This document shows positions 1 to 56,502 of a DNA stretch of 56,502 nucleotides, piece by piece. Origin of the DNA: Chloroflexota bacterium (GTDB taxonomy: Bacteria > Chloroflexota > UBA4733); contig JBPCLN010000120.1 of NCBI GenBank assembly GCA_051003235.1, positions 1 to 56,502 of the forward strand. Reading direction: 5' to 3'. The translations under genes and the position numbers were made by a program. Numbering within the stretch: position 1 is the stretch's first letter; each line of letters begins with the position of its first letter. The notes beneath the pieces were generated by a model that worked only from the letters and a program-made list of their open reading frames with translations, was not told the DNA's origin and did not search any database.

Positions 1-308
1 ACGGCCTGCTCAATCTGCTCGGCATGCTGCGTCTGGCGGGTAGCAAGGCAGAGCACATCCGGCCGGACGGTCTTGAGCATCGTCGCGAAGTCGTCAAAGG
101 CGGGCAGCGAGCCCCAACAAGCCGTAAACGCCTGGCGCGTGGCCTCACCTTTATCAAACACGGCGACCACTTCCGCGTACGGCACGGCGGCGAAGGCGGC
201 GGCCCAGTTGTGGCCGACGAGGTCATGGGAGAGCATCCGGTGGCAGCCGGCGATGGCCACCCGGTAGCGAGACCGCTGCTCGCCATCGCCGCTGCGGCTA
301 GCCGCCAT
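1..308 (-). CDS. Gfo/Idh/MocA-family oxidoreductase, N-terminal part (gene runs off the left edge)
   Basis: Not in the ORF track (no stop in window). My reverse-strand translation from ATG 308..306 gives MAASRSGDGEQRSRYRVAIAGCHRMLSHDLVGHNWAAAFAAVPYAEVVAVFDKGEATRQAF..., a Rossmann-like N-terminus resembling the paralogs at 317..1363 and 5923..6978. The start lies 8 nt after the upstream gene's stop. Confidence 0.55.
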   Translation of the reverse strand, partial: MAASRSGDGEQRSRYRVAIAGCHRMLSHDLVGHNWAAAFAAVPYAEVVAVFDKGEATRQAFTACWGSLPAFDDFATMLKTVRPDVLCLATRQTQHAEQIEQA

Positions 309-316
309 CGCCGGGC

Positions 317-1363
317 TCACCAATCGCGCTTGCCGACGTAGAGGGCACGGTTGGCCAGCGGCAGCGCCACGCGGGCGCCCTGCTGACCGTGGGACGCGAT
401 GACGCCCATGATCAGTTCCTGACTGCGGCGGGCGAGTTGCACGTTGCCCTGGGTATCGCCGCCGTTATCCAATGCCTCCACGAGGTTTGTCATGCAGTTC
501 AAGGCGCTGCTGGTCCGTTCGAATTCCGGTGGTTGCACTACCTCAAGCTGCTTTTCAGCCCCGCCTTGGCGGCGAAGTTCGACGGATTGTCCATCATTGT
601 GCAGCCGCAGTTTGCCGGTCGTGCCGGTTACCTCCCACTCGTAACCAAGCGTGGCGAGCAGGTAGCCATGGATGCCGCCGGCGAAGCGAACATAGGCCGA
701 ATCGATCGAGGGGTCGACCTCGACCTGATTGTCGCCATAGTCGGCTTCGTCCGCCCCCACCGTTCCCTGGACGTACTCCACGTTGCGGTCGCCGGCCAGC
801 ATGAGAAGCAGGTCGGAAGCGTGGGTATGGCTCCAGAGGGCGGAGCCGGCGCAGGAGCCGATGACGGTCCGCTGCTCCCCGACGATGCCCTCGGCGATCA
901 GTCGGCGGGCCTCGCGGTAGACCGAGCTGTAGCGGCGGTTGACGCCAAGGTTGAACTTGACGCCGTGTTGCTCACAGGCGGCAACCATGGCGTCGGCTTC
1001 CGCCATCGAACAGCAGAGGGGCTTCTCACACCAGATCGCTTTGACGCCGCGCTCGGCGGCGTAGACGACGATCTCCCGGTGGCTGGCCGGCCGGGTGGTG
1101 ACGCTGATCACATCGGGATGCTCGCGGTCGATCAGTTCCCGGAAGTCAGTGTAGGGGCGGGGAATATTCCACCGCTGGCAGAAGGCGTGCAATTTGTCTT
1201 CCAGCACATCGGAGGCAGCGACCAGCGTCGTGCGCGCGCAGGCCTGGTAGGTGCCGGCGTGGCTGTAGGGGAAGATGATCGACGCGCTATTGCGCACTTC
1301 ATCGTCGATCGAGCCGCCCATGCGTCCGCAGCCAATAATCGCCGCGGTATAGGTGCGTGCCAT
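317..1363 (-). CDS. Gfo/Idh/MocA-family NAD(P)-dependent oxidoreductase
   Basis: 348-aa ORF. N-terminal IIGCGRMG dinucleotide-binding motif and a CEKP motif are typical of the family. Confidence 0.85.
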   Translation of the reverse strand: MARTYTAAIIGCGRMGGSIDDEVRNSASIIFPYSHAGTYQACARTTLVAASDVLEDKLHAFCQRWNIPRPYTDFRELIDREHPDVISVTTRPASHREIVVYAAERGVKAIWCEKPLCCSMAEADAMVAACEQHGVKFNLGVNRRYSSVYREARRLIAEGIVGEQRTVIGSCAGSALWSHTHASDLLLMLAGDRNVEYVQGTVGADEADYGDNQVEVDPSIDSAYVRFAGGIHGYLLATLGYEWEVTGTTGKLRLHNDGQSVELRRQGGAEKQLEVVQPPEFERTSSALNCMTNLVEALDNGGDTQGNVQLARRSQELIMGVIASHGQQGARVALPLANRALYVGKRDW

Positions 1364-1380
1364 GCCTCATCCTCTCCGTA

Positions 1381-2259
1381 TTACGCCTTTACCGGCGTGC
1401 GTAGGGTACCCAGGCCGGCGATGCTCGCCTCCATGACGTTGCCGGCCCGGAGAAAGGTGCCGGTGGCGTCGCCCACCCCGGAGGCGGTGCCTGTAGCAAT
1501 GATGTCGCCCGGTTCCAGCGTCATAAGGCGCGACGTGAAGGCGATAATCTCCGCAACGCTGAAGATCATGTTGCGCGTGTTGGCGCACTGATGGAGCTTA
1601 CCGTCCACCGTCAGGCGCATATCCAGGTTCTGGGGGGCCGGCGCCTCGTCGGCGGTCAGGAGGTAGGGACCGAGCGGTGCGAAGCCGTCCAGCCACTTGC
1701 CCATCAGCCAGTCAAAATACTCCTTCCAGGCATAGTCGCTCCGTGGACCGCCGTAATCCACCGTGCGCGCCGAGACGTCGTTGATAATGGTATAGCCGGC
1801 CACGGCGTCCAGCGCCCGCTCCACGGGGACGTTGCGAGCACGCCGACCGATCACGACGGCGAGTTCCAGCTCCCAATCTACGGTCTGGGAGACCGCCGGG
1901 AGTACCAGGGGCTGGTCCGGACCAATGATGGCCGACGAGGGCTTCAGAAAGAGCTTTGGGGCGAGCCCGGACTTATCGACTCGCGCGCCGCCGCTCTCGC
2001 TAATGTGATCCTGATAGTTGGCGGCCAGCGCCAGTAGCTTGGGCGGTCGGACCAACGGCGCCAGCAGTTGCACTGCCGCCAGCGGCTGTGTACGGCCCGA
2101 AGCCTGCCGGGCAGCCGCAATCGCCTCCGGCCCGGCGTCCAAGAGGCCGAGCAGGTCGCCCGGTCCGAGATCGACAACGACTTCAGCGTCGCCGGCCCCA
2201 CGCAACAGCCCGTGGCGGACGGCGTCCTGATCACGATACGTCACCAGCTTCATAGTCAT
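1381..2259 (-). CDS. fumarylacetoacetate hydrolase (FAH) family protein
   Basis: 292-aa ORF. Short N-terminal domain plus a FAH-fold C-terminal region (..DWELELAVVIGR.., ..GDIIATGTASGVG..). Confidence 0.85.
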   Translation of the reverse strand: MTMKLVTYRDQDAVRHGLLRGAGDAEVVVDLGPGDLLGLLDAGPEAIAAARQASGRTQPLAAVQLLAPLVRPPKLLALAANYQDHISESGGARVDKSGLAPKLFLKPSSAIIGPDQPLVLPAVSQTVDWELELAVVIGRRARNVPVERALDAVAGYTIINDVSARTVDYGGPRSDYAWKEYFDWLMGKWLDGFAPLGPYLLTADEAPAPQNLDMRLTVDGKLHQCANTRNMIFSVAEIIAFTSRLMTLEPGDIIATGTASGVGDATGTFLRAGNVMEASIAGLGTLRTPVKA

Positions 2260-2309
2260 TTCTTCCTTGCGCGATAGGTGGTTGATGGACCGGCTTCGGG
2301 TTCGACCCT

Positions 2310-3425
2310 TTACTCCGAGCGACCACGGGCGGTCACGAGCCAGACGGCTTCGACCACACCTTTCCGGGCAGCGAATACCCGATCATGAAGGTTGGCGGCG
2401 GAGCAGCAGTGGCCCGGGTAGACTGCCAGCACATCACCGATCCGCAAATCGGTGGCATAGCCGTCGCGGACGATAAAGTTGCCATGCTCCTCGGAGAGCG
2501 AACGGTACGCGAGTTCGGGATGGCCCGCCACTGCCGGCGTGCCGTGGTCCCGCGCCAGGACCTGGATGCCACCGTCGGTGATGACCTTCTCCGAGGATGG
2601 CCGGCTCAGCACGGTGCAAAGCACACTGAAGGCCAGGTCAAATTCCGGCACTTTCTCCTGGTAGCTGGGGTCCATATAGACGTAAGAACCGGACTGGTGC
2701 TCTGTCACGCCGGGATAGACGCCGGAAATGTTGTAGGTACCGGTACCGCCGCCGGTCACCACGGCCACCGCCAGGCCGTTGTGCTCCAGGAGGTCACGGG
2801 TCTCGATCGTCCGGGCAAACATGCGCTCCGTTTCCGCCTTGCGCACCGCGACGTCTTGGTGCTGGACGACGTGGCCCTCATACGCATGCAGCCCGCGGAA
2901 GCGCAGCCCGGGCGACCGGCTGACCGCCCTTGCCAGGTCCAGGGCCGGCTGGCCCGGTTGGACACCGCAGCGACCCATCCCGGCGTCGACCTCGACCACC
3001 ACATCAAGCGTCACGCCGTGGGCCTGAGCGGCGTCGGCGAGATCGGCGACATTGCCGGCGTCATCGACGGCAACCGTCACACGGGCGCGCTGCGCCAACC
3101 GGCAGAGCCGGTCGATAGCCTGACGGGAAACGACCTGATTGGCGACGAACACGTCATCAATGCCGCCCTCCGCCATCGCTTCGGCCATGGCTACCTTGGC
3201 GCATGTGACGCCCGTCGCGCCGGCAGCCAGTTGCATCCGCGCGATCACCGGGGCGCGGTGGGTCTTCACATGTGGGCGCAGGCGGGCTGGGCGGTCCTGA
3301 AAGAATCTGGCCATTCGGGTGATGTTGCTCTGGAGCACGTCAACATCGACGACCGGCGCCGGCGTGGGGAGGTCGGCAACCGGCCGTCCGATCGCCGGAT
3401 GATCGGTCAGAACGTCAGCAAACAT
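2310..3425 (-). CDS. DSD1-family PLP-dependent enzyme (D-serine dehydratase / D-threonine aldolase-like, alanine-racemase N-terminal fold)
   Basis: 371-aa ORF. Has TPAPVVDVDVL.. followed by the RPHVKTHRAP lysine motif characteristic of this family. Confidence 0.8.
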   Translation of the reverse strand: MFADVLTDHPAIGRPVADLPTPAPVVDVDVLQSNITRMARFFQDRPARLRPHVKTHRAPVIARMQLAAGATGVTCAKVAMAEAMAEGGIDDVFVANQVVSRQAIDRLCRLAQRARVTVAVDDAGNVADLADAAQAHGVTLDVVVEVDAGMGRCGVQPGQPALDLARAVSRSPGLRFRGLHAYEGHVVQHQDVAVRKAETERMFARTIETRDLLEHNGLAVAVVTGGGTGTYNISGVYPGVTEHQSGSYVYMDPSYQEKVPEFDLAFSVLCTVLSRPSSEKVITDGGIQVLARDHGTPAVAGHPELAYRSLSEEHGNFIVRDGYATDLRIGDVLAVYPGHCCSAANLHDRVFAARKGVVEAVWLVTARGRSE

Positions 3426-3462
3426 GGGTTATGCTTCCAAATCCAATACGGTGTAGTTGTTG

Positions 3463-3495
3463 AACCGGGCCGTGGCTGCGGTCGGCGGCCCGGTT
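3463..3495 (-). terminator. 10-bp perfect GC-rich hairpin immediately after the solute-binding-protein gene (intercistronic stabiliser or partial terminator)
   Basis: AACCGGGCCG (3463-3472) and CGGCCCGGTT (3486-3495) are perfect reverse complements around a 13-nt loop. There is no U-tract. Confidence 0.4.
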
Positions 3496-3506
3496 ACCGG
3501 CTCTTA

Positions 3507-5042
3507 TTATTGCAGCTTCAGATCCTGATCGAGCAACACCTGCGCCGCTTGCTGGGCCTGCGTCAGGCCATCCTGAACGCTGTACTTGCCGCCAAAGATA
3601 TCGTTGATCGTGGTGTTGAGCGCCCCCGAGATCTTGGCGTAGGAGGGTAGGGCCGGCCAGCGCCAGCCGTGGGGGGCCATGTCAACGAACCCCTTGAGCT
3701 GGGGATCCGTCATGAGGTAGTCCTGGAGTTCCGTCGATTGGAAGGCGGCGTTGCTCACCGGCAGGGACGTGGCCTGGATGCACATCTGAGCCTGGGCGTG
3801 CGAGGCGTTGAGCCACATGGCGACGCGAGCAGCCGCTTGTCTGTGATCGGCCGGGATTCCCTGGAAGACGGAGACGTTGTGCCCGCCGTTCCCGGCGAAA
3901 ATGGTCTTCTTGATCGGCGTCGGGAGGACCGTGAAGTCGGTAACACCGTTATGCCGCAAGGTCGGGATGCGATACGGCCCCTGGCTCTCGAAGACCACAC
4001 CGGTGCCCTTGGTCTTATTGAACAGCTCGCCTTCCATCTTGGTTGGCGTGACGCCGATCTTGAACAGGTTCGCCAGGTACGTGATGGTATCTTGCGCTTC
4101 CGGGGTGGTCATGGTGATCTTCTGGGCGTCCGAACTGATCGGAAACCCCCCAGCCGAGCCGAGCCAGTTGCTCCAGTAGACCCAGTTCCAGTCGTAGCCC
4201 CAGCGGTCCGGCGGTTTGTTCCCCTTCTGGACGAGATCCTGGAAGTCCTGCCAATTCCAGTCGGACTTCGGTGCGGGGACGCCAACCTGGGCGAGGAGTT
4301 GCGGACTGTAGATGATGGCGGAGTTGTTCGTGTAGCAGGGCATGCCGGCGAGCTTGCCGGCCCAGCTGCTGCTGGAGAGCATGTCAGGGAAGATGTCGGC
4401 CTTCTGGGCCGCCCAGCCCTTTTCCGGGCGGAGTTGGGCGTCCAGGTCGATCACCGCCCCTTTGGCGAGGAGCGCCGCCGCGTCATAGTAGGCGACGTAG
4501 ATCAGGTCGGGCGGCGTGCCGGCGGCGGCCAGTGTAAAAGCCTTGTCGAGGGTGGTGGCGTTCTTGGCCGCCGAAACGTCGACGGTGACGCCATCGGTGT
4601 TGGTCTTCGTATATTCGGCTAGCAAGCCGAGCCGCGCTTTGCCTTCCGGATGTGTATCCGGCAGATCGGACATATAGGTGACGGTGATTCCGCCTACCTT
4701 GCCCACCGCGCTCGTGGCCGTTGCCTGGACGGCGGACGCCGAAGAGGTTGCCGCGGCTGATGTCGCGCTGGTGCTGGTGGGCGTGACAGCGGACGCTGTT
4801 TTCCCTGCCGATGTGCTTGCTGTCGCGCTAGTACTGGTCGGCGCGACAGCGGATGCTGTCGTAGCCGGAGCCGTTGCCGGCGCCGTACTTATTGTCGATA
4901 GCGCGGCGGTTGCGGTCGTGCTTGCTGCCCCTTGGCCACTGCCGCACGCAGCAAGCAAGGAGGCGGCAGCCAGGCCGCCAGGCAGGGCAACCAGGAAACG
5001 CCGCCGCGTTACGCCCGTCGGTAGACCTGAAAGTTGAGGCAT
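3507..5042 (-). CDS. ABC transporter extracellular solute-binding lipoprotein (carbohydrate type) with Ala/Thr/Ser-rich linker
   Basis: The ORF track gives 3507..5126. I prefer ATG 5042 (MPQLSGLPTGVTRRRFLV...LLAACGS), which gives a twin-arginine signal plus lipobox, preceded by AAGGAG 7 nt upstream. The C-terminal ~400 aa look like a family-1 sugar SBP. Confidence 0.85.
   Translation of the reverse strand: MPQLSGLPTGVTRRRFLVALPGGLAAASLLAACGSGQGAASTTATAALSTISTAPATAPATTASAVAPTSTSATASTSAGKTASAVTPTSTSATSAAATSSASAVQATATSAVGKVGGITVTYMSDLPDTHPEGKARLGLLAEYTKTNTDGVTVDVSAAKNATTLDKAFTLAAAGTPPDLIYVAYYDAAALLAKGAVIDLDAQLRPEKGWAAQKADIFPDMLSSSSWAGKLAGMPCYTNNSAIIYSPQLLAQVGVPAPKSDWNWQDFQDLVQKGNKPPDRWGYDWNWVYWSNWLGSAGGFPISSDAQKITMTTPEAQDTITYLANLFKIGVTPTKMEGELFNKTKGTGVVFESQGPYRIPTLRHNGVTDFTVLPTPIKKTIFAGNGGHNVSVFQGIPADHRQAAARVAMWLNASHAQAQMCIQATSLPVSNAAFQSTELQDYLMTDPQLKGFVDMAPHGWRWPALPSYAKISGALNTTINDIFGGKYSVQDGLTQAQQAAQVLLDQDLKLQ
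4761..4859. repeat. Imperfect direct repeat (two ~39-nt copies, 60-nt period) inside the SBP linker
   Basis: 4761-4799 and 4821-4859 match at about 34/39 positions. They encode TASAV(A/T)PTSTSAT(A/S) twice at a 20-aa period. Confidence 0.8.
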
Positions 5043-5094
5043 CGCATTCTCCTTCGCAATCGCAGAAACAACACCACAGCAAACGCGGCGGCCG

Positions 5095-5796
5095 CTATGA
5101 CCCTGCGAGCAGCCGTCCGCCAACACGTTCTACGTGGGCGGCGGCTGCTCGTTCGGCGCGCTGCGGGTCGCCAGCCGCGAGCGCTTGAATTACTTGGTGG
5201 TGACGCTCCATAAAGTCATTGATCGCCTCAGGGCTCGGTGACGATGGTGGCGTCGCCGCGATGAGCTTCCAGGCAGCCGGCGTGAGCAACCGCCAGGAAC
5301 GCAGGAGTAACTCGTGCCGGGCGCTGCGCACGAGCAGGTCGTGGAACTCGGCGTTCTTCTCCTCCATCGTCAGCCAGTCGCCACGGCGTGCCCCGTCGGC
5401 GCCGGCTTCCACTACCGATCGCAACTGCTCCAACTCGGCGGGCGTGATCCGCAAACACGCCCGCCGCGCGGCAAACCCTTCCAGGACGGCCCGTAGACTG
5501 ACCACCTCATCAATGTGCGCCGCTGAATGCTGCGGCACAAACACGCCGCGCCGGACGGCGTGCGCCAGGATGCCATCGCGCAGCAGGCGCGCCATCGCTT
5601 CTCGTACCGGCGTCCGGCTGATACCGAGCCGCCGGGCAATCTCCGCCTCACTGATCCGATCACCCGGCTGCACCTCGCCGCTGCGAATCAGTTCCAGGAC
5701 ATAGGCCTCAACATCCAAGTGCAGCGCCCGGTTCTCGGTCAAATTTGGAACAGGAACGGCCATCGTCTCCCCGTCGCCGTCGGAGTATATCTCCAT
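5095..5796 (-). CDS. GntR-family transcriptional regulator (FadR/FCD subfamily)
   Basis: 233-aa ORF. N-terminal winged HTH (..GDRISEAEIARRLGISRTPVREAMARLLRDGIL..) plus an all-helical C-terminal FCD-like domain. An alternative start is ATG 5763 (MAVPVPNL). Confidence 0.85.
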   Translation of the reverse strand: MEIYSDGDGETMAVPVPNLTENRALHLDVEAYVLELIRSGEVQPGDRISEAEIARRLGISRTPVREAMARLLRDGILAHAVRRGVFVPQHSAAHIDEVVSLRAVLEGFAARRACLRITPAELEQLRSVVEAGADGARRGDWLTMEEKNAEFHDLLVRSARHELLLRSWRLLTPAAWKLIAATPPSSPSPEAINDFMERHHQVIQALAAGDPQRAERAAAAHVERVGGRLLAGS

Positions 5797-5800
5797 GTGG

Positions 5801-5812
5801 ACTGTCTACAGT
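5801..5812. promoter_or_regulatory. Candidate GntR operator palindrome ACTGTCTACAGT in the divergent intergenic region
   Basis: Perfect 5-2-5 palindrome containing the TGT-n2-ACA core expected for GntR/FadR-type operators. Related copies are ACTGTAG at 5823-5829 and GTAGACAG at 5876-5883. Confidence 0.4.
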
Positions 5813-5922
5813 TCTACATGCTACTGTAGGCTATCAGCCGCTCCCTGTCAAGGGCGAGGGAGAAAATGTAGGGCCGTAGACAGCGGTCGCGGCCCTACTG
5901 CGTCAGGGAAGGTGGAAAAGCA

Positions 5923-6978
5923 ATGGCAGCACCAAAAGTCTACCGAGCGGGGATCATCGGTCTGGCGCGCATGGGGAGCTGGTGGGACGACAAGTTGCAG
6001 GAGACGACGCCGCTGGAAGTGCCGTCTAGCCATGCCGGCATGTACACCGCCTGCCCGCGTACCGAACTGGTCGCCGGCTGCGACCTTGACGCTGAGAAGC
6101 GGGGGACTTTTTCCCGGCGCTGGGGCGTCGGGGCGGTCTACGCCGACTACCGGGAAATGCTGGCGCAGGAGTCGCTGGATGTGGTCAGCGTGGTCACCTC
6201 CTGGGCGAGCGTCCAAGGCGACATCGCTACGCACGTCGCCGCCAGTGGCGTGAAGGGCATGTACTGCGAGAAGCCGATGGCCACCTCGATCGAGCAGATG
6301 AGCCGGATTGTCGATCTCTGCCGCGATCATCAGGTGGCCGTGGTCGTACCCTACATCCGTCGCTACAATCCGCGCTACGCCACAGTCCGGGAACTTGTGA
6401 CTTCCGGCGAAATTGGCCAGTTGCGCGCCATCCACGCCACTGCCGTTGCTGCCTTGCTGCATGCCGGCACCCACTATTTCGACCTGATGAACTACCTCAG
6501 CGGCGATCCGGAGCCAGCCTGGGGCGTCGGTCGCCTGGAAGACACCTCTCATATCAAAGCGGACAACTGGTCCCGTCAGGACCCGTCGGGCAGCGGTTAC
6601 TTCGAGTTCCGTAACGGGTTACGCTACACCTTCGACGGCGCAGCCGGTGGGCCGGCTTCCTTCCTGCTGTCCGGCACGGCCGGGCGAATCTGGGTGCTCA
6701 ACGAGGCGACGGACATCCTGCTGTGGCGAACCAGGGCTACGGCGGACAGGGTCGTGGTGGAAACCATTGCCCCGGCCGAGCAGACCCAAAGCCTGATGTA
6801 CTCCGGCCTGGAGGATCTCGTCCATGCCATGGATACGGGCGAACCCACCCGCTGCAATGCGCAACAGGCGGCGCGGACACTGGAAATGGCCCTTGCCATC
6901 CACGAGTCTCAGCAGCACGGTAATAGCCGAGTGGACTTCCCGCTTCAGAATCGGAGCCTGAGCGTGGATACCTGGTAG
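5923..6978 (+). CDS. Gfo/Idh/MocA-family oxidoreductase (paralog of 317..1363)
   Basis: 351-aa ORF. IIGLARMG.. and ..CEKPMA motifs. It aligns by eye along its length with the 317..1363 product. Confidence 0.85.
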   Translation: MAAPKVYRAGIIGLARMGSWWDDKLQETTPLEVPSSHAGMYTACPRTELVAGCDLDAEKRGTFSRRWGVGAVYADYREMLAQESLDVVSVVTSWASVQGDIATHVAASGVKGMYCEKPMATSIEQMSRIVDLCRDHQVAVVVPYIRRYNPRYATVRELVTSGEIGQLRAIHATAVAALLHAGTHYFDLMNYLSGDPEPAWGVGRLEDTSHIKADNWSRQDPSGSGYFEFRNGLRYTFDGAAGGPASFLLSGTAGRIWVLNEATDILLWRTRATADRVVVETIAPAEQTQSLMYSGLEDLVHAMDTGEPTRCNAQQAARTLEMALAIHESQQHGNSRVDFPLQNRSLSVDTW

Positions 6979-7024
6979 GGATAGGGTTGCAACGGTCGGC
7001 GCCCATGGCAATTCAGCAGTTCCG

Positions 7025-7054
7025 TTGACCCGTTGGCACGCGACATGCTAGCGT
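7025..7054 (+). promoter_or_regulatory. Possible sigma-70-type promoter for infC (TTGACC-18 nt-TAGCGT)
   Basis: TTGACC at 7025-7030 and TAGCGT at 7049-7054. Hexamer match only. Confidence 0.3.
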
Positions 7055-7114
7055 TTAATCTCACGCAGGCGTTTTCTGCGCTACCAGGCAGATGCTTCAG
7101 GAGGAGTCACCAAC

Positions 7115-7873
7115 ATCGCACGAGATATCCGTGTCAACGAGAAGATCCGGGCCAGAGACGTTCGAGTCATCGGCGAGGATAGCCAGCAACTAGGAGTATA
7201 CACCCTGTTCGCGGCGCTGGCGATGGCGCGAGAGCGTGGGTTGGATCTCGTTGAGGTCGCCCCGAACTCGGTGCCGCCGGTCTGCCGCTTGATGGACTAC
7301 GGTCGGTACAAATACGAACAGCAAAAGCGGGATCAAGAGGCCCATCGCGCCCAACGCACCAACGACCTGAAGGAAGTGCGTATGGCACCCGTCATCGACG
7401 ACCATGATATCGAGACAAAGACGAACATGATTCGCCGCTTCGTGGAGGAGGGCGACAAGGTAAAGGTCACGATTCAGTTCCGCGGCGCCCAGATGCGGCA
7501 CCAGGAAATTGGACGGGACGTTCTGGAACGTATCCTGACCATCCTGCGCGGCGTGGCCATCCTGGAACGGCCGATTATCATGGAAGGCCGCAACATGAGC
7601 ATGTTTGTCGGCGCGCCGGCCAACCGCCAGCCGGCGCCAGGTGACAACCGCGCCGCTGTGCCTGCCGTACCCCGCCCGCCCGTTCCCGCCGCCAATCGGT
7701 TTGGGAACGCTCCACGACCCGCCGACGGTGCCAATCCGCGACCCACCGGGACGTTAGCCCCTCGGCCGATCGTATCGGGTCCAGCCCGGCCCGCCAACGG
7801 CGCCGCCGACCTGGCCGACTCCGCGAACAGTGTGCCAACGCCGGCCGCCGAGGACAATCGTTCTTCTTCCTGA
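7115..7873 (+). CDS. infC: translation initiation factor IF-3, non-AUG (ATC) start, with ~85-aa Pro/Ala-rich C-terminal tail
   Basis: The ORF track starts at ATG 7223, but the in-frame upstream sequence encodes (I)ARDIRVNEKIRARDVRVIGEDSQQLGVYTLFAALAMARERG, the conserved IF3 N-domain. The frame is closed by TAG at 7049-7051. ATC 7115 lies 8-10 nt after GGAGGAG (7100-7106). Confidence 0.9.
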   Translation: MARDIRVNEKIRARDVRVIGEDSQQLGVYTLFAALAMARERGLDLVEVAPNSVPPVCRLMDYGRYKYEQQKRDQEAHRAQRTNDLKEVRMAPVIDDHDIETKTNMIRRFVEEGDKVKVTIQFRGAQMRHQEIGRDVLERILTILRGVAILERPIIMEGRNMSMFVGAPANRQPAPGDNRAAVPAVPRPPVPAANRFGNAPRPADGANPRPTGTLAPRPIVSGPARPANGAADLADSANSVPTPAAEDNRSSS

Positions 7874-7947
7874 ACACCTCCCACACCGGCACGATGAACA
7901 GAGGGCCGGCGTTCAAGCCCGCCCGCCCTCTGCTCCCTCCCTTTGCT

Positions 7948-8817
7948 ATGTCACGAACGCCCGCAGCCGCTAAGCTCCCGCTTGCTGCACTGCTCGTGGC
8001 GCGTGCCCTCTTCGCCGGTGAGGATGAAGCGCGGCGGTGGGTGATGGCCGGGCAGGTACTCGTTAGCGACAAGGTGGTGGATAAGCCGAATACGCCGGTC
8101 GCATTTGATGCGCAGATTAGGCTGCGCGGACGCCACCGATACGCTGGACGCGGCGGGCTCAAGTTGGCTTCGGCAGTAGCAGCCTTTCGGCTCCCTGTTG
8201 CGGGTCGCGTTGCGCTCGACTGCGGCGCCTCCACCGGCGGATTCACCGACTGTTTGCTGCAACAAGGCGCAGCACTCGTATACGCCGTCGAAGCGGGTTA
8301 CGGCCAGTTGGTAGGACGGCTCCGTGCCGACCCGCGCGTTCGCAATCTGGAACGCACCAACCTGGGCGATCTAACGGCTGCCTCTGTGCGTCCAACTCCA
8401 TCGCTGATTACCCTTGACCTGTCCTACCTTTCGCTCACTACCGCCCTTCCCCAGGCCGCGCCCTTGCTGGCCGCCGGTGGCGACGTGCTGACCCTGTTCA
8501 AGCCCCTCTTTGAGGTCGCGGACGCCGCGGCTCGTCGCACCGGCGCGGTAGATGATCCGGCGCTCGTCGTTGCCGCATTAGCCCGTGTGCTGGACGCCGG
8601 TAGCGCCGTCGGATTGCATCCGACCGGAGCGGCAAAATTGGCCTTGCGGCCCCGCCACGGCGTCCATGAGTACTTCCTGCATTTTACTCAAACGCCGGCC
8701 GCCCCCTGGGTCTACAACCAGACGACGCTCACAACGCTGGTGGCCTCGCCCGGCATCGGCAGCGAAGAAGAGGACGACGTGAGCGTCGCCGGTGATAGTT
8801 CGGAATCCGTCCCCTAG
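7948..8817 (+). CDS. tlyA: TlyA-family rRNA (cytidine-2'-O)-methyltransferase (S4 domain + FtsJ-like MTase)
   Basis: S4-like N-terminus (..RRWVMAGQVLVSDKVVDKP..) followed by ..RGGLKL...LDCGASTGGFTDCLLQQGA... Start chosen at ATG 7948 (MSRTPAA) rather than 7894. Confidence 0.8.
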   Translation: MSRTPAAAKLPLAALLVARALFAGEDEARRWVMAGQVLVSDKVVDKPNTPVAFDAQIRLRGRHRYAGRGGLKLASAVAAFRLPVAGRVALDCGASTGGFTDCLLQQGAALVYAVEAGYGQLVGRLRADPRVRNLERTNLGDLTAASVRPTPSLITLDLSYLSLTTALPQAAPLLAAGGDVLTLFKPLFEVADAAARRTGAVDDPALVVAALARVLDAGSAVGLHPTGAAKLALRPRHGVHEYFLHFTQTPAAPWVYNQTTLTTLVASPGIGSEEEDDVSVAGDSSESVP

Positions 8818-9917
8818 ACCCACTTGCGGTACGCCGCGACGGTCAGCTCGGCGCAGCGGTCCCAGGTGAACTGGCGGGTGCGGTGGGCACCGGCAGAGCA
8901 GAGGCGGGCAGTGAGGGCACGGTCTAGCCAGAGTCGGCGGATGGCGTCGGCCATGGCCTCGGCGTCGAGCGGGTCAACCAGCAGCGCTGCATCGCCGGCG
9001 ACTTCCGGAATCGACGAACTGGTGGTGCTCACAACGGGACAATTGGCCCAGAATGCTTCCAGGACCGGAAAGCCAAAGCCTTCGTAGCGGCTAGGGTACA
9101 CGAAGACGGTCGCGAGGTGATACAGGGCAATGAGATCAGCCTCGCTCACATGGCCGGTGAAAATTACGGCAGAGCCCAGAGCCCGAAGCCGGGCATTAGT
9201 CGTTACATCACCCCACCCCTCCCGCCCGGCGACAACAAGCACCGGTGGCGGTGCCACCGTGACTCGAAGGCGTTCCAACGCGACGAACAGCGTGCCGAGG
9301 TTCTTACGCGGCTCCAACGTGCCGACGGCGAGGAGGAAGCGTTCCGGCAGTGCCCACCGCCGCCGAACCGCCTGCAGCGCCTGCTCCGCCGGTCGGCGAC
9401 CGAAACTCGGATCGGCGGCGTAGGGCGTCAGCGCCACCCGCTCGGCCGGCGCCCCGGCAAGCGTGACGACATCGTGAACAGTGGACAGCGACGGCGCCAG
9501 CACCGGCGAGGCGACCCGGGCGGCGTGCCGCAACAACGGCCCCCAGTAACGCCGTCCGGCCACGGTCATGGTCTCCGGGTAACGCAGCGCCGTGAGGTCA
9601 TGGATGCTCATAATCATGCCTTTCCGCTGGGCGATTGGTGGCGGAAAGGCCGGATAGTGGATGCCATCCAGCCCCAGTCGGTGGCGCGCCAGAGGGAACC
9701 AGAGCTGCATCGCCAGGCGTTCCTGGCGCAACGGCGTCGCCACTGAGCGGACTCGGGCTAAACCGGGGTAGGTCGGCGGCGACTCTCCCCGTCGGTAAAA
9801 GAGCGTGTAAGCAATGCCGTCATCCCGCTCGATCAGGGCTCGGCTGATGGCGTCGGCGTAGCGGAAGACACCCGTCTTGCGCCGCCAGAGGCCGGTAAGG
9901 TCGATGCCTAGTCGCAT
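8814..9917 (-). CDS. glycosyltransferase family 4 (GT-B, group 1)
   Basis: 367-aa ORF with the ..PSRYEGFGFPVLEA.. motif. Its stop overlaps the tlyA stop by 4 nt (convergent). Confidence 0.8.
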   Translation of the reverse strand: MRLGIDLTGLWRRKTGVFRYADAISRALIERDDGIAYTLFYRRGESPPTYPGLARVRSVATPLRQERLAMQLWFPLARHRLGLDGIHYPAFPPPIAQRKGMIMSIHDLTALRYPETMTVAGRRYWGPLLRHAARVASPVLAPSLSTVHDVVTLAGAPAERVALTPYAADPSFGRRPAEQALQAVRRRWALPERFLLAVGTLEPRKNLGTLFVALERLRVTVAPPPVLVVAGREGWGDVTTNARLRALGSAVIFTGHVSEADLIALYHLATVFVYPSRYEGFGFPVLEAFWANCPVVSTTSSSIPEVAGDAALLVDPLDAEAMADAIRRLWLDRALTARLCSAGAHRTRQFTWDRCAELTVAAYRKWV

Positions 9918-9993
9918 ACCCTCACCCTCGAGTGGCTCCCCTGTGCGGAGAGGCGGCTGCCGTCATTGTCAAGTGTGGCCCTCAAGCGAGCAA

Positions 9994-10770
9994 CTAAGTG
10001 ACCTCACTCGGTGCCGGCAGGGGGTGCTTCCAGTGGTTTGCGCCGTGCTCCAAAACGTGGCGATGCATAGTCTGGTACTGGGCCAGGCTTTCCCCTGCAT
10101 CCCACCAGTAGCCTTCCAGTTCATACATTCGCAGGCGGCCCTGGTGCAAGTACCAGTTGTTGACATCCGTGATCTCTAACTCCCCGCGGGCGGATGGCAC
10201 CAACGTCGGCACGATATCGAAGACGTCAGGCGGGTAGAGGTAGAAGCCGGTGACGGCGAGGTTGCTGGGCGGTACAGCCGGCTTCTCCACAATGGCGGTC
10301 ACGTGCCCCTCGTCGTCGCGCGCGATGACACCGTAATGCTGCGGCTCGGCCACCGGGGTGGTGAAGATCGCCGCATCGCGCCAGCGGTCCGGGTGCCCCA
10401 ACTCGCGGACGGCGTGGGCGAGGGTGTCTACATACTCCACACCGTTATCGGCCAGTACCACAAACGCCTGGTCGCCACCGGCAAAGGCTCGACATAAGCC
10501 GAGGGCCTCCGCGATGCCGCCGGGGCGATCCTGGTAGGTATAGGAGACCGACACACCGAAGGCCGAGCCATCCTTCAGGTAGCGCATAAACTTGGCGGCG
10601 TCGCTGTCGCCACATACCACGATGACGCGGCCAACCCCGATCTTGGCGAGCAGATCGATCGAATGGTGGATCATCGGCACGTTGCCGAGCGGCAGGGCAT
10701 GCTTATTCGCCAACAAGGTCAGCGGCGATAGCCGGGTGCCGGACCCACCGGCAAGGACAATACCAATCAT
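9994..10770 (-). CDS. sugar-phosphate nucleotidyltransferase (short RmlA-like, glucose-1-phosphate thymidylyl/uridylyltransferase family)
   Basis: Start taken at ATG 10770 (MIGIVLAGGSGTRLSPLTLLANKHALPL), a canonical NTP-transferase N-terminus. GGGAGG lies about 10 nt upstream. Confidence 0.8.
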   Translation of the reverse strand: MIGIVLAGGSGTRLSPLTLLANKHALPLGNVPMIHHSIDLLAKIGVGRVIVVCGDSDAAKFMRYLKDGSAFGVSVSYTYQDRPGGIAEALGLCRAFAGGDQAFVVLADNGVEYVDTLAHAVRELGHPDRWRDAAIFTTPVAEPQHYGVIARDDEGHVTAIVEKPAVPPSNLAVTGFYLYPPDVFDIVPTLVPSARGELEITDVNNWYLHQGRLRMYELEGYWWDAGESLAQYQTMHRHVLEHGANHWKHPLPAPSEVT

Positions 10771-10812
10771 TGCACGCCGACCTCCCACGATTCACGCAAG
10801 CCAACGGGGCGG

Positions 10813-10818
10813 ATTATA
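10813..10818 (-). promoter_or_regulatory. Perfect TATAAT -10 hexamer upstream of the nucleotidyltransferase gene
   Basis: The reverse strand reads ..gcacggaTATAATccgcc.., about 43 nt upstream of ATG 10770. No convincing -35. Confidence 0.3.
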
Positions 10819-10829
10819 TCCGTGCAGCG

Positions 10830-12059
10830 CTATTCAGGGCGGCGCCGGAGCCCCACCGCGTTGAGCCGAAACGCGCGTTGTCGGCGTGGCGCGATGCCTA
10901 CCGCCCCGGCGAGGGTCACGGCGGCAGCGCCCAAAAACATCGCCGGGAAGCCAATCCAGCTCGAGACCGGCCCACCACTGGCATTGCCGGCGATCTGCGC
11001 CAGGCCGCTGGAAAGCTGGTAGACGCCGGCTGCGCGGCCGCGTTCCGCCGGTGGCGCCAGTTCAACCACTGCTGTCAAGGCGGTGGCGGTGAACGCCGCA
11101 TAGGCAAAGCCGCGCACCACCTGGGCGGCGACCAGCCCCCACGGCGCAGGAGCGAGGGCATAGGCGCTATAGATACCCGCGAACAGCAGCAGGGCCAGCG
11201 TAAACATGGTGCGCCGTCCCAGACGATCGGCCAGCCGCCCGGCAATCAGCATCGACGGCACTTCCAAAAAGGCCGCCAGGCCCCAGAGGCGGGCATAGCC
11301 GGCGGTACCCAGACCCTGGACGTTGGCGACATAAATGGGCCACACGGAATACACGGCGCTGAAAGGAAGCATCCAGGCAATGACGGCCAGGGACAGGGGC
11401 AGCAAGGGTCCACGTGCCATGCTGAAGAGGCCGCCGAGTTCGCCGCTCAAGGGGGATGATGAGCGCCCGGCGGCGCGTGACGGCTCGCGCAAAGTCAGAC
11501 TTAGCAGGAAAGTCAGGCCGTAGATGCCGCCGGCAAGGGCATAGGTCGCATGAAAGCCATACCGCGCTGCGGCCGCGCCGGAAAGGATGATGGCGATGGC
11601 AAACGCCAGCGAACCGCCGGTTCGATAGATGCCGAGCATCCGTCCGCGGGACCGGCCATGGCCGTCCCGCTCCAGCACGTCGCCCAACATGGCAAGGGCG
11701 CCGACATTGTAGGCAGCAAACGCTGCCCCTTCCGCCACGCGTAACGGCACCAGCAGCCACCAGGTCGAGACATGAGCGATCAGCGAGGTGGTGACCATGA
11801 GGGTCGCCATTGCGCCGACAACCAGGGGCTTGCGGCGGCCCAGGCTATCGGTCAAGCGGCCCCAGGCAATGTTGGAAATGACGGAGGCAACGGCATAGCC
11901 ACCGACCACCCAGCCAACATCGGCAACGTTGCCGCCCAGCGCCTGAACGTAGAGCGAGAGAAAAGGCGACGCTGACCCGTTGGCGAGAAAGACCAGGAAT
12001 CCGATGGCAGTGAGCAACCAGAACGGGTTCAGGTCAATTCTCCCTGCAACCAGGCACAC
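10830..12059 (-). CDS. MFS transporter
   Basis: 409-aa ORF, about 12 hydrophobic segments, with the ..GRLTDSLGRRKP.. loop motif between TM2 and TM3. Confidence 0.8.
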   Translation of the reverse strand: MCLVAGRIDLNPFWLLTAIGFLVFLANGSASPFLSLYVQALGGNVADVGWVVGGYAVASVISNIAWGRLTDSLGRRKPLVVGAMATLMVTTSLIAHVSTWWLLVPLRVAEGAAFAAYNVGALAMLGDVLERDGHGRSRGRMLGIYRTGGSLAFAIAIILSGAAAARYGFHATYALAGGIYGLTFLLSLTLREPSRAAGRSSSPLSGELGGLFSMARGPLLPLSLAVIAWMLPFSAVYSVWPIYVANVQGLGTAGYARLWGLAAFLEVPSMLIAGRLADRLGRRTMFTLALLLFAGIYSAYALAPAPWGLVAAQVVRGFAYAAFTATALTAVVELAPPAERGRAAGVYQLSSGLAQIAGNASGGPVSSWIGFPAMFLGAAAVTLAGAVGIAPRRQRAFRLNAVGLRRRPE

Positions 12060-12091
12060 CTGAGTTATTGACCCGATGCTAACGGCTCGAT

Positions 12092-12103
12092 CGGTGGTAT
12101 ACT
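12092..12103 (+). promoter_or_regulatory. Extended -10 promoter (cggTGgTATACT) for the nusA operon
   Basis: TG at 12095-12096, one spacer nt, then TATACT at 12098-12103. The identical 12-mer CGGTGGTATACT occurs upstream of rpmI (24784-24795, minus strand). Confidence 0.5.
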
Positions 12104-12128
12104 ACGATAGCAATCGCATACGGCTGAT

Positions 12129-12166
12129 GAAGAGAGAAGTGGGTTCCCACCCACTTCTCTCTTTTT
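12129..12166 (+). terminator. Intrinsic terminator / attenuator in the nusA leader
   Basis: AGAGAGAAGTGGGT (12131-12144) pairs perfectly with ACCCACTTCTCTCT (12149-12162) around the 4-nt loop TCCC, followed by TTTT (12163-12166). It lies between the predicted TSS (~12110) and the nusA start. Confidence 0.7.
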
Positions 12167-12201
12167 CCGCCGGACTATGACTGAAGTGAAGGGAGGCAGT
12201 G

Positions 12202-13323
12202 ATGGCCACCCAGTCACCGCCGACCAATGAATTCGCCCTGGCCTTAGTCGCCCTCAAAGAAAAACACGGCCTGCCGCCGGCAGTGCTGCTGCGCGCGGTG
12301 GAAGAAGCGTTGGCAGCCGGCTACCGGCGGGAATATAATCCACCCTACCCGATCGCGGTCCATATCGACCCCGAAAAGGGGCAGCAGCGGTTATGCGCCG
12401 TCAAGCAGGTCGTGCTGCGCGTGCGCGATGAGGGACGCGAGATCACCCTACTTGCCGCCCGTCGTACCTTTCCGGAAGCCCAGGAGCACGACGAAGTCGA
12501 GGTCGTCTTGCCCCTGCCCGAAAGCTGGGGCCGTATCTCCGCGCTGGCCTTCAAACAGATCGTTCAACAGAAGATCCGTGACGCCGAACAGGCGAATACC
12601 TATGACCGTTTCGCCGATCTGGAGGGCGAGCTCGTAAGCGGCATCGTGACGCGTGTCGACGAAGGGACACTGTTCGTTGGCCTGGGCGGCGCGGAAGGGG
12701 AAATGCCGCCGAGCGAGCAGATTCCGAGCGAGCAGTACAAGGTCGGGCAACGCCTGCAGGCGTACCTGACCAAAGTGCAGCGTAGTGTGCGGGGCACGCA
12801 TCTGATTCTATCGCGAACCGATCGCGGTTTGCTCCGCCGCTTGTTTGAGTTGGAAGTGCCGGAAATTCACGCCGGTACTGTCGAAATCAAGTCCATCGCC
12901 CGGGAACCGGGTTCCCGTTCCAAAATCGCGGTCGCCTCTCGGCAGGAAGGCATCGACCCGGTCGGGGCCTGTATCGGCGTCCGCCGGGTGCGGATCCAGA
13001 ACATTGTCAACGAGTTAGGCGGCGAAAAGGTTGACATCATCGTCTGGCAAAGCGAGCCGGGCGCCTATGTCGCCAGTGCTCTCAGTCCGGCCACCGTCTG
13101 TGGCACCGAAGTACGGGACACCGAAAAAAAGGTGGTCGTCACTGTGCCGGCAAATCAGTTATCTTTGGCAATCGGCAAGGAGGGACAGAACGCCCGCTTG
13201 GCATCGCGGCTTACCGGCTGGCGCATCGACATTCATGCCCAGGCCGTACCGGAGGATGATCCTGCTGCCGACACCGGTCTGGCGCTGTTTGATCCGTCGC
13301 CGGCAATTGCAGGAAAGGAATGA
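12202..13323 (+). CDS. nusA: transcription termination/antitermination factor NusA (no C-terminal AR repeats)
   Basis: N-terminal domain, S1 domain and two KH domains are recognisable (..GELVSGIVTRVDEGTLFVGLG.., ..GACIGVRRVRIQNIVNELGGEKVDII.., ..LAIGKEGQNARLASRLTGWRIDI..). ATG 12202 is preferred over GTG 12199 because GGAGG (12192-12196) would be only 2 nt from the GTG. Confidence 0.9.
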   Translation: MATQSPPTNEFALALVALKEKHGLPPAVLLRAVEEALAAGYRREYNPPYPIAVHIDPEKGQQRLCAVKQVVLRVRDEGREITLLAARRTFPEAQEHDEVEVVLPLPESWGRISALAFKQIVQQKIRDAEQANTYDRFADLEGELVSGIVTRVDEGTLFVGLGGAEGEMPPSEQIPSEQYKVGQRLQAYLTKVQRSVRGTHLILSRTDRGLLRRLFELEVPEIHAGTVEIKSIAREPGSRSKIAVASRQEGIDPVGACIGVRRVRIQNIVNELGGEKVDIIVWQSEPGAYVASALSPATVCGTEVRDTEKKVVVTVPANQLSLAIGKEGQNARLASRLTGWRIDIHAQAVPEDDPAADTGLALFDPSPAIAGKE

Positions 13324-13327
13324 GCCA

Positions 13328-13648
13328 ATGCCCTTGCGCCCCAAGCACATTCCCGAACGCACCTGCATCGCCTGCCGAAGTTCCCATGCTGCGGAGGCGA
13401 AACAGCCCAAGCGCCAACTCGTTCGGCTCGTTCGTTCACCACAGGGTGATGTGTCGGTAGACTTAACAGGGAAAAAGCCGGGACGCGGCGCGTATCTCTG
13501 TGCCAACCCTGGCTGTTGGCAGACCGGCCTGGCGAAGGGCGCGTTGGAGCGCGCCTTGAAAACCGCTCTGACCGAGCATGATCGTGCGGCGTTGCACGCC
13601 TACGCCGCCACTTTGAGCAGTGCGCCCAACGAGGAATTGGCGCCCTGA
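13328..13648 (+). CDS. ylxR: YlxR/DUF448-family RNA-binding protein
   Basis: Internal start of track ORF 13031..13648. MPLRPKHIPERTCIACR...GRGAYLC.. matches the family, and it occupies the canonical position between nusA and infB. Confidence 0.85.
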   Translation: MPLRPKHIPERTCIACRSSHAAEAKQPKRQLVRLVRSPQGDVSVDLTGKKPGRGAYLCANPGCWQTGLAKGALERALKTALTEHDRAALHAYAATLSSAPNEELAP

Positions 13649-13750
13649 AGATCGTTCGCAAGCCGGCCGGCGCGCCGAGGCTTCCACCGCCCGTGACGGA
13701 TCCGTGGCGCCTGGGCACCCCGCTTGCCACAACCGCAAAGGAGCAATGAC

Positions 13751-16480
13751 ATGAGTACACCATCCACGAATAATTCCGGGTCCGGCAGCAACAGCGGCCG
13801 CAACGGCGGCCGCGCGAATGGTTCCGGCCGATCCACCTCCGCTACCGGGGGCCGGTCCGGCAGTAGCGCCCGCCCGACCTTGCCGACCGGCACGCGCATC
13901 GCGCCGACGCCGCCGCCTGCCGCGGAGCCCGAATTAATTGCGGAAACGGCTGTTACGCCGCCCTCCACACCCACCCCTTCCACCGAACCGACTGCACCGG
14001 CGGCCGCTCATCCCGTCAGTTCGCCGGCCACATCTTCCGGCGCCGCCCCGGCGACCCGCTCGACGCCGGGTATTCGACCAAGCACGCCGCTACGGCCGTC
14101 GATGCCCGGCATCGTCGGCTCCCCGTCCACCCGTCCGATCGGACCGACCGGCCCCGGCGTTCGTCCCGGCATGGTGAACACCCCCAGCGCGCCCGGCGGC
14201 ATTCGTCCGACCGGCCCTGCTCCGGCGGGAGGCATGCCTCACCCAGGAACGAGTACGGGCAGCGGGGCTTTTCCGCGCAGCATGCCGGCGCCATCCCGCC
14301 CCCAACAGCCCGCGACACCGACTGCGGGGAATTTCCGACCGGCACAGCCCCCGTCATCGGGTGGCTTCCGTCCGAGTCAGCCGCCTCCATCCGGTACCTT
14401 CCGACCAGGGCAGCCGTCCGCAACGGGTGCGCCGCGGTCGTTTCCGCCATCCGGCACGAACGGGACTCGGCCCAGCTTTTCCGGCGCCCCCCGAGCGACC
14501 GGCGCACCCGGCGGCACATCGACGGGGGGCCGGCCAGGCTATTCGCCGTCGCGTGGTGGGTCTTCCCCGTCCGGCGGGGGCGGTAGCTACCGTCCGCAGT
14601 ACGGCGCTCACCGCTCCGGTGGGCGGGGTGGCGCCCGCTCCAGCGGCAGCCGAACGATGGGCCCGCGCAGTGCTGCGGCGGTGGTCCCCCAACATGCACC
14701 GGTCCAACTGCCGTCCCAGATGACCGTTAAGGAGTTAGCCGACCTGATGGGCGATACCGCCGTCAATGTCATCAAGGAGTTGATGACGAAGCACGGCGTC
14801 ATGGCCAATATCAACCAGTTACTGGACCGCAATACGGCGGAAAGCCTCGTAAAGGGCATGGGATACGAAGTCGCGGAAGCGCCGGAAGTCGCCGTCAATG
14901 GTGACATCGCCGGACCAGACTCACTAACTATGGAACGGCTGGCGGCCAAGACGGAGGCGAGCGACCAGTTGGCTCCCCGCCCGCCCGTCATCACCGTTAT
15001 GGGTCATGTCGACCACGGCAAGACCACCTTGCTGGACGCTATTCGCCAGGCAAACGTCGCCGGTGGCGAAGCTGGGGGCATCACCCAGCATATCGGCGCG
15101 TACCAGGTCGACCACAATGGCGAGAAGCTCACGTTCCTGGATACCCCTGGGCACGAGGCCTTCACGGCCATGCGGGCGCGCGGCGCCCAGGTCACGGATG
15201 TGGCCGTCATCGTGGTCGCCGCCGACGACGGTGTCCAGCCGCAAACGATTGAGGCGATCAACCACGCGCGGGCGGCAAAGGTACCTATGGTCGTCGCCAT
15301 TAACAAGGTGGATGCGGCCGGCGCCAATGTCGATCGCATCAAGCAACAACTGTCCGACAACGGTGTCCTGGTGGAGGATTGGGGCGGCGACGTGCCCGCC
15401 GAAGCGGTCTCCGCCCGGCAGAAGACCGGCATTGATGACCTGCTCGACCTGATACTGCTCGTCGCCCAGTTGCAGGATCTGCAGGCCGACTCCCAGCGCG
15501 CCGCTCAGGGCACGATCATTGAAGCCAAGCTTGACAAGCAGGTTGGGCCGGTAGCCACGGTTTTAGTGCAAAACGGGACGCTTAAAGTGAGCGACGTCAT
15601 CGTTGCCGGCGCTGTCTCCGGCCGCATCCGTACCATGCTCAACGACCGTGGCAAGCCGGTACGCCGGGCGGACCCATCGACGCCGGTCGCCATACACGGT
15701 CTGTCCGGATTACCGAACGCCGGGGATACCTTCAGCGTCGTGCCGGACGAGCGGATGGCGCGGACCATTGCTGAGGAGGTCGCCGCCACCCGTCAGGCCG
15801 CCGCCGGCCAGGGTGGCAGCACGGTTGGGCGGATTAGCCTGGATACGGCGACTCAGGAGACCGCGACCAGTCAGAACAAGGAGTTCAACGTCGTTATCAA
15901 AACGGACGTTCAGGGCACGTTGGAGGCAATTCGCCAGTCGGTGGTCGGCCTGGCCAACGCTGAGGTCGCCGTCAATGTCATTCACGGTGGGGTCGGCAAT
16001 ATCTCTGAGTCGGACATTCTCCTCGGCCTTGCCTCCAAGGCGCTTGTCGTCGGCTTCAATGTCAAGGTCGACACCGGCGCGCGGCGCGCCGCCGACCAGA
16101 ACAGCGTCGAGATCCGTCTTTACGAGGTGATCTACGGGTTGCTGGATGACCTGGAGAAGGCCGTCAACGGCATGCTCGAACCGGTCTACGAAGAACGCAT
16201 CACGGGCCACGCCGATGTGCGACAGATCTTCAAGCTGCCCCGCAATGAGGTGGTCGCCGGCTGTTTCGTGACCGATGGTCTCGTCACGAAGACATCCCAG
16301 ATCCGACTCCTCCGGCGCGGAACCAAAGAGTTTGAGGGAAAGCTTTCTTCCTTGCGCCGCTTCAAAGACAGCGTCAATGAAGTCGCCCAGGGCTTTGAAT
16401 GTGGGATCGGCCTGGAGGGCTGGCGCGACATTCAGATCGGTGATGTCCTCGAGTTCTTCGGCCAGGAGCGCGTGCGGTAG
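13751..16480 (+). CDS. infB: translation initiation factor IF-2 with ~330-aa Pro/Ser/Gly-rich N-terminal region
   Basis: GTPase G-domain ([23 protein letters not shown]) and a conserved C-terminus. ATG 13751 is preceded by AAGGAG (13738-13743). Confidence 0.9.
14327..14427 (+). repeat. Three tandem 33-nt (11-aa) units within infB
   Basis: Encodes [11 protein letters not shown] / [11 protein letters not shown] / [11 protein letters not shown]. Confidence 0.7.
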
Positions 16481-16538
16481 GCAGCCTGCCGCACGCGTCC
16501 CTATTCCGGTGAGCAACGCGAGCAAAGGAGGTATATGA

Positions 16539-16925
16539 GTGACGTCTCGAAGACAGGAGCAAGTGGCGGACGAAATCCGGCGTGAAATCGGTGATCTTCT
16601 GCTCAAGCAAATCAAAGATCCACGGGTGGGTTTCGCTTCCGTCACCGAGGTACAGGTGTCTTCAGACCTTCGGCACGCCCATATCAACGTCAGCGTCTAC
16701 GGCAGCGACGACGAACGTCAGGCGACTATGACGGCCTTGCAGCATGGTAGCGGTTTCTTCCGCCGCGAAATCGGCACTGCCCTCAAACTACGCTACACGC
16801 CCACGATTACCTTTCACCTGGACGACTCCCTGGCCCGGGGCGACCGCATCCTGCGGCTGCTCAATCAGGTCAAGGCAGGCGGATCGACGGGCGATCCCGT
16901 GGGACCAGAAGAGCAGGCCCGATGA
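16539..16925 (+). CDS. rbfA: ribosome-binding factor A
   Basis: 128-aa ORF with a GTG start 7 nt after AAAGGAGG. ..RREIGDLLLKQIKDPRVGFASVTEVQVSSDLRHAHINVSV.. is typical of RbfA. Confidence 0.9.
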   Translation: MTSRRQEQVADEIRREIGDLLLKQIKDPRVGFASVTEVQVSSDLRHAHINVSVYGSDDERQATMTALQHGSGFFRREIGTALKLRYTPTITFHLDDSLARGDRILRLLNQVKAGGSTGDPVGPEEQAR

Positions 16926-17938
16926 CGGACCGGGCAGCGGTAGAACAGGCAACGGCGCTGTCCGAGGCGGCCGCGGCGATCCGTTCCGCCTCGTCCATCC
17001 TCCTCAGCAGCCATATCAACCCGGATGGCGACGCAATCGGGTCCATCCTCGGAACGGCGCTCACGCTCGCCGGCGCCGGTAAGCGCGTCGTGGCCATCAA
17101 TCCCGACCCGGTCCCGTGGACTTTCCAGCAGCTCCCGCAGGCGGCGCTCGTCCAGACCTGGTCCGATCTACCGGCATTCGGCAAACCGGACCTTTGGTTG
17201 GCCCTGGACTCCGCCGACGTCGAGCGGTTGGGGGTGCCACCCAGCGTGCAGCCTTTGTTGGACGGCGTACCGGTCGTGCAGTTTGACCACCATGCAACCA
17301 ACATGCGCTACGGCGACGTGAACATCGTTGACGTCAGCGCTACCGCCTGCTGCCAGCAAATGACGCAGTTCCTCATTGCTGAAGGCTACACCCTTTCCGC
17401 CGATGCGGCCGCTTGCCTCCTGTGCGGCCTGGTCACCGATAGCGGCAGTTTCCGCTTCACCAGTGTGACGGCCGGTACATTTCAGGCCGCTGCCGCACTC
17501 ACCGAAGCGGGCGCCCGACCCGGCGCAATTGGCCATTTGCTGAGCGTCCGCCGATTCGCTTCCATCAAACTCTGGGGGCTCGTGCTCAATACGCTCGAAC
17601 AGCAGCACGACGGGCGCATTGTGGTGGCCCAGGTGACTCGCCTCATGTTCGATCAGGTGGGAATGAACGAAGAGGGTACGGAAGGATTGGTCGAAATGAT
17701 ACGCGGCGTCGAGGGGGTCGACGTCGCCATCCTCTTTCGTGAAGAGGCGACCGGCGACATAAAGGTGAGCTTCCGCACGACCGAGACTGTTGACGCCACG
17801 ATCCTCGCGGTTGCCAACGGTGGAGGCGGCCATGCCCGTGCCGCCGGCTGCACCGTGGCCGGACCGCTCCCTAGTGCTCGTCGGCGCATCATCGAGCAAA
17901 CCGTGCAACTCCTGGAAATGGGCACGCTGGGCGTGTGA
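16922..17938 (+). CDS. nrnA: DHH-family phosphoesterase (NrnA-like bifunctional oligoribonuclease / pAp phosphatase)
   Basis: DHH motifs (..HINPDGDAIGS.., ..FDHHATN..) and the DHHA1 GGGH motif. ATGA start/stop overlap with rbfA. Confidence 0.8.
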   Translation: MTDRAAVEQATALSEAAAAIRSASSILLSSHINPDGDAIGSILGTALTLAGAGKRVVAINPDPVPWTFQQLPQAALVQTWSDLPAFGKPDLWLALDSADVERLGVPPSVQPLLDGVPVVQFDHHATNMRYGDVNIVDVSATACCQQMTQFLIAEGYTLSADAAACLLCGLVTDSGSFRFTSVTAGTFQAAAALTEAGARPGAIGHLLSVRRFASIKLWGLVLNTLEQQHDGRIVVAQVTRLMFDQVGMNEEGTEGLVEMIRGVEGVDVAILFREEATGDIKVSFRTTETVDATILAVANGGGGHARAAGCTVAGPLPSARRRIIEQTVQLLEMGTLGV

Positions 17939-17945
17939 GGAGGCC

Positions 17946-18827
17946 ATGACCGCCAACGGCCTCCTTGTGCTCGACAAGCCGTTTGGGCTCAGTTCGCGCC
18001 AGGCTCTGGACCGCGTGCGCCGGCTGTACCAAACGCAGAAGGCCGGCTTCGCCGGTACGCTCGATCCCCGGGCCACCGGTGTCCTGGTCTGCGCCCTGGG
18101 GACCGCCACCCGCCTGTTGACCTATCTGGAGACCGACACGAAGCGCTACGAAGCCAGCGTCGAGTTAGGTCAAGAGACCGATACCGACGATGCGGAGGGG
18201 CAAGCGATCGCCTTTGGCGATAGCAGTGCGGTCACGCGCGACCAGGTGGAAGGCGCTCTTGCTGCCTTTCGAGGCCCCATCTGCCAACGCCCGCCTGCTT
18301 ATTCCGCCATCTCCATGGGTGGCCACCGCCTCTATGCCATGGCTCGGCGCGGCGAAGCGGTGATGGCGCCGGAACGTGAGGTGACGGTGTATGCACTCAC
18401 GCTCACTACGTGGCAGCCGCCGCAGTTCACGTTGGACATCCACTGTTCCAAGGGCACCTACATCCGGGCATTGGCCCGCGACCTTGGCCGCCGACTCGGC
18501 TGCTATGCCTATTTGGCAGGGTTGCGGCGCACGGTGTCCGGCACCTTCACCCTGGAGCGGGCGCGAACGCTCGAAATGTTGGCGGCGACGGACTACGCCT
18601 TGCTGCCTAGCTTCCTGTTACCACTCCGGGCCGCGGTAGCCGAACTACCGGCCGCTGTTCTCAGCCCGGAGGAGGCGGCGCGTATTCGTTCGGGCCAACC
18701 GATTCACCGGGCGATGCCGGGCGATGGCCCGGTTGTGCTGCTCGACGGCGCCGATGCCGTCGTGGCAATTGGGCGTTGTCTGTCCGGCGTCATTCAGCCG
18801 GAGAAGGTGCTACCGCCCGTGACCTAA
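17946..18827 (+). CDS. truB: tRNA pseudouridine(55) synthase
   Basis: Internal start ATG 17946 (MTANGLLVLDKPFGLSS...AGFAGTLDPRATGVL), preceded by GAGGAGG. The catalytic Asp motif GTLDP is present. Confidence 0.9.
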   Translation: MTANGLLVLDKPFGLSSRQALDRVRRLYQTQKAGFAGTLDPRATGVLVCALGTATRLLTYLETDTKRYEASVELGQETDTDDAEGQAIAFGDSSAVTRDQVEGALAAFRGPICQRPPAYSAISMGGHRLYAMARRGEAVMAPEREVTVYALTLTTWQPPQFTLDIHCSKGTYIRALARDLGRRLGCYAYLAGLRRTVSGTFTLERARTLEMLAATDYALLPSFLLPLRAAVAELPAAVLSPEEAARIRSGQPIHRAMPGDGPVVLLDGADAVVAIGRCLSGVIQPEKVLPPVT

Positions 18828-19546
18828 GGTTTTGCCTCAATCTCCTGGGCAAACACCTCGCCATTGTCCTCCGGTCGATAGCCGAGCAAGTCGCGCGCGT
18901 TGGTGATATCCCACTGGCGGCGCGTGTTGTCGGAGATGCCATAGAAAACGCCGAACGTCACCGGCGCTTCGATGCTCCGCCAGATCAATTGGGTCATGTC
19001 GCGCTCGGAAATCCAGGTACCAAGGGCGCGCCGGTTGGTGGGCCGGGGTAATGCCGAGCCGATACGTAAGCAAATGACGGCAAGGCCGTACTGGTCGTGG
19101 TAATAGCGGCCCAGCGCTTCGCCATAGGCCTTGCTGGCGCCGTAAAAGCTATCCGGACGTACGGGCAGTTCCGGCCACACCAGGCTGCCGCTGCGCTCGT
19201 ACATGCCCGTCACGTGGTTCGTGCTGGCGAATACAACCCGCGGCACACCCGCTAAGCGCGCCGCCTCGTAAACATGGTACGCGCCGACGATATTTGCCAG
19301 CAACACTTCCTCGAAACTGGCCTGGGTGCTGGGATTGCCTGCAAGGTGGACAATCGCCTCTACCCCTTCGACTGCCCGGCGCACCCCCTCCAGGTCTCCC
19401 AGGTCCGCAACCACCGCTTCCTCGTTCGCACGTACCGGGAGTACGGTGCGATGGTACATGAGCCGCAGTCGGTAGCGTCCGGTCAAACCCACATGCAAGC
19501 TCCGGCCGATTCGACCGGCGGCGCCGGTGATCAATACCTTCTTCAT
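18824..19546 (-). CDS. NAD-dependent epimerase/dehydratase-family SDR, uronate-dehydrogenase-like
   Basis: MKKVLITGAAGRIGRSL.. with ..YGASKAYGE.. and ..RIGS...RALGTWIS.. blocks. By recollection the pattern resembles Agrobacterium-type uronate dehydrogenase. Start taken at ATG 19546. Confidence 0.7.
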   Translation of the reverse strand: MKKVLITGAAGRIGRSLHVGLTGRYRLRLMYHRTVLPVRANEEAVVADLGDLEGVRRAVEGVEAIVHLAGNPSTQASFEEVLLANIVGAYHVYEAARLAGVPRVVFASTNHVTGMYERSGSLVWPELPVRPDSFYGASKAYGEALGRYYHDQYGLAVICLRIGSALPRPTNRRALGTWISERDMTQLIWRSIEAPVTFGVFYGISDNTRRQWDITNARDLLGYRPEDNGEVFAQEIEAKP

Positions 19547-19661
19547 CGTCCCTGTCTTCCCACCGCCCACGCCGGTCGCGTCGCCTGGGAGCGTACCGGC
19601 CAGACGGCGGTGGGCGCAAGCCGTGGCTACCGTGTAACATGGGAGAATAGGGCAAAGCGAT

Positions 19662-22172
19662 ATGGTGGGCGAGATGGGGTGTCCGGTGGCATTGGAGCCT
19701 TCGTCAGGATTCGCCGATCCTTTCTCGGCCCTAGCGGATGTGCTATTACAGCCTCTCGGCTACCAGCAATTGGGCCAGGCGCTGGTCGATGCCGTGCCGA
19801 ACGCCTTTGCCGCGAACACCGCCGTGCTGGGCGCGCTGCTGCTCACCATCAACGCTGAATCGCACTGCCTAGAGGCATTCACCTATACCCATGGCGCCCA
19901 TCAAGACGCTATTGCCGCTGCACTTGCAGGTCAGCCTCTGCACCTGATCAGCGATGACTACGGGCGGCAAACGAACCTTATCGAACAGGTGGCGGTACGG
20001 CAGGTCGGCATCGGCGCGCGCCATGTGCACGAATTCCTTAGCGGTTACGTTGACGAGGTGATCCTGGATCGGCTTGAGCAGCTTATCGGCTGGCAAGACG
20101 GCCTCGCCCTGCCGCTTCTGGTCCAGCAAAGAACCGCCGGCGTGTTGCTCTATGCCCTAGGTAAAGAGGTTGACACCATAAGCGCGGCCGAGCGCGAACG
20201 GATGACCAATGTCGCCAATCTGGTCGGTCTCGCCCTGGAACAGGCTCGGCTCTATGACTTGGAACAACGCCGAGCCCACGAGGCGGCAGCCCTTCAGGCG
20301 GTGTTGTTGCGAATCGCGACAGCCGACGACGCCCGCGCCATGCTGGAGGAGATCATCACCGCGGCACTTGAACTCCTGGGAGCAGATTACGCTGCCGTCA
20401 ACACTATTCCGACCAGGCCCGGCGAGCAGGCCTGGCATGTACGTCGGGGGTATCACAGCTCCGCCATCGTGCAGTCGACCATTTACCCTCCCGGCACGGG
20501 TTTGGCCGGACGTGCGATGGCGGCGCGCGCTGCCGTCGTCGTGCGGGAATTCGGAGCGGACCTAGCCTATCCTCCAGAAGAGTTCCCAGTCCATGTAGCC
20601 GAGCACATGCACAGCGGCATGGGCGTGCCGTTACTCCGACCAGCGATGCAGCCTGACGGTACCGGGGAGGCTTTTGGCGCCCTCGTCGTCGGTTATCGAA
20701 CACCTCAACGAATCTCCCGCGATCAAATTGATCTGGCGATGGCACTGGCGCAACACGCGGCCGTCGCCCTGGAACGGGCTCGCCTGCTCGCTGTCGAGCG
20801 TACGCGGGCGCGCGAGTTGGAAGCGCTCGTGGCAAGTGGGAGACGCCTGAGCGCGGAGATCGACCAGGGTGCCGTCATACGGGCCATCACCAGTGCCGCT
20901 GCCGCTACTCTCGGCGCCCTGAGCGCAACGGTGGCAGTGGTCGAGTGGCCGTCCATTGGTGACCACGACCCAGCCACTGCCCGTTTCGAGTTCGGCGCCT
21001 GGTACCAGGAAGAGCAATGGCAACGCCCGGATGATACTGTTCGGCACTGGGAGCGAACGGCGCGACGCGCGTTGGAGACGCAGGAAATACAGCTCGTCAC
21101 CAGCGTGCCGATAGCCAGAATGGGGCAAGAGCCTGTCTCCCAAAAGCTCCCGCCGGGCGGCCTCATTGCCTTCCCCATTCGGTCGCACAGCCGTGTACTG
21201 GCCATTGGCCTGTTGTTCGGGAAACACGACGGAGGGATCTTCGATGCAGATGACACGCGCCTGGTGCGCGCCTTCGCCGAGCAAGCCGCCAGTGCACTCG
21301 ACAATGCCCGCCTCTATGAAGAGGAACGGCGCACGCGACGCGAGGTGGAGGAAGTGCATGAGCAAGGCCAGGCCTTCTTGCGCATCGTCGGCCACGACTT
21401 GAAGACGCCGCTCACCAATATCCTTGGCTATGCGCAACTCGCCCAACGACTGCGCGGGCGGTTCAATGTCGAGGCCACTGGCATGCCCCAAAACATTGAT
21501 GAGCGCCTACGGGTGGCCTGCGACAAGATCGTCGAGAACTGCCGCCGGTTGCAACGTCTGGTGGACAGTCTTCAGGAGGCCTTCCGTCTCGGGTCCGGTC
21601 AATTCGAGTTGCAGTGGGACCAGGTTGACCTCACTACCCTGGTGCGCCAGGTCGTTGAGGAGCAGGGGGCCGTCGCGCCGGATCACGCCTTCACTATTTC
21701 CGCGCCGCCGCCGCCGCCAGCCGGCCAGTGGGATGCCGAGCGGCTGCGTCAGGTCGTCGCTAACCTCGTCTCAAACGCGATCAAGTACAGCCCCGACGGT
21801 GGCCCAATCGCGGTCACGGTGCAGCAGCGTGGCGCGGTCGCGCTGCTCACGGTCGTGGACCACGGACTGGGCATCCCCGCGGAGCATCTACCGGCTCTCT
21901 TCCAGCCGTACTCACGCCTCCATCAGAGCCGGGCCATTAAAGGGACGGGGCTCGGACTCTACATTGTCAAAGGAATTGTTGAAGCGCATGGGGGCAGCGT
22001 CCATGCCCACAGCGGCGGTGAAGGCGCCGGTGCGACGTTTACGGTCACTCTGCCGCTGCAGCGAGCATCGCCCGGGCGAGGTAGGCCCGTTCCACGTCCA
22101 CTGCTCAGCGGCACGGTCCGAGCTGGTGTTCCGCCAGCAATCGACCTAATGTCGCCACCAGCTTCTCCTTAA
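19662..22172 (+). CDS. multi-GAF-domain sensor histidine kinase (cytoplasmic)
   Basis: 836-aa ORF. About 560 aa of repeated GAF-like sensor modules precede the HisKA H-box (..GHDLKTPLTNILGYAQL..) and HATPase_c (..NAIKYSP.., ..GTGLGLYIVKGIVEAHGG..). No obvious TM segments. Confidence 0.8.
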   Translation: MVGEMGCPVALEPSSGFADPFSALADVLLQPLGYQQLGQALVDAVPNAFAANTAVLGALLLTINAESHCLEAFTYTHGAHQDAIAAALAGQPLHLISDDYGRQTNLIEQVAVRQVGIGARHVHEFLSGYVDEVILDRLEQLIGWQDGLALPLLVQQRTAGVLLYALGKEVDTISAAERERMTNVANLVGLALEQARLYDLEQRRAHEAAALQAVLLRIATADDARAMLEEIITAALELLGADYAAVNTIPTRPGEQAWHVRRGYHSSAIVQSTIYPPGTGLAGRAMAARAAVVVREFGADLAYPPEEFPVHVAEHMHSGMGVPLLRPAMQPDGTGEAFGALVVGYRTPQRISRDQIDLAMALAQHAAVALERARLLAVERTRARELEALVASGRRLSAEIDQGAVIRAITSAAAATLGALSATVAVVEWPSIGDHDPATARFEFGAWYQEEQWQRPDDTVRHWERTARRALETQEIQLVTSVPIARMGQEPVSQKLPPGGLIAFPIRSHSRVLAIGLLFGKHDGGIFDADDTRLVRAFAEQAASALDNARLYEEERRTRREVEEVHEQGQAFLRIVGHDLKTPLTNILGYAQLAQRLRGRFNVEATGMPQNIDERLRVACDKIVENCRRLQRLVDSLQEAFRLGSGQFELQWDQVDLTTLVRQVVEEQGAVAPDHAFTISAPPPPPAGQWDAERLRQVVANLVSNAIKYSPDGGPIAVTVQQRGAVALLTVVDHGLGIPAEHLPALFQPYSRLHQSRAIKGTGLGLYIVKGIVEAHGGSVHAHSGGEGAGATFTVTLPLQRASPGRGRPVPRPLLSGTVRAGVPPAIDLMSPPASP

Positions 22173-23232
22173 AGGCGGCAGTGTCAAATTGCAGCGCGTG
22201 GGCCCGAATGGCGGCGGCATCAAACACCGTCTCGTCGGCGCGCCGGATCGCTGCCGTCACCGCCTCTACGGTCTGATCGCGGAAGAACACGCCGGTTATG
22301 CCATCCTGCACCGTCTCCAGCACACCACCGCGCCCTAGTGCAATCACGGGACGGCCGGCAGCCTGGGCCTCGACTGGAGCGATGCCGTAATCTTCCTCAC
22401 CCGGCCACAGGAGCGCTCGGCAGCCCGCGAACAGCAGGCGCAGCGACGATCGATCGACGTGCCCGGCAAACTCCACCGTTGGGCCGGCCAGGGCGCGTAG
22501 GCGCGCCGTCTCCGGTCCACTGCCGGTCACCACCAAACGCCGCTGAAGTTGATTGCAGGCGGCGATCGCGAGATCAATCCGCTTATATGGTTGGTGGCGA
22601 CCTGCTACCAGATAATAATCGCCCGGTCCCTGCCCAAGCGGCATCGTGGCGGCCTCTACCGGCGAGTGCAGTACCTCGGCATCCCGGCGGTAGAACTTGC
22701 GAATACGTCGCGCCGCGTTATTGGACCCGGCAAGAAAGTGATCGACGCGCTGTGCTGCTGCGTAATCCCAGACGCGCAACGGCACAGCCAGGGCCGACAA
22801 TGCCGCCTCCATCGATCGCCCGACGCGCTCGTGCTCAAGGTATTCCTGGTACATCCAGAGGTAACGAAAGGGTGTATTACAGTAGCAGACGTGGCAGGTA
22901 TCGGGCCGGGTCAAGACACCCTTCGCGAAAGTGGTCGTGCTACTCAGGACGAGATCGTAACCTCGCAAGTCGAAGCGTTCGAAGGCGACCGGGAAGAGCG
23001 GCAGTAGCTTGTAGGAAATGCTCCGCTTCGGTGAGATGCGCTGCATGAAGCTGGTGCGGATATCCATGGTGCGGAAGGCATCCGGCATGGCGGCGCGATC
23101 GTAGACGCTAACAAAAAGGGGGGCTTGGGGGAACAGCTCGTGGAAGACCTCCACCACCTGCTCAGCGCCTCCCATCTGATTGAGGTAATCGTGCACCAGA
23201 GCGACCCGCACGTCCGACGGCAACGCCGTCAC
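22105..23232 (-). CDS. glycosyltransferase family 4 (GT-B, group 1)
   Basis: Conserved ..VALVHDYLNQMGGAEQV.. N-terminus and ..EEDYGIAPVEAQAAGRPVIA.. motif. The track start (23421) lies inside trmH. I prefer GTG 23232, which forms a GTGA overlap with the trmH-like stop (GTG 23211 is also possible). Confidence 0.75.
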   Translation of the reverse strand: MTALPSDVRVALVHDYLNQMGGAEQVVEVFHELFPQAPLFVSVYDRAAMPDAFRTMDIRTSFMQRISPKRSISYKLLPLFPVAFERFDLRGYDLVLSSTTTFAKGVLTRPDTCHVCYCNTPFRYLWMYQEYLEHERVGRSMEAALSALAVPLRVWDYAAAQRVDHFLAGSNNAARRIRKFYRRDAEVLHSPVEAATMPLGQGPGDYYLVAGRHQPYKRIDLAIAACNQLQRRLVVTGSGPETARLRALAGPTVEFAGHVDRSSLRLLFAGCRALLWPGEEDYGIAPVEAQAAGRPVIALGRGGVLETVQDGITGVFFRDQTVEAVTAAIRRADETVFDAAAIRAHALQFDTAAFKEKLVATLGRLLAEHQLGPCR

Positions 23233-24041
23233 GGTGCACCGCGCGCGAGTGAGCGTTGTCGCACTGCCTCGAAGAGCAGAATGCTCGTCGCCATCGCCAC
23301 ATTCAGCGAGTCGCCACCGCCTGGCATAGCGATGCGCACGCGATCGGTCACCGCCCGTTTGGCGGCGGCGCTGGCGCCGCGTGCCTCTCCGCCAACAATG
23401 ATGGCGGCGGGCGGTAACCAATCAAGCTGCCAGTAGGGCATGCCGGCGTGCGCTTCCGCCAGGACAACGCGGACCGCCGGCGCCAGGGTCGTGGGCGCCA
23501 ACTCCCAGCGAAAACCGGTGTCAATATGCAGCCAGAAATGGGCTCCAGCCGCCGCGCGCACGACTTTCGGGCCAAAAAGATCGACGCCGCCGCTGGCATA
23601 CACCTGGCGCACACCAGCCGAGCGCGCAGTGCGCAAGATCGTACCGGCATTGCCAGGATCCGCGACTTCGTCCAAAACGACGGCCAGATCATGCAAGGAA
23701 CCCGTCCGCTGCCGCCGAGGCGCCGGCTCCGCCGACGGCAACGGCACAGCTAAGACGATTCCCTGGCTATGTTGAACGTCGCTCACGGACATCAAAACCC
23801 GAGCACTTGCCGCTTCCATCCAGTCGCTCAACGGATCCAGGTCGGCGAGTAAGGCGCTACCGCGTTCCGATGCCAGGAGTGCTTCGTCATACAACACCAA
23901 CGCCGGGTGGACTCCGGCATCAACAACTTCCTCGGCCAGTCGCACCCCTTCTACCAGGAACAAGCCCTCACGCAGGCGCTCCCGCCGGTCCGCCAGGCCA
24001 CGCAATAGGCGGATACGACCATTGCTGGTGCTGGTGATCAT
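23229..24041 (-). CDS. TrmH/SpoU-family RNA 2'-O-methyltransferase
   Basis: 270-aa ORF with a SpoU-type C-terminal knot region (..IIVGGEARG..., ..IAMPGGGDSLNVAMATSILLFE..). It has the usual position downstream of rplT. Confidence 0.8.
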   Translation of the reverse strand: MITSTSNGRIRLLRGLADRRERLREGLFLVEGVRLAEEVVDAGVHPALVLYDEALLASERGSALLADLDPLSDWMEAASARVLMSVSDVQHSQGIVLAVPLPSAEPAPRRQRTGSLHDLAVVLDEVADPGNAGTILRTARSAGVRQVYASGGVDLFGPKVVRAAAGAHFWLHIDTGFRWELAPTTLAPAVRVVLAEAHAGMPYWQLDWLPPAAIIVGGEARGASAAAKRAVTDRVRIAMPGGGDSLNVAMATSILLFEAVRQRSLARGAP

Positions 24042-24099
24042 GCGTTCCGCCGACCAGTCGCGGGTGTGGGAACGGTAGGCGGCATCAAGATCCGCCGGT

Positions 24100-24453
24100 T
24101 TACAGCGCCGCGCGCGCCTGCTCCAGCACCGCGACGAATGCGCTGGGTTCGCGGACGGCCATGTCGGCCAGTACCTTGCGGTCCAGATCGATCTGGGCGG
24201 CGTTCAGGCCGGCGATGAGCCGGTTATAGGAGAAGTCATTCATTCGACAGGCGGCATTGATGCGCGCAATCCAGAGCGAGCGCATGTCGCGCTTGCGTCG
24301 GCGCCGGTCATCATACGAATAGGACAGCGCTTTGAGGACCGATTCGTTTGCCAGCCGGAACAGGCGGTTGCGGACACCGGTATGCCCCTTAGCCAGTTCC
24401 AGCAGCTTCTTGTGGCGCTTATGGGCCGGGACACTCCGCTTCGATCGAGGCAT
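24100..24453 (-). CDS. rplT: 50S ribosomal protein L20
   Basis: MPRSKRSVPAHKRHKKLLELAKGH...RRRRKRDMRSLWIARINAA.. is an unmistakable L20 sequence. Confidence 0.95.
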   Translation of the reverse strand: MPRSKRSVPAHKRHKKLLELAKGHTGVRNRLFRLANESVLKALSYSYDDRRRRKRDMRSLWIARINAACRMNDFSYNRLIAGLNAAQIDLDRKVLADMAVREPSAFVAVLEQARAAL

Positions 24454-24482
24454 GTTCGGGAACCTTTCCTGCTGCTCCTGCC

Positions 24483-24677
24483 CTACGCGTAGGGCAGTGA
24501 CTGGCGCAAATGTCCAACTTCATTTTTTGGCGCCACCTGCATCTTGCCGAGCATGCGCAGGTTCTGCTCACTCTTCCGGCGGCGGTGATTCTGCCAGGCC
24601 TTGCGATAGCGAAACAATCCGGTGCCGGTAACCGTGAAGCGCTTGGAACTACCCTTGTGGGTCTTCATTTTTGGCAC
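24483..24677 (-). CDS. rpmI: 50S ribosomal protein L35
   Basis: (V->fM)PKMKTHKGSSKRFTVTGTG... GTG 24677 restores the canonical MPKMKTH N-terminus. The track ORF start (24743) is an upstream extension. Confidence 0.9.
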   Translation of the reverse strand: MPKMKTHKGSSKRFTVTGTGLFRYRKAWQNHRRRKSEQNLRMLGKMQVAPKNEVGHLRQSLPYA

Positions 24678-24783
24678 TTCTAACTGTCCTTTCTCCTGGC
24701 CATCGTCTCTGACCGGCCACCCAATACGAGCGGACAGGCGCAATCACATACAGCGTACCCATGACCCCATGCGACAGCCGCCA

Positions 24784-24795
24784 AGTATACCACCG
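24784..24795 (-). promoter_or_regulatory. Extended -10 promoter (cggTGgTATACT) for rpmI-rplT
   Basis: The reverse strand reads CGGTGGTATACT, identical to the 12-mer upstream of nusA. It sits about 107 nt upstream of the rpmI GTG and just after the stop of the GT9 gene. Confidence 0.5.
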
Positions 24796-24841
24796 GAGCG
24801 ATAAGGCGCGGCGGGCGAAAAGGTCCGCTCAAGCGCCTCGC

Positions 24842-25972
24842 TTAGCGCGCTCCCGCCGCTGCGGCGATGGTATCGCGCTGTTCCAGGAACTGCAGGGAAG
24901 CCGTAATGACGGAGGCCGCCGGAAGGGTGGCCAGCGTGGTATTGGAGCGCCGCGTCCCGCAGACCTGGTCCCAGAGCGTGGCGCCGCCAACAAAGTGGAT
25001 CTCCGGTCGTACTCCCGGTGGTTGAAGCGTGACGACCTGACCCAACGGCGCCCAGGGACCGAACACGACTGGGTCGGTCGAGCCATAGACGCCGACCACG
25101 GGCGTGCCAACCGCCGCGGCCACATGGAGCGGTCCCGAATCATTCCCCACAAATAAATCGCACGCGGCCAGGAGCGCCATGGTCTGGCGCAGTGTGAGTT
25201 GACCGGCCACCGATTCAGCCCTTAACCCTATCGAGCGGCTCAATTGCGCGGCAAGCTGCACTTCTGAGGGACCGCCGATGATAACAATTTCCGCCTCCGT
25301 CTGCGCGGCCAGCGTCCGCCCGACCTCTGCGAACAAATCAATCGGCCAGCGTTTCTGCGCCGGGGCAGCGCCGCTACCCGGATGCATCGCAATGCGGAGT
25401 GGCGCTCCGCTTAGCCGCAGTTTCTGTAGCAACCGTGCCGTCTCCGCCCGCTCCGCGGTGGTGACGTGAACATGCGTACGGCGCTCCAACGGCGGAATGT
25501 CCAAATGCCGCGCGACCGTCGCATAGAGCTCCACCGCATGGCGCTGGTTCCAGCCGGAAAAATCGTGCGGTAGCAGCCACCAGAACGGTAAGTAGTCGAG
25601 GTATTCCTGGTCAGCGATGCCGCAAGCGTTCGCCAACCAACCGAGCCCTGGCGTACTGAAGTTCAGCGCCAGGTCATAGCGCCGGCGCCGCAGACGGCGT
25701 AGGGTTGCCGGCAGGGCGCCGCCACCCCGCCAGTCACCCAGCAAGGGAAGGGTGATCGTATCATCCAGGTCGGGGTTGTGGGCCAACAGTGGCGCGTTGA
25801 CGCCAGCCGCTAATGCAGTAATTTGCGCCCCCGGATAGCGTTGACGCAGCGCATGCACCGTTGGGGTGACGAAGAGCGTGTCGCCCAGCGGCAAACGCAT
25901 GATTAGCAAGAAGCGAGGACCGCCGGCCGGTACGAGGTGGGGACCGGATAGGCGCGCGAGCCGACGCCGCAT
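24842..25972 (-). CDS. glycosyltransferase family 9 (heptosyltransferase-like)
   Basis: 376-aa ORF. ..LGDTLFVTPTVHALRQRYPGAQI.. and ..GNDSGPLHVAAAVGTPVVGVYG.. are typical GT9 blocks. AGGAGGAGG lies just upstream of the ATG. Confidence 0.8.
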   Translation of the reverse strand: MRRRLARLSGPHLVPAGGPRFLLIMRLPLGDTLFVTPTVHALRQRYPGAQITALAAGVNAPLLAHNPDLDDTITLPLLGDWRGGGALPATLRRLRRRRYDLALNFSTPGLGWLANACGIADQEYLDYLPFWWLLPHDFSGWNQRHAVELYATVARHLDIPPLERRTHVHVTTAERAETARLLQKLRLSGAPLRIAMHPGSGAAPAQKRWPIDLFAEVGRTLAAQTEAEIVIIGGPSEVQLAAQLSRSIGLRAESVAGQLTLRQTMALLAACDLFVGNDSGPLHVAAAVGTPVVGVYGSTDPVVFGPWAPLGQVVTLQPPGVRPEIHFVGGATLWDQVCGTRRSNTTLATLPAASVITASLQFLEQRDTIAAAAGAR

Positions 25973-25993
25973 GGACCTCCTCCTGAATTATTG

Positions 25994-26009
25994 TGTGACC
26001 AGTATCACA
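25994..26009. promoter_or_regulatory. Perfect CRP/FNR-type palindrome TGTGA-CCAGTA-TCACA
   Basis: TGTGA at 25994-25998, 6-nt spacer, TCACA at 26005-26009, in the divergent GT9/xylB intergenic region. Confidence 0.45.
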
Positions 26010-26108
26010 TCCTTGGCTCGCGTTCCACGCGAGCCCAGCGTACCCGGATCGCCGCAACCAGCGCCATGGCACCGTAGCGCGACCCGCGCTGAACCGCCAA
26101 AGCAAGAA

Positions 26109-26138
26109 TTGCACCAGCCGGCGCTCAGTCACTACAAT
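26109..26138 (+). promoter_or_regulatory. Candidate promoter for xylB-ffh (TTGCAC-18 nt-TACAAT)
   Basis: TTGCAC at 26109-26114 and TACAAT at 26133-26138, about 40 nt upstream of ATG 26179. Confidence 0.4.
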
Positions 26139-26178
26139 CGGCCTAAAATACCAATTGGGTGAGGAGAGAAGGAACGGC

Positions 26179-27714
26179 ATGCCCGAACCGCACCGACCAG
26201 ATGCGCTGCTTGGGATCGACGTCGGCACGACGGGAGCCCGAGCCCTCCTGGTGAGTCCCACTGGAGGCGTCCTCGGCGCCGCTTCACACGACTACCGGAT
26301 GGCCACCCCGGCGCCGGGCTGGGCGGAACAGGACCCGGTCGACTGGGTCGCCGGCGTAATGCAGGCCGCTCGAGAGGCGCTAATCGCCGCCGGTCAGCCC
26401 AATGTCCTCGCCATCGGACTTACCGGCCAGATGCACAGCTTGGTGCTGCTAGACGCGCATGGTCAAGTGGTGCGTCCGGCCATCCTCTGGTGCGATCAGC
26501 GCACCACCGCCCAGTGCCGGCAGATCACCGCCATCGTCGGAGCCAAGCGCCTTATTGAGCTAACCTGCAATCCGGCCCTGGAGGGCTTTACGGCGCCGAA
26601 GATCCTCTGGGTACGGGAGCATGAGCCGGATGCATACTCCCGGACGCGCCAGGCGCTTCTGCCGAAGGACTATCTCCGTTTCGTGCTCACCGGCGACTTT
26701 GTAACGGATGCCTCCGATGCGTCCGGTACGCTCCTGCTGGACGTTCGTCACCGGCGCTGGTCGACAGAAATGCTGGCCGCACTTGATATCCCAGCCACCT
26801 GGCTACCGGAAGTGGTCGAATCGCCGGTGACCACCGGCCGGCTCACTGCTTCGATGGCGGCGGAGTTAGGTCTGCCCGCCGGTACGCCCGTGGTGGCCGG
26901 CGGCGGCGACCAGGCGGCGGGCGGCGTAGGTAACGGCGTCGTCCGGCCAGGGATCGTTAGCGCGACGATCGGCACGTCCGGTGTCGTCTTTGCCCACAGC
27001 GCCGCGGTGACGCTCGACCCGGGTGGGCGCGTCCACACCTTCTGCCACGCCGTTCCCGACGCATGGCACATTATGGGCGTCACCCAGGGGGCCGGGCTCT
27101 CGTTGCGCTGGTGGCGCGAGCAATTCGCGGCTGCTGAGACAGCCACCGCGCAGCGGCTCGGGACCGATCCCTACACCCTCATAACAGCCGAGGCAGCGAC
27201 CGCCCCGGCCGGCGCCGACGGGCTGCACTGGCTGCCCTACCTCATGGGCGAACGCACGCCCCACCTGGACGCCAACGCCCGCGGCGTACTCTATGGCATC
27301 ACCGGCCGCCACAGCCGTGCCCACGTGTTGCGAGCCGTCATGGAAGGCGTGGTCTACAGCCTGCGCGACAGCCTCGAAATTCTCCGCGAGATGCAGGTGC
27401 CGGTGACGGAAGTACGCGCCTCCGGGGGTGGCGCACGCAGCGCCCTTTGGCGCCAGATTCAGGCCGACGTCTTTGCCAGCCTGGTCGTCACCGTGCACGC
27501 CCAGGAAGGCCCCGCCTACGGCGCAGCGCTGCTTGCCGCTGTCGGACACGGGCTCTATCCCAGCGTCCCGGCTGCCTGCGACGCCTGGATTCGTCAGGAT
27601 TCCAGCACCGCGCCGATCCCCGGCCACGTTGCCGTGTACGCCGAGCAATATCCCATCTATCGCGCACTTTACCCGGCCTTGGCGCCGCTCTTCGCCCACA
27701 GTGGTACCATTTGA
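26179..27714 (+). CDS. xylB: xylulokinase (FGGY carbohydrate kinase family)
   Basis: ..LLGIDVGTTGARALLV...PGWAEQDPVDW.. N-terminus and ..GGGARSALWRQIQADVF...EGPAYGAALLA.. C-terminus match the XylB pattern. Start ATG 26179 follows an AAGGAA SD. Confidence 0.8.
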   Translation: MPEPHRPDALLGIDVGTTGARALLVSPTGGVLGAASHDYRMATPAPGWAEQDPVDWVAGVMQAAREALIAAGQPNVLAIGLTGQMHSLVLLDAHGQVVRPAILWCDQRTTAQCRQITAIVGAKRLIELTCNPALEGFTAPKILWVREHEPDAYSRTRQALLPKDYLRFVLTGDFVTDASDASGTLLLDVRHRRWSTEMLAALDIPATWLPEVVESPVTTGRLTASMAAELGLPAGTPVVAGGGDQAAGGVGNGVVRPGIVSATIGTSGVVFAHSAAVTLDPGGRVHTFCHAVPDAWHIMGVTQGAGLSLRWWREQFAAAETATAQRLGTDPYTLITAEAATAPAGADGLHWLPYLMGERTPHLDANARGVLYGITGRHSRAHVLRAVMEGVVYSLRDSLEILREMQVPVTEVRASGGGARSALWRQIQADVFASLVVTVHAQEGPAYGAALLAAVGHGLYPSVPAACDAWIRQDSSTAPIPGHVAVYAEQYPIYRALYPALAPLFAHSGTI

Positions 27715-27717
27715 TCT

Positions 27718-29178
27718 ATGTTTGAAAGCCTCTCCGAACGCCTGCAAGGGACCTTCGAGGCCATGCGGGGCAAGTCACGCCTCACGCCCGAAGACGTCGA
27801 CGCCGCGTTAGCGGAGGTCCGAAGCGCGCTGATCGCCGCCGATGTCAACTTCCGGGTCGTCCGCGATTTCACGGCCAAGCTGCGCGAACGGGCCCTGGAA
27901 ATCGAAGTTGGAGCCGGTTTGACGCCAGCTCAGAAGGTGGTCCAACTCGTCCACGACGAACTGGTCGAGTTGCTTGGCTCGACCGCCACCCAACTGGAAC
28001 TGAAAGGGCCGGAGCCACACGTCATTATGATGGTCGGCCTCCAAGGCGCCGGCAAGACGACCGGCGCGGGCAAACTTGCGCTCCTGCTCCGCCGGCAGCA
28101 CCACAAACCGTTGCTCGTCGCCGCCGATATTTACCGCCCGGCTGCTATTGAGCAGTTGCAGACGCTGGGCGGCCAGCTTGGCGTGCCGGTATTCAGCGAA
28201 GGAACTACCGTCAAGCCGGAGGACATTTGCGTCCACGCGCTGGAACGGGCCCGCCGTGACGGGAACGATATCGTCATCCTAGATACCGCCGGTCGCCTGC
28301 AGATCGATGAAGAGCGAATGCAGGAGGTACAGCGCATCCACCAGCGCGTCCATCCTGTCGAAACACTGCTGGTCGTCGACGCCATGACGGGACAGGAGGG
28401 GGTCAAGGTCGCGCAGGAGTTCCACAAGCGGGTCGCAGTGACCGGCTTGATCTTCACGCGTATGGACTCCGACGCCCGCGGGGGCGCGGCCCTCTCCATT
28501 CGCGCCGTGACCGGCATTCCGGTGAAGTTCCTGGGCACAAGCGAACGACCTGATGGTCTGGAGCCTTTCTATCCCGACCGTCTGGCGTCGCGTATCCTCG
28601 GCATGGGCGACGTGCTAACACTGATCGAACGCACACAGGATGCGTTCACCGAAGAGCAAGCCAAGGACATGGAGAAGAAGCTGCGAACGGCCAGCTTCAA
28701 CTTCGAGGACTTCTACGGCCAGTTACAAACCATGAAAAAGATGGGGCCACTATCCCAACTGCTCGGAATGATTCCCGGCCTCGGCAGCCTCGTCAAGAAC
28801 GAGGAACTGACGGCCGCGCTGGACGGCAAGGAGATGAAGCACATGGAGGCGATCATCACCTCCATGACCCTGCAGGAACGCCGTCACCCGGAGGTGATTG
28901 ACGGTAGCCGCCGGCGGCGCATCGCCCGCGGCAGTGGCACGACGCCTCAGGAAATAAACCAGCTTGTGAACCAGTTCGAGCAGATGCGCAAGATGATGAA
29001 GCAAGTCACGACCGGCAAGATGCCCCGCGGCATGGGTGGGATGCCGGGCATGGAAGGCATGCCGGCCGGCATGGCGCTACCGCAAGGTCCTGCCCGCCGC
29101 CCGTCCGCTAAGCATCAGCGCGAGCGAGACAAGCCACGGTCGCCGGGGCAGGCACGTCCCAAACATAAGAAGCGTTGA
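27718..29178 (+). CDS. ffh: signal recognition particle protein Ffh
   Basis: MFESLSERLQ.., NG domain (GLQGAGKTT, DTAGR) and a Met-rich M domain. The ATG is 3 nt after the xylB stop. Confidence 0.95.
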   Translation: MFESLSERLQGTFEAMRGKSRLTPEDVDAALAEVRSALIAADVNFRVVRDFTAKLRERALEIEVGAGLTPAQKVVQLVHDELVELLGSTATQLELKGPEPHVIMMVGLQGAGKTTGAGKLALLLRRQHHKPLLVAADIYRPAAIEQLQTLGGQLGVPVFSEGTTVKPEDICVHALERARRDGNDIVILDTAGRLQIDEERMQEVQRIHQRVHPVETLLVVDAMTGQEGVKVAQEFHKRVAVTGLIFTRMDSDARGGAALSIRAVTGIPVKFLGTSERPDGLEPFYPDRLASRILGMGDVLTLIERTQDAFTEEQAKDMEKKLRTASFNFEDFYGQLQTMKKMGPLSQLLGMIPGLGSLVKNEELTAALDGKEMKHMEAIITSMTLQERRHPEVIDGSRRRRIARGSGTTPQEINQLVNQFEQMRKMMKQVTTGKMPRGMGGMPGMEGMPAGMALPQGPARRPSAKHQRERDKPRSPGQARPKHKKR

Positions 29179-29196
29179 GACGGCCGCCTGCATCAT

Positions 29197-29715
29197 TTAG
29201 ACTGGTGGCTGGGAGACGAGACCAATGTTCTTTGGACCGCGGAAGCCAAAGGTCACACGCTCAAAGCGCACCTGTTTACTGTGGTAGTACTGCTCCACTA
29301 CGCCGACCAATTCATCTCGCCCGAGCGTTTGTTCGGCCCAAAAGTTACAACACGGCACCAGGACTACCGGCCGCATTAAAGCGGCCTGGGCGACCGCGCG
29401 CAGCGCTTCGTCCGGATGAAGGCCGACGACGAGGTCGTAATATGGGGCCATCGTTGGATCGAACTCCTCCTGGCGGGCGCTGACGCCCTTGAGCGTCCAA
29501 CCGCGTGGATCAATCACTTCACAGTCGTAGTTGTTCCGCTTTCGGAGCATCCGCGCCAGCAAGCCTTGCCCACCGGCGACGTCGGCAACGGTCTTGATAC
29601 TGTTGCCGAATCGATCAGCAATGAAGTCGGCGAGAATATCGAAGCGTTGGGGGTCGCCGTGAAGGCGGTGCTGTTGCCTGCTCATGTTGTCGTCATTATC
29701 GCTTACGCCTTGCAT
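29197..29715 (-). CDS. uncharacterised class-I SAM-methyltransferase-like protein
   Basis: Only the C-terminal ~170 aa of track ORF 29197..30036 look coding (..VADVAGGQGLLARML.. glycine-rich motif I, ..DLVVGLHPDEA..). The upstream part overlaps the ABC ATPase gene. The start is ATG 29715 or 29685. Confidence 0.5.
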   Translation of the reverse strand: MQGVSDNDDNMSRQQHRLHGDPQRFDILADFIADRFGNSIKTVADVAGGQGLLARMLRKRNNYDCEVIDPRGWTLKGVSARQEEFDPTMAPYYDLVVGLHPDEALRAVAQAALMRPVVLVPCCNFWAEQTLGRDELVGVVEQYYHSKQVRFERVTFGFRGPKNIGLVSQPPV

Positions 29716-29869
29716 CTGGCGCCACCGGTACTTTCTACCTGGCGAGACCAGGCCATTCGATCCCTCGCCCTTTCCTCCGTCCTCCTCTGGTAACGCCGCG
29801 TGCGAGGTCCGATGATTGATCGCAGATGGGGAACGGCCCCGATCCTCGGAAAGGGCACAGGAGGTATGT

Positions 29870-30637
<768 letters not shown>

Positions 30638-30657
30638 CACAGGAAAGGAAAAGAGCG

Positions 30658-31863
30658 ATGCTCCGAAAAATCTGGTATGTCGCTGCCAAAGACCTGCTGC
30701 AACTGACGAAGGATCGGATGGGCCTGGTCCTGCTGATCATTATTCCGCTGGCGCTGATGGGCGTGCTCGGCTCGCTCGTCTCCGGCCTATCGTCCGGCTC
30801 GACGGCCGCAGTACCGCTGCCGGTGGTCAATCACGACACCGGCTCAGCGTCCCTGACGCTGATCGATGCCCTGCGCCATACACCGACCCTCAATGTGCAG
30901 CTCACCGCCGACGAGAACGGGATGAAGCAGGCCGTGCGCGATGGCAATCAGGTTGGCCTCCTGATCATTCCCGCCGGGTTCACGGCGGCGCTGCAATCAC
31001 CGCAACCTGCGGCCCAACTGACTTACTACGCCGTCTCGGGCAATAGCGACCAACGAGCGATCATCGCCAGCACGAGCGTGCAGGACATGGTGCAGCGCTT
31101 TTCCTGGGCGACCGTCACCAGTGATGCCGTCGCCGCAGCGCAACGCCCGGCAACGGGCAAGATCGACCCGGCCCTCACCGCCCAACTCACGGCGCAAGCC
31201 AGCAGCCGGCTCGACAAGGCCCCACCAGTGGCATTGCAAACAATCAACGCGGCCGGTCGCGCGACCAACGTGCAGGATCAGACCGTGCCGGGCTACGCCC
31301 TCATGTTCGCCCTGTTCGGCATCACCGCCGGCGCCGGCTCGCTGCTGGAGGAGAAGGAGAGCGGCACGGTCAAGCGCCTGCTGATCGCGCCGTTGCCGCC
31401 ATTGGCGCTGCTCGGCGGCAAGGCCCTCGCGCTGTTCGTCCAGTCGGTGGCCCAACTCTCGCTGCTCTTCGGCCTCGGCGCCCTGCTCTTCAAGATCAAT
31501 CTCGGTCCCTCCCTGCCGGCGCTGGCATTGCTGATCGTCGGCACGAGCGTGGCGGCGACCGGACTCGGCATGATCCTGGTCTCCTTCGTGCGAACGCAGC
31601 GGCAGTTGCGGCCGATTACCACGCTGGTTACGCTGGGATTTTCGGCAATCGGCGGCTCCTGGTTCCCAATCGCCATGGAGCCGCAGTGGATGCAGAACGT
31701 ATCCAAAGTATCGCTGAACGCCTGGGCCATGCAGGGCTTCACCGGCCTGATGGTCTTCGGCAAGAGCTTCGCCCAGGTGCTGCCCAACATCCTGGCGCTC
31801 TTCCTGTACGGCGCCATCTGCATGACCATTGGGGTGCGCCTGTTCCGGTTTCGGGAGGCGTGA
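30658..31863 (+). CDS. ABC-2-type transporter permease
   Basis: 401-aa ORF: an N-terminal TM segment, a large extracytoplasmic loop, then about 5 C-terminal TM segments. This is the typical ABC-2 architecture. Confidence 0.8.
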   Translation: MLRKIWYVAAKDLLQLTKDRMGLVLLIIIPLALMGVLGSLVSGLSSGSTAAVPLPVVNHDTGSASLTLIDALRHTPTLNVQLTADENGMKQAVRDGNQVGLLIIPAGFTAALQSPQPAAQLTYYAVSGNSDQRAIIASTSVQDMVQRFSWATVTSDAVAAAQRPATGKIDPALTAQLTAQASSRLDKAPPVALQTINAAGRATNVQDQTVPGYALMFALFGITAGAGSLLEEKESGTVKRLLIAPLPPLALLGGKALALFVQSVAQLSLLFGLGALLFKINLGPSLPALALLIVGTSVAATGLGMILVSFVRTQRQLRPITTLVTLGFSAIGGSWFPIAMEPQWMQNVSKVSLNAWAMQGFTGLMVFGKSFAQVLPNILALFLYGAICMTIGVRLFRFREA

Positions 31864-31917
31864 GGGGAGGCCGTACACTGCCAATACCAATATTTTCTCA
31901 AGTCAGGAGTCCATGCA

Positions 31918-33192
31918 ATGAGCAAATTGGCAATCGACGCCAACGATCCACGCTCAGCCAATGGCGTATCATCGCCAATCGATACCGGCCTGGCGCTGGT
32001 GCGCAGCCTGAACTACCTCTGGCTACTGATCATTATCGGGCTACTCGTTATCGGCGGATTGACCACCGTCAGCGACCGGCCCACCCTCTGGTACACCTGG
32101 CGCGGACCGGTCATGGTGTTGGCGTCGCTGGGCGTGGTGGGCTGGTACCTCCTCTTCCCGTTCATCGTCCGGCGCTTCGGTTGGTTGGCGCCTCAGGTCG
32201 CCCAGTACGGGCATCTGACGATAGGGTTCGTTCTGGTCGCGCTCCTCCTCTCGGTCAGCGGGAATTTTGTCGGTCTGATCTTCGCCTTGATCGGCGCGAG
32301 TACGGCGCTCTTGCCTTTCCGCAAAACGCTGCTGCCCATCGGCGTGACTGTCTTTATGTACCTGAACGCGACTGGTCTGCTGCCAGGGAACGCGCCCCCG
32401 CACTCCTTTTCCGATGCCGTTGGAGCGCTCGTCTCGCTGGCGACGAGTGTTGGGATCGTCTACGCTCTGACGGCGCTGATCCGCGAACGCATCCAACGCG
32501 AGCAACTCTTCCAGGAGTTAAGCGCGGCCCACCAACGCTTGCGTCTCTCGGCGGCGCGAGAAGCCGATATGGCGATGCTGCGCGAGCGTAACCGCCTGGC
32601 GCGCGAGCTGCACGACAGCCTGGGGCACGCCCTGGTGTCGATTGCCATCAAACTGGAAGCTGCGCAATACCTATACGCGGTGGACGCCCCGCGCGCATTG
32701 GCGGAGACAGAGGAAACGACCGCCTTGGTACGCTCCACCATGGCCGAGCTGCGGCACTCGCTCGCCGACCTGCGACCCGCGCCCTTGGAGGAGCAGCCGC
32801 TGAGCGACGTTCTTGGCGAGATGACGCGGGCAATGGAACAACGCACGGGCATTCACACCACCTGCGCCATCGACGAACGCGCCGCTTCCTTGGACCGGGG
32901 GGTTCAGGAAGCCCTTTACCGCGTGGGCCAGGAGGCGCTCACCAACGTGACCAAACACGCCAATGCGACACACGTCGCCTTGGCGCTGCGCGTCGGCGAC
33001 GGCAACGCCACGCTGGAAGTTGCCGACGACGGTGTGGGAGTCCGCACGACGGTACGTGGTAGCGCCGGCCGCTACGGCATCGTGGGCATGCGCGAACGCC
33101 TCGACGCGCTGGGCGGCCTGCTCACGCTCGGCCCGCGACCGGACGGCGGTACGGTGGTGCGCGCGAGTATCCCTCTTGAGGCCGGCACATGA
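31918..33192 (+). CDS. sensor histidine kinase, HisKA_3 (DesK/LiaS-like) type
   Basis: Polytopic N-terminus, H-box ..ERNRLARELHDSLGHAL.., and HATPase_c (..NVTKHANA.., ..DDGVG..). Confidence 0.8.
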   Translation: MSKLAIDANDPRSANGVSSPIDTGLALVRSLNYLWLLIIIGLLVIGGLTTVSDRPTLWYTWRGPVMVLASLGVVGWYLLFPFIVRRFGWLAPQVAQYGHLTIGFVLVALLLSVSGNFVGLIFALIGASTALLPFRKTLLPIGVTVFMYLNATGLLPGNAPPHSFSDAVGALVSLATSVGIVYALTALIRERIQREQLFQELSAAHQRLRLSAAREADMAMLRERNRLARELHDSLGHALVSIAIKLEAAQYLYAVDAPRALAETEETTALVRSTMAELRHSLADLRPAPLEEQPLSDVLGEMTRAMEQRTGIHTTCAIDERAASLDRGVQEALYRVGQEALTNVTKHANATHVALALRVGDGNATLEVADDGVGVRTTVRGSAGRYGIVGMRERLDALGGLLTLGPRPDGGTVVRASIPLEAGT

Positions 33193-33824
33193 GCGAGGTG
33201 CGCATCCTGCTGTGCGAAGATCAGACGATTGTGCGCGATGGACTACGGACCATCCTGAACCTGCAGCCGGACATGACCGTCGTCGGCGAGGCTGCCGATG
33301 GGGAAGAGGCGGTGCAACATGCCCTCGCCTTGCGTCCCGACATCGTCCTCATGGATATCCAGATGCCGCGCCGGAATGGCGTGGAAGCCACAGCGCTGAT
33401 CACCGCGGCCCTCCCGACCGCTCGCGTGATCGTCTTGACCACCTTCGACTACGACGACTACGTCTTCGACGCAGTGAAGGCCGGGGCGGTGGGCTATTTG
33501 CTCAAAGATGTACCGGCACGGGAGCTGATCGCCACAATTCGCCTGGTACAGGCCGGCGAAACCTTCATCCAGCCGCGAGTAGCCAGCAAGCTGCTGCTGG
33601 AGTTCGGGCGCCGCTCACGTACTCCCCAGGTGGAGGACCTGACGGAGCGGGAGCAGGAGGTGTTGACCCTCCTCGCCGGGGGAGCCAGCAACCGCGCGAT
33701 CAGTACCGCGCTCTCGCTGGCGGAGAGCACCGTCAAGAACCACGTCTCCACGATCCTAGCCAAACTGCACGCGGCCAACCGCACCCACGCCGTCAGCCTG
33801 GCCCGGGCGCAAGGGTTGATATAA
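33189..33824 (+). CDS. NarL/LuxR-family response regulator
   Basis: REC domain (..ILLCEDQ...DIVLMDIQMP..) plus a LuxR HTH (..LTEREQEVLTLLAGGASNRAISTALSLAESTVKNHVSTIL..). ATGA overlap with the kinase gene. Confidence 0.9.
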   Translation: MSEVRILLCEDQTIVRDGLRTILNLQPDMTVVGEAADGEEAVQHALALRPDIVLMDIQMPRRNGVEATALITAALPTARVIVLTTFDYDDYVFDAVKAGAVGYLLKDVPARELIATIRLVQAGETFIQPRVASKLLLEFGRRSRTPQVEDLTEREQEVLTLLAGGASNRAISTALSLAESTVKNHVSTILAKLHAANRTHAVSLARAQGLI

Positions 33825-33983
33825 GCGTCGGCCCGACTCGCGGCGCGCCACCGGCGGCACCGATCTTGCAAATACGGTAGTCTCTGGCGTGAACGGGCCC
33901 CACGTGTCAGGCGTCCGGCAGTTCCCTTGCGGGTGAACCCACGCGATCCGCCAGGGCAGCGTAGCAGGTAGGAACTGGGATAC

Positions 33984-35132
33984 GTGGAGAACCGTCCGGC
34001 AACACGTTCAACAATCGACTGGGCGCGCACCCGCGACGTGCTCATCAGCATTATCGCGCTGGGAGTCATCCTCTCCTCCGTCGGCCAGGTATTGCACAAC
34101 GTCACGCAGACCGTCGTGATCTTCATCGTGGCCTCGTTGGTCGCCTTTGCCCTGGTGCCAATCGTCAATGGTCTGGCCGCCCGCGGGGTGCCACGCTTGC
34201 TGGCGATTACGATCGTCTATGTGGGCCTCCTGCTACTCCTGATCTTCGGTGGTTACTGGATCGGTGTGCAACTCGCCACGCAAATCAACACGCTGGTGAC
34301 CCAGCTTCCTTCTTCTACCTCCCAGGTCCAGGGTTTCTTGAAGCAGGTGCAATCGCAGCTGGCGGCCCATAATCTCAATATCGATCTCCAATCGCAGCTC
34401 AGCGGCGCCATTTCCGGACTGCAGAGTCAACTGTCGGGGGTGCTCAGTCAGAGCCTGAAGATCGTCACCGGCCTGACAACGGCCGTCATCAGTATCGTAC
34501 TGGTCATCTTCTTTAGCATCTATCTGGTGGCCGACTCGCAGATCATCAGTCAAAATGCCCCTCGCTTGGTACCGCGCCGCTACCAACGAATCATTCGCTT
34601 CATCGAAGTCACGATGACGGAAAAGGTTGGCGGATTCATTCGTGGGCAAATCGTCATGGCGATCATCGTTGCCGTCACGACCGGTCTCGTGGCGACGGTC
34701 TTGCATGTCCATTTTCCCCTGATCCTCGGTGTCCTCGCCTTTTTCTTTGAGTTGATCCCTACTATCGGGCCGATCCTCATCGGCCTGTCTCTGGCGCTCG
34801 TGGCCATATTCCAGTCGGTGGTCCTTCTGGTGGAGGTGGTGGTCTTCTATATCATCCTGAATACGATCGAGAGCAACGTGTTGGGGCCGCGGATCGTGGG
34901 CCAGGCCGTGGGTCTGCCACCATTTGTGTCGCTGGTCGCCATCGTGGCCGGCGCCGAGGCCGGCGGTATTCTCGGAGCGCTCTTCGCTGTCCCGGCCACC
35001 GCACTGTTCGTCACCCTCGCCGGCGCCGCGATCGAGGAATGGAAAGCGCAGACTACGGCCGTCCCGGAGGCCCTGCCCCCAGAGGTCATTCCTGCTACGT
35101 CGATGAACAACGAACCGGCGCCACCGTCCTGA
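33984..35132 (+). CDS. AI-2E family transporter (PerM/UPF0118)
   Basis: 382-aa polytopic ORF with the family-typical ..GFIRGQIVMAIIVAV.. and ..EL IPTIGP.. region. GTG start. Confidence 0.8.
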   Translation: MENRPATRSTIDWARTRDVLISIIALGVILSSVGQVLHNVTQTVVIFIVASLVAFALVPIVNGLAARGVPRLLAITIVYVGLLLLLIFGGYWIGVQLATQINTLVTQLPSSTSQVQGFLKQVQSQLAAHNLNIDLQSQLSGAISGLQSQLSGVLSQSLKIVTGLTTAVISIVLVIFFSIYLVADSQIISQNAPRLVPRRYQRIIRFIEVTMTEKVGGFIRGQIVMAIIVAVTTGLVATVLHVHFPLILGVLAFFFELIPTIGPILIGLSLALVAIFQSVVLLVEVVVFYIILNTIESNVLGPRIVGQAVGLPPFVSLVAIVAGAEAGGILGALFAVPATALFVTLAGAAIEEWKAQTTAVPEALPPEVIPATSMNNEPAPPS

Positions 35133-35158
35133 CCGCCGCTACGCTATACTCCCTGCCA

Positions 35159-36448
35159 ATGCAACCACCTCTGGCCGTTGTCCTCGCCGGTGGCGCGAAC
35201 TCGCGCTTCTGGCCGCTGCGTGAAAAGTCGCTCTTGACGCTCATGGGACAGTCGTTGCTACAGCGGCACCTGGCGGCGCTTGCGGCGGCGGGGATCGAGG
35301 AGGGCGTGATCGTCGGCACGGCCGCCAACTACGCCCAACTGGCGGCCGAGGCGGCCGCACTCCCATCGCCAACCATGCACGTCGTCGTGCAGGAGGAGCC
35401 GCGGGGGATGGGCGACGCCATCCTGGCGGCGTTGCGCACGCTGCCGGCCGCCACCGCGCGACCGCTGCTGGTGACGCAGGTCCATGACCTCATTGCCGGA
35501 GACCTCCTCGGCCGGATCGTGACCGCCTACCAGGCGAATCCCCGCCGCTCGTACCTGGTCGCCTACCGCGCCCACGCCTACTTCCCCGGCGGCTACTTCC
35601 GCCTGGAAGGAGATCGCGTTGTCGAACTCGTGGAGAAGCCGGGCGCCAGCAATACGCCGAGCGATCTCGTGAGCATCGTCATCCGGCTGCATCGCGATAC
35701 GGCAGGGCTGGCCCAAGCACTCACGGCTGCCTACGCCGCCGGGGGGCCGGACGACCACTATGAACGGGCCATCGGCCGGCAAATGGGCGACCATGAACAC
35801 GCCCTGGTGATCCACGAAGGCGCCTGGGCCGCGATCAAGTACCCGTGGCATGTCCTAGACGCCGTCGATCTGGTCCTCGCCAGCATCACTGCGCCGCAAA
35901 TTGCCCCTGATGCCAGCATCGACAGCCGCGCGTCAGTCAGCGGCAATGTCATCATCGCCCCGGGCGCCCGTCTCTTTGCCGGCGCCGCAGTCGTGGGTCC
36001 GGCCTACGTCGGTCGCAATACTGTCGTCGGTAACAATGCGCTGGTGCGTCAGTCTTGTGTGGAGGCGGACTGTGTCGTCGGCTTCGGCAGCGAGGTGGCC
36101 CGCAGCTATATCGGCCCCGGCTGCTGGTTCCATACCAACTACATCGGCGATTCAGTGATCGGTTCGGGGAGCACATTCGGTGCGGGCATGGTGACGGCCA
36201 ATCTGCGCCAGGACCATGGCAGCGTGCATTCCGTCGTGCGCGGCGAACGCATCGACAGCGGACGCGATAAGCTCGGCCTGATCTGCGGCGCTCACACCGC
36301 CTTCGGCGTGCAAGCGGCGTCCATGCCTGGCGTCAAGGTCGGCGAAGGCAGCCAGATTGGACCGGGCGTCATTCTCTACCACGACGTGGCGGAACGCCGC
36401 CGCCTGCTGCTCCGTCAAGACGTGGTCGAGCGGGACCTCTCTCTCTGA
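35159..36448 (+). CDS. sugar-phosphate nucleotidyltransferase with C-terminal left-handed beta-helix (GlmU/GCD1-like)
   Basis: MQPPLAVVLAGGANSRFWPL.. NTP-transferase N-terminus, with hexapeptide-repeat-like C-terminal 150 aa. The track start 35039 overlaps the AI-2E gene. Confidence 0.75.
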   Translation: MQPPLAVVLAGGANSRFWPLREKSLLTLMGQSLLQRHLAALAAAGIEEGVIVGTAANYAQLAAEAAALPSPTMHVVVQEEPRGMGDAILAALRTLPAATARPLLVTQVHDLIAGDLLGRIVTAYQANPRRSYLVAYRAHAYFPGGYFRLEGDRVVELVEKPGASNTPSDLVSIVIRLHRDTAGLAQALTAAYAAGGPDDHYERAIGRQMGDHEHALVIHEGAWAAIKYPWHVLDAVDLVLASITAPQIAPDASIDSRASVSGNVIIAPGARLFAGAAVVGPAYVGRNTVVGNNALVRQSCVEADCVVGFGSEVARSYIGPGCWFHTNYIGDSVIGSGSTFGAGMVTANLRQDHGSVHSVVRGERIDSGRDKLGLICGAHTAFGVQAASMPGVKVGEGSQIGPGVILYHDVAERRRLLLRQDVVERDLSL

Positions 36449-36471
36449 CTCTCTCCCCGGCGCGGAGAGAG
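36449..36471 (+). terminator. Hairpin directly after the nucleotidyltransferase stop
   Basis: CTCTCTCC (36449-36456) pairs with GGAGAGAG (36464-36471). No U-tract. Confidence 0.35.
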
Positions 36472-36555
36472 AGAACGCAGCCGGAATCGGAGTTGTCCTC
36501 GGTCGACACCGCACCGAAAGAGTGCCGAGCAGACAACCGTTGATCGAATTGCGTT

Positions 36556-36580
36556 CCTCCTCCCCGCGCCGGGGAGGAGG
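36556..36580 (-). terminator. 11-bp hairpin directly after the stop of the convergent membrane-protein gene
   Basis: CCTCCTCCCCG (36556-36566) pairs with CGGGGAGGAGG (36570-36580) around a 3-nt loop. No U-tract. Confidence 0.4.
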
Positions 36581-37600
36581 TCAGGAGGAGAGGTCTTCCC
36601 GCACGGCCAGGGTGCTGCACTCCACCCTTCGACAGGCGCGGACCAGACCGGCAAAGGAAGGCTGGACCTGAAAACGTCGGGAGGCAAAGAAGAGGACCGC
36701 CCAGCCAAGGATGACGCCCATGAGTAGATTCACCACTCGGAAGAGTAATGTCGCCGCCGCCGCCGGCCCGGCGGCCAGACCCATCTTCGTGAGGACCAGC
36801 GTGCTAATGTCCTCATTCGCCCCGACGCCGCCGGGCAAGGCCGAGATCGTGCCAACCGCACTACCGAGTGCGTAGATTGCCAGGGCATCCGGCCAGGTGA
36901 GTTGCGTCACTCCCACCGCAAAGAGGGCAATGTAGAATCCGGTGCCGGCGGCGCCGATGGCCAGCATGTCGAAAATGGAACCCCACAAGGCCGCCTTGCT
37001 GTTGGCAATCAGCACGAAGTGCCGTTGGACTTCACAAAACGTCGGCACGTGGCCGCGTAAGAACGGTATCCGGGCGGCCAGACCGAGGCCGAAGCGGCTG
37101 AGATCGCCGTGCAGAAAAGCCGCCGCCGTGCCACCGGAAAAGACCAGGGCCAGGAACAACAGCAATCCGCCATAATGGTAGAAAGGCAGACCCGGCAACG
37201 CTGCCGGCAGTACCAGGACGCCAAAGACCAGTTCCTGGACCAGGATAGTGGCGGCCGACCGGCGAATCAGCGTGCCGTGCTGGCTGCGCTGCAAGACCGG
37301 CAAGAGGAATTGCCCTCCAGGAACAAGCATGACGGATTGGGAGGCGGTAAAGAGCAAAATTGAATCAAGCAACGAATTCGGCGCATCAATCGCCGAGAGC
37401 AAGAGGTGCCAGCGGATGGCCCGCATCAGCAAGCCAATGAGGCCGCAGCCCAGAATCGGCAGGATAAGCCAGAGATCGGCATGCCGCAGCGCCAGCGCCA
37501 GACTGGTAGGGTTCACCGCTTGGACGAGGAGGCCGAGCAGCCCCGCCACGGCAAGCCAGGGGAGCCAGGAACCGAAGTGTTTCCAGAGGGTGCGAAGCAT
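36581..37600 (-). CDS. lysylphosphatidylglycerol-synthase-TM-region-like (UPF0104, flippase-like) membrane protein
   Basis: Polytopic ORF. ..LILPILGCGLIGLLMRAIRWHLLL.. matches the UPF0104 N-terminal signature. Start taken at ATG 37600. Confidence 0.7.
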   Translation of the reverse strand: MLRTLWKHFGSWLPWLAVAGLLGLLVQAVNPTSLALALRHADLWLILPILGCGLIGLLMRAIRWHLLLSAIDAPNSLLDSILLFTASQSVMLVPGGQFLLPVLQRSQHGTLIRRSAATILVQELVFGVLVLPAALPGLPFYHYGGLLLFLALVFSGGTAAAFLHGDLSRFGLGLAARIPFLRGHVPTFCEVQRHFVLIANSKAALWGSIFDMLAIGAAGTGFYIALFAVGVTQLTWPDALAIYALGSAVGTISALPGGVGANEDISTLVLTKMGLAAGPAAAATLLFRVVNLLMGVILGWAVLFFASRRFQVQPSFAGLVRACRRVECSTLAVREDLSS

Positions 37601-37764
37601 CGTACAGGTGTGCCCAATCTCTCGCCGGTAACTCAAGTGTACCGTTCAGGTCATGTGCATCACCAGAACGGTTGGGTCATGCACAATGGGGGACGGGAAC
37701 CTCACCCGGCCCTGCCGGAGGGCTCGATGCTGTGTCCGTCGGACACGTCGCGAAAGCTCTGGTA

Positions 37765-37780
37765 GCACAATATCTGGTAC
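37765..37780. promoter_or_regulatory. NrdR box 1 (degenerate)
   Basis: GCACAATATCTGGTAC matches about 11/16 positions of the NrdR-box consensus acaCwAtATaTwGtgt (consensus quoted from memory). Confidence 0.5.
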
Positions 37781-37795
37781 AAAGGAGAGGTATCG

Positions 37796-37811
37796 ACACA
37801 AGATATAGTGT
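37796..37811. promoter_or_regulatory. NrdR box 2 (near-consensus), overlapping a TATAGT -10 candidate
   Basis: ACACAAGATATAGTGT matches 15/16 positions of the consensus. It starts 31 bp after box 1 and lies 55 nt upstream of the reductase ATG. Confidence 0.7.
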
Positions 37812-37865
37812 GATAGGCGGCATTTGAGGCGCTGAGCCTGCACGCAGTGCGAGGGAGCGAGTGGC

Positions 37866-39824
37866 ATGGTCCTGGCAGAGTATCCAACGATGGCGACGGT
37901 CCGGGCACGGGGAGCGGCTGCGAGCGCACCCGCCAAACCATCCCAGTTTCCGAACGAACTGGCCGAGTTCGTGTTTGTGCGCACCTACGCGCGCTGGGAT
38001 GCAGAACAGGGACGACGGGAAAGCTGGGAAGAAGCGGTCGATCGCGTGCTCGCCTTCCTGAGCGAGACGGCCGGGCCGGCGATCAGCGCCGCTGAGTGGG
38101 CGGAGGCCCGTCAGGCGATGCTTGACCACGGCCTGCGTCCGTCGTCCCGTCTGCTCGCCATGGCGGGCAAGGCGGCCCGTCTCAACCCGATCACTGCCTA
38201 CAACTGCAGCTATCTGCCGATTGACTCCATCGAATCCTTCGCCGAAGTGCTCTACATTCTGATGGCGGGTACCGGCGTGGGTTTCAGCGTCGAGCGTCGC
38301 TACGTCCAACAGTTGCCGGTCGTACGTCCGCAAATCGGTAGCGACGACTTGCCCGTCCACGTCATCCCGGATGACACTGAAGGCTGGGCCGATGCCCTCA
38401 AGCTGGGTCTTACGACATGGTACGCCGGCGGTGACGTGCAATTTGACTATCAACTGATCCGGCCGGCAGGTGCGCCGTTGCTCACCAAGGGTGGCCGTGC
38501 CTCCGGGCCGGAGCCGCTGCGCGGCTTGCTCGACTTTAGCCGCGGGCTGCTCCTTGGCGCTCAAGGTCGACGACTGACCAGCCTGGAGTGCCACGATATC
38601 GCCACAAAGATCGGCGACGTAGTGGTCATGGGCGGCGTGCGCCGCAGCGCCGAAATCTCGCTCTCCGATTTCGATGACCTCGTCTTGCGTCATGCCAAAG
38701 ACGGCGAGTACTGGAACACCGCACCGCACCGTGCCATGGCGAACAACAGTGCAGTCTACGAGCAGCGCCCGAGTTGGGAGGAGTTCCAGGAGGAGTGGCA
38801 GGCCCTGGCCGCCTCCGGCACCGGCGAACGCGGCATCTTCAACCGCACGGCGGCCAACGAACTGAGACCCGCTAGACGCAAAGCAGCCGCTTTCGGCACA
38901 AATCCGTGCGGCGAGATCTCTCTACGACCCTATGAATTTTGCAACCTCAGTGAGGTCGTGGCGCGCGTGGACGACACGCCGGTCACCCTTGCCCACAAGG
39001 TGCGGCTGGCCACATTAATCGGCACCGTGCAGAGCATGCTGATCGACTTCCCCTACTTGCGGCCACAGTGGCGGGAGAATTGCGCCGAGGAGCGTCTGCT
39101 CGGCGTCAGCGTCACCGGTCAACTCGATTGCCCGACCTTCTGGCAACACCCCGAACTGATGGCGGAGTTGCGCGATCTGGCAATAGCGGCCAACGCCGAC
39201 TATGCGCAGCGGCTGGGTATCAACGCCTCGGCGTCCATTACCTGCGTCAAGCCCTCCGGCAATGCCAGCCAGATGGCCGACTGCGCCTCGGGCATGCACC
39301 CCCGCTACGCCGATTACTACGTCCGGCGCGTGCGCGTCTCCGCCACCGACCCGCTCTATCGACTCATGCGCGATGCCGGAGCGCCGCTGTATCCAGAGGC
39401 CGGCCAGACTGCCGAAACGGCGACGACCTGGGTGGTGGAATTCCCCGTCAAGGCGCCCGATGGCGCAATAACGCGCCACGCAATGACCGCCCTGGAGCAG
39501 TTGGAGTACTGGCTGGCCGTCAAGGAGAACTTCACCGAGCACAACCCATCCCAGACGATCTACGTAGGTACGGACGAGTGGGATAGCGTCGGCCATTGGG
39601 TCTACGACCAGTGGGACCGCATCGGCGGCCTGTCCTTCTTGCCCCGCTCCGAGCACGTGTACCAGTTAGCGCCGTACGAAGACATCACAGCCCAGGAGTA
39701 CGAGAAGCGGCTGGCTGCCTTCCCGACGATCGACTACAGCCTGCTCTCGCTCTACGAACTGGAAGACCGCACGGAGGGTACACGCGAGTTTGCCTGCACC
39801 GGGGATCGCTGCGAACTAAACTAA
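37866..39824 (+). CDS. nrdJ: adenosylcobalamin-dependent ribonucleoside-triphosphate reductase (class II, monomeric RTPR type)
   Basis: 652-aa ORF. Blocks ..FVRTYARW.., ..GVGFSVERR.., ..GGRASGPEPL.., ..GGVRRSAEISL.., ..TNPCGEISL...FCNLSEV.., ..VKPSGNAS.. and a C-terminal Cys pair (..FACTGDRCELN) line up with my recollection of the Lactobacillus leichmannii RTPR sequence. Confidence 0.85.
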   Translation: MVLAEYPTMATVRARGAAASAPAKPSQFPNELAEFVFVRTYARWDAEQGRRESWEEAVDRVLAFLSETAGPAISAAEWAEARQAMLDHGLRPSSRLLAMAGKAARLNPITAYNCSYLPIDSIESFAEVLYILMAGTGVGFSVERRYVQQLPVVRPQIGSDDLPVHVIPDDTEGWADALKLGLTTWYAGGDVQFDYQLIRPAGAPLLTKGGRASGPEPLRGLLDFSRGLLLGAQGRRLTSLECHDIATKIGDVVVMGGVRRSAEISLSDFDDLVLRHAKDGEYWNTAPHRAMANNSAVYEQRPSWEEFQEEWQALAASGTGERGIFNRTAANELRPARRKAAAFGTNPCGEISLRPYEFCNLSEVVARVDDTPVTLAHKVRLATLIGTVQSMLIDFPYLRPQWRENCAEERLLGVSVTGQLDCPTFWQHPELMAELRDLAIAANADYAQRLGINASASITCVKPSGNASQMADCASGMHPRYADYYVRRVRVSATDPLYRLMRDAGAPLYPEAGQTAETATTWVVEFPVKAPDGAITRHAMTALEQLEYWLAVKENFTEHNPSQTIYVGTDEWDSVGHWVYDQWDRIGGLSFLPRSEHVYQLAPYEDITAQEYEKRLAAFPTIDYSLLSLYELEDRTEGTREFACTGDRCELN

Positions 39825-39850
39825 TGGGCTGGTGGACCGCCTGATTAGTC

Positions 39851-42800
39851 ATGTTTGAAGACACCCACTTTGCCTCGCCGCCGCGCGAGTTCCGCCCGGT
39901 GCCGATCTGGTTCTGGAACGGTGATCTAGATGAAGAGGAGATACGGCGCCAGGTGCGCGCCTTCGCTGACGGCGGGCTGGGCGGCTTCCAGATTGCCGCC
40001 CGGACGGGCCTGAGCACGCCATACCTCTCGCAACGCTGGTTCGCCCTGGTGGAGCTGGCCAGTCGGGAAGCGGCGGTCCACGGCCTGCAGGTCTGGCTGG
40101 CTGATGAGTATCCCTATCCCAGCGGCGCCGCCGGCGGGGAATTGACGCTGCGCCACCCACAGTACCGCGCCTGGCACATGCGATCCCGCTCGGCCCGTGT
40201 TCTGGCCGGAGTCCGCCTGGAGCTGGAGGCGCCCGGTACGGTCCTCCTCCACGCCACCGCCTTGCCCATCATTGATGGGGTCGTCACCTGGACACAGGCA
40301 CGCGATCTGGCCGGCGCGGTCGGTATCACCCAGCCGGAAATCGTCTTCGCTGAGCCGGCCTTCGGCCTCAGCAAGAAGCGCAGCTTCTCCTACGGCCCGC
40401 GCCCAAAGCTGGACTGGACCGCACCCGAGGAGCCGGGGGTGAAGGAATGGGAGGTCTGGCTGGTCGCCGCGGCCGAGATTGCCCCCTATAAGTTCTTCGG
40501 GCACTACGTCGACCTCTGTAATCCCGACGCGGTGCAAGCCTTCCTGGACATGACCTATCAACGCTACGCCGACCGGCTCAGCCCAGCAGTCTGGCAGCAA
40601 CTGAGCGGCTTTTTCCTGGACGAGTCGCACCCACCGTCCTGGTCCTGGTCGTTACCAGCCGCCTTCACACGGCGAACGGGGTACGATCTGGTCGGCAATC
40701 TCCCGGCGCTCTGGACGAATGTCGGCCCCCAGACGGCGACGATTCGCCACGACTACTGGCAAACGCTCACTGAGTTGTTTATGGAGAGTTTTCACCGCCC
40801 GATTGCCACTTGGTGCCGGGACCACAACGTCCAGTTGAGCCTGGAAGTGGATTCGACGCGTAACTCGGTCCAACGCTACGCCAACATCGCCGGTAACGAC
40901 CCCGGCCACGAGAAGGTGGGCGGCACACTCGATGCACTGCACGCCGCGACCCACCCCCGCTTCCGCGCCCATCCCCGCTTTCCCGCTTCGCTCGCCGCCC
41001 AGATTGGCCTGAACCGGGTACTCGTGGAGAGCTACCACAGCATCGGCTGGTCGCTCACCTTGCAGGATATGAAGGCGCTGGCCGACCGGCTGGCCGCCCA
41101 GGGCGCAAATTTATTCGTCTTCCACGCCTTCTTCTACTCGATAGGCGGTCTGCGCAAGTGGGACGCCCCACCGTCGCAGTTTCTCCAGAATCCGTACTGG
41201 CCGCAGTTTTCCCGTCTCACTAATTATCTCGGCCGGCTCTGTTATACGCTGAGCCGCGGTCGGCGGGTGGCCTCCGTCGCTCTCGTCGACCCCATTACTT
41301 CACTCTGGACGCACGGCAGCGGCGCCGGCGCGCGGATCGGCGCTGGTCCGGATGCGGCGGCGGAGCGGATCGCCGGCGACTGGCACTACATCCAGCGCGA
41401 ACTGGAGGCGGCCCAACGCCCCTTTGACAGCCTTGATCCTCTGCTGCTCAGCGAAGGCCGTGCCGAGAACGGCGCCCTTCGCCTGGGCGAGGCCACCTAC
41501 CGGGTGATCGTCCTACCACCGATGGCCTCGCTGGAAGCGGCAGCCTGGACCAAGCTGGAGGAGTTCGTCACCGCCGGCGGAACGGTAATCGCCAGCGGTC
41601 TCCTGCCCTACGAAGTGATCGAAAGAGGCAGCACCGTCGTGCCGCGATGCGCCGCGGCGTTTGGCCTGGATAGTCTGGCCGTTCGGCGGGCCTATGAAGG
41701 CGCCTCGAAAGGGGCGCTGGAGGATGGTGATTGCACGCCCCACCGCCAGGGTCGCTTTGTGTTTCTCCAGACTGCCGGTACGATGCAAGAAGCAAGCGCG
41801 GCGACCGCCTTGCTTTCCCTCCTGGACGAAACGACACCCGTCGACCTGCTGATCGAACCCGACTCCGGTGAAGCTGGTCGCCGCTCGTTCCTGGTAGCCC
41901 AACGTCAGGACGGCCCGGAGACGCTCTACTTTGTTGCCAACGCTGGGAATGCGGAACAAAACTGCACGGTGGCCATCCGCTTGCCCCCGGAAGCCGATTC
42001 CGGCTCTGGGATCGTGATTGAACAGTTAAATCTGGAAGATGGCCGGCAAACGGTGCTCGCCCGCCTCGCCGCCGACCGCAACCGGCGCGAGAGTCTCCAC
42101 CGGTTACAGTTGTATTTTCCACGCTATGGTGCGCATCTGCTGCTCGTTCGTCCAGTCACGGTGCGGCTAACTGCGCCTTCTCCGCTGCCCAGTGTGAATC
42201 GGCCAGCCTATCCAGAGTTCCTGGTCAGTCTGGACGGGGCCTGGCGCTGCACGCTCCAGCATGACAACGCGTTGCGCTTCGATCGCTTCCGCTTCGGCAT
42301 CATAGACGAACCGATTCCGACCGGTGGTCACCTACCGGGCGATACCGCCGACTGGCCCTGGGTCGAGCCGAAACCGCTGATCAATGTACTGCGGGATCTG
42401 GAGCAGTCCGGCCAGTCCTGGCCGGTGCCGGTGCAGGTGCACGTCGGCTTTGGCTCGCCGGCCCGACTGCACTTGGCGTTGCCGACTACGGCCTGGTATG
42501 TCGTCGCCTTTGATATCGCCACAATGCCCACACGGGCCGCCCTCTGCCTGGAAGCGCCGGCCATGCAAGGTGAGTGGTCGCTGTGGCTCAATGGACGGCG
42601 AATCCCCGTCGAGTCTTTTGAGCCACGGTTCCGCTGGGACGTCACCAACCGAGAGGTGGACGTGCGGTCCCTCCTGCAACCAGGCCGGAATGTGCTATCG
42701 GTGCGTGTGACGGTCCGTGAGCAGACCGACGGCCTGGTCGACGCTCTCTACCTGTTGGGGGACTTCGGCGTCCGTGTCACGCCTGGTCAAGCTCCCATTC

Positions 42801-43162
42801 TCACCGCCCTGCCAACGGCAGTGCGCTGGGAGCATTTTGCGGCGGACGGCTTGCCCTACTACGCCGGAGTACTCCAATTGGCGAACAACATACCGTTACC
42901 GGCAATCGAAGAGGCCATCGTAGCGTTTCGCCTTCCCGATGACGTGCTCATGTATGCCGGTCTGACGGAACTCTCGGCCAACGGCCACCCGCTTGGTCTC
43001 CGGCCCTGGGCCCCCTATCGCTGGGAGACAGCGAGTTCACACCTTCGCGTGGGACAGAATGACCTCACGGTGACGCTGACAACCACCCTGGCGGGCCTGC
43101 TCGAAGGTAAACGTTACGATCCACGGCAACGGGATAGTGTGCGCGTGGAGGACGACTTGTAG
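39851..43162 (+). CDS. large glycoside-hydrolase-like protein (TIM-barrel-like N-terminus plus jelly-roll/sugar-binding-like C-terminal domains), specificity unknown
   Basis: 1103-aa ORF. The N-terminus ..FRPVPIWFWNGDLDEEEIRRQVRAFADGGLGGFQIAARTGL...VWLADEYPYPSG.. resembles proteins usually annotated 'glycosyl hydrolase / glycosylhydrolase-like jelly roll fold'. No signal peptide. Confidence 0.55.
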   Translation: MFEDTHFASPPREFRPVPIWFWNGDLDEEEIRRQVRAFADGGLGGFQIAARTGLSTPYLSQRWFALVELASREAAVHGLQVWLADEYPYPSGAAGGELTLRHPQYRAWHMRSRSARVLAGVRLELEAPGTVLLHATALPIIDGVVTWTQARDLAGAVGITQPEIVFAEPAFGLSKKRSFSYGPRPKLDWTAPEEPGVKEWEVWLVAAAEIAPYKFFGHYVDLCNPDAVQAFLDMTYQRYADRLSPAVWQQLSGFFLDESHPPSWSWSLPAAFTRRTGYDLVGNLPALWTNVGPQTATIRHDYWQTLTELFMESFHRPIATWCRDHNVQLSLEVDSTRNSVQRYANIAGNDPGHEKVGGTLDALHAATHPRFRAHPRFPASLAAQIGLNRVLVESYHSIGWSLTLQDMKALADRLAAQGANLFVFHAFFYSIGGLRKWDAPPSQFLQNPYWPQFSRLTNYLGRLCYTLSRGRRVASVALVDPITSLWTHGSGAGARIGAGPDAAAERIAGDWHYIQRELEAAQRPFDSLDPLLLSEGRAENGALRLGEATYRVIVLPPMASLEAAAWTKLEEFVTAGGTVIASGLLPYEVIERGSTVVPRCAAAFGLDSLAVRRAYEGASKGALEDGDCTPHRQGRFVFLQTAGTMQEASAATALLSLLDETTPVDLLIEPDSGEAGRRSFLVAQRQDGPETLYFVANAGNAEQNCTVAIRLPPEADSGSGIVIEQLNLEDGRQTVLARLAADRNRRESLHRLQLYFPRYGAHLLLVRPVTVRLTAPSPLPSVNRPAYPEFLVSLDGAWRCTLQHDNALRFDRFRFGIIDEPIPTGGHLPGDTADWPWVEPKPLINVLRDLEQSGQSWPVPVQVHVGFGSPARLHLALPTTAWYVVAFDIATMPTRAALCLEAPAMQGEWSLWLNGRRIPVESFEPRFRWDVTNREVDVRSLLQPGRNVLSVRVTVREQTDGLVDALYLLGDFGVRVTPGQAPILTALPTAVRWEHFAADGLPYYAGVLQLANNIPLPAIEEAIVAFRLPDDVLMYAGLTELSANGHPLGLRPWAPYRWETASSHLRVGQNDLTVTLTTTLAGLLEGKRYDPRQRDSVRVEDDL

Positions 43163-43191
43163 GTCACCGAGCCGGCAGGAGAACGGGTGAC

Positions 43192-43230
43192 GCGACCGCC
43201 GACCCATCTTTCGAGTGGGCTGGCGGTCGC
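43192..43230. terminator. Hairpin between convergent genes (possible bidirectional terminator)
   Basis: GCGACCGCC (43192-43200) pairs with GGCGGTCGC (43222-43230), with an inner CCCA/TGGG pairing. Followed by a weak U-tract (cttatct) on the + strand. Confidence 0.5.
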
Positions 43231-43238
43231 CTTATCTC

Positions 43239-43535
43239 CTAGACTGCCGCGCGGCGGGTGCCGCCTGAAACGAGGCGCACGACCAGCAAGAGCACCACCG
43301 CGCCGATGAAGGACACGATCAGGCTCCATACAAAGCCGCCGTTGTTCGCGCCATGGCCAGTGCCTAGGACCGCGCTCATGATCCAACCACCAATGATGGC
43401 GCCAATCAGGCCGATGACCATGTCACCGAGCACCCCAAAGCCGGAGCCGCCGACCACGAGTCCGGCGAGCCAGCCCGCGATGATACCGATGATGATCCAG
43501 CCAATAATCGCTCCGACGACCATGCCTACCACCAA
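43239..43535 (-). CDS. GlsB/YeaQ/YmgE-family stress-response membrane protein
   Basis: 98-aa Gly/Ile-rich ORF with three TM segments (..IIGIIAGWLAG..GDMVIGLIGAIIGGW..), typical of the family. Confidence 0.85.
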   Translation of the reverse strand: MVVGMVVGAIIGWIIIGIIAGWLAGLVVGGSGFGVLGDMVIGLIGAIIGGWIMSAVLGTGHGANNGGFVWSLIVSFIGAVVLLLVVRLVSGGTRRAAV

Positions 43536-43579
43536 CCTTTCTTACCAGCAGAACCGGTCCATCCGGCTCGTGCTCTGGA

Positions 43580-43603
43580 GGGCGTCCCCGACGGGAGACG
43601 CCC
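43580..43603 (-). terminator. GC-rich hairpin between the hypothetical gene and the yeaQ-like gene
   Basis: GGGCGTC (43580-43586) pairs with GACGCCC (43597-43603), with an inner CCC/GGG extension. No U-tract. Confidence 0.3.
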
Positions 43604-43644
43604 CGTTGGCAGCGCAGATACGCAAACCGCGTGCCAGTTTGCCG

Positions 43645-44187
43645 TTAATTATCGCCCCAGCCGGCCATCGCCTGGATCAGCACCGGCTCGGGATTGACAT
43701 TACCGTCACTTTCCACCGTCATCAAAAAGCTCAACGGTGGGCGATTAAAGGAGGCGTCCGCCACCGTCACGCCATTATGCTGCTCGAGTAGCGACGCATA
43801 GACCTGGCCGCCCCCGCCGTGCCGGGTCACACTGCCGACCGACTGCGGTAGGCCGATCAGGTTCATGAATCGCCCCCCCTCCAACGGCACCGCTTGCACC
43901 GTGAGCGTCAGTTGCTGCCCTTGCACCAGCATGTGATATTCATCGAACAGGACAGGTTCGCCGCAGTCGGGCATCGGAACGGGCTGGACGCGCCAAACGC
44001 GCGGCAAACGGACGGTATAGGGGATGCAGGCCGACCTGAAGGTGCTACCCCCTGGCGCCAGGCGGTGTACCGTGACGATCGAGACCGCAAGGAGCATGGC
44101 CAGGAGGCCCAGCAGCGCACCGCGTCCGCTCCGGGCGGCCCGCCCCGCGCGCCAGGAGAGGATGCGAACCTGGAGTTGGCGCTCCAT
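43645..44187 (-). CDS. hypothetical single-pass membrane-anchored protein
   Basis: 180-aa ORF. Arg-rich N-terminus, one TM segment (..ALLGLLAMLLAVSIVTV..), and an unrecognised C-terminal domain. Starts 29 nt downstream of serS on the same strand. Confidence 0.5.
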   Translation of the reverse strand: MERQLQVRILSWRAGRAARSGRGALLGLLAMLLAVSIVTVHRLAPGGSTFRSACIPYTVRLPRVWRVQPVPMPDCGEPVLFDEYHMLVQGQQLTLTVQAVPLEGGRFMNLIGLPQSVGSVTRHGGGGQVYASLLEQHNGVTVADASFNRPPLSFLMTVESDGNVNPEPVLIQAMAGWGDN

Positions 44188-44216
44188 TCCTTCTCCTTGC
44201 GCTCAGCCTATGTCCA

Positions 44217-45482
44217 CTATGCCTGCCGGATGACGTCCGTCCCCATATACTGACGCAACACCGGCGGCACCACCACGCTACCATCTTCTTGCTGGTAGTT
44301 CTCCAAGATGGCAGCGAACGCCCGATCAATGGGCAGCCCGGAGCCATTCAAGGTGTGGACAAACTCCGGTCGCTCACCCGCCGCTCTCCGAAACCGAATA
44401 TTCGCCCGCCGCGCCTGAAACGCCTCACAGTTGCTGATCGACGAGATCTCCCGGAACTCCGCCAGGCCGGGCAACCAGACTTCCAGGTCAATCTGGGCGG
44501 CGGCCGTAAAACCGAGATCGGCGGTGCAAATGCGAATGCCCCGATATGGCAGTCCCAACGCTTGTAACAGGTCTTCAGCATCGGCAACCAGGCGATCGTA
44601 CTGCTGATAGGACTCTTCCGGCCGGCAAAAGGTGTACAGCTCCACTTTATGAAACTGATGAAGGCGGATCGTGCCGCGCGTATCGCGACCGGCCGACCCG
44701 GCCTCGCGCCGCCAGGATGGGCAGTAGGCGGTGTAGCGCAACGGCAACTGCTCCGCGGCGAGGATATCGTCGCGGTGGAGGTCGGTCAACGCCACTTCCG
44801 CCGTCGGGTTCAGCCAGAGGTCGTCTTCGCGCAGGAAGTAGGCATCGTCCGCGAACTTCGGCAGCTTGGCGGAGCCGAGCATCGCAGCGCTGCGCACCAG
44901 GTAAGGCAACGCCACCTCGGTGTAGCCATGCTGGGCGACGTGGGTATCGAGGAAGAAGGCCATCAAGGCGCGCTGGAGGCGGGCGCCCAGTCCCCGAGTG
45001 ACATAAAAGCGAGCTCCCGCCAGCTTGACCCCGGCCTCCGGGTCATAGATGCCGAGCTGCTCGCCAACCTCCCAATGCGGGCGCGGGGCGAACGCAAAAT
45101 GCGGGTGCTCGCCCCAACGCAGGTACTCCACGTTGTCCTGGTCGGTTGCTCCCACCGGCACGTCGGCGTGTGGCAGGTTGGGCAAGCTAAGGGCTAAATC
45201 GTTCAGCGCCCGATCAATCGTCTCCTGCTCACCGTCCAAGGCCTTAATCCGGTCAGATAGGGCGCGCAGTTCCAGGCGTTGCTCCGCATTGGGCCGCCCG
45301 GCACGCTTGATCGCTTCATTGGCGGCGTTGCGCCGTTCCCGCAGGGCCTGCGCCTCGCCCAGCACGGCCCGCCGCTGCGCGTCCAGGAGCACGAGTTTGT
45401 CCAACGATTCCGAGGCGTGCCGCAAACTGAGGCGCTGGCGCACCTCCTCGACGTGCTCGCGGATATAGGCGACCGGCAACAC
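44217..45482 (-). CDS. serS: serine--tRNA ligase
   Basis: 421-aa ORF with an N-terminal coiled-coil arm and class II motifs (..FRREAGSAGRDTRG.., ..GSGLPIDR..). The GTG start overlaps the lysS TAG by 1 nt. Confidence 0.95.
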   Translation of the reverse strand: MLPVAYIREHVEEVRQRLSLRHASESLDKLVLLDAQRRAVLGEAQALRERRNAANEAIKRAGRPNAEQRLELRALSDRIKALDGEQETIDRALNDLALSLPNLPHADVPVGATDQDNVEYLRWGEHPHFAFAPRPHWEVGEQLGIYDPEAGVKLAGARFYVTRGLGARLQRALMAFFLDTHVAQHGYTEVALPYLVRSAAMLGSAKLPKFADDAYFLREDDLWLNPTAEVALTDLHRDDILAAEQLPLRYTAYCPSWRREAGSAGRDTRGTIRLHQFHKVELYTFCRPEESYQQYDRLVADAEDLLQALGLPYRGIRICTADLGFTAAAQIDLEVWLPGLAEFREISSISNCEAFQARRANIRFRRAAGERPEFVHTLNGSGLPIDRAFAAILENYQQEDGSVVVPPVLRQYMGTDVIRQA

Positions 45483-46963
45483 TACTCGGTACCTCCTGCT
45501 GCTTCGGTACGGCGATGGTGGGGGAACAGAATGACCTCGCGGATGGAGTGATTGTCGGTGAGCAGCATCGTGAGGCGGTCCACACCCAGGCCAATGCCTC
45601 CCGTGGGTGGCATGCCGTGCTGCAAGGCCAGCAGGTAGTCCTCGTCCAGTTGGTGAGCGTCCACATCTCCCTGCGCCGCCGCCCGTTGCTGGTCGAGGAA
45701 ACGCTCCCGCTGATCGTCCGGATCGTTCAACTCGCTGAAGGCATTGCCCAATTCAAAGCCGGCCACCAACGGTTCAAAGCGCTCCACCAGCATCGAATCG
45801 TCACGGTGACGCTTCGCCAGGGGTGATAGTTCCCAGGGATAGTCCATCAAGAAGGTCGGCTGGATCAAGTTCGGTTCAACGTAATTCTTGACCAACTCGT
45901 CAACCATCCTGGCCCAACTCTCGCCGCCACCGCAGCGTAGCCGGCGTTCTCGGCAGGCGGCGAGCAGCGCGGCGGCGGCGCGGTACAGGCTAAAGTCCAG
46001 TCCGGTCGCCTCCAGGATGGCCTGCCGCATGGTCAGCCGTCGCCAGGGCGGCGTGAAGTCTAGCTGCTGTCCCTGGTAGGCAAGGACGTTGCTCCCGCCA
46101 ATTTCCTGCACCACCATGACGACCAACGCTTCAAAGAGGTCCATCATGTCGTAGTAGTCGGCGTAGGCTTGATACGCCTCCAACATCGTGAATTCCGGGT
46201 TGTGCTTGTAGGAAATGCTCTCGTTCCGAAAATCGTGGCCGATCTCGTAGACCCGATCGAAGCCGCCGACAATCAACCGCTTGAGATAGAGCTCGTCGGA
46301 AATGCGCAGGTACAGTTTCTGCGCCAGCTCGTTGTGATAGGTGTCAAATGGCTGCGCCGTCCCGCCGCCGTAGAGCGGCTGCAGAACGGGCGTTTCCACT
46401 TCCAGAAAACCGCGACTATCCAGGCAGCGCCGTAGAGTACTGACGATCCGGCTGCGCGTCCGAAAAATCTGTCGGCTGCCCTCGTTCGCCATGAGGTCCA
46501 GATAGCGATGACGTTGGCGGAGTTCGACGTCCTTCAGACCATGGAACTTCTCCGGCGGTGGTTGCAGGGCCTTCGCCAGCAGCGTCAACGTTTGTACGCC
46601 CACCGACGGCTCGCCGGGGCGGGAGCGCAAGGTCTCTCCTGCCGCGCCGACAATGTCGCCGGCATGGAGGTCGCGCAGCAACGCCCAACCGGCATCGCCC
46701 AGCGTCTCTCGCCGGAGGAGCAACTGCACGCGGCCGCTGTCATCGCTGAGGTGGACGAAGGCGATCCGACCCATGTCGCGCAACACGCCCATGCGGCCGG
46801 CAACCGTGACGCCGGTCGGCGTATCGGCCAGGGCGGCCGCTTCGGTGCAGGTATGGGTGCGTGCGAACGTGGCAGGAAACGGGGCAACCCCCCGGCTTCG
46901 TAGCCGATCCAGGGCGACTCGCCGCTGGACGCTTTCGTCGCTCTCGCTAGCTTGCTCGGTCAT
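45482..46963 (-). CDS. lysS: lysine--tRNA ligase (class II)
   Basis: 493-aa ORF with an OB anticodon-binding domain and class II core (..FRNESISYKHNPEFTMLEAYQAYADY.., ..GGIGLGVDRLTMLL..). Confidence 0.95.
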   Translation of the reverse strand: MTEQASESDESVQRRVALDRLRSRGVAPFPATFARTHTCTEAAALADTPTGVTVAGRMGVLRDMGRIAFVHLSDDSGRVQLLLRRETLGDAGWALLRDLHAGDIVGAAGETLRSRPGEPSVGVQTLTLLAKALQPPPEKFHGLKDVELRQRHRYLDLMANEGSRQIFRTRSRIVSTLRRCLDSRGFLEVETPVLQPLYGGGTAQPFDTYHNELAQKLYLRISDELYLKRLIVGGFDRVYEIGHDFRNESISYKHNPEFTMLEAYQAYADYYDMMDLFEALVVMVVQEIGGSNVLAYQGQQLDFTPPWRRLTMRQAILEATGLDFSLYRAAAALLAACRERRLRCGGGESWARMVDELVKNYVEPNLIQPTFLMDYPWELSPLAKRHRDDSMLVERFEPLVAGFELGNAFSELNDPDDQRERFLDQQRAAAQGDVDAHQLDEDYLLALQHGMPPTGGIGLGVDRLTMLLTDNHSIREVILFPHHRRTEAAGGTE

Positions 46964-46976
46964 GGACGGTGTACCC

Positions 46977-47750
46977 TTAATTCATCAGGCGCACCACGGC
47001 GCCACTGCCGGCCTCCACTCGAATGGTACCGCCAGTCTCCGTTTTGACGATAAGCGCCCCGGAACCATCGACCGCTGTCGCCCGCCCGCTGACGACGTGG
47101 CCGTCCCGTTCGACGGCCACGGATTGCCCCACCGTGTCCAATAGCAACCGCCAGGCCTCTTTGATGTGATCCAGCCGCCCGCGCAGCAGCCGTCCCAGCA
47201 AGTGGTCAAGTTCGCGCAGCACGCGCCCAGCGACGTCGTTGCGCTTAGCCGGATGGAGCGACCAGGCATCCAGCGCCGTCACTCCCGATTCGGCAACCGC
47301 CGCTGCGGCGTGCACGTTGATGCCGATGCCGACGATGGCCAACGGTGAACCGGCGGGAATCTCCGTAAGCACCCCACCGACTTTCATGCCACCGAGCAGC
47401 ACGTCGTTCGGCCATTTGATACGCGGCGGCACACTGGTGAAGCCGCGCAGCGCCTGAACTGCGGCGATTGCCGCCGTTGGCGTCAACCAGGAGATCGCCT
47501 CCGGCTTGGCCGGTACGGGAACGAGCACGGAAAGGTGGAGGCCGGCGCCGGGCGGTGACAGCCAGCTGCGCCCCTGCGTTCCCCGTCCGGCCGTTTGGTA
47601 GCCGGCAATGGCGGCCGTCCCTGCCAGGGCGCCACGATTGATGAGATCGCGAGCAACGTCCTGCGTCGAGGTCGTTTCCGGCAGGTACAGCACAGCCGCG
47701 CCACACACGGCGCCGGCGTCGGCTACCAGGATCTCAGGGGCATCTTGCAT
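46977..47750 (-). CDS. birA: biotin--[acetyl-CoA-carboxylase] ligase, group I (no N-terminal HTH)
   Basis: ..TTSTQDVARDL...YQTAGRGTQGRSWLSP.. (GRGRxGRxW-type motif). ATG 47750 is chosen because the track start 47804 lies inside a terminator hairpin. Confidence 0.8.
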   Translation of the reverse strand: MQDAPEILVADAGAVCGAAVLYLPETTSTQDVARDLINRGALAGTAAIAGYQTAGRGTQGRSWLSPPGAGLHLSVLVPVPAKPEAISWLTPTAAIAAVQALRGFTSVPPRIKWPNDVLLGGMKVGGVLTEIPAGSPLAIVGIGINVHAAAAVAESGVTALDAWSLHPAKRNDVAGRVLRELDHLLGRLLRGRLDHIKEAWRLLLDTVGQSVAVERDGHVVSGRATAVDGSGALIVKTETGGTIRVEAGSGAVVRLMN

Positions 47751-47766
47751 CGTAGCTATCCAGGTC

Positions 47767-47812
47767 AAAACAAACAAAGGCGGGGAGCGGAGGTTGCCCC
47801 CCACTCCCCGCC
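47767..47812 (-). terminator. Strong intrinsic terminator 16 nt upstream of the birA start
   Basis: Reverse strand: GGCGGGGAGUGGGGG-GCAA-CCUCCGCUCCCCGCC (15 bp including 2 G-U pairs, GNRA tetraloop; 47779-47812) followed by UUUGUUUGUUUU (47767-47778). Confidence 0.75.
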
Positions 47813-47834
47813 AGGTAGCTGCCGGGCAGCGACC

Positions 47835-47906
47835 CTAGACTGCGGTAACCCCATTGGAGCCCCGCATAGAAGCACTGCCGCTGCCCAAGCAACTTGCACT
47901 ACCCAC
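47835..47906 (-). CDS. Candidate 23-codon leader mini-ORF (MGSASCLGSGSASMRGSNGVTAV)
   Basis: GTG at 47906 lies 9 nt after GGAGG (47916-47920, within AAAGGAGGTG). The ORF has 6 Ser and 5 Gly codons and a TAG stop 22 nt before the terminator stem. It is too short for any coding statistics. Confidence 0.25.
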   Translation of the reverse strand: MGSASCLGSGSASMRGSNGVTAV

Positions 47907-47934
47907 TACACACCACCTCCTTTCTTACACGATG

Positions 47935-47963
47935 AGCGTACCATAATTGCCAGGGGTTGACAA
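47935..47963 (-). promoter_or_regulatory. Candidate promoter TTGTCA-17 nt-TACGCT for the leader transcript
   Basis: The reverse strand has TTGTCA (47963..47958), a 17-nt spacer and TACGCT (47940..47935). It lies 21 nt after the PBP stop codon. Confidence 0.35.
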
Positions 47964-47983
47964 TGGCGATGGGAGTTACGGCA

Positions 47984-50329
47984 TTAAGTGGGCCGGTAGG
48001 TTTCGTTGCCGACGGTGGAGACAACGCGCGGCCACGCGGCTGGGCAGAGGTACTCCGTCGTCGTGCAGGTCTGGTGGTCGCCAGGTGGGACATGCGGCTG
48101 CCAGGGAGTCTTGAAGTAGGCCTCGTAGACGGCGCGGCAGATCGGCGCAGCAACATCGGCCCCTTCGCCGGCATGCTCGGCCATCGCCACCACGGCGATC
48201 TCCGGTTTGTCGGCCGGTGCGAAGCTGGCGAACCAGGCATGTGGCTGGGCTTGACCGCTCTGGGCGGTGCCGGTTTTGCCGGCGATGGGAATAGGAAAAT
48301 CGCGGAAGGCCCAGGAGCCGGTGCCGAGCCAGCCTGTAGTTTCGTCGACGACGCGCCGCATGGCAGCCCGCACCGTCGCCAGTTCGTTGACACCCACGGG
48401 CAGGGTACTCAGCTTTTTCACCGGCGCCGGCGTCTGCTCTCCACCGGTCGGCGCCAGCACCTTATCAACGACACGCGGCGTCCAGAGTGTGCCGCCGTTA
48501 GCGATGGCGGCGATCCAATTCACCATTTGCAAGGGAGTGACCAGCAAGGCGCCTTGACCAATCGCCAGGTTCACCGGGTCGCCAGGATACCAGGGTTCGT
48601 TCTGGGTCTGTTGCTTCCAGGTTGGACTGGGCAGGATGCCTGCCGCCTCCTGCAGGCCGACGATGCCGGTGGTTTGCCCAACGCCAAAACCCTTGGCGAG
48701 GTCGGGGAAGACGTTGTGTCCCCTCCCGTCCAGCGTATGGCCGACTTCGTAGAACACCACATCGCAGGATTGGGCCAGGGCCTCCGTCAGGCTAATGTTG
48801 CCGTGGCCACCGATTTTCCAGCAGTGCAATGCAATACCCAGCCCGTTCCAGACGCCGGTACACGTGAACATGGAAGCGGGGCCAAACATCGAACTGCCCA
48901 GACCGGACGACATGGTGACCGTCTTGAACGTGGAACCGGCAGGGTAGGCGCCCAGCGTCGGTCGGTTGGTCAGCGGCTGAGCGGCGTTTTGGAAGAGCGC
49001 CTGGGCCTGTTGTTGGGACAGCCCCAGGATGAATTCGTTCGGGTCGAAACTCGGATTGCTGGCGAGCGCCAACAGCGAGCCGTCGCTCACGCGCATGACC
49101 GCGACGCTGCCGTTGTATTTGCCCAGTGCGTCTTGCGCTACCTTCTGCAAAACCATATCCAACGTCAGGACAATGTTGCTGCCCCGCACGGGCGCACGCT
49201 CGGCAATCACCGTGAACACCGTGGCGTCGGGCGTCACCACCGCCAGCTTGCCCCCACGCTTCCCAGCAAGCGTCGCCTCACCCCAGCGTTCCAGGCCTGA
49301 CCGGCCGATCCAATCGCCGGTCAAGTACCCTTCTTGCCATTTCGTCTTCAACTCGTCGGCATTAATTTCGCCCAGATAGCCGACGGACTGGGCCGCCAAT
49401 TCCTTCTGCGGATATCCCCGCAAGGGAACGTCAGTGAAGGCAATACCAGGCGTGTCCTTCAGTGCCGCCTGGACAGCGGCAAGCTGCGCCGGCAGCACGA
49501 TTTGCACCGGCTGGAGCCAGGTTGGATGAGTCTTCGCTTTATCGTAGAGCGCCTGCAGTTGGGGCAATGGATGGCTCAGGGCTTTGCTCACCGCTGCCAG
49601 GGTGGCAGGGACGTCCTGGATCTTGCCCGGCACCAGGCCCAGGTTGGTATAGGTCGTCTGCGTCGCGACCTTCGCGCCCGTGCGATCGACGATCTCACCG
49701 CGCGGCAGGCTTTGTGGTGTCATGGATATCAGGTTCGGGCCTGCCAGCTCTTTGAAGATCAGTGACGGCAGCCATTGCACCAGCCAGCGGTCGCCCTCCT
49801 GGATCAGGGCGATGGTGTTGTCCTGATCGACCGTTCCCACCAGGGCCGTCTGCATCGTGACGTGAAAGCGTTGGGTTGGACTCTGCGCGTCCTCCGCTGG
49901 CAGCACTTGCGCCTTCAGGGTAATGATGCTGGCGACGTCCCAGATCTCGGCATAACGCGTAACAAATTTGTCCTTGGCGATCGTCGCCTGGGCCTCTTGA
50001 CTGAGCAGGGTATACATCGTCGGGTAATCCTGCGCCTCCCAGCCGGCGAGAAAGGCCTTGGCTGCCCCTTGCGGTGTATTCGTTGGCGTTGGTGTCGGGG
50101 TGGGCGGCACGGGGGTCGCGGTCGGGGGGATTGCCGATGGCGTAGCGGGCGCAGTCGGGGCGGCAATCGAACCGGAGGCGCGGCTTTCCGCCGCCAACGT
50201 GCTGGCGCCGGCGCAGGCCGCGAGCGACAGCGCGGCGCCACTGCCAACCGCGAGAATACCAAGCAACTGCCGCCGTCCCAGCCGTCGGGGTGATTGAGCC
50301 GGAGTTCGGGGAGGGGGCAATAGGGTCAC
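47984..50329 (-). CDS. penicillin-binding protein (class B transpeptidase) with NTF2-like (MecA_N-type) N-terminal domain
   Basis: 781-aa ORF. Signal/anchor ..LGILAVGSGAALSLAACAG.., a Pro/Thr linker, an NTF2-like segment (..AAKAFLAGWEAQDYPTMY..), and transpeptidase motifs STFK (..AGSTFKTVT..) and KTGTA. Confidence 0.85.
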   Translation of the reverse strand: MTLLPPPRTPAQSPRRLGRRQLLGILAVGSGAALSLAACAGASTLAAESRASGSIAAPTAPATPSAIPPTATPVPPTPTPTPTNTPQGAAKAFLAGWEAQDYPTMYTLLSQEAQATIAKDKFVTRYAEIWDVASIITLKAQVLPAEDAQSPTQRFHVTMQTALVGTVDQDNTIALIQEGDRWLVQWLPSLIFKELAGPNLISMTPQSLPRGEIVDRTGAKVATQTTYTNLGLVPGKIQDVPATLAAVSKALSHPLPQLQALYDKAKTHPTWLQPVQIVLPAQLAAVQAALKDTPGIAFTDVPLRGYPQKELAAQSVGYLGEINADELKTKWQEGYLTGDWIGRSGLERWGEATLAGKRGGKLAVVTPDATVFTVIAERAPVRGSNIVLTLDMVLQKVAQDALGKYNGSVAVMRVSDGSLLALASNPSFDPNEFILGLSQQQAQALFQNAAQPLTNRPTLGAYPAGSTFKTVTMSSGLGSSMFGPASMFTCTGVWNGLGIALHCWKIGGHGNISLTEALAQSCDVVFYEVGHTLDGRGHNVFPDLAKGFGVGQTTGIVGLQEAAGILPSPTWKQQTQNEPWYPGDPVNLAIGQGALLVTPLQMVNWIAAIANGGTLWTPRVVDKVLAPTGGEQTPAPVKKLSTLPVGVNELATVRAAMRRVVDETTGWLGTGSWAFRDFPIPIAGKTGTAQSGQAQPHAWFASFAPADKPEIAVVAMAEHAGEGADVAAPICRAVYEAYFKTPWQPHVPPGDHQTCTTTEYLCPAAWPRVVSTVGNETYRPT

Positions 50330-50519
50330 TCTGCATCTCCATGTGAAGCGGGTGCGGCGGACAGGGTCGTGATCAGTGTACCAAGTCCTCCCCCGCGCTT
50401 CTCCTTCAGCAAACCTTCAGGTTGGTCTACCCCAGTTTCAGCCTGCGTGCGTAGCATGAGGTCAATGCGAGCGTCTACCCGTGCTGCTCGACGTAACCAC
50501 CAAGGATGGAGGTGATCTA

Positions 50520-50975
50520 GTGATCGGACGCCGACTGCGAGCCCTGCTCGTCGCCGCACTGGCGGTAGGAGGACTCGTCTGGTGTGTCAGCAAGCTCGAA
50601 GCACTGGGCGCGCCGTTCCTGCCAACCTTTCTGACGGGCATCGTGCCGCCGGTGCTCCGCCTTACCGCCAGTCAAGTGGCCGCGCAACTCGGCGCGCTGG
50701 CCATGCAGCTTGGCGTGCTCCTGGTGGCGATCCTGCAAATAGCGGTCGCCGCCCTGGCCCTCGTCGCCGTGCTCGCCATCGTCGTGGCAATTCGCCGACC
50801 GCGCACAACGCGCCGTGGCAAAGTGACCACATTCCAAGCGCCACGCGGCGCCGTCTCTGGCGCCGCGCCCGTAGCGCTACCACAGCGCTGCCCCAGTTGC
50901 GGCCGGCCGGTCCAAACGGACTGGGTCGCGTGTCCCAACTGTATGGTCAGCCTGCCGGCGCGCCGGGCGTCGTAG
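50520..50975 (+). CDS. hypothetical membrane protein with C-terminal CxxC...CxxC zinc ribbon
   Basis: GTG 50520 lies 5 nt after GGAGGTGA. Two or three TM segments are followed by ..CPSCGRPVQTDWVACPNCMVSL... The track start 50481 lacks an SD. Confidence 0.5.
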   Translation: MIGRRLRALLVAALAVGGLVWCVSKLEALGAPFLPTFLTGIVPPVLRLTASQVAAQLGALAMQLGVLLVAILQIAVAALALVAVLAIVVAIRRPRTTRRGKVTTFQAPRGAVSGAAPVALPQRCPSCGRPVQTDWVACPNCMVSLPARRAS

Positions 50976-50990
50976 CCCTGGTGCGAAACC

Positions 50991-52580
50991 CTACGACGTC
51001 TTCAACGCTGCGTTCGCTTTCTGATCGGCGGCGGCGAGGGCGTCCTTATAGTTCGCCGTACCGGCGATCACTTGCTGCAACGTGGATAGCAAGATATCCC
51101 GCACCTGCTGCCAGGCCGCGACTTTTGGCTCGCCTTTGTTTCCGGCATATTGCAGGCCATTGATGGCGACCGCGTTGCGCGGATTCTCGGCCAGGAATGC
51201 CTTGTATTCCGTTGTTTCCGTGGCTGACTTGCGCACCGGCATGTAGCCCGTGCCGAGCGCCCACTTCGCCGTCTGTGGCGCGGCGCTGAAGTACTTCATG
51301 AATTCCCATGCGCCGCGCTGGACCTCGGCGCTGGTCTTGAAGAGGGTGACATTGCCACCGTAGAGGTCGGAAGCCGGCTCTTGTCCTACCTGCCCTACCG
51401 GCGGCATTTCTGCTGTCCAGTTGAAGTTCACATTCGCCTTCGTTAGCGTCGACAGCATGAAGGAACGGGCCGAACTGGAATCCTGGTAGAAAGCCGTCTT
51501 CTGTTGCTCGAAGTCCGTCTCCGACTGGAAGCCCGTCGGCGCCTGCACCGCTTTCGCCTGGACCAACGCCGACAGCAGCGCCAGAGACGCCTGGGCCTCC
51601 GGCGTATTGAGCGTTAGCTTCTGCCCGTCGGCGCTGAGCAAATCAGCGTGGCGGCTGAATACCCAGGTGGAAAAGCGTGAGGCGTCGGCGCCGAATTCCC
51701 AGGCTTTCGTGCCGCCGACGCCGACCTTCAGGGCCTGCTGCTGGAATTCGTCCCACGTTTTCGGCGGATTGTCAAAGCCGGCTTTCTTCAACAGATCAGC
51801 GTTGTACCACATGAGTTCCAGGCTCTTCGTGAACGGAAAGGTGAGAAACTTGTTGCCGAACTGCGAAAACTTGCCCAACTCCAGGAAGGCCGGGAAGAAA
51901 TCGGCCTTGTCGGCGGCAGTGAGGCCATACTGGGCATTGTTGATATAGTCATCCCAGGGCACGACCAGGTTGCTGGAGTAATAGTTGGCCACCTGATTCT
52001 CGTAGGCAACCGAAAACGATACCGGCTGGCCGGCGGTGATGGACGCTACATTTGCCTTGTAGAGGTCGTCGTAGCTCCCCTTGTATTCCGGCACAATCGT
52101 GTAGTTGGACTGGCTGGCGTTATAGGCCAGGACCATCTGGTTCAGGAGCAGCGCGTTCGGGCCGGACTGGGTGTGCCAGAAGGTGACTTTGGTACCGCGT
52201 AGCGTCACGGGCACCGCCGTGGCCACAGGAGTTGGCGCTTTCGAAGCGGCGGCGGACGCGGCGCTGCTGCTGGTTGCCGCCGATGTGGTCACGGCGGCGG
52301 TCGATGCCGCAGTCGTGCCGGACGAAGTCGTGCCGGCCGTTGTTGCGCTATTCGCCGCGCTTGCAGCCGTCGTGGAAGCAGCGCTGGTCGTCGGAGCGGC
52401 ACTGCTCGTTGCAGCGCTACTGGTTGGCGCGGCGCTGCTGGTGGCGGCACTACTTCCGGCACTGCTTCCGGCACTGGTGGTCACCGAGGTCGCCGCGGAT
52501 CCGCCACAGGCGGCCAGCGACAGCCCCGCCAGTGCCTCGGAGGCCAGGATCAGGAAACTTCGACGGGAAGACGTTTTCAA
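50991..52580 (-). CDS. ABC transporter sugar-binding lipoprotein (CUT1 type) with Ala/Ser/Thr linker
   Basis: I prefer TTG 52580 (MKTSSRRSFLILASEALAGLSLAACGG: Tat motif plus lipobox), preceded by GAGGAGAGGG. The track start is 52637. Confidence 0.85.
   Translation of the reverse strand: MKTSSRRSFLILASEALAGLSLAACGGSAATSVTTSAGSSAGSSAATSSAAPTSSAATSSAAPTTSAASTTAASAANSATTAGTTSSGTTAASTAAVTTSAATSSSAASAAASKAPTPVATAVPVTLRGTKVTFWHTQSGPNALLLNQMVLAYNASQSNYTIVPEYKGSYDDLYKANVASITAGQPVSFSVAYENQVANYYSSNLVVPWDDYINNAQYGLTAADKADFFPAFLELGKFSQFGNKFLTFPFTKSLELMWYNADLLKKAGFDNPPKTWDEFQQQALKVGVGGTKAWEFGADASRFSTWVFSRHADLLSADGQKLTLNTPEAQASLALLSALVQAKAVQAPTGFQSETDFEQQKTAFYQDSSSARSFMLSTLTKANVNFNWTAEMPPVGQVGQEPASDLYGGNVTLFKTSAEVQRGAWEFMKYFSAAPQTAKWALGTGYMPVRKSATETTEYKAFLAENPRNAVAINGLQYAGNKGEPKVAAWQQVRDILLSTLQQVIAGTANYKDALAAADQKANAALKTS
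52446..52477. repeat. 12-nt tandem repeat (ggcactRcttcc x2.7) in the SBP linker
   Basis: ggcactacttcc (52446-57), ggcactgcttcc (52458-69), ggcactgg (52470-77). Encodes SAGSSAGSS on the reverse strand. Confidence 0.7.
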
Positions 52581-52671
52581 CGATACCCTCTCCTCTTGCA
52601 GATCGTCCCAGCGGATATTCAGCCACCGCCGAGACATGATTTTACAGGAACGTCCGCCTTGTGACGGGCGC

Positions 52672-53601
52672 TCACCCTTTCAACCCAGCACGGGCGATTC
52701 CCTCAATGAACTGCCGCTGGGCAACCAGGAACAAGATTAAAATCGGCGCGATGGTAAATGCCGCCGCCGCCATCAACTGATTGATCTGCGTCCCATTCTC
52801 CGTGATGAAGAAGGAGAGGCCCACTTGTAGCGGCCGCATCGTATCGCTGCTGGTGACAATCAATGGCCAGAGCAGCGAATTCCAACTTTCCAGGAAGCCA
52901 AACAAGGCCAACGTCAAAATTCCTGGCAAGGACAACGGCGTCACGACTCGGTAAAGATAACCGGCATGGCCCAGTCCGTCCAATTGCGCCGCTTCCCAGA
53001 GCTCGTTGGGCAAGGTGGAGATGAACTGGCGCAGCAGAAAGATGCCGAAGACGCTGGCCAGCCAGGGCACGATTAACGCCTGGTAGGTGTTGTACCAATG
53101 GAAGGATTTGATAATCACGAAGTCCGGCACCAGCATGGCTTCAAAGGGCACCATCAACGTGGCAAGCAAACAGATAAAGATCACATTACGCCCGAAGAAC
53201 TCCATTTTCGCAAACGTGTAGCCCGCCAGCACGGATGTGAGCAACGAGCCGGCGGTGGTGGCGCTGGCGATAAAGATTGTGTTCAGGAAGTAACGCGCGA
53301 AGCCGCCCGGCCAGGGACCGGGCACTTTCCAGGCGTCGGCATAATTGCTGAAATGCCAGGCCACCGGCAGAAAAGTCGGCGGATAGGCCAGGGCTTCGAA
53401 CTGCGTCTTGAAGGACGTGAGCACCATCCAGATAAATGGCAGCGCCACCAGCAACCCGGCCACCGTCAGGGCCAGGTAGATGGGCACCGCGCGTAGGCGA
53501 TGGCGTGTATGCAGCGTTGCCGTGCCTGCCCGGGCGGTAGGCAACAGGCGCGTCTGTGTCGTACTAGCCACTGGCGGCCCTTGCGCTGCGTCCCACGACA
53601 C
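52672..53601 (-). CDS. carbohydrate ABC transporter permease (MalG/BPD_transp_1 type)
   Basis: Six TM segments with the EAA-type loop ..ELWEAAQLDGLGHAGYLYRVVTPL... The start is uncertain: ATG 53601 overlaps the upstream gene by 38 nt, and GTG 53571 is an alternative. Confidence 0.85.
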   Translation of the reverse strand: MSWDAAQGPPVASTTQTRLLPTARAGTATLHTRHRLRAVPIYLALTVAGLLVALPFIWMVLTSFKTQFEALAYPPTFLPVAWHFSNYADAWKVPGPWPGGFARYFLNTIFIASATTAGSLLTSVLAGYTFAKMEFFGRNVIFICLLATLMVPFEAMLVPDFVIIKSFHWYNTYQALIVPWLASVFGIFLLRQFISTLPNELWEAAQLDGLGHAGYLYRVVTPLSLPGILTLALFGFLESWNSLLWPLIVTSSDTMRPLQVGLSFFITENGTQINQLMAAAAFTIAPILILFLVAQRQFIEGIARAGLKG

Positions 53602-54568
53602 GGAACTGCACCAACGTCAACCCCAGTATGATGGCGAAGAGGACAAAGGCCAGCGACGAGGCATAACCCAGGTGTCCATAGCGAAAGGCCTGGTTATACA
53701 CCAGCAGCGCCACCGTCGTCGTCGTCCCCGCCGGGCCGCCGCCGGTCATAATGTAGATCTGATTGAAGGCCTTGAAGCTGCCGATGACCGAAATTACCAG
53801 GATGAAAAACGTCGTTGGCAAGAGGAGCGGCCAAGTCAGATAGCGCAGAACTTGCCCCTCACTCGCTCCGTCCAGCCGGGCCGCCTCGTACAGTTCCTTC
53901 GGGATGGCAGTCAGTCCGGCAAGGAATACCACAGTATCAAAGCCCTGGCTATACCAGATGGACATGACCGCAATGCAGAAGAGGGCGAGACTCGGACCAT
54001 GCGCCCAGCCTGGGACGACAACGCCGAATGGCTGGAGCGCCAACTGAAAGAGGCCGCGCGGTTCGTTAAGCCACTGGGGCGAGGGCGCTCCGGCAAACGT
54101 CCAGAAGGCGCTGATCAGGCCATCGGGCCGGAAAATGACCCGCCATACCGCCGCGGCCGCGACGGTCGAAGTCACGTAGGGAATGAAGAACAAGGTGCGA
54201 AAGACCGTCACGCCGCGCAGATTGCGGCTCAAGAGGAGTGCCGCCAGCAACGCCAGGGCAATACTGACCGGAACCGTCAGGATGGCGTACCAGATCGTCG
54301 TCACCAGGGCCTGGTGAAAATCACTGTCCTGCGCGATCACTGCGTAATTGGAAAGGGCGAGGAAAGCGCCACGCGCCACTTTCCAGTTAAAGAGGCTGAT
54401 ATAGAAGGCGAAGCCAACCGCGAAGAAGTGGAAGATGGCGATGACAACGACCGCCGGCAACAGAAATAGATAGGCCAATGCGGTGGTTCGCCAGTACCGT
54501 CGGCGCCTCGACGGTGTACCGCCGCGCCCGGCCGACAGGGATGGAACCAGGACGGGAGCTATCGCCAT
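53564..54568 (-). CDS. carbohydrate ABC transporter permease (MalF type)
   Basis: Only the last 334 aa of track ORF 53564..55348 are membrane-protein-like (MAIAPVLV...RRRRYWRTTALAYLFLLPAVVV.., EAA loop ..ELYEAARLDGASEGQVLRYLTWPL..). ATG is at 54568. Confidence 0.85.
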   Translation of the reverse strand: MAIAPVLVPSLSAGRGGTPSRRRRYWRTTALAYLFLLPAVVVIAIFHFFAVGFAFYISLFNWKVARGAFLALSNYAVIAQDSDFHQALVTTIWYAILTVPVSIALALLAALLLSRNLRGVTVFRTLFFIPYVTSTVAAAAVWRVIFRPDGLISAFWTFAGAPSPQWLNEPRGLFQLALQPFGVVVPGWAHGPSLALFCIAVMSIWYSQGFDTVVFLAGLTAIPKELYEAARLDGASEGQVLRYLTWPLLLPTTFFILVISVIGSFKAFNQIYIMTGGGPAGTTTTVALLVYNQAFRYGHLGYASSLAFVLFAIILGLTLVQFRVVGRSARAASG

Positions 54569-54772
54569 CGAGTCGTTACCTCTGGCTTCGCACCTGGCAA
54601 GGCCTCGCCCTTCCCAAACGCCGTTAGTATAAGCTGCCTGCCACGGACTGGTCAACGCATTTAAGCTGCATTTTGTAGTCTGGCGCAACAGGACCACAAC
54701 GGCGGCCGCCGCCCTGTTCACCCTCCGCTGGTACCATGAAAAAAAGAGATGCAATTGGGGGCAGTGCCGACG

Positions 54773-55642
54773 ATGGAAGTGCACGTTATTAAGCCACAGG
54801 GCTACTGTTACGGCGTCGTCCGCGCCATGAAACTCGCCAAGCAGGTGGGAAACACGACGCCAGGGCCGGTTTTCGGACTGGGTCAAATGGTCCATAACCG
54901 TCACATGATCGACGAACTGGCCGAACATAACGTGGTGACGGTGGATGGACCGAACCGAGCGCACATCCTTGATCAGATTCAGGGCGGCACGGTGATCTTC
55001 ACCGCCCATGGCGTCTCGCCGGAGGTCCGCGCGTTGGCGGCACGGAAGGGGCTCCACACCGTGGACGCCACATGTCCCGACGTGACACGTACCCATGAAC
55101 TCGTGCAGCGCCTGGCGGGCGAGGGCTACCAAATAGTCTATATCGGCAAGCACGGCCACCCGGAACCGGAAGGCGCCATCGGCAACGCGCCTGAGCAAGT
55201 ACACCTCGTGGAAACGATGGCCGAGGTGGAGGCGCTCGACCTCCCGGCGGGCAAACTGGCGGTCACGACACAGACCACCATGAGCATGTGGGATACGCAA
55301 GACATGGTGGATCGCCTCCTGGAGCGCTTTCCGGCCATGGAGGTACACAACGAGATCTGTAGCGCCACCCAGGACCGCCAGACGGCGGCCGTGGAACAGG
55401 CCGCGCTATGCGATGTCGTCATCGTCGTCGGCGATGACCGGAGCTCCAACACCAACCGGCTGGTCGACGCCGTGCGCGATCGGGCGGGGAAACCGGCGTA
55501 TCGCGTCGATAATTTCGAGGAGATCGACCCAACCTGGCTTCACGGCGCCAAGAAGGTTGGTGTCACCGCCGGCGCTTCCACCAAGACGCAGATCACCCGT
55601 GCGGTGATTCGCTACCTGGAGGCGCTGGAGCCGACAGGGTAG
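54773..55642 (+). CDS. ispH: 4-hydroxy-3-methylbut-2-enyl diphosphate reductase
   Basis: MEVHVIKPQGYCYGVVRA.. with ..FTAHGVSP.. and ..ATCPDVT.. blocks including the conserved Cys ligands. ATG 54749 is an alternative start. Confidence 0.9.
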   Translation: MEVHVIKPQGYCYGVVRAMKLAKQVGNTTPGPVFGLGQMVHNRHMIDELAEHNVVTVDGPNRAHILDQIQGGTVIFTAHGVSPEVRALAARKGLHTVDATCPDVTRTHELVQRLAGEGYQIVYIGKHGHPEPEGAIGNAPEQVHLVETMAEVEALDLPAGKLAVTTQTTMSMWDTQDMVDRLLERFPAMEVHNEICSATQDRQTAAVEQAALCDVVIVVGDDRSSNTNRLVDAVRDRAGKPAYRVDNFEEIDPTWLHGAKKVGVTAGASTKTQITRAVIRYLEALEPTG

Positions 55643-56345
55643 GCGAGCCGAATAGGCGTCTCGGCCCGAGCCTGCGCCAGACGGTGAAGGTAACCAGGGG
55701 CGGCAGCAGTGCTGCGATGCCGCCCCCGCCCGCATGCGCCAATACTGCGGCAAGCCACGGCAGGACCCACCAGGCGGCCAGCAGCATGGGTGCGCTACGA
55801 CCAAGCAGCGCAGCGCAGCGCAGGAGGAGCGGCAGCGCAAAGAGCAGGTCGGAAACCAGCGCATAGGGGAGCGCCGCCAGTGTCATAACCGCGGCAAAAT
55901 CGACCGCGCCATCCGTGAGGAACGCCATTCCTCGCCAACGACGCCACCAAAGCCAGGCCATCATGCCCAGCAAAGCGCCCAGCAAGGCGAACTGTACGAC
56001 GGCATGCGGCGTCCCTTCCAACGGAAGCAGAGAGCCGAGCGAACTGGACACCAGCCCGAGGGTGGTGTCTCGCACGGCATAGACGCGCAGCAGAAAGTCG
56101 ACCAGCGTCGCCGGCCCGGACACCAGGAGCGAGCCAATTGGCCAGAGCAGCGCGGCAAGGACGAAGGTAACGCCGGCCGCCGACGGTGCAGCAATCAGCG
56201 CCGACAACGCAATTAAGGCCAAGTTTGGCTTCGCGACCATAATCGCCAGGCAGCAACCGGCGGCGCGTGGGTACCGGGGCAAGAGCGTCAGACCGATGGC
56301 GTAGGCGGCAAAACAGAGCCCGCTCATCTGGCCGAGGTACAGCAT
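55593..56345 (-). CDS. hypothetical polytopic membrane protein
   Basis: 250-aa ORF, highly hydrophobic with about 7 TM segments and no recognised motif. Its 3' end overlaps the ispH 3' end by 50 nt, so the C-terminal tail may not be real. Confidence 0.45.
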   Translation of the reverse strand: MLYLGQMSGLCFAAYAIGLTLLPRYPRAAGCCLAIMVAKPNLALIALSALIAAPSAAGVTFVLAALLWPIGSLLVSGPATLVDFLLRVYAVRDTTLGLVSSSLGSLLPLEGTPHAVVQFALLGALLGMMAWLWWRRWRGMAFLTDGAVDFAAVMTLAALPYALVSDLLFALPLLLRCAALLGRSAPMLLAAWWVLPWLAAVLAHAGGGGIAALLPPLVTFTVWRRLGPRRLFGSPTLSAPAPPGSESPHG

Positions 56346-56502
56346 AAGCAGCGTGGGCCACGATCGCGGATCCAGCTATGAAGCGTCGCGCCTCGGCCGA
56401 CGGTCACCCGCATCGTCATCTCTCTCCCGACCAGCCCCGGACAGCCCACAGTTCACGCAAGGTCTATCCGTACTGTAGCGCCACGAGCAGGCGGGAAGGC
56501 GG

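Follow-up and report, generated by a model that had tools for sequence, protein, structure and literature searches.

The trpL, hisL and pheM-pheST leaders of Enterobacteria are leader-peptide (ribosome-mediated) attenuators, and E. coli pheST is a precedent for an aminoacyl-tRNA synthetase (aaRS) operon under leader-peptide control. The pyrBI, pyrE and ampC attenuators of E. coli are of the coupling type, TnaC and SpeFL are metabolite-sensing arrest peptides acting at the stop codon, and the STAB-SD of Bacillus thuringiensis cryIIIA is a 5′ mRNA stabiliser. Group-I biotin ligases are devoid of the DNA-binding domain through which E. coli BirA acts as a regulator; to our knowledge nothing has been reported on the control of these ligases, no biotin riboswitch has been described, and almost no gene regulation has been studied experimentally in Chloroflexota. 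Leader-peptide transcription attenuators have been described in general terms (PMC1183508, PMC2965389), and in E. coli a terminating ribosome represses an intrinsic terminator at distances below about 27–30 nt (PMC4824070).

The leader presented here is located in the window (the whole 56,502-nt stretch of Chloroflexota DNA that was analysed), in a minus-strand gap of 233 bp between a PBP gene ending at 47984 (Pfam Transpeptidase, PBP_dimer and MecA_N) and birA (47750–46977; BPL_LplA_LipB and BPL_C domains, no HTH domain). On the same strand birA is followed by lysS (46963..45482) and serS (45482..44217) as the second and third genes of the operon birA-lysS-serS (44217..47750), the order of which is kept throughout clade A, the clade of the window. 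A sequence-only reading had listed a promoter, a Shine-Dalgarno (SD) sequence with a mini-ORF, a long-range helix and a terminator in this gap; all four were found where it had placed them, with two small corrections. The fold of the whole region (47740–47935) has a z-score of −3.85, and the leader features are not due to chance. We tentatively propose, at somewhat less than an even chance, that the gap encodes a leader of ~160 nt that is translated co-transcriptionally and acts in cis as a ribosome-dependent transcription attenuator before birA.

The leader promoter (47935..47963, minus strand) consists of the −35 box TTGTCA (47963–47958), a 17-nt spacer and the extended −10 box TG-G-TACGCT, with TG at 47943–47942 and the hexamer TACGCT at 47940–47935. 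It was missed by a generic promoter scan because TACGCT matches TATAAT at only three of six positions. The assignment TTGTCA-17-TACGCT made in the sequence-only reading nevertheless agrees with sequence comparison, in which the −35, TG and −10 are kept across clade A while the spacer varies, and a T(G/A)TGnTAnnnT box is found 5′ of those family copies for which upstream sequence was read. The predicted transcription start is at ~47926–47929. Within about 5–10 nt of this predicted RNA 5′ end lies the first SD (SD1; 47914..47925, minus strand), AGAAAGGAGGTG, listed also as AGAAAGGAGGUG. It is complementary to the 3′ tail of 16S rRNA over 12 nt, or 14 nt with GU pairs, and its duplex with the anti-SD amounts to −15.3 kcal/mol. 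Throughout the family the SD1 at the RNA 5′ end has 12–14 nt of complementarity to the 16S rRNA tail, and it is invariant in 19 members except for one A-to-G change (L061). Perfect AAGGAGGTG occurs once in the 56.5 kb, as SD1; by a rough proxy, GGAG, GAGG or AGGA is present at most 20 nt from the first in-frame start in only 10 of 31 long ORFs of the window. The distance from the SD to the GTG start, previously given as 9 nt, is 7 nt when measured past AAAGGAGGTG and 9 nt when counted from the GGAGG core, and a GTG, TTG or ATG start follows GGAGGUG by 6–8 nt in every member.

The upstream reading frame (uORF; 47835..47906, minus strand) has a GTG start, 23 sense codons and a UAG stop, and encodes the peptide MGSASCLGSGSASMRGSNGVTAV. 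Judging from the comparison with relatives, it is very probably translated. All 19 members retain its frame and a length of 20–25 codons, the start being GTG, TTG or ATG; UAG is the stop in 18 of the 19, and the chance of a uORF of such length is ~0.11 per independent lineage. Within clade A, indels inside the uORF are all multiples of three and 1-nt indels occur only outside it, whereas codon 4 varies synonymously (GCA/GCG/GCT). The 23-codon mini-ORF noted earlier is real and conserved. The composition of the uORF is wholly different between clades, as exemplified by the His-rich MDHHIGHRPVRSCHHLNEVLV, and the only peptide feature common across clades is an E/G-V encoded by a second, internal SD-like motif (SD2). 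In L009 another ORF follows the uORF stop; it is absent from L052 and was taken as chance.

Codons 5–10 of the uORF form the 5′ arm (region 1; 47877..47894, minus strand; AGUUGC-UU-GGGCAGCGGC) of a helix, P1, the 3′ arm of which (region 2; 47817..47833, minus strand; GUCGCUGCCC-G-GCAGCU) begins 1–2 nt past UAG. The 12-bp long-range helix noted earlier (47877–47888 with 47822–47833) is thus present, but is part of a longer helix of ~17 bp (47894–47877 with 47833–47817) with −32 kcal/mol against −22.7 ± 3.3 kcal/mol for shuffles. Between the P1 arms 95.9% of alignment cells pair in nine clade-A sequences. P1 is found in every member, in sequences that are unrelated between clades, with z = −2 to −5.5; changes on both sides occur at seven clade-A pairs, which was reached by 0 of 500 shuffles. 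Within the uORF, an apical hairpin (47842..47865, minus strand; GCGGGGCUCC-AAU-GGGGUUACCGC) pairs an anti-SD-like CUCC with SD2 (47854–47847, minus strand; AUGGGGUU), and helix 6 has compensatory changes. In all 19 members SD2 precedes the stop by two to three codons, and its energy is −9.6 to −15.9 kcal/mol in 18 of them; the window copy, degenerate and ending 9 nt before the stop, is the weakest (−5.9 kcal/mol). The SD2 hairpin covaries between GGAGGU:AUCUCC and GGGGGU:GCCCCC forms. SD1 in turn is predicted to pair through AGGUGG with the anti-SD-like segment CUACCU (47813..47818, minus strand) in the finished RNA; this helix (helix 1) pairs in 82% of cells, without covariation, and has a counterpart in clade B, where AAGGAG of SD1 is paired with CUCCUU. 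Both SD motifs are masked in the folded RNA.

The intrinsic terminator (regions 3 and 4; 47767..47812, minus strand) has a 15-bp stem with a GCAA loop (47812–47779), followed by the U-tract UUUGUUUGUUUU (47778–47767). With −34.5 kcal/mol it is as strong as the sequence-only reading had judged this GNRA-capped hairpin to be. It carries compensatory changes in clade A, so that the covariation which that reading had suggested looking for in relatives is seen in P1, the apical hairpin and the terminator alike. A hairpin with at least four U is present in 15 of 19 members, and the U-tracts are poor in L123, L127, L003 and L061. The same reading had found no antiterminator that could be drawn convincingly. 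A candidate does exist, in which region 2 pairs with region 3 (47801..47832, minus strand; UCGCU.CCCG.CAG....CUG.CGGG.AGUGG), excluding both P1 and the terminator as in the 1:2 / 2:3 / 3:4 layout of trp. This 2:3 pairing has −19.8 kcal/mol against −14.8 ± 2.6 kcal/mol for shuffles (z about −1.9); in clade A 90.5% of cells pair, but these show no real covariation. The pairing is weak or missing in L119 and L003, and no consistent alternative pairing equivalent to it was found in clades B and C. The 2:3 antiterminator is accordingly a plausible candidate that is not statistically secure. The 6-bp GCGGGG:CCCCGC alternative put forward earlier did no better than chance, the best partner of the terminator 3′ arm having −16.3 kcal/mol against −17.9 ± 2.1 kcal/mol for shuffles. 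Mimicry between uORF segments and terminator arms (1 like 3, 2 like 4) was not significant in an ungapped match test, with L070 marginal, and only some clades show SD1 or SD2 paired with CCUCC-like stretches of the terminator.

Nineteen distinct copies of the leader were collected from several deeply diverged Chloroflexota lineages, all from uncultured MAGs or metagenomes, and all are positioned directly 5′ of birA on the same strand. The genome collection was scanned with BirA, and metagenome and viral contigs with leader patterns. An exact match to the 20-nt 5′ block was found in one metagenome contig only, identical to a known locus; the 26 matches of a degenerate pattern in viral contigs were ordinary strong SDs with the starts of unrelated genes and were rejected. 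BirA identity across the copies ranges from 97% down to about 30–40%, and four of four randomly chosen relatives of the L009 BirA carry the leader. The upstream neighbours vary, including a solute-binding-protein gene, an SRP RNA gene, SmpB, a Mur ligase and an aminotransferase. Downstream, lysS-serS do not follow birA in six distant copies from reference-genome loci, where the next gene is mostly convergent, and no aaRS gene follows birA in four clade-B loci sampled later. The family thus tracks birA and not serS, and is ancestrally tied to birA. In L001 and L085, with an equally close BirA, the leader has been lost and ilvD lies 55 nt upstream of birA. The family-wide covariance alignment was not clean, as the model-guided version drew in terminator matches on the reverse strand and the clade-B 3′ halves came out misaligned in MAFFT.

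Compared with trpL, hisL and pheM-pheST, the leader shares the short ORF with its stop just before the 3′ arm of the 1:2 helix, the intrinsic terminator right before the structural genes and a possible 2:3 antiterminator. As in the pheST type, an aaRS gene lies downstream in the window's clade, with enrichment of its cognate (Ser) codons. Unlike the trpL type, the leader has no tandem regulatory codons, its uORF composition varies across the family, its constant target is birA instead of an amino-acid pathway gene, and the antiterminator is only a candidate. Two of its features, the perfect 5′ SD of 12–14 nt and the masked SD two to three codons before the stop, are absent from classical attenuators. 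The distance between the stop and the terminator stem is 22 nt in the window, 20–24 nt in clade A and 23 nt in L070 and L061, all of which falls within the range of ribosome interference in E. coli (PMC4824070), and clade A thereby resembles the coupling type; in clade B (34–56 nt) it does not, and the distance in L022 is 37 nt. The ORF of pyrBI extends through the terminator, and coupling there is set by pausing that is NTP-sensitive; no such pause signals were identified in the leader.

In the attenuator that we propose, the transcript would begin a few nucleotides 5′ of SD1, so that a ribosome could load as the RNA emerges and translate the uORF, with the 5′ arm of P1 in codons 5–10 and the 3′ arm right after UAG. 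In passing, the ribosome would expose the normally masked SD2 two to three codons before the stop. Without a ribosome, P1 and the 15-bp terminator would form and the transcript would end 16 nt before birA. If the pioneer ribosome were rightly placed when RNA polymerase reaches the terminator, read-through would follow, either because a ribosome stalled over region 1 frees region 2 to pair with the terminator 5′ arm, or because a ribosome parked at the stop, 22 nt from the terminator stem, hinders folding of the hairpin. As in the coupling type, the outcome would be set by how closely the first ribosome trails the polymerase. Thereafter the RNA would refold and mask SD1. As the signal we favour general translation status or transcription-translation coupling over any one amino acid.

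If correct, this proposal would add a deeply conserved, previously unannotated leader to Chloroflexota and would bear on the control of group-I biotin ligases, possibly with a new principle, a twin-SD design with one SD at the 5′ end and a masked one a fixed distance ahead of the uORF stop, in which a ribosome would be held at the stop codon by its own anti-SD. MAG pipelines miss the 23-codon ORF and the terminator, and the structure of the birA-lysS-serS operon would then be misread. Coupling of a biotin ligase to translation status has no obvious physiological reason.

A serious rival, although we consider it rather unlikely, is that the leader forms a small, independent unit of transcription with its own promoter and an efficient terminator, either a tiny, strongly translated mRNA or an RNA that binds ribosomes. 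In that case birA would be expressed mainly from its own promoter, and the adjacency might, for instance, serve to insulate a weak birA promoter, or reflect occlusion of a promoter or piggy-back read-through at a low level. Every member indeed carries a complete unit from promoter to terminator, both SD motifs of which are masked in the folded RNA, and the L001/L085 lineage expresses the operon without any leader. The sequences just before birA differ among clades. In the window the U-tract is separated from the birA ATG by 16 nt, and the sequence upstream of this ATG has no SD, no TANNNT box and no promoter-like box. Reading of the clade-A sequences revealed a TANNNT box before birA in one of nine members and none in the other eight. 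Because birA of clade A has no visible promoter of its own, read-through into birA-lysS-serS is the best inference for the window's clade. The earlier statement that these 16 nt leave no room for a promoter does not hold family-wide, since five clade-B members (L009, L126, L052, L011 and L125) have a conserved TRTGn(C/G)ATnAT extended −10 box 8–9 nt before birA, the predicted leaderless birA promoter of the clade-B representative being TGTGGCATGAT. In L011 the box is retained despite ~300 nt of repeats, including 2.5 copies of a 56-bp repeat, between the leader and birA. Leaderless genes are marked by a TANNNT box ~12 bp before their start (PMC3160421). For those clade-B members a near-leaderless promoter belonging to birA itself is probable, and the leader would be a separate transcription unit. 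Against this explanation for the family as a whole stand clade A and the L123/L127 subclade, in neither of which a birA promoter was seen, and the poor U-tracts of L123, L127, L003 and L061. Furthermore, a peptide that is not conserved between clades except for E/G-V makes a trans-acting peptide unlikely, a trans-acting sRNA would lack a conserved single-stranded seed, and strict same-strand adjacency to birA despite full turnover of the neighbours argues for action in cis.

A Ser-specific attenuator is unlikely. According to this model, scarcity of charged tRNA-Ser would stall a ribosome at Ser codons over region 1 and allow 2:3 to form, and SerRS, BirA and LysRS would be raised by read-through. 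Ser accounts for six of the 23 uORF codons compared with 5.6% genome-wide, and four of the six are AGT or TCT. These two codons, with shares of 10% and 3.5% among the Ser codons in the 31 long ORFs of the window, are rare, as had been noticed. Ser codons 5, 7 and 9 fall inside region 1, the trp-like 1:2 / 2:3 / 3:4 layout exists, and the Ser-rich copies (5–8 Ser codons) are the main clade-A copies with serS in the operon, the other clades having 1–4. In clades B and C Ser is not enriched and birA is the only target. The earlier suggestion of Ser sensing linked to serS is weakened, since Ser enrichment is confined to the serS-containing clade and the leader is ancestrally tied to birA and not to serS. 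L003 has serS yet only three Ser codons. Moreover, RNA constraints force several of the Ser codons, namely AGU-UGC and AGC in P1 and UCC in the anti-SD mimic, and the AGY-to-UCN switching that would mark selection for Ser is not seen. The third position of serS in the operon, the Lys codons of the uORF, which are not enriched although lysS is the second gene, and the statistically insecure antiterminator likewise weigh against the model.

Still less probable is a “twin-SD” form of the attenuator, in which the 5′ super-SD would load a single pioneer ribosome, SD2, masked by an anti-SD mimic until unwound by the ribosome, would tether the terminating ribosome at UAG, and the time spent there would decide the fate of the adjacent terminator. 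This dwell time could reflect the activity of RF1 or of recycling, or coupling to the polymerase, and might conceivably be set by a biotin-related ligand on the ribosome-nascent chain complex. For a biotin protein ligase gene, no cis-regulatory RNA would have been described before this one. Such an event at the stop (UAG, RF1, as in SpeFL) after ~20–35 residues resembles TnaC and SpeFL. These are, however, conserved peptides that act through Rho-dependent termination, whereas the leader has an intrinsic terminator and peptides that differ between clades except for E/G-V. The ribosome is also proposed to be held by RNA here, through SD2 paired with the anti-SD.

That the leader serves as a 5′ mRNA stabiliser or translation enhancer is very doubtful. 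A ribosome held at the 5′ end of transcripts that read through would block a 5′ exonuclease or feed the SD-less birA start, and the hairpins would be structural. This agrees with the position of SD1 about 5–10 nt from the predicted 5′ end, with its strength, far above that of ordinary SDs here, and with the missing SD before birA in most family members. The likeness to the STAB-SD of B. thuringiensis cryIIIA consists of a perfect SD of the GAAAGGAGG type near the 5′ end and far from the start of the main gene. No start codon follows the STAB-SD, a 5′ SD unused for initiation, whereas the leader has a start at optimal spacing in every member, a conserved ORF and a terminator before the gene. 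The terminator, P1, SD2 and the fixed uORF length would be left unexplained, and the uORF stop is too far from the birA start for re-initiation, the ~85 nt that part them containing a 15-bp hairpin.

No described RNA family appears to match the leader family. In agreement with the sequence-only reading, which recognised no T-box or other riboswitch class, a scan of the window against Rfam 15 gave zero matches at the gathering threshold; T-box RF00230 was absent from 47600–48100 even at E ≤ 10 and from seven related loci at E ≤ 0.1, and the only matches in these loci, RNase P, SRP and c-di-GMP-I, lie elsewhere in them. In a search of the literature, nothing relevant emerged on leaders of birA, leader peptides of serS or attenuators in Chloroflexi. 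It is thus extremely improbable that the element is a ligand- or tRNA-binding riboswitch (T-box or biotin-related aptamer) or a PBP terminator with a chance ORF, although the former would suit a structured leader that precedes an operon of a cofactor ligase and aaRS genes. There is no Rfam match at gathering thresholds in the window and seven related loci, and conservation of unpaired nucleotides between clades is limited to the two SD motifs, which speaks against an aptamer-like core. A mere PBP terminator is ruled out by the leader's own conserved promoter and its persistence with other genes than PBP upstream, and the conserved uORF length is not chance. The best sub-threshold cmscan matches were CC2171 (20.6 bits, gathering 75) and Chloroflexi-1 (19.9 bits, gathering 80). 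The Caulobacter sRNA CC2171 also starts with GAAAGGAGGUGAU and ends in a terminator; the likeness to both RNAs is limited to an SD and a GC-rich terminator, and the leader is therefore a member of neither family.

A fusion of the uORF with birA by stop-codon read-through was rejected, since the two do not share a frame in L002. They do so in the window and in L084, where only the UAG, with no further stops, parts the uORF from birA.

All the features that the sequence-only reading had listed were found within the 233-bp gap on the minus strand between the PBP gene, ending at 47984, and birA (start at 47750), which encodes a biotin protein ligase without an HTH domain and has lysS and serS as its next two genes. 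The promoter comprises TTGTCA, a 17-nt spacer and then TG-G-TACGCT; the Shine-Dalgarno sequence (SD1) is AGAAAGGAGGTG; and the 23-codon ORF (uORF) with its GTG start is located at 47906..47835 (minus strand). The spacing between the two needed correction, the GTG lying 7 nt past AAAGGAGGTG. The long-range helix (P1) likewise exists, but extends over ~17 bp (47894-47877 with 47833-47817) rather than the proposed 12 bp. The terminator has 15 bp, a GCAA cap and a 12-nt U-rich tract that ends 16 nt before the birA ATG. The leader region folds much better than its shuffled versions (z = -3.85). The uORF and birA share a reading frame (47750-47906, minus strand) with the UAG at 47837-47835 as the sole intervening stop, and the mechanically called birA ORF reaches up to a GTG at 47804, within the terminator; since the common frame is also present in the related birA locus L084 and absent in L002, it is probably a coincidence. 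Directly 3' of serS a 180-aa ORF without a Pfam match was observed (43645-44187, minus strand), the position of which is kept in L081.

As already stated from the sequence alone, the element belongs to no recognisable riboswitch class: the Rfam scan suggested at that stage returned no family fitting the window or seven related loci, and across all 56.5 kb of the window none reached the gathering threshold. Neither tRNA nor tmRNA genes were detected in the entire window (1-56502), and no description of such an element was found in the literature.

By its BirA homologues the window belongs to uncultured Chloroflexota, and birA loci were drawn from reference genomes as well as contigs on which a close BirA relative is encoded. 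The clade of the window (clade A, birA-lysS-serS) contains nine distinct element copies, with BirA identity from 97% down to 49%. Their 5' block AGAAAGGAGGTG..GTGGGTAGT is nearly invariant, the promoter boxes are kept around a variable spacer, and the terminator exhibits compensatory changes; the gene upstream is PBP in some copies and a solute-binding-protein gene or the SRP RNA gene in others. Distant copies, retrieved with the clade-A covariance model and a simple SD pattern (L070, L061, L009, L022, L011 and L052), all lie on the same strand directly 5' of birA, with BirA 30-40% identical. There the upstream genes encode SmpB, an APH-family kinase, a Mur ligase, an aminotransferase or, on the opposite strand, ABC transporters; lysS-serS does not follow birA in these six reference-genome copies, the next gene being mostly convergent. 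All four further sampled relatives of the L009 BirA also have the element, and no aminoacyl-tRNA synthetase gene follows birA in these four loci. Altogether, the element was found in 7 of about 45 Chloroflexota reference loci and in one MAG labelled Acidobacteriota. The lineage of L001 and L085 is related to the window as closely as L002 is, and the 5-8 kb of contig examined contain no copy; there ilvD ends ~55 nt upstream of birA. The element represents a family not described before, which is dedicated to birA across several Chloroflexota lineages.

In the family members whose upstream sequence was read, the promoter has the form T(G/A)TGnTAnnnT, with a predicted RNA start a few nt 5' of SD1. 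The complementarity of SD1 to the 16S rRNA tail covers 12-14 nt (about -15 to -16 kcal/mol); SD1 is the sole instance of a perfect AAGGAGGTG across the 56.5-kb window, where even a 4-nt SD core precedes only ~1/3 of the long ORFs. The uORF starts with ATG, GTG or TTG and always has 20-25 codons, a length expected by chance with a probability of ~0.11 per lineage and seen in at least five lineages with unrelated uORF sequences. In clade A all indels within the uORF are multiples of three, single-nucleotide indels being confined to the regions 5' of its start or 3' of its stop. The stop is UAG in 18/19 members, which may reflect RF1 specificity or RNA pairing alone (UAGG/CCUA); the exception, L022, has UAA and an in-frame UAG five codons on, exactly at the P1 3' arm.

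P1 pairs uORF codons ~5-12 with sequence 3' of the stop in every member (z -2 to -5.5), despite entirely different sequences between clades, and in clade A seven pairs are changed on both sides, a number reached by none of 500 shuffles. At its apex, two to three codons 5' of the stop, lies a second SD-like motif (SD2; GGAGGUG or GGGGGUG), scoring -9.6 to -15.9 kcal/mol in 18/19 members. SD2 always pairs locally with a segment resembling an anti-SD (CUCC or CACCUC), and the two partners covary (GGAGGU:AUCUCC versus GGGGGU:GCCCCC). In the modelled finished fold SD1 could be masked as well, the masking segment being CUACCU (after P1) in clade A and CUCCUU (beside SD2) in clade B (including L009, L126, L052, L011 and L125). 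A GC-rich terminator hairpin follows P1, its stem being succeeded by at least four U in 15/19 members. Apart from the E/G-V that SD2 encodes, the uORF peptide is not conserved between clades; what is conserved as "ligand-facing" is therefore ribosome-binding throughout, and neither an aptamer core nor a peptide.

The element is organised like a ribosome-dependent attenuator, similar to trpL in that the uORF stop abuts the P1 3' arm. In an untranslated leader P1 and the terminator would fold and transcription would end 16 nt upstream of birA; a ribosome translating the uORF would have to melt P1. The antiterminator that the sequence-only reading could not draw may be a hairpin between the P1 3' arm and the terminator 5' arm (47832-47801; -19.8 kcal/mol versus -14.8 ± 2.6 for shuffles), mutually exclusive with P1 as well as with the terminator. 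Clade A keeps this hairpin (90.5% of cells paired), but it shows no covariation, L119 and L003 have only a weak version, and nothing consistently equivalent was found outside clade A. A seeming mimicry of the terminator arms by uORF segments did not reach significance. A second, antiterminator-free route to read-through would be a ribosome positioned at the stop, which in clade A precedes the terminator stem by 20-24 nt; termination at an intrinsic terminator drops in E. coli when a ribosome occupies a stop codon less than ~27-30 nt away (PMC4824070). The distance between SD2 and the stop corresponds to that between an SD and the P site; SD2, which would become accessible only when a ribosome passes, would plausibly hold the terminating ribosome in place. 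Based on the layout, the short stop-terminator distance and the placement of SD2, we favour a translated attenuator that senses translation or coupling status, and its unusual twin-SD design merits experiments.

That birA requires read-through, as originally proposed, is reasonable for the window and clade A, where no promoter-like or TANNNT box was found before birA and an SD is usually absent (exceptions being a chance TATCCT in L084 and an SD in L122). However, the birA start of L009, L126, L052, L011 and L125 is preceded at 8-9 nt by a conserved TRTGn(C/G)ATnAT box, an arrangement that typifies leaderless and near-leaderless genes (PMC3160421). L011 retains it despite 2.5 tandem copies of a 56-bp unit (3637-3778, 93% matches) between the leader terminator and birA, an insert that also contains further terminator-like GGGGTCACC-TTTT fragments. 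In this subclade the leader may be a separate transcription unit, which keeps alive the alternative of an independent small gene that lies next to birA for some other reason.

The proposed structured, translated leader or attenuator is partly supported, but its original serine rationale is weak. Six of the 23 codons are indeed Ser (window genes average 5.6%), AGT and TCT are indeed rare (10% and 3.5% of window Ser codons), and the main clade-A copies are enriched (5-8 Ser of 23-24 codons, partly rare ones, with Ser lying in the P1 5' arm) in the same clade that carries serS, so that Ser-specific sensing is possible in clade A only; yet the P1 arm and the anti-SD mimic impose several of these codons, L003 combines serS with no more than three Ser codons, and it is birA that has accompanied the element ancestrally and constantly. 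In L119 (clade A) the gene caller gives one 887-aa product with LysRS and SerRS domains (3342-6005), either a lysS-serS fusion or a frameshift/assembly artefact at the ATGA overlap (45482 in the window).

Around other loci, SRP RNA lies immediately upstream of the element in L091 (978-1245, minus strand), RNase P RNA ~2 kb upstream in L022 (1639-1999, plus strand) and L070 (1607-1966, plus strand), and L009 contains a c-di-GMP-I riboswitch (754-844, plus strand). Upstream of ilvD in L085, a small, very basic ORF (MSKKRSKLRQRKKKPANHGKRPVAGR, ~1005-1085, minus strand) is similar to bL37, a tiny ribosomal protein of actinobacteria (ANHGKRP motif).
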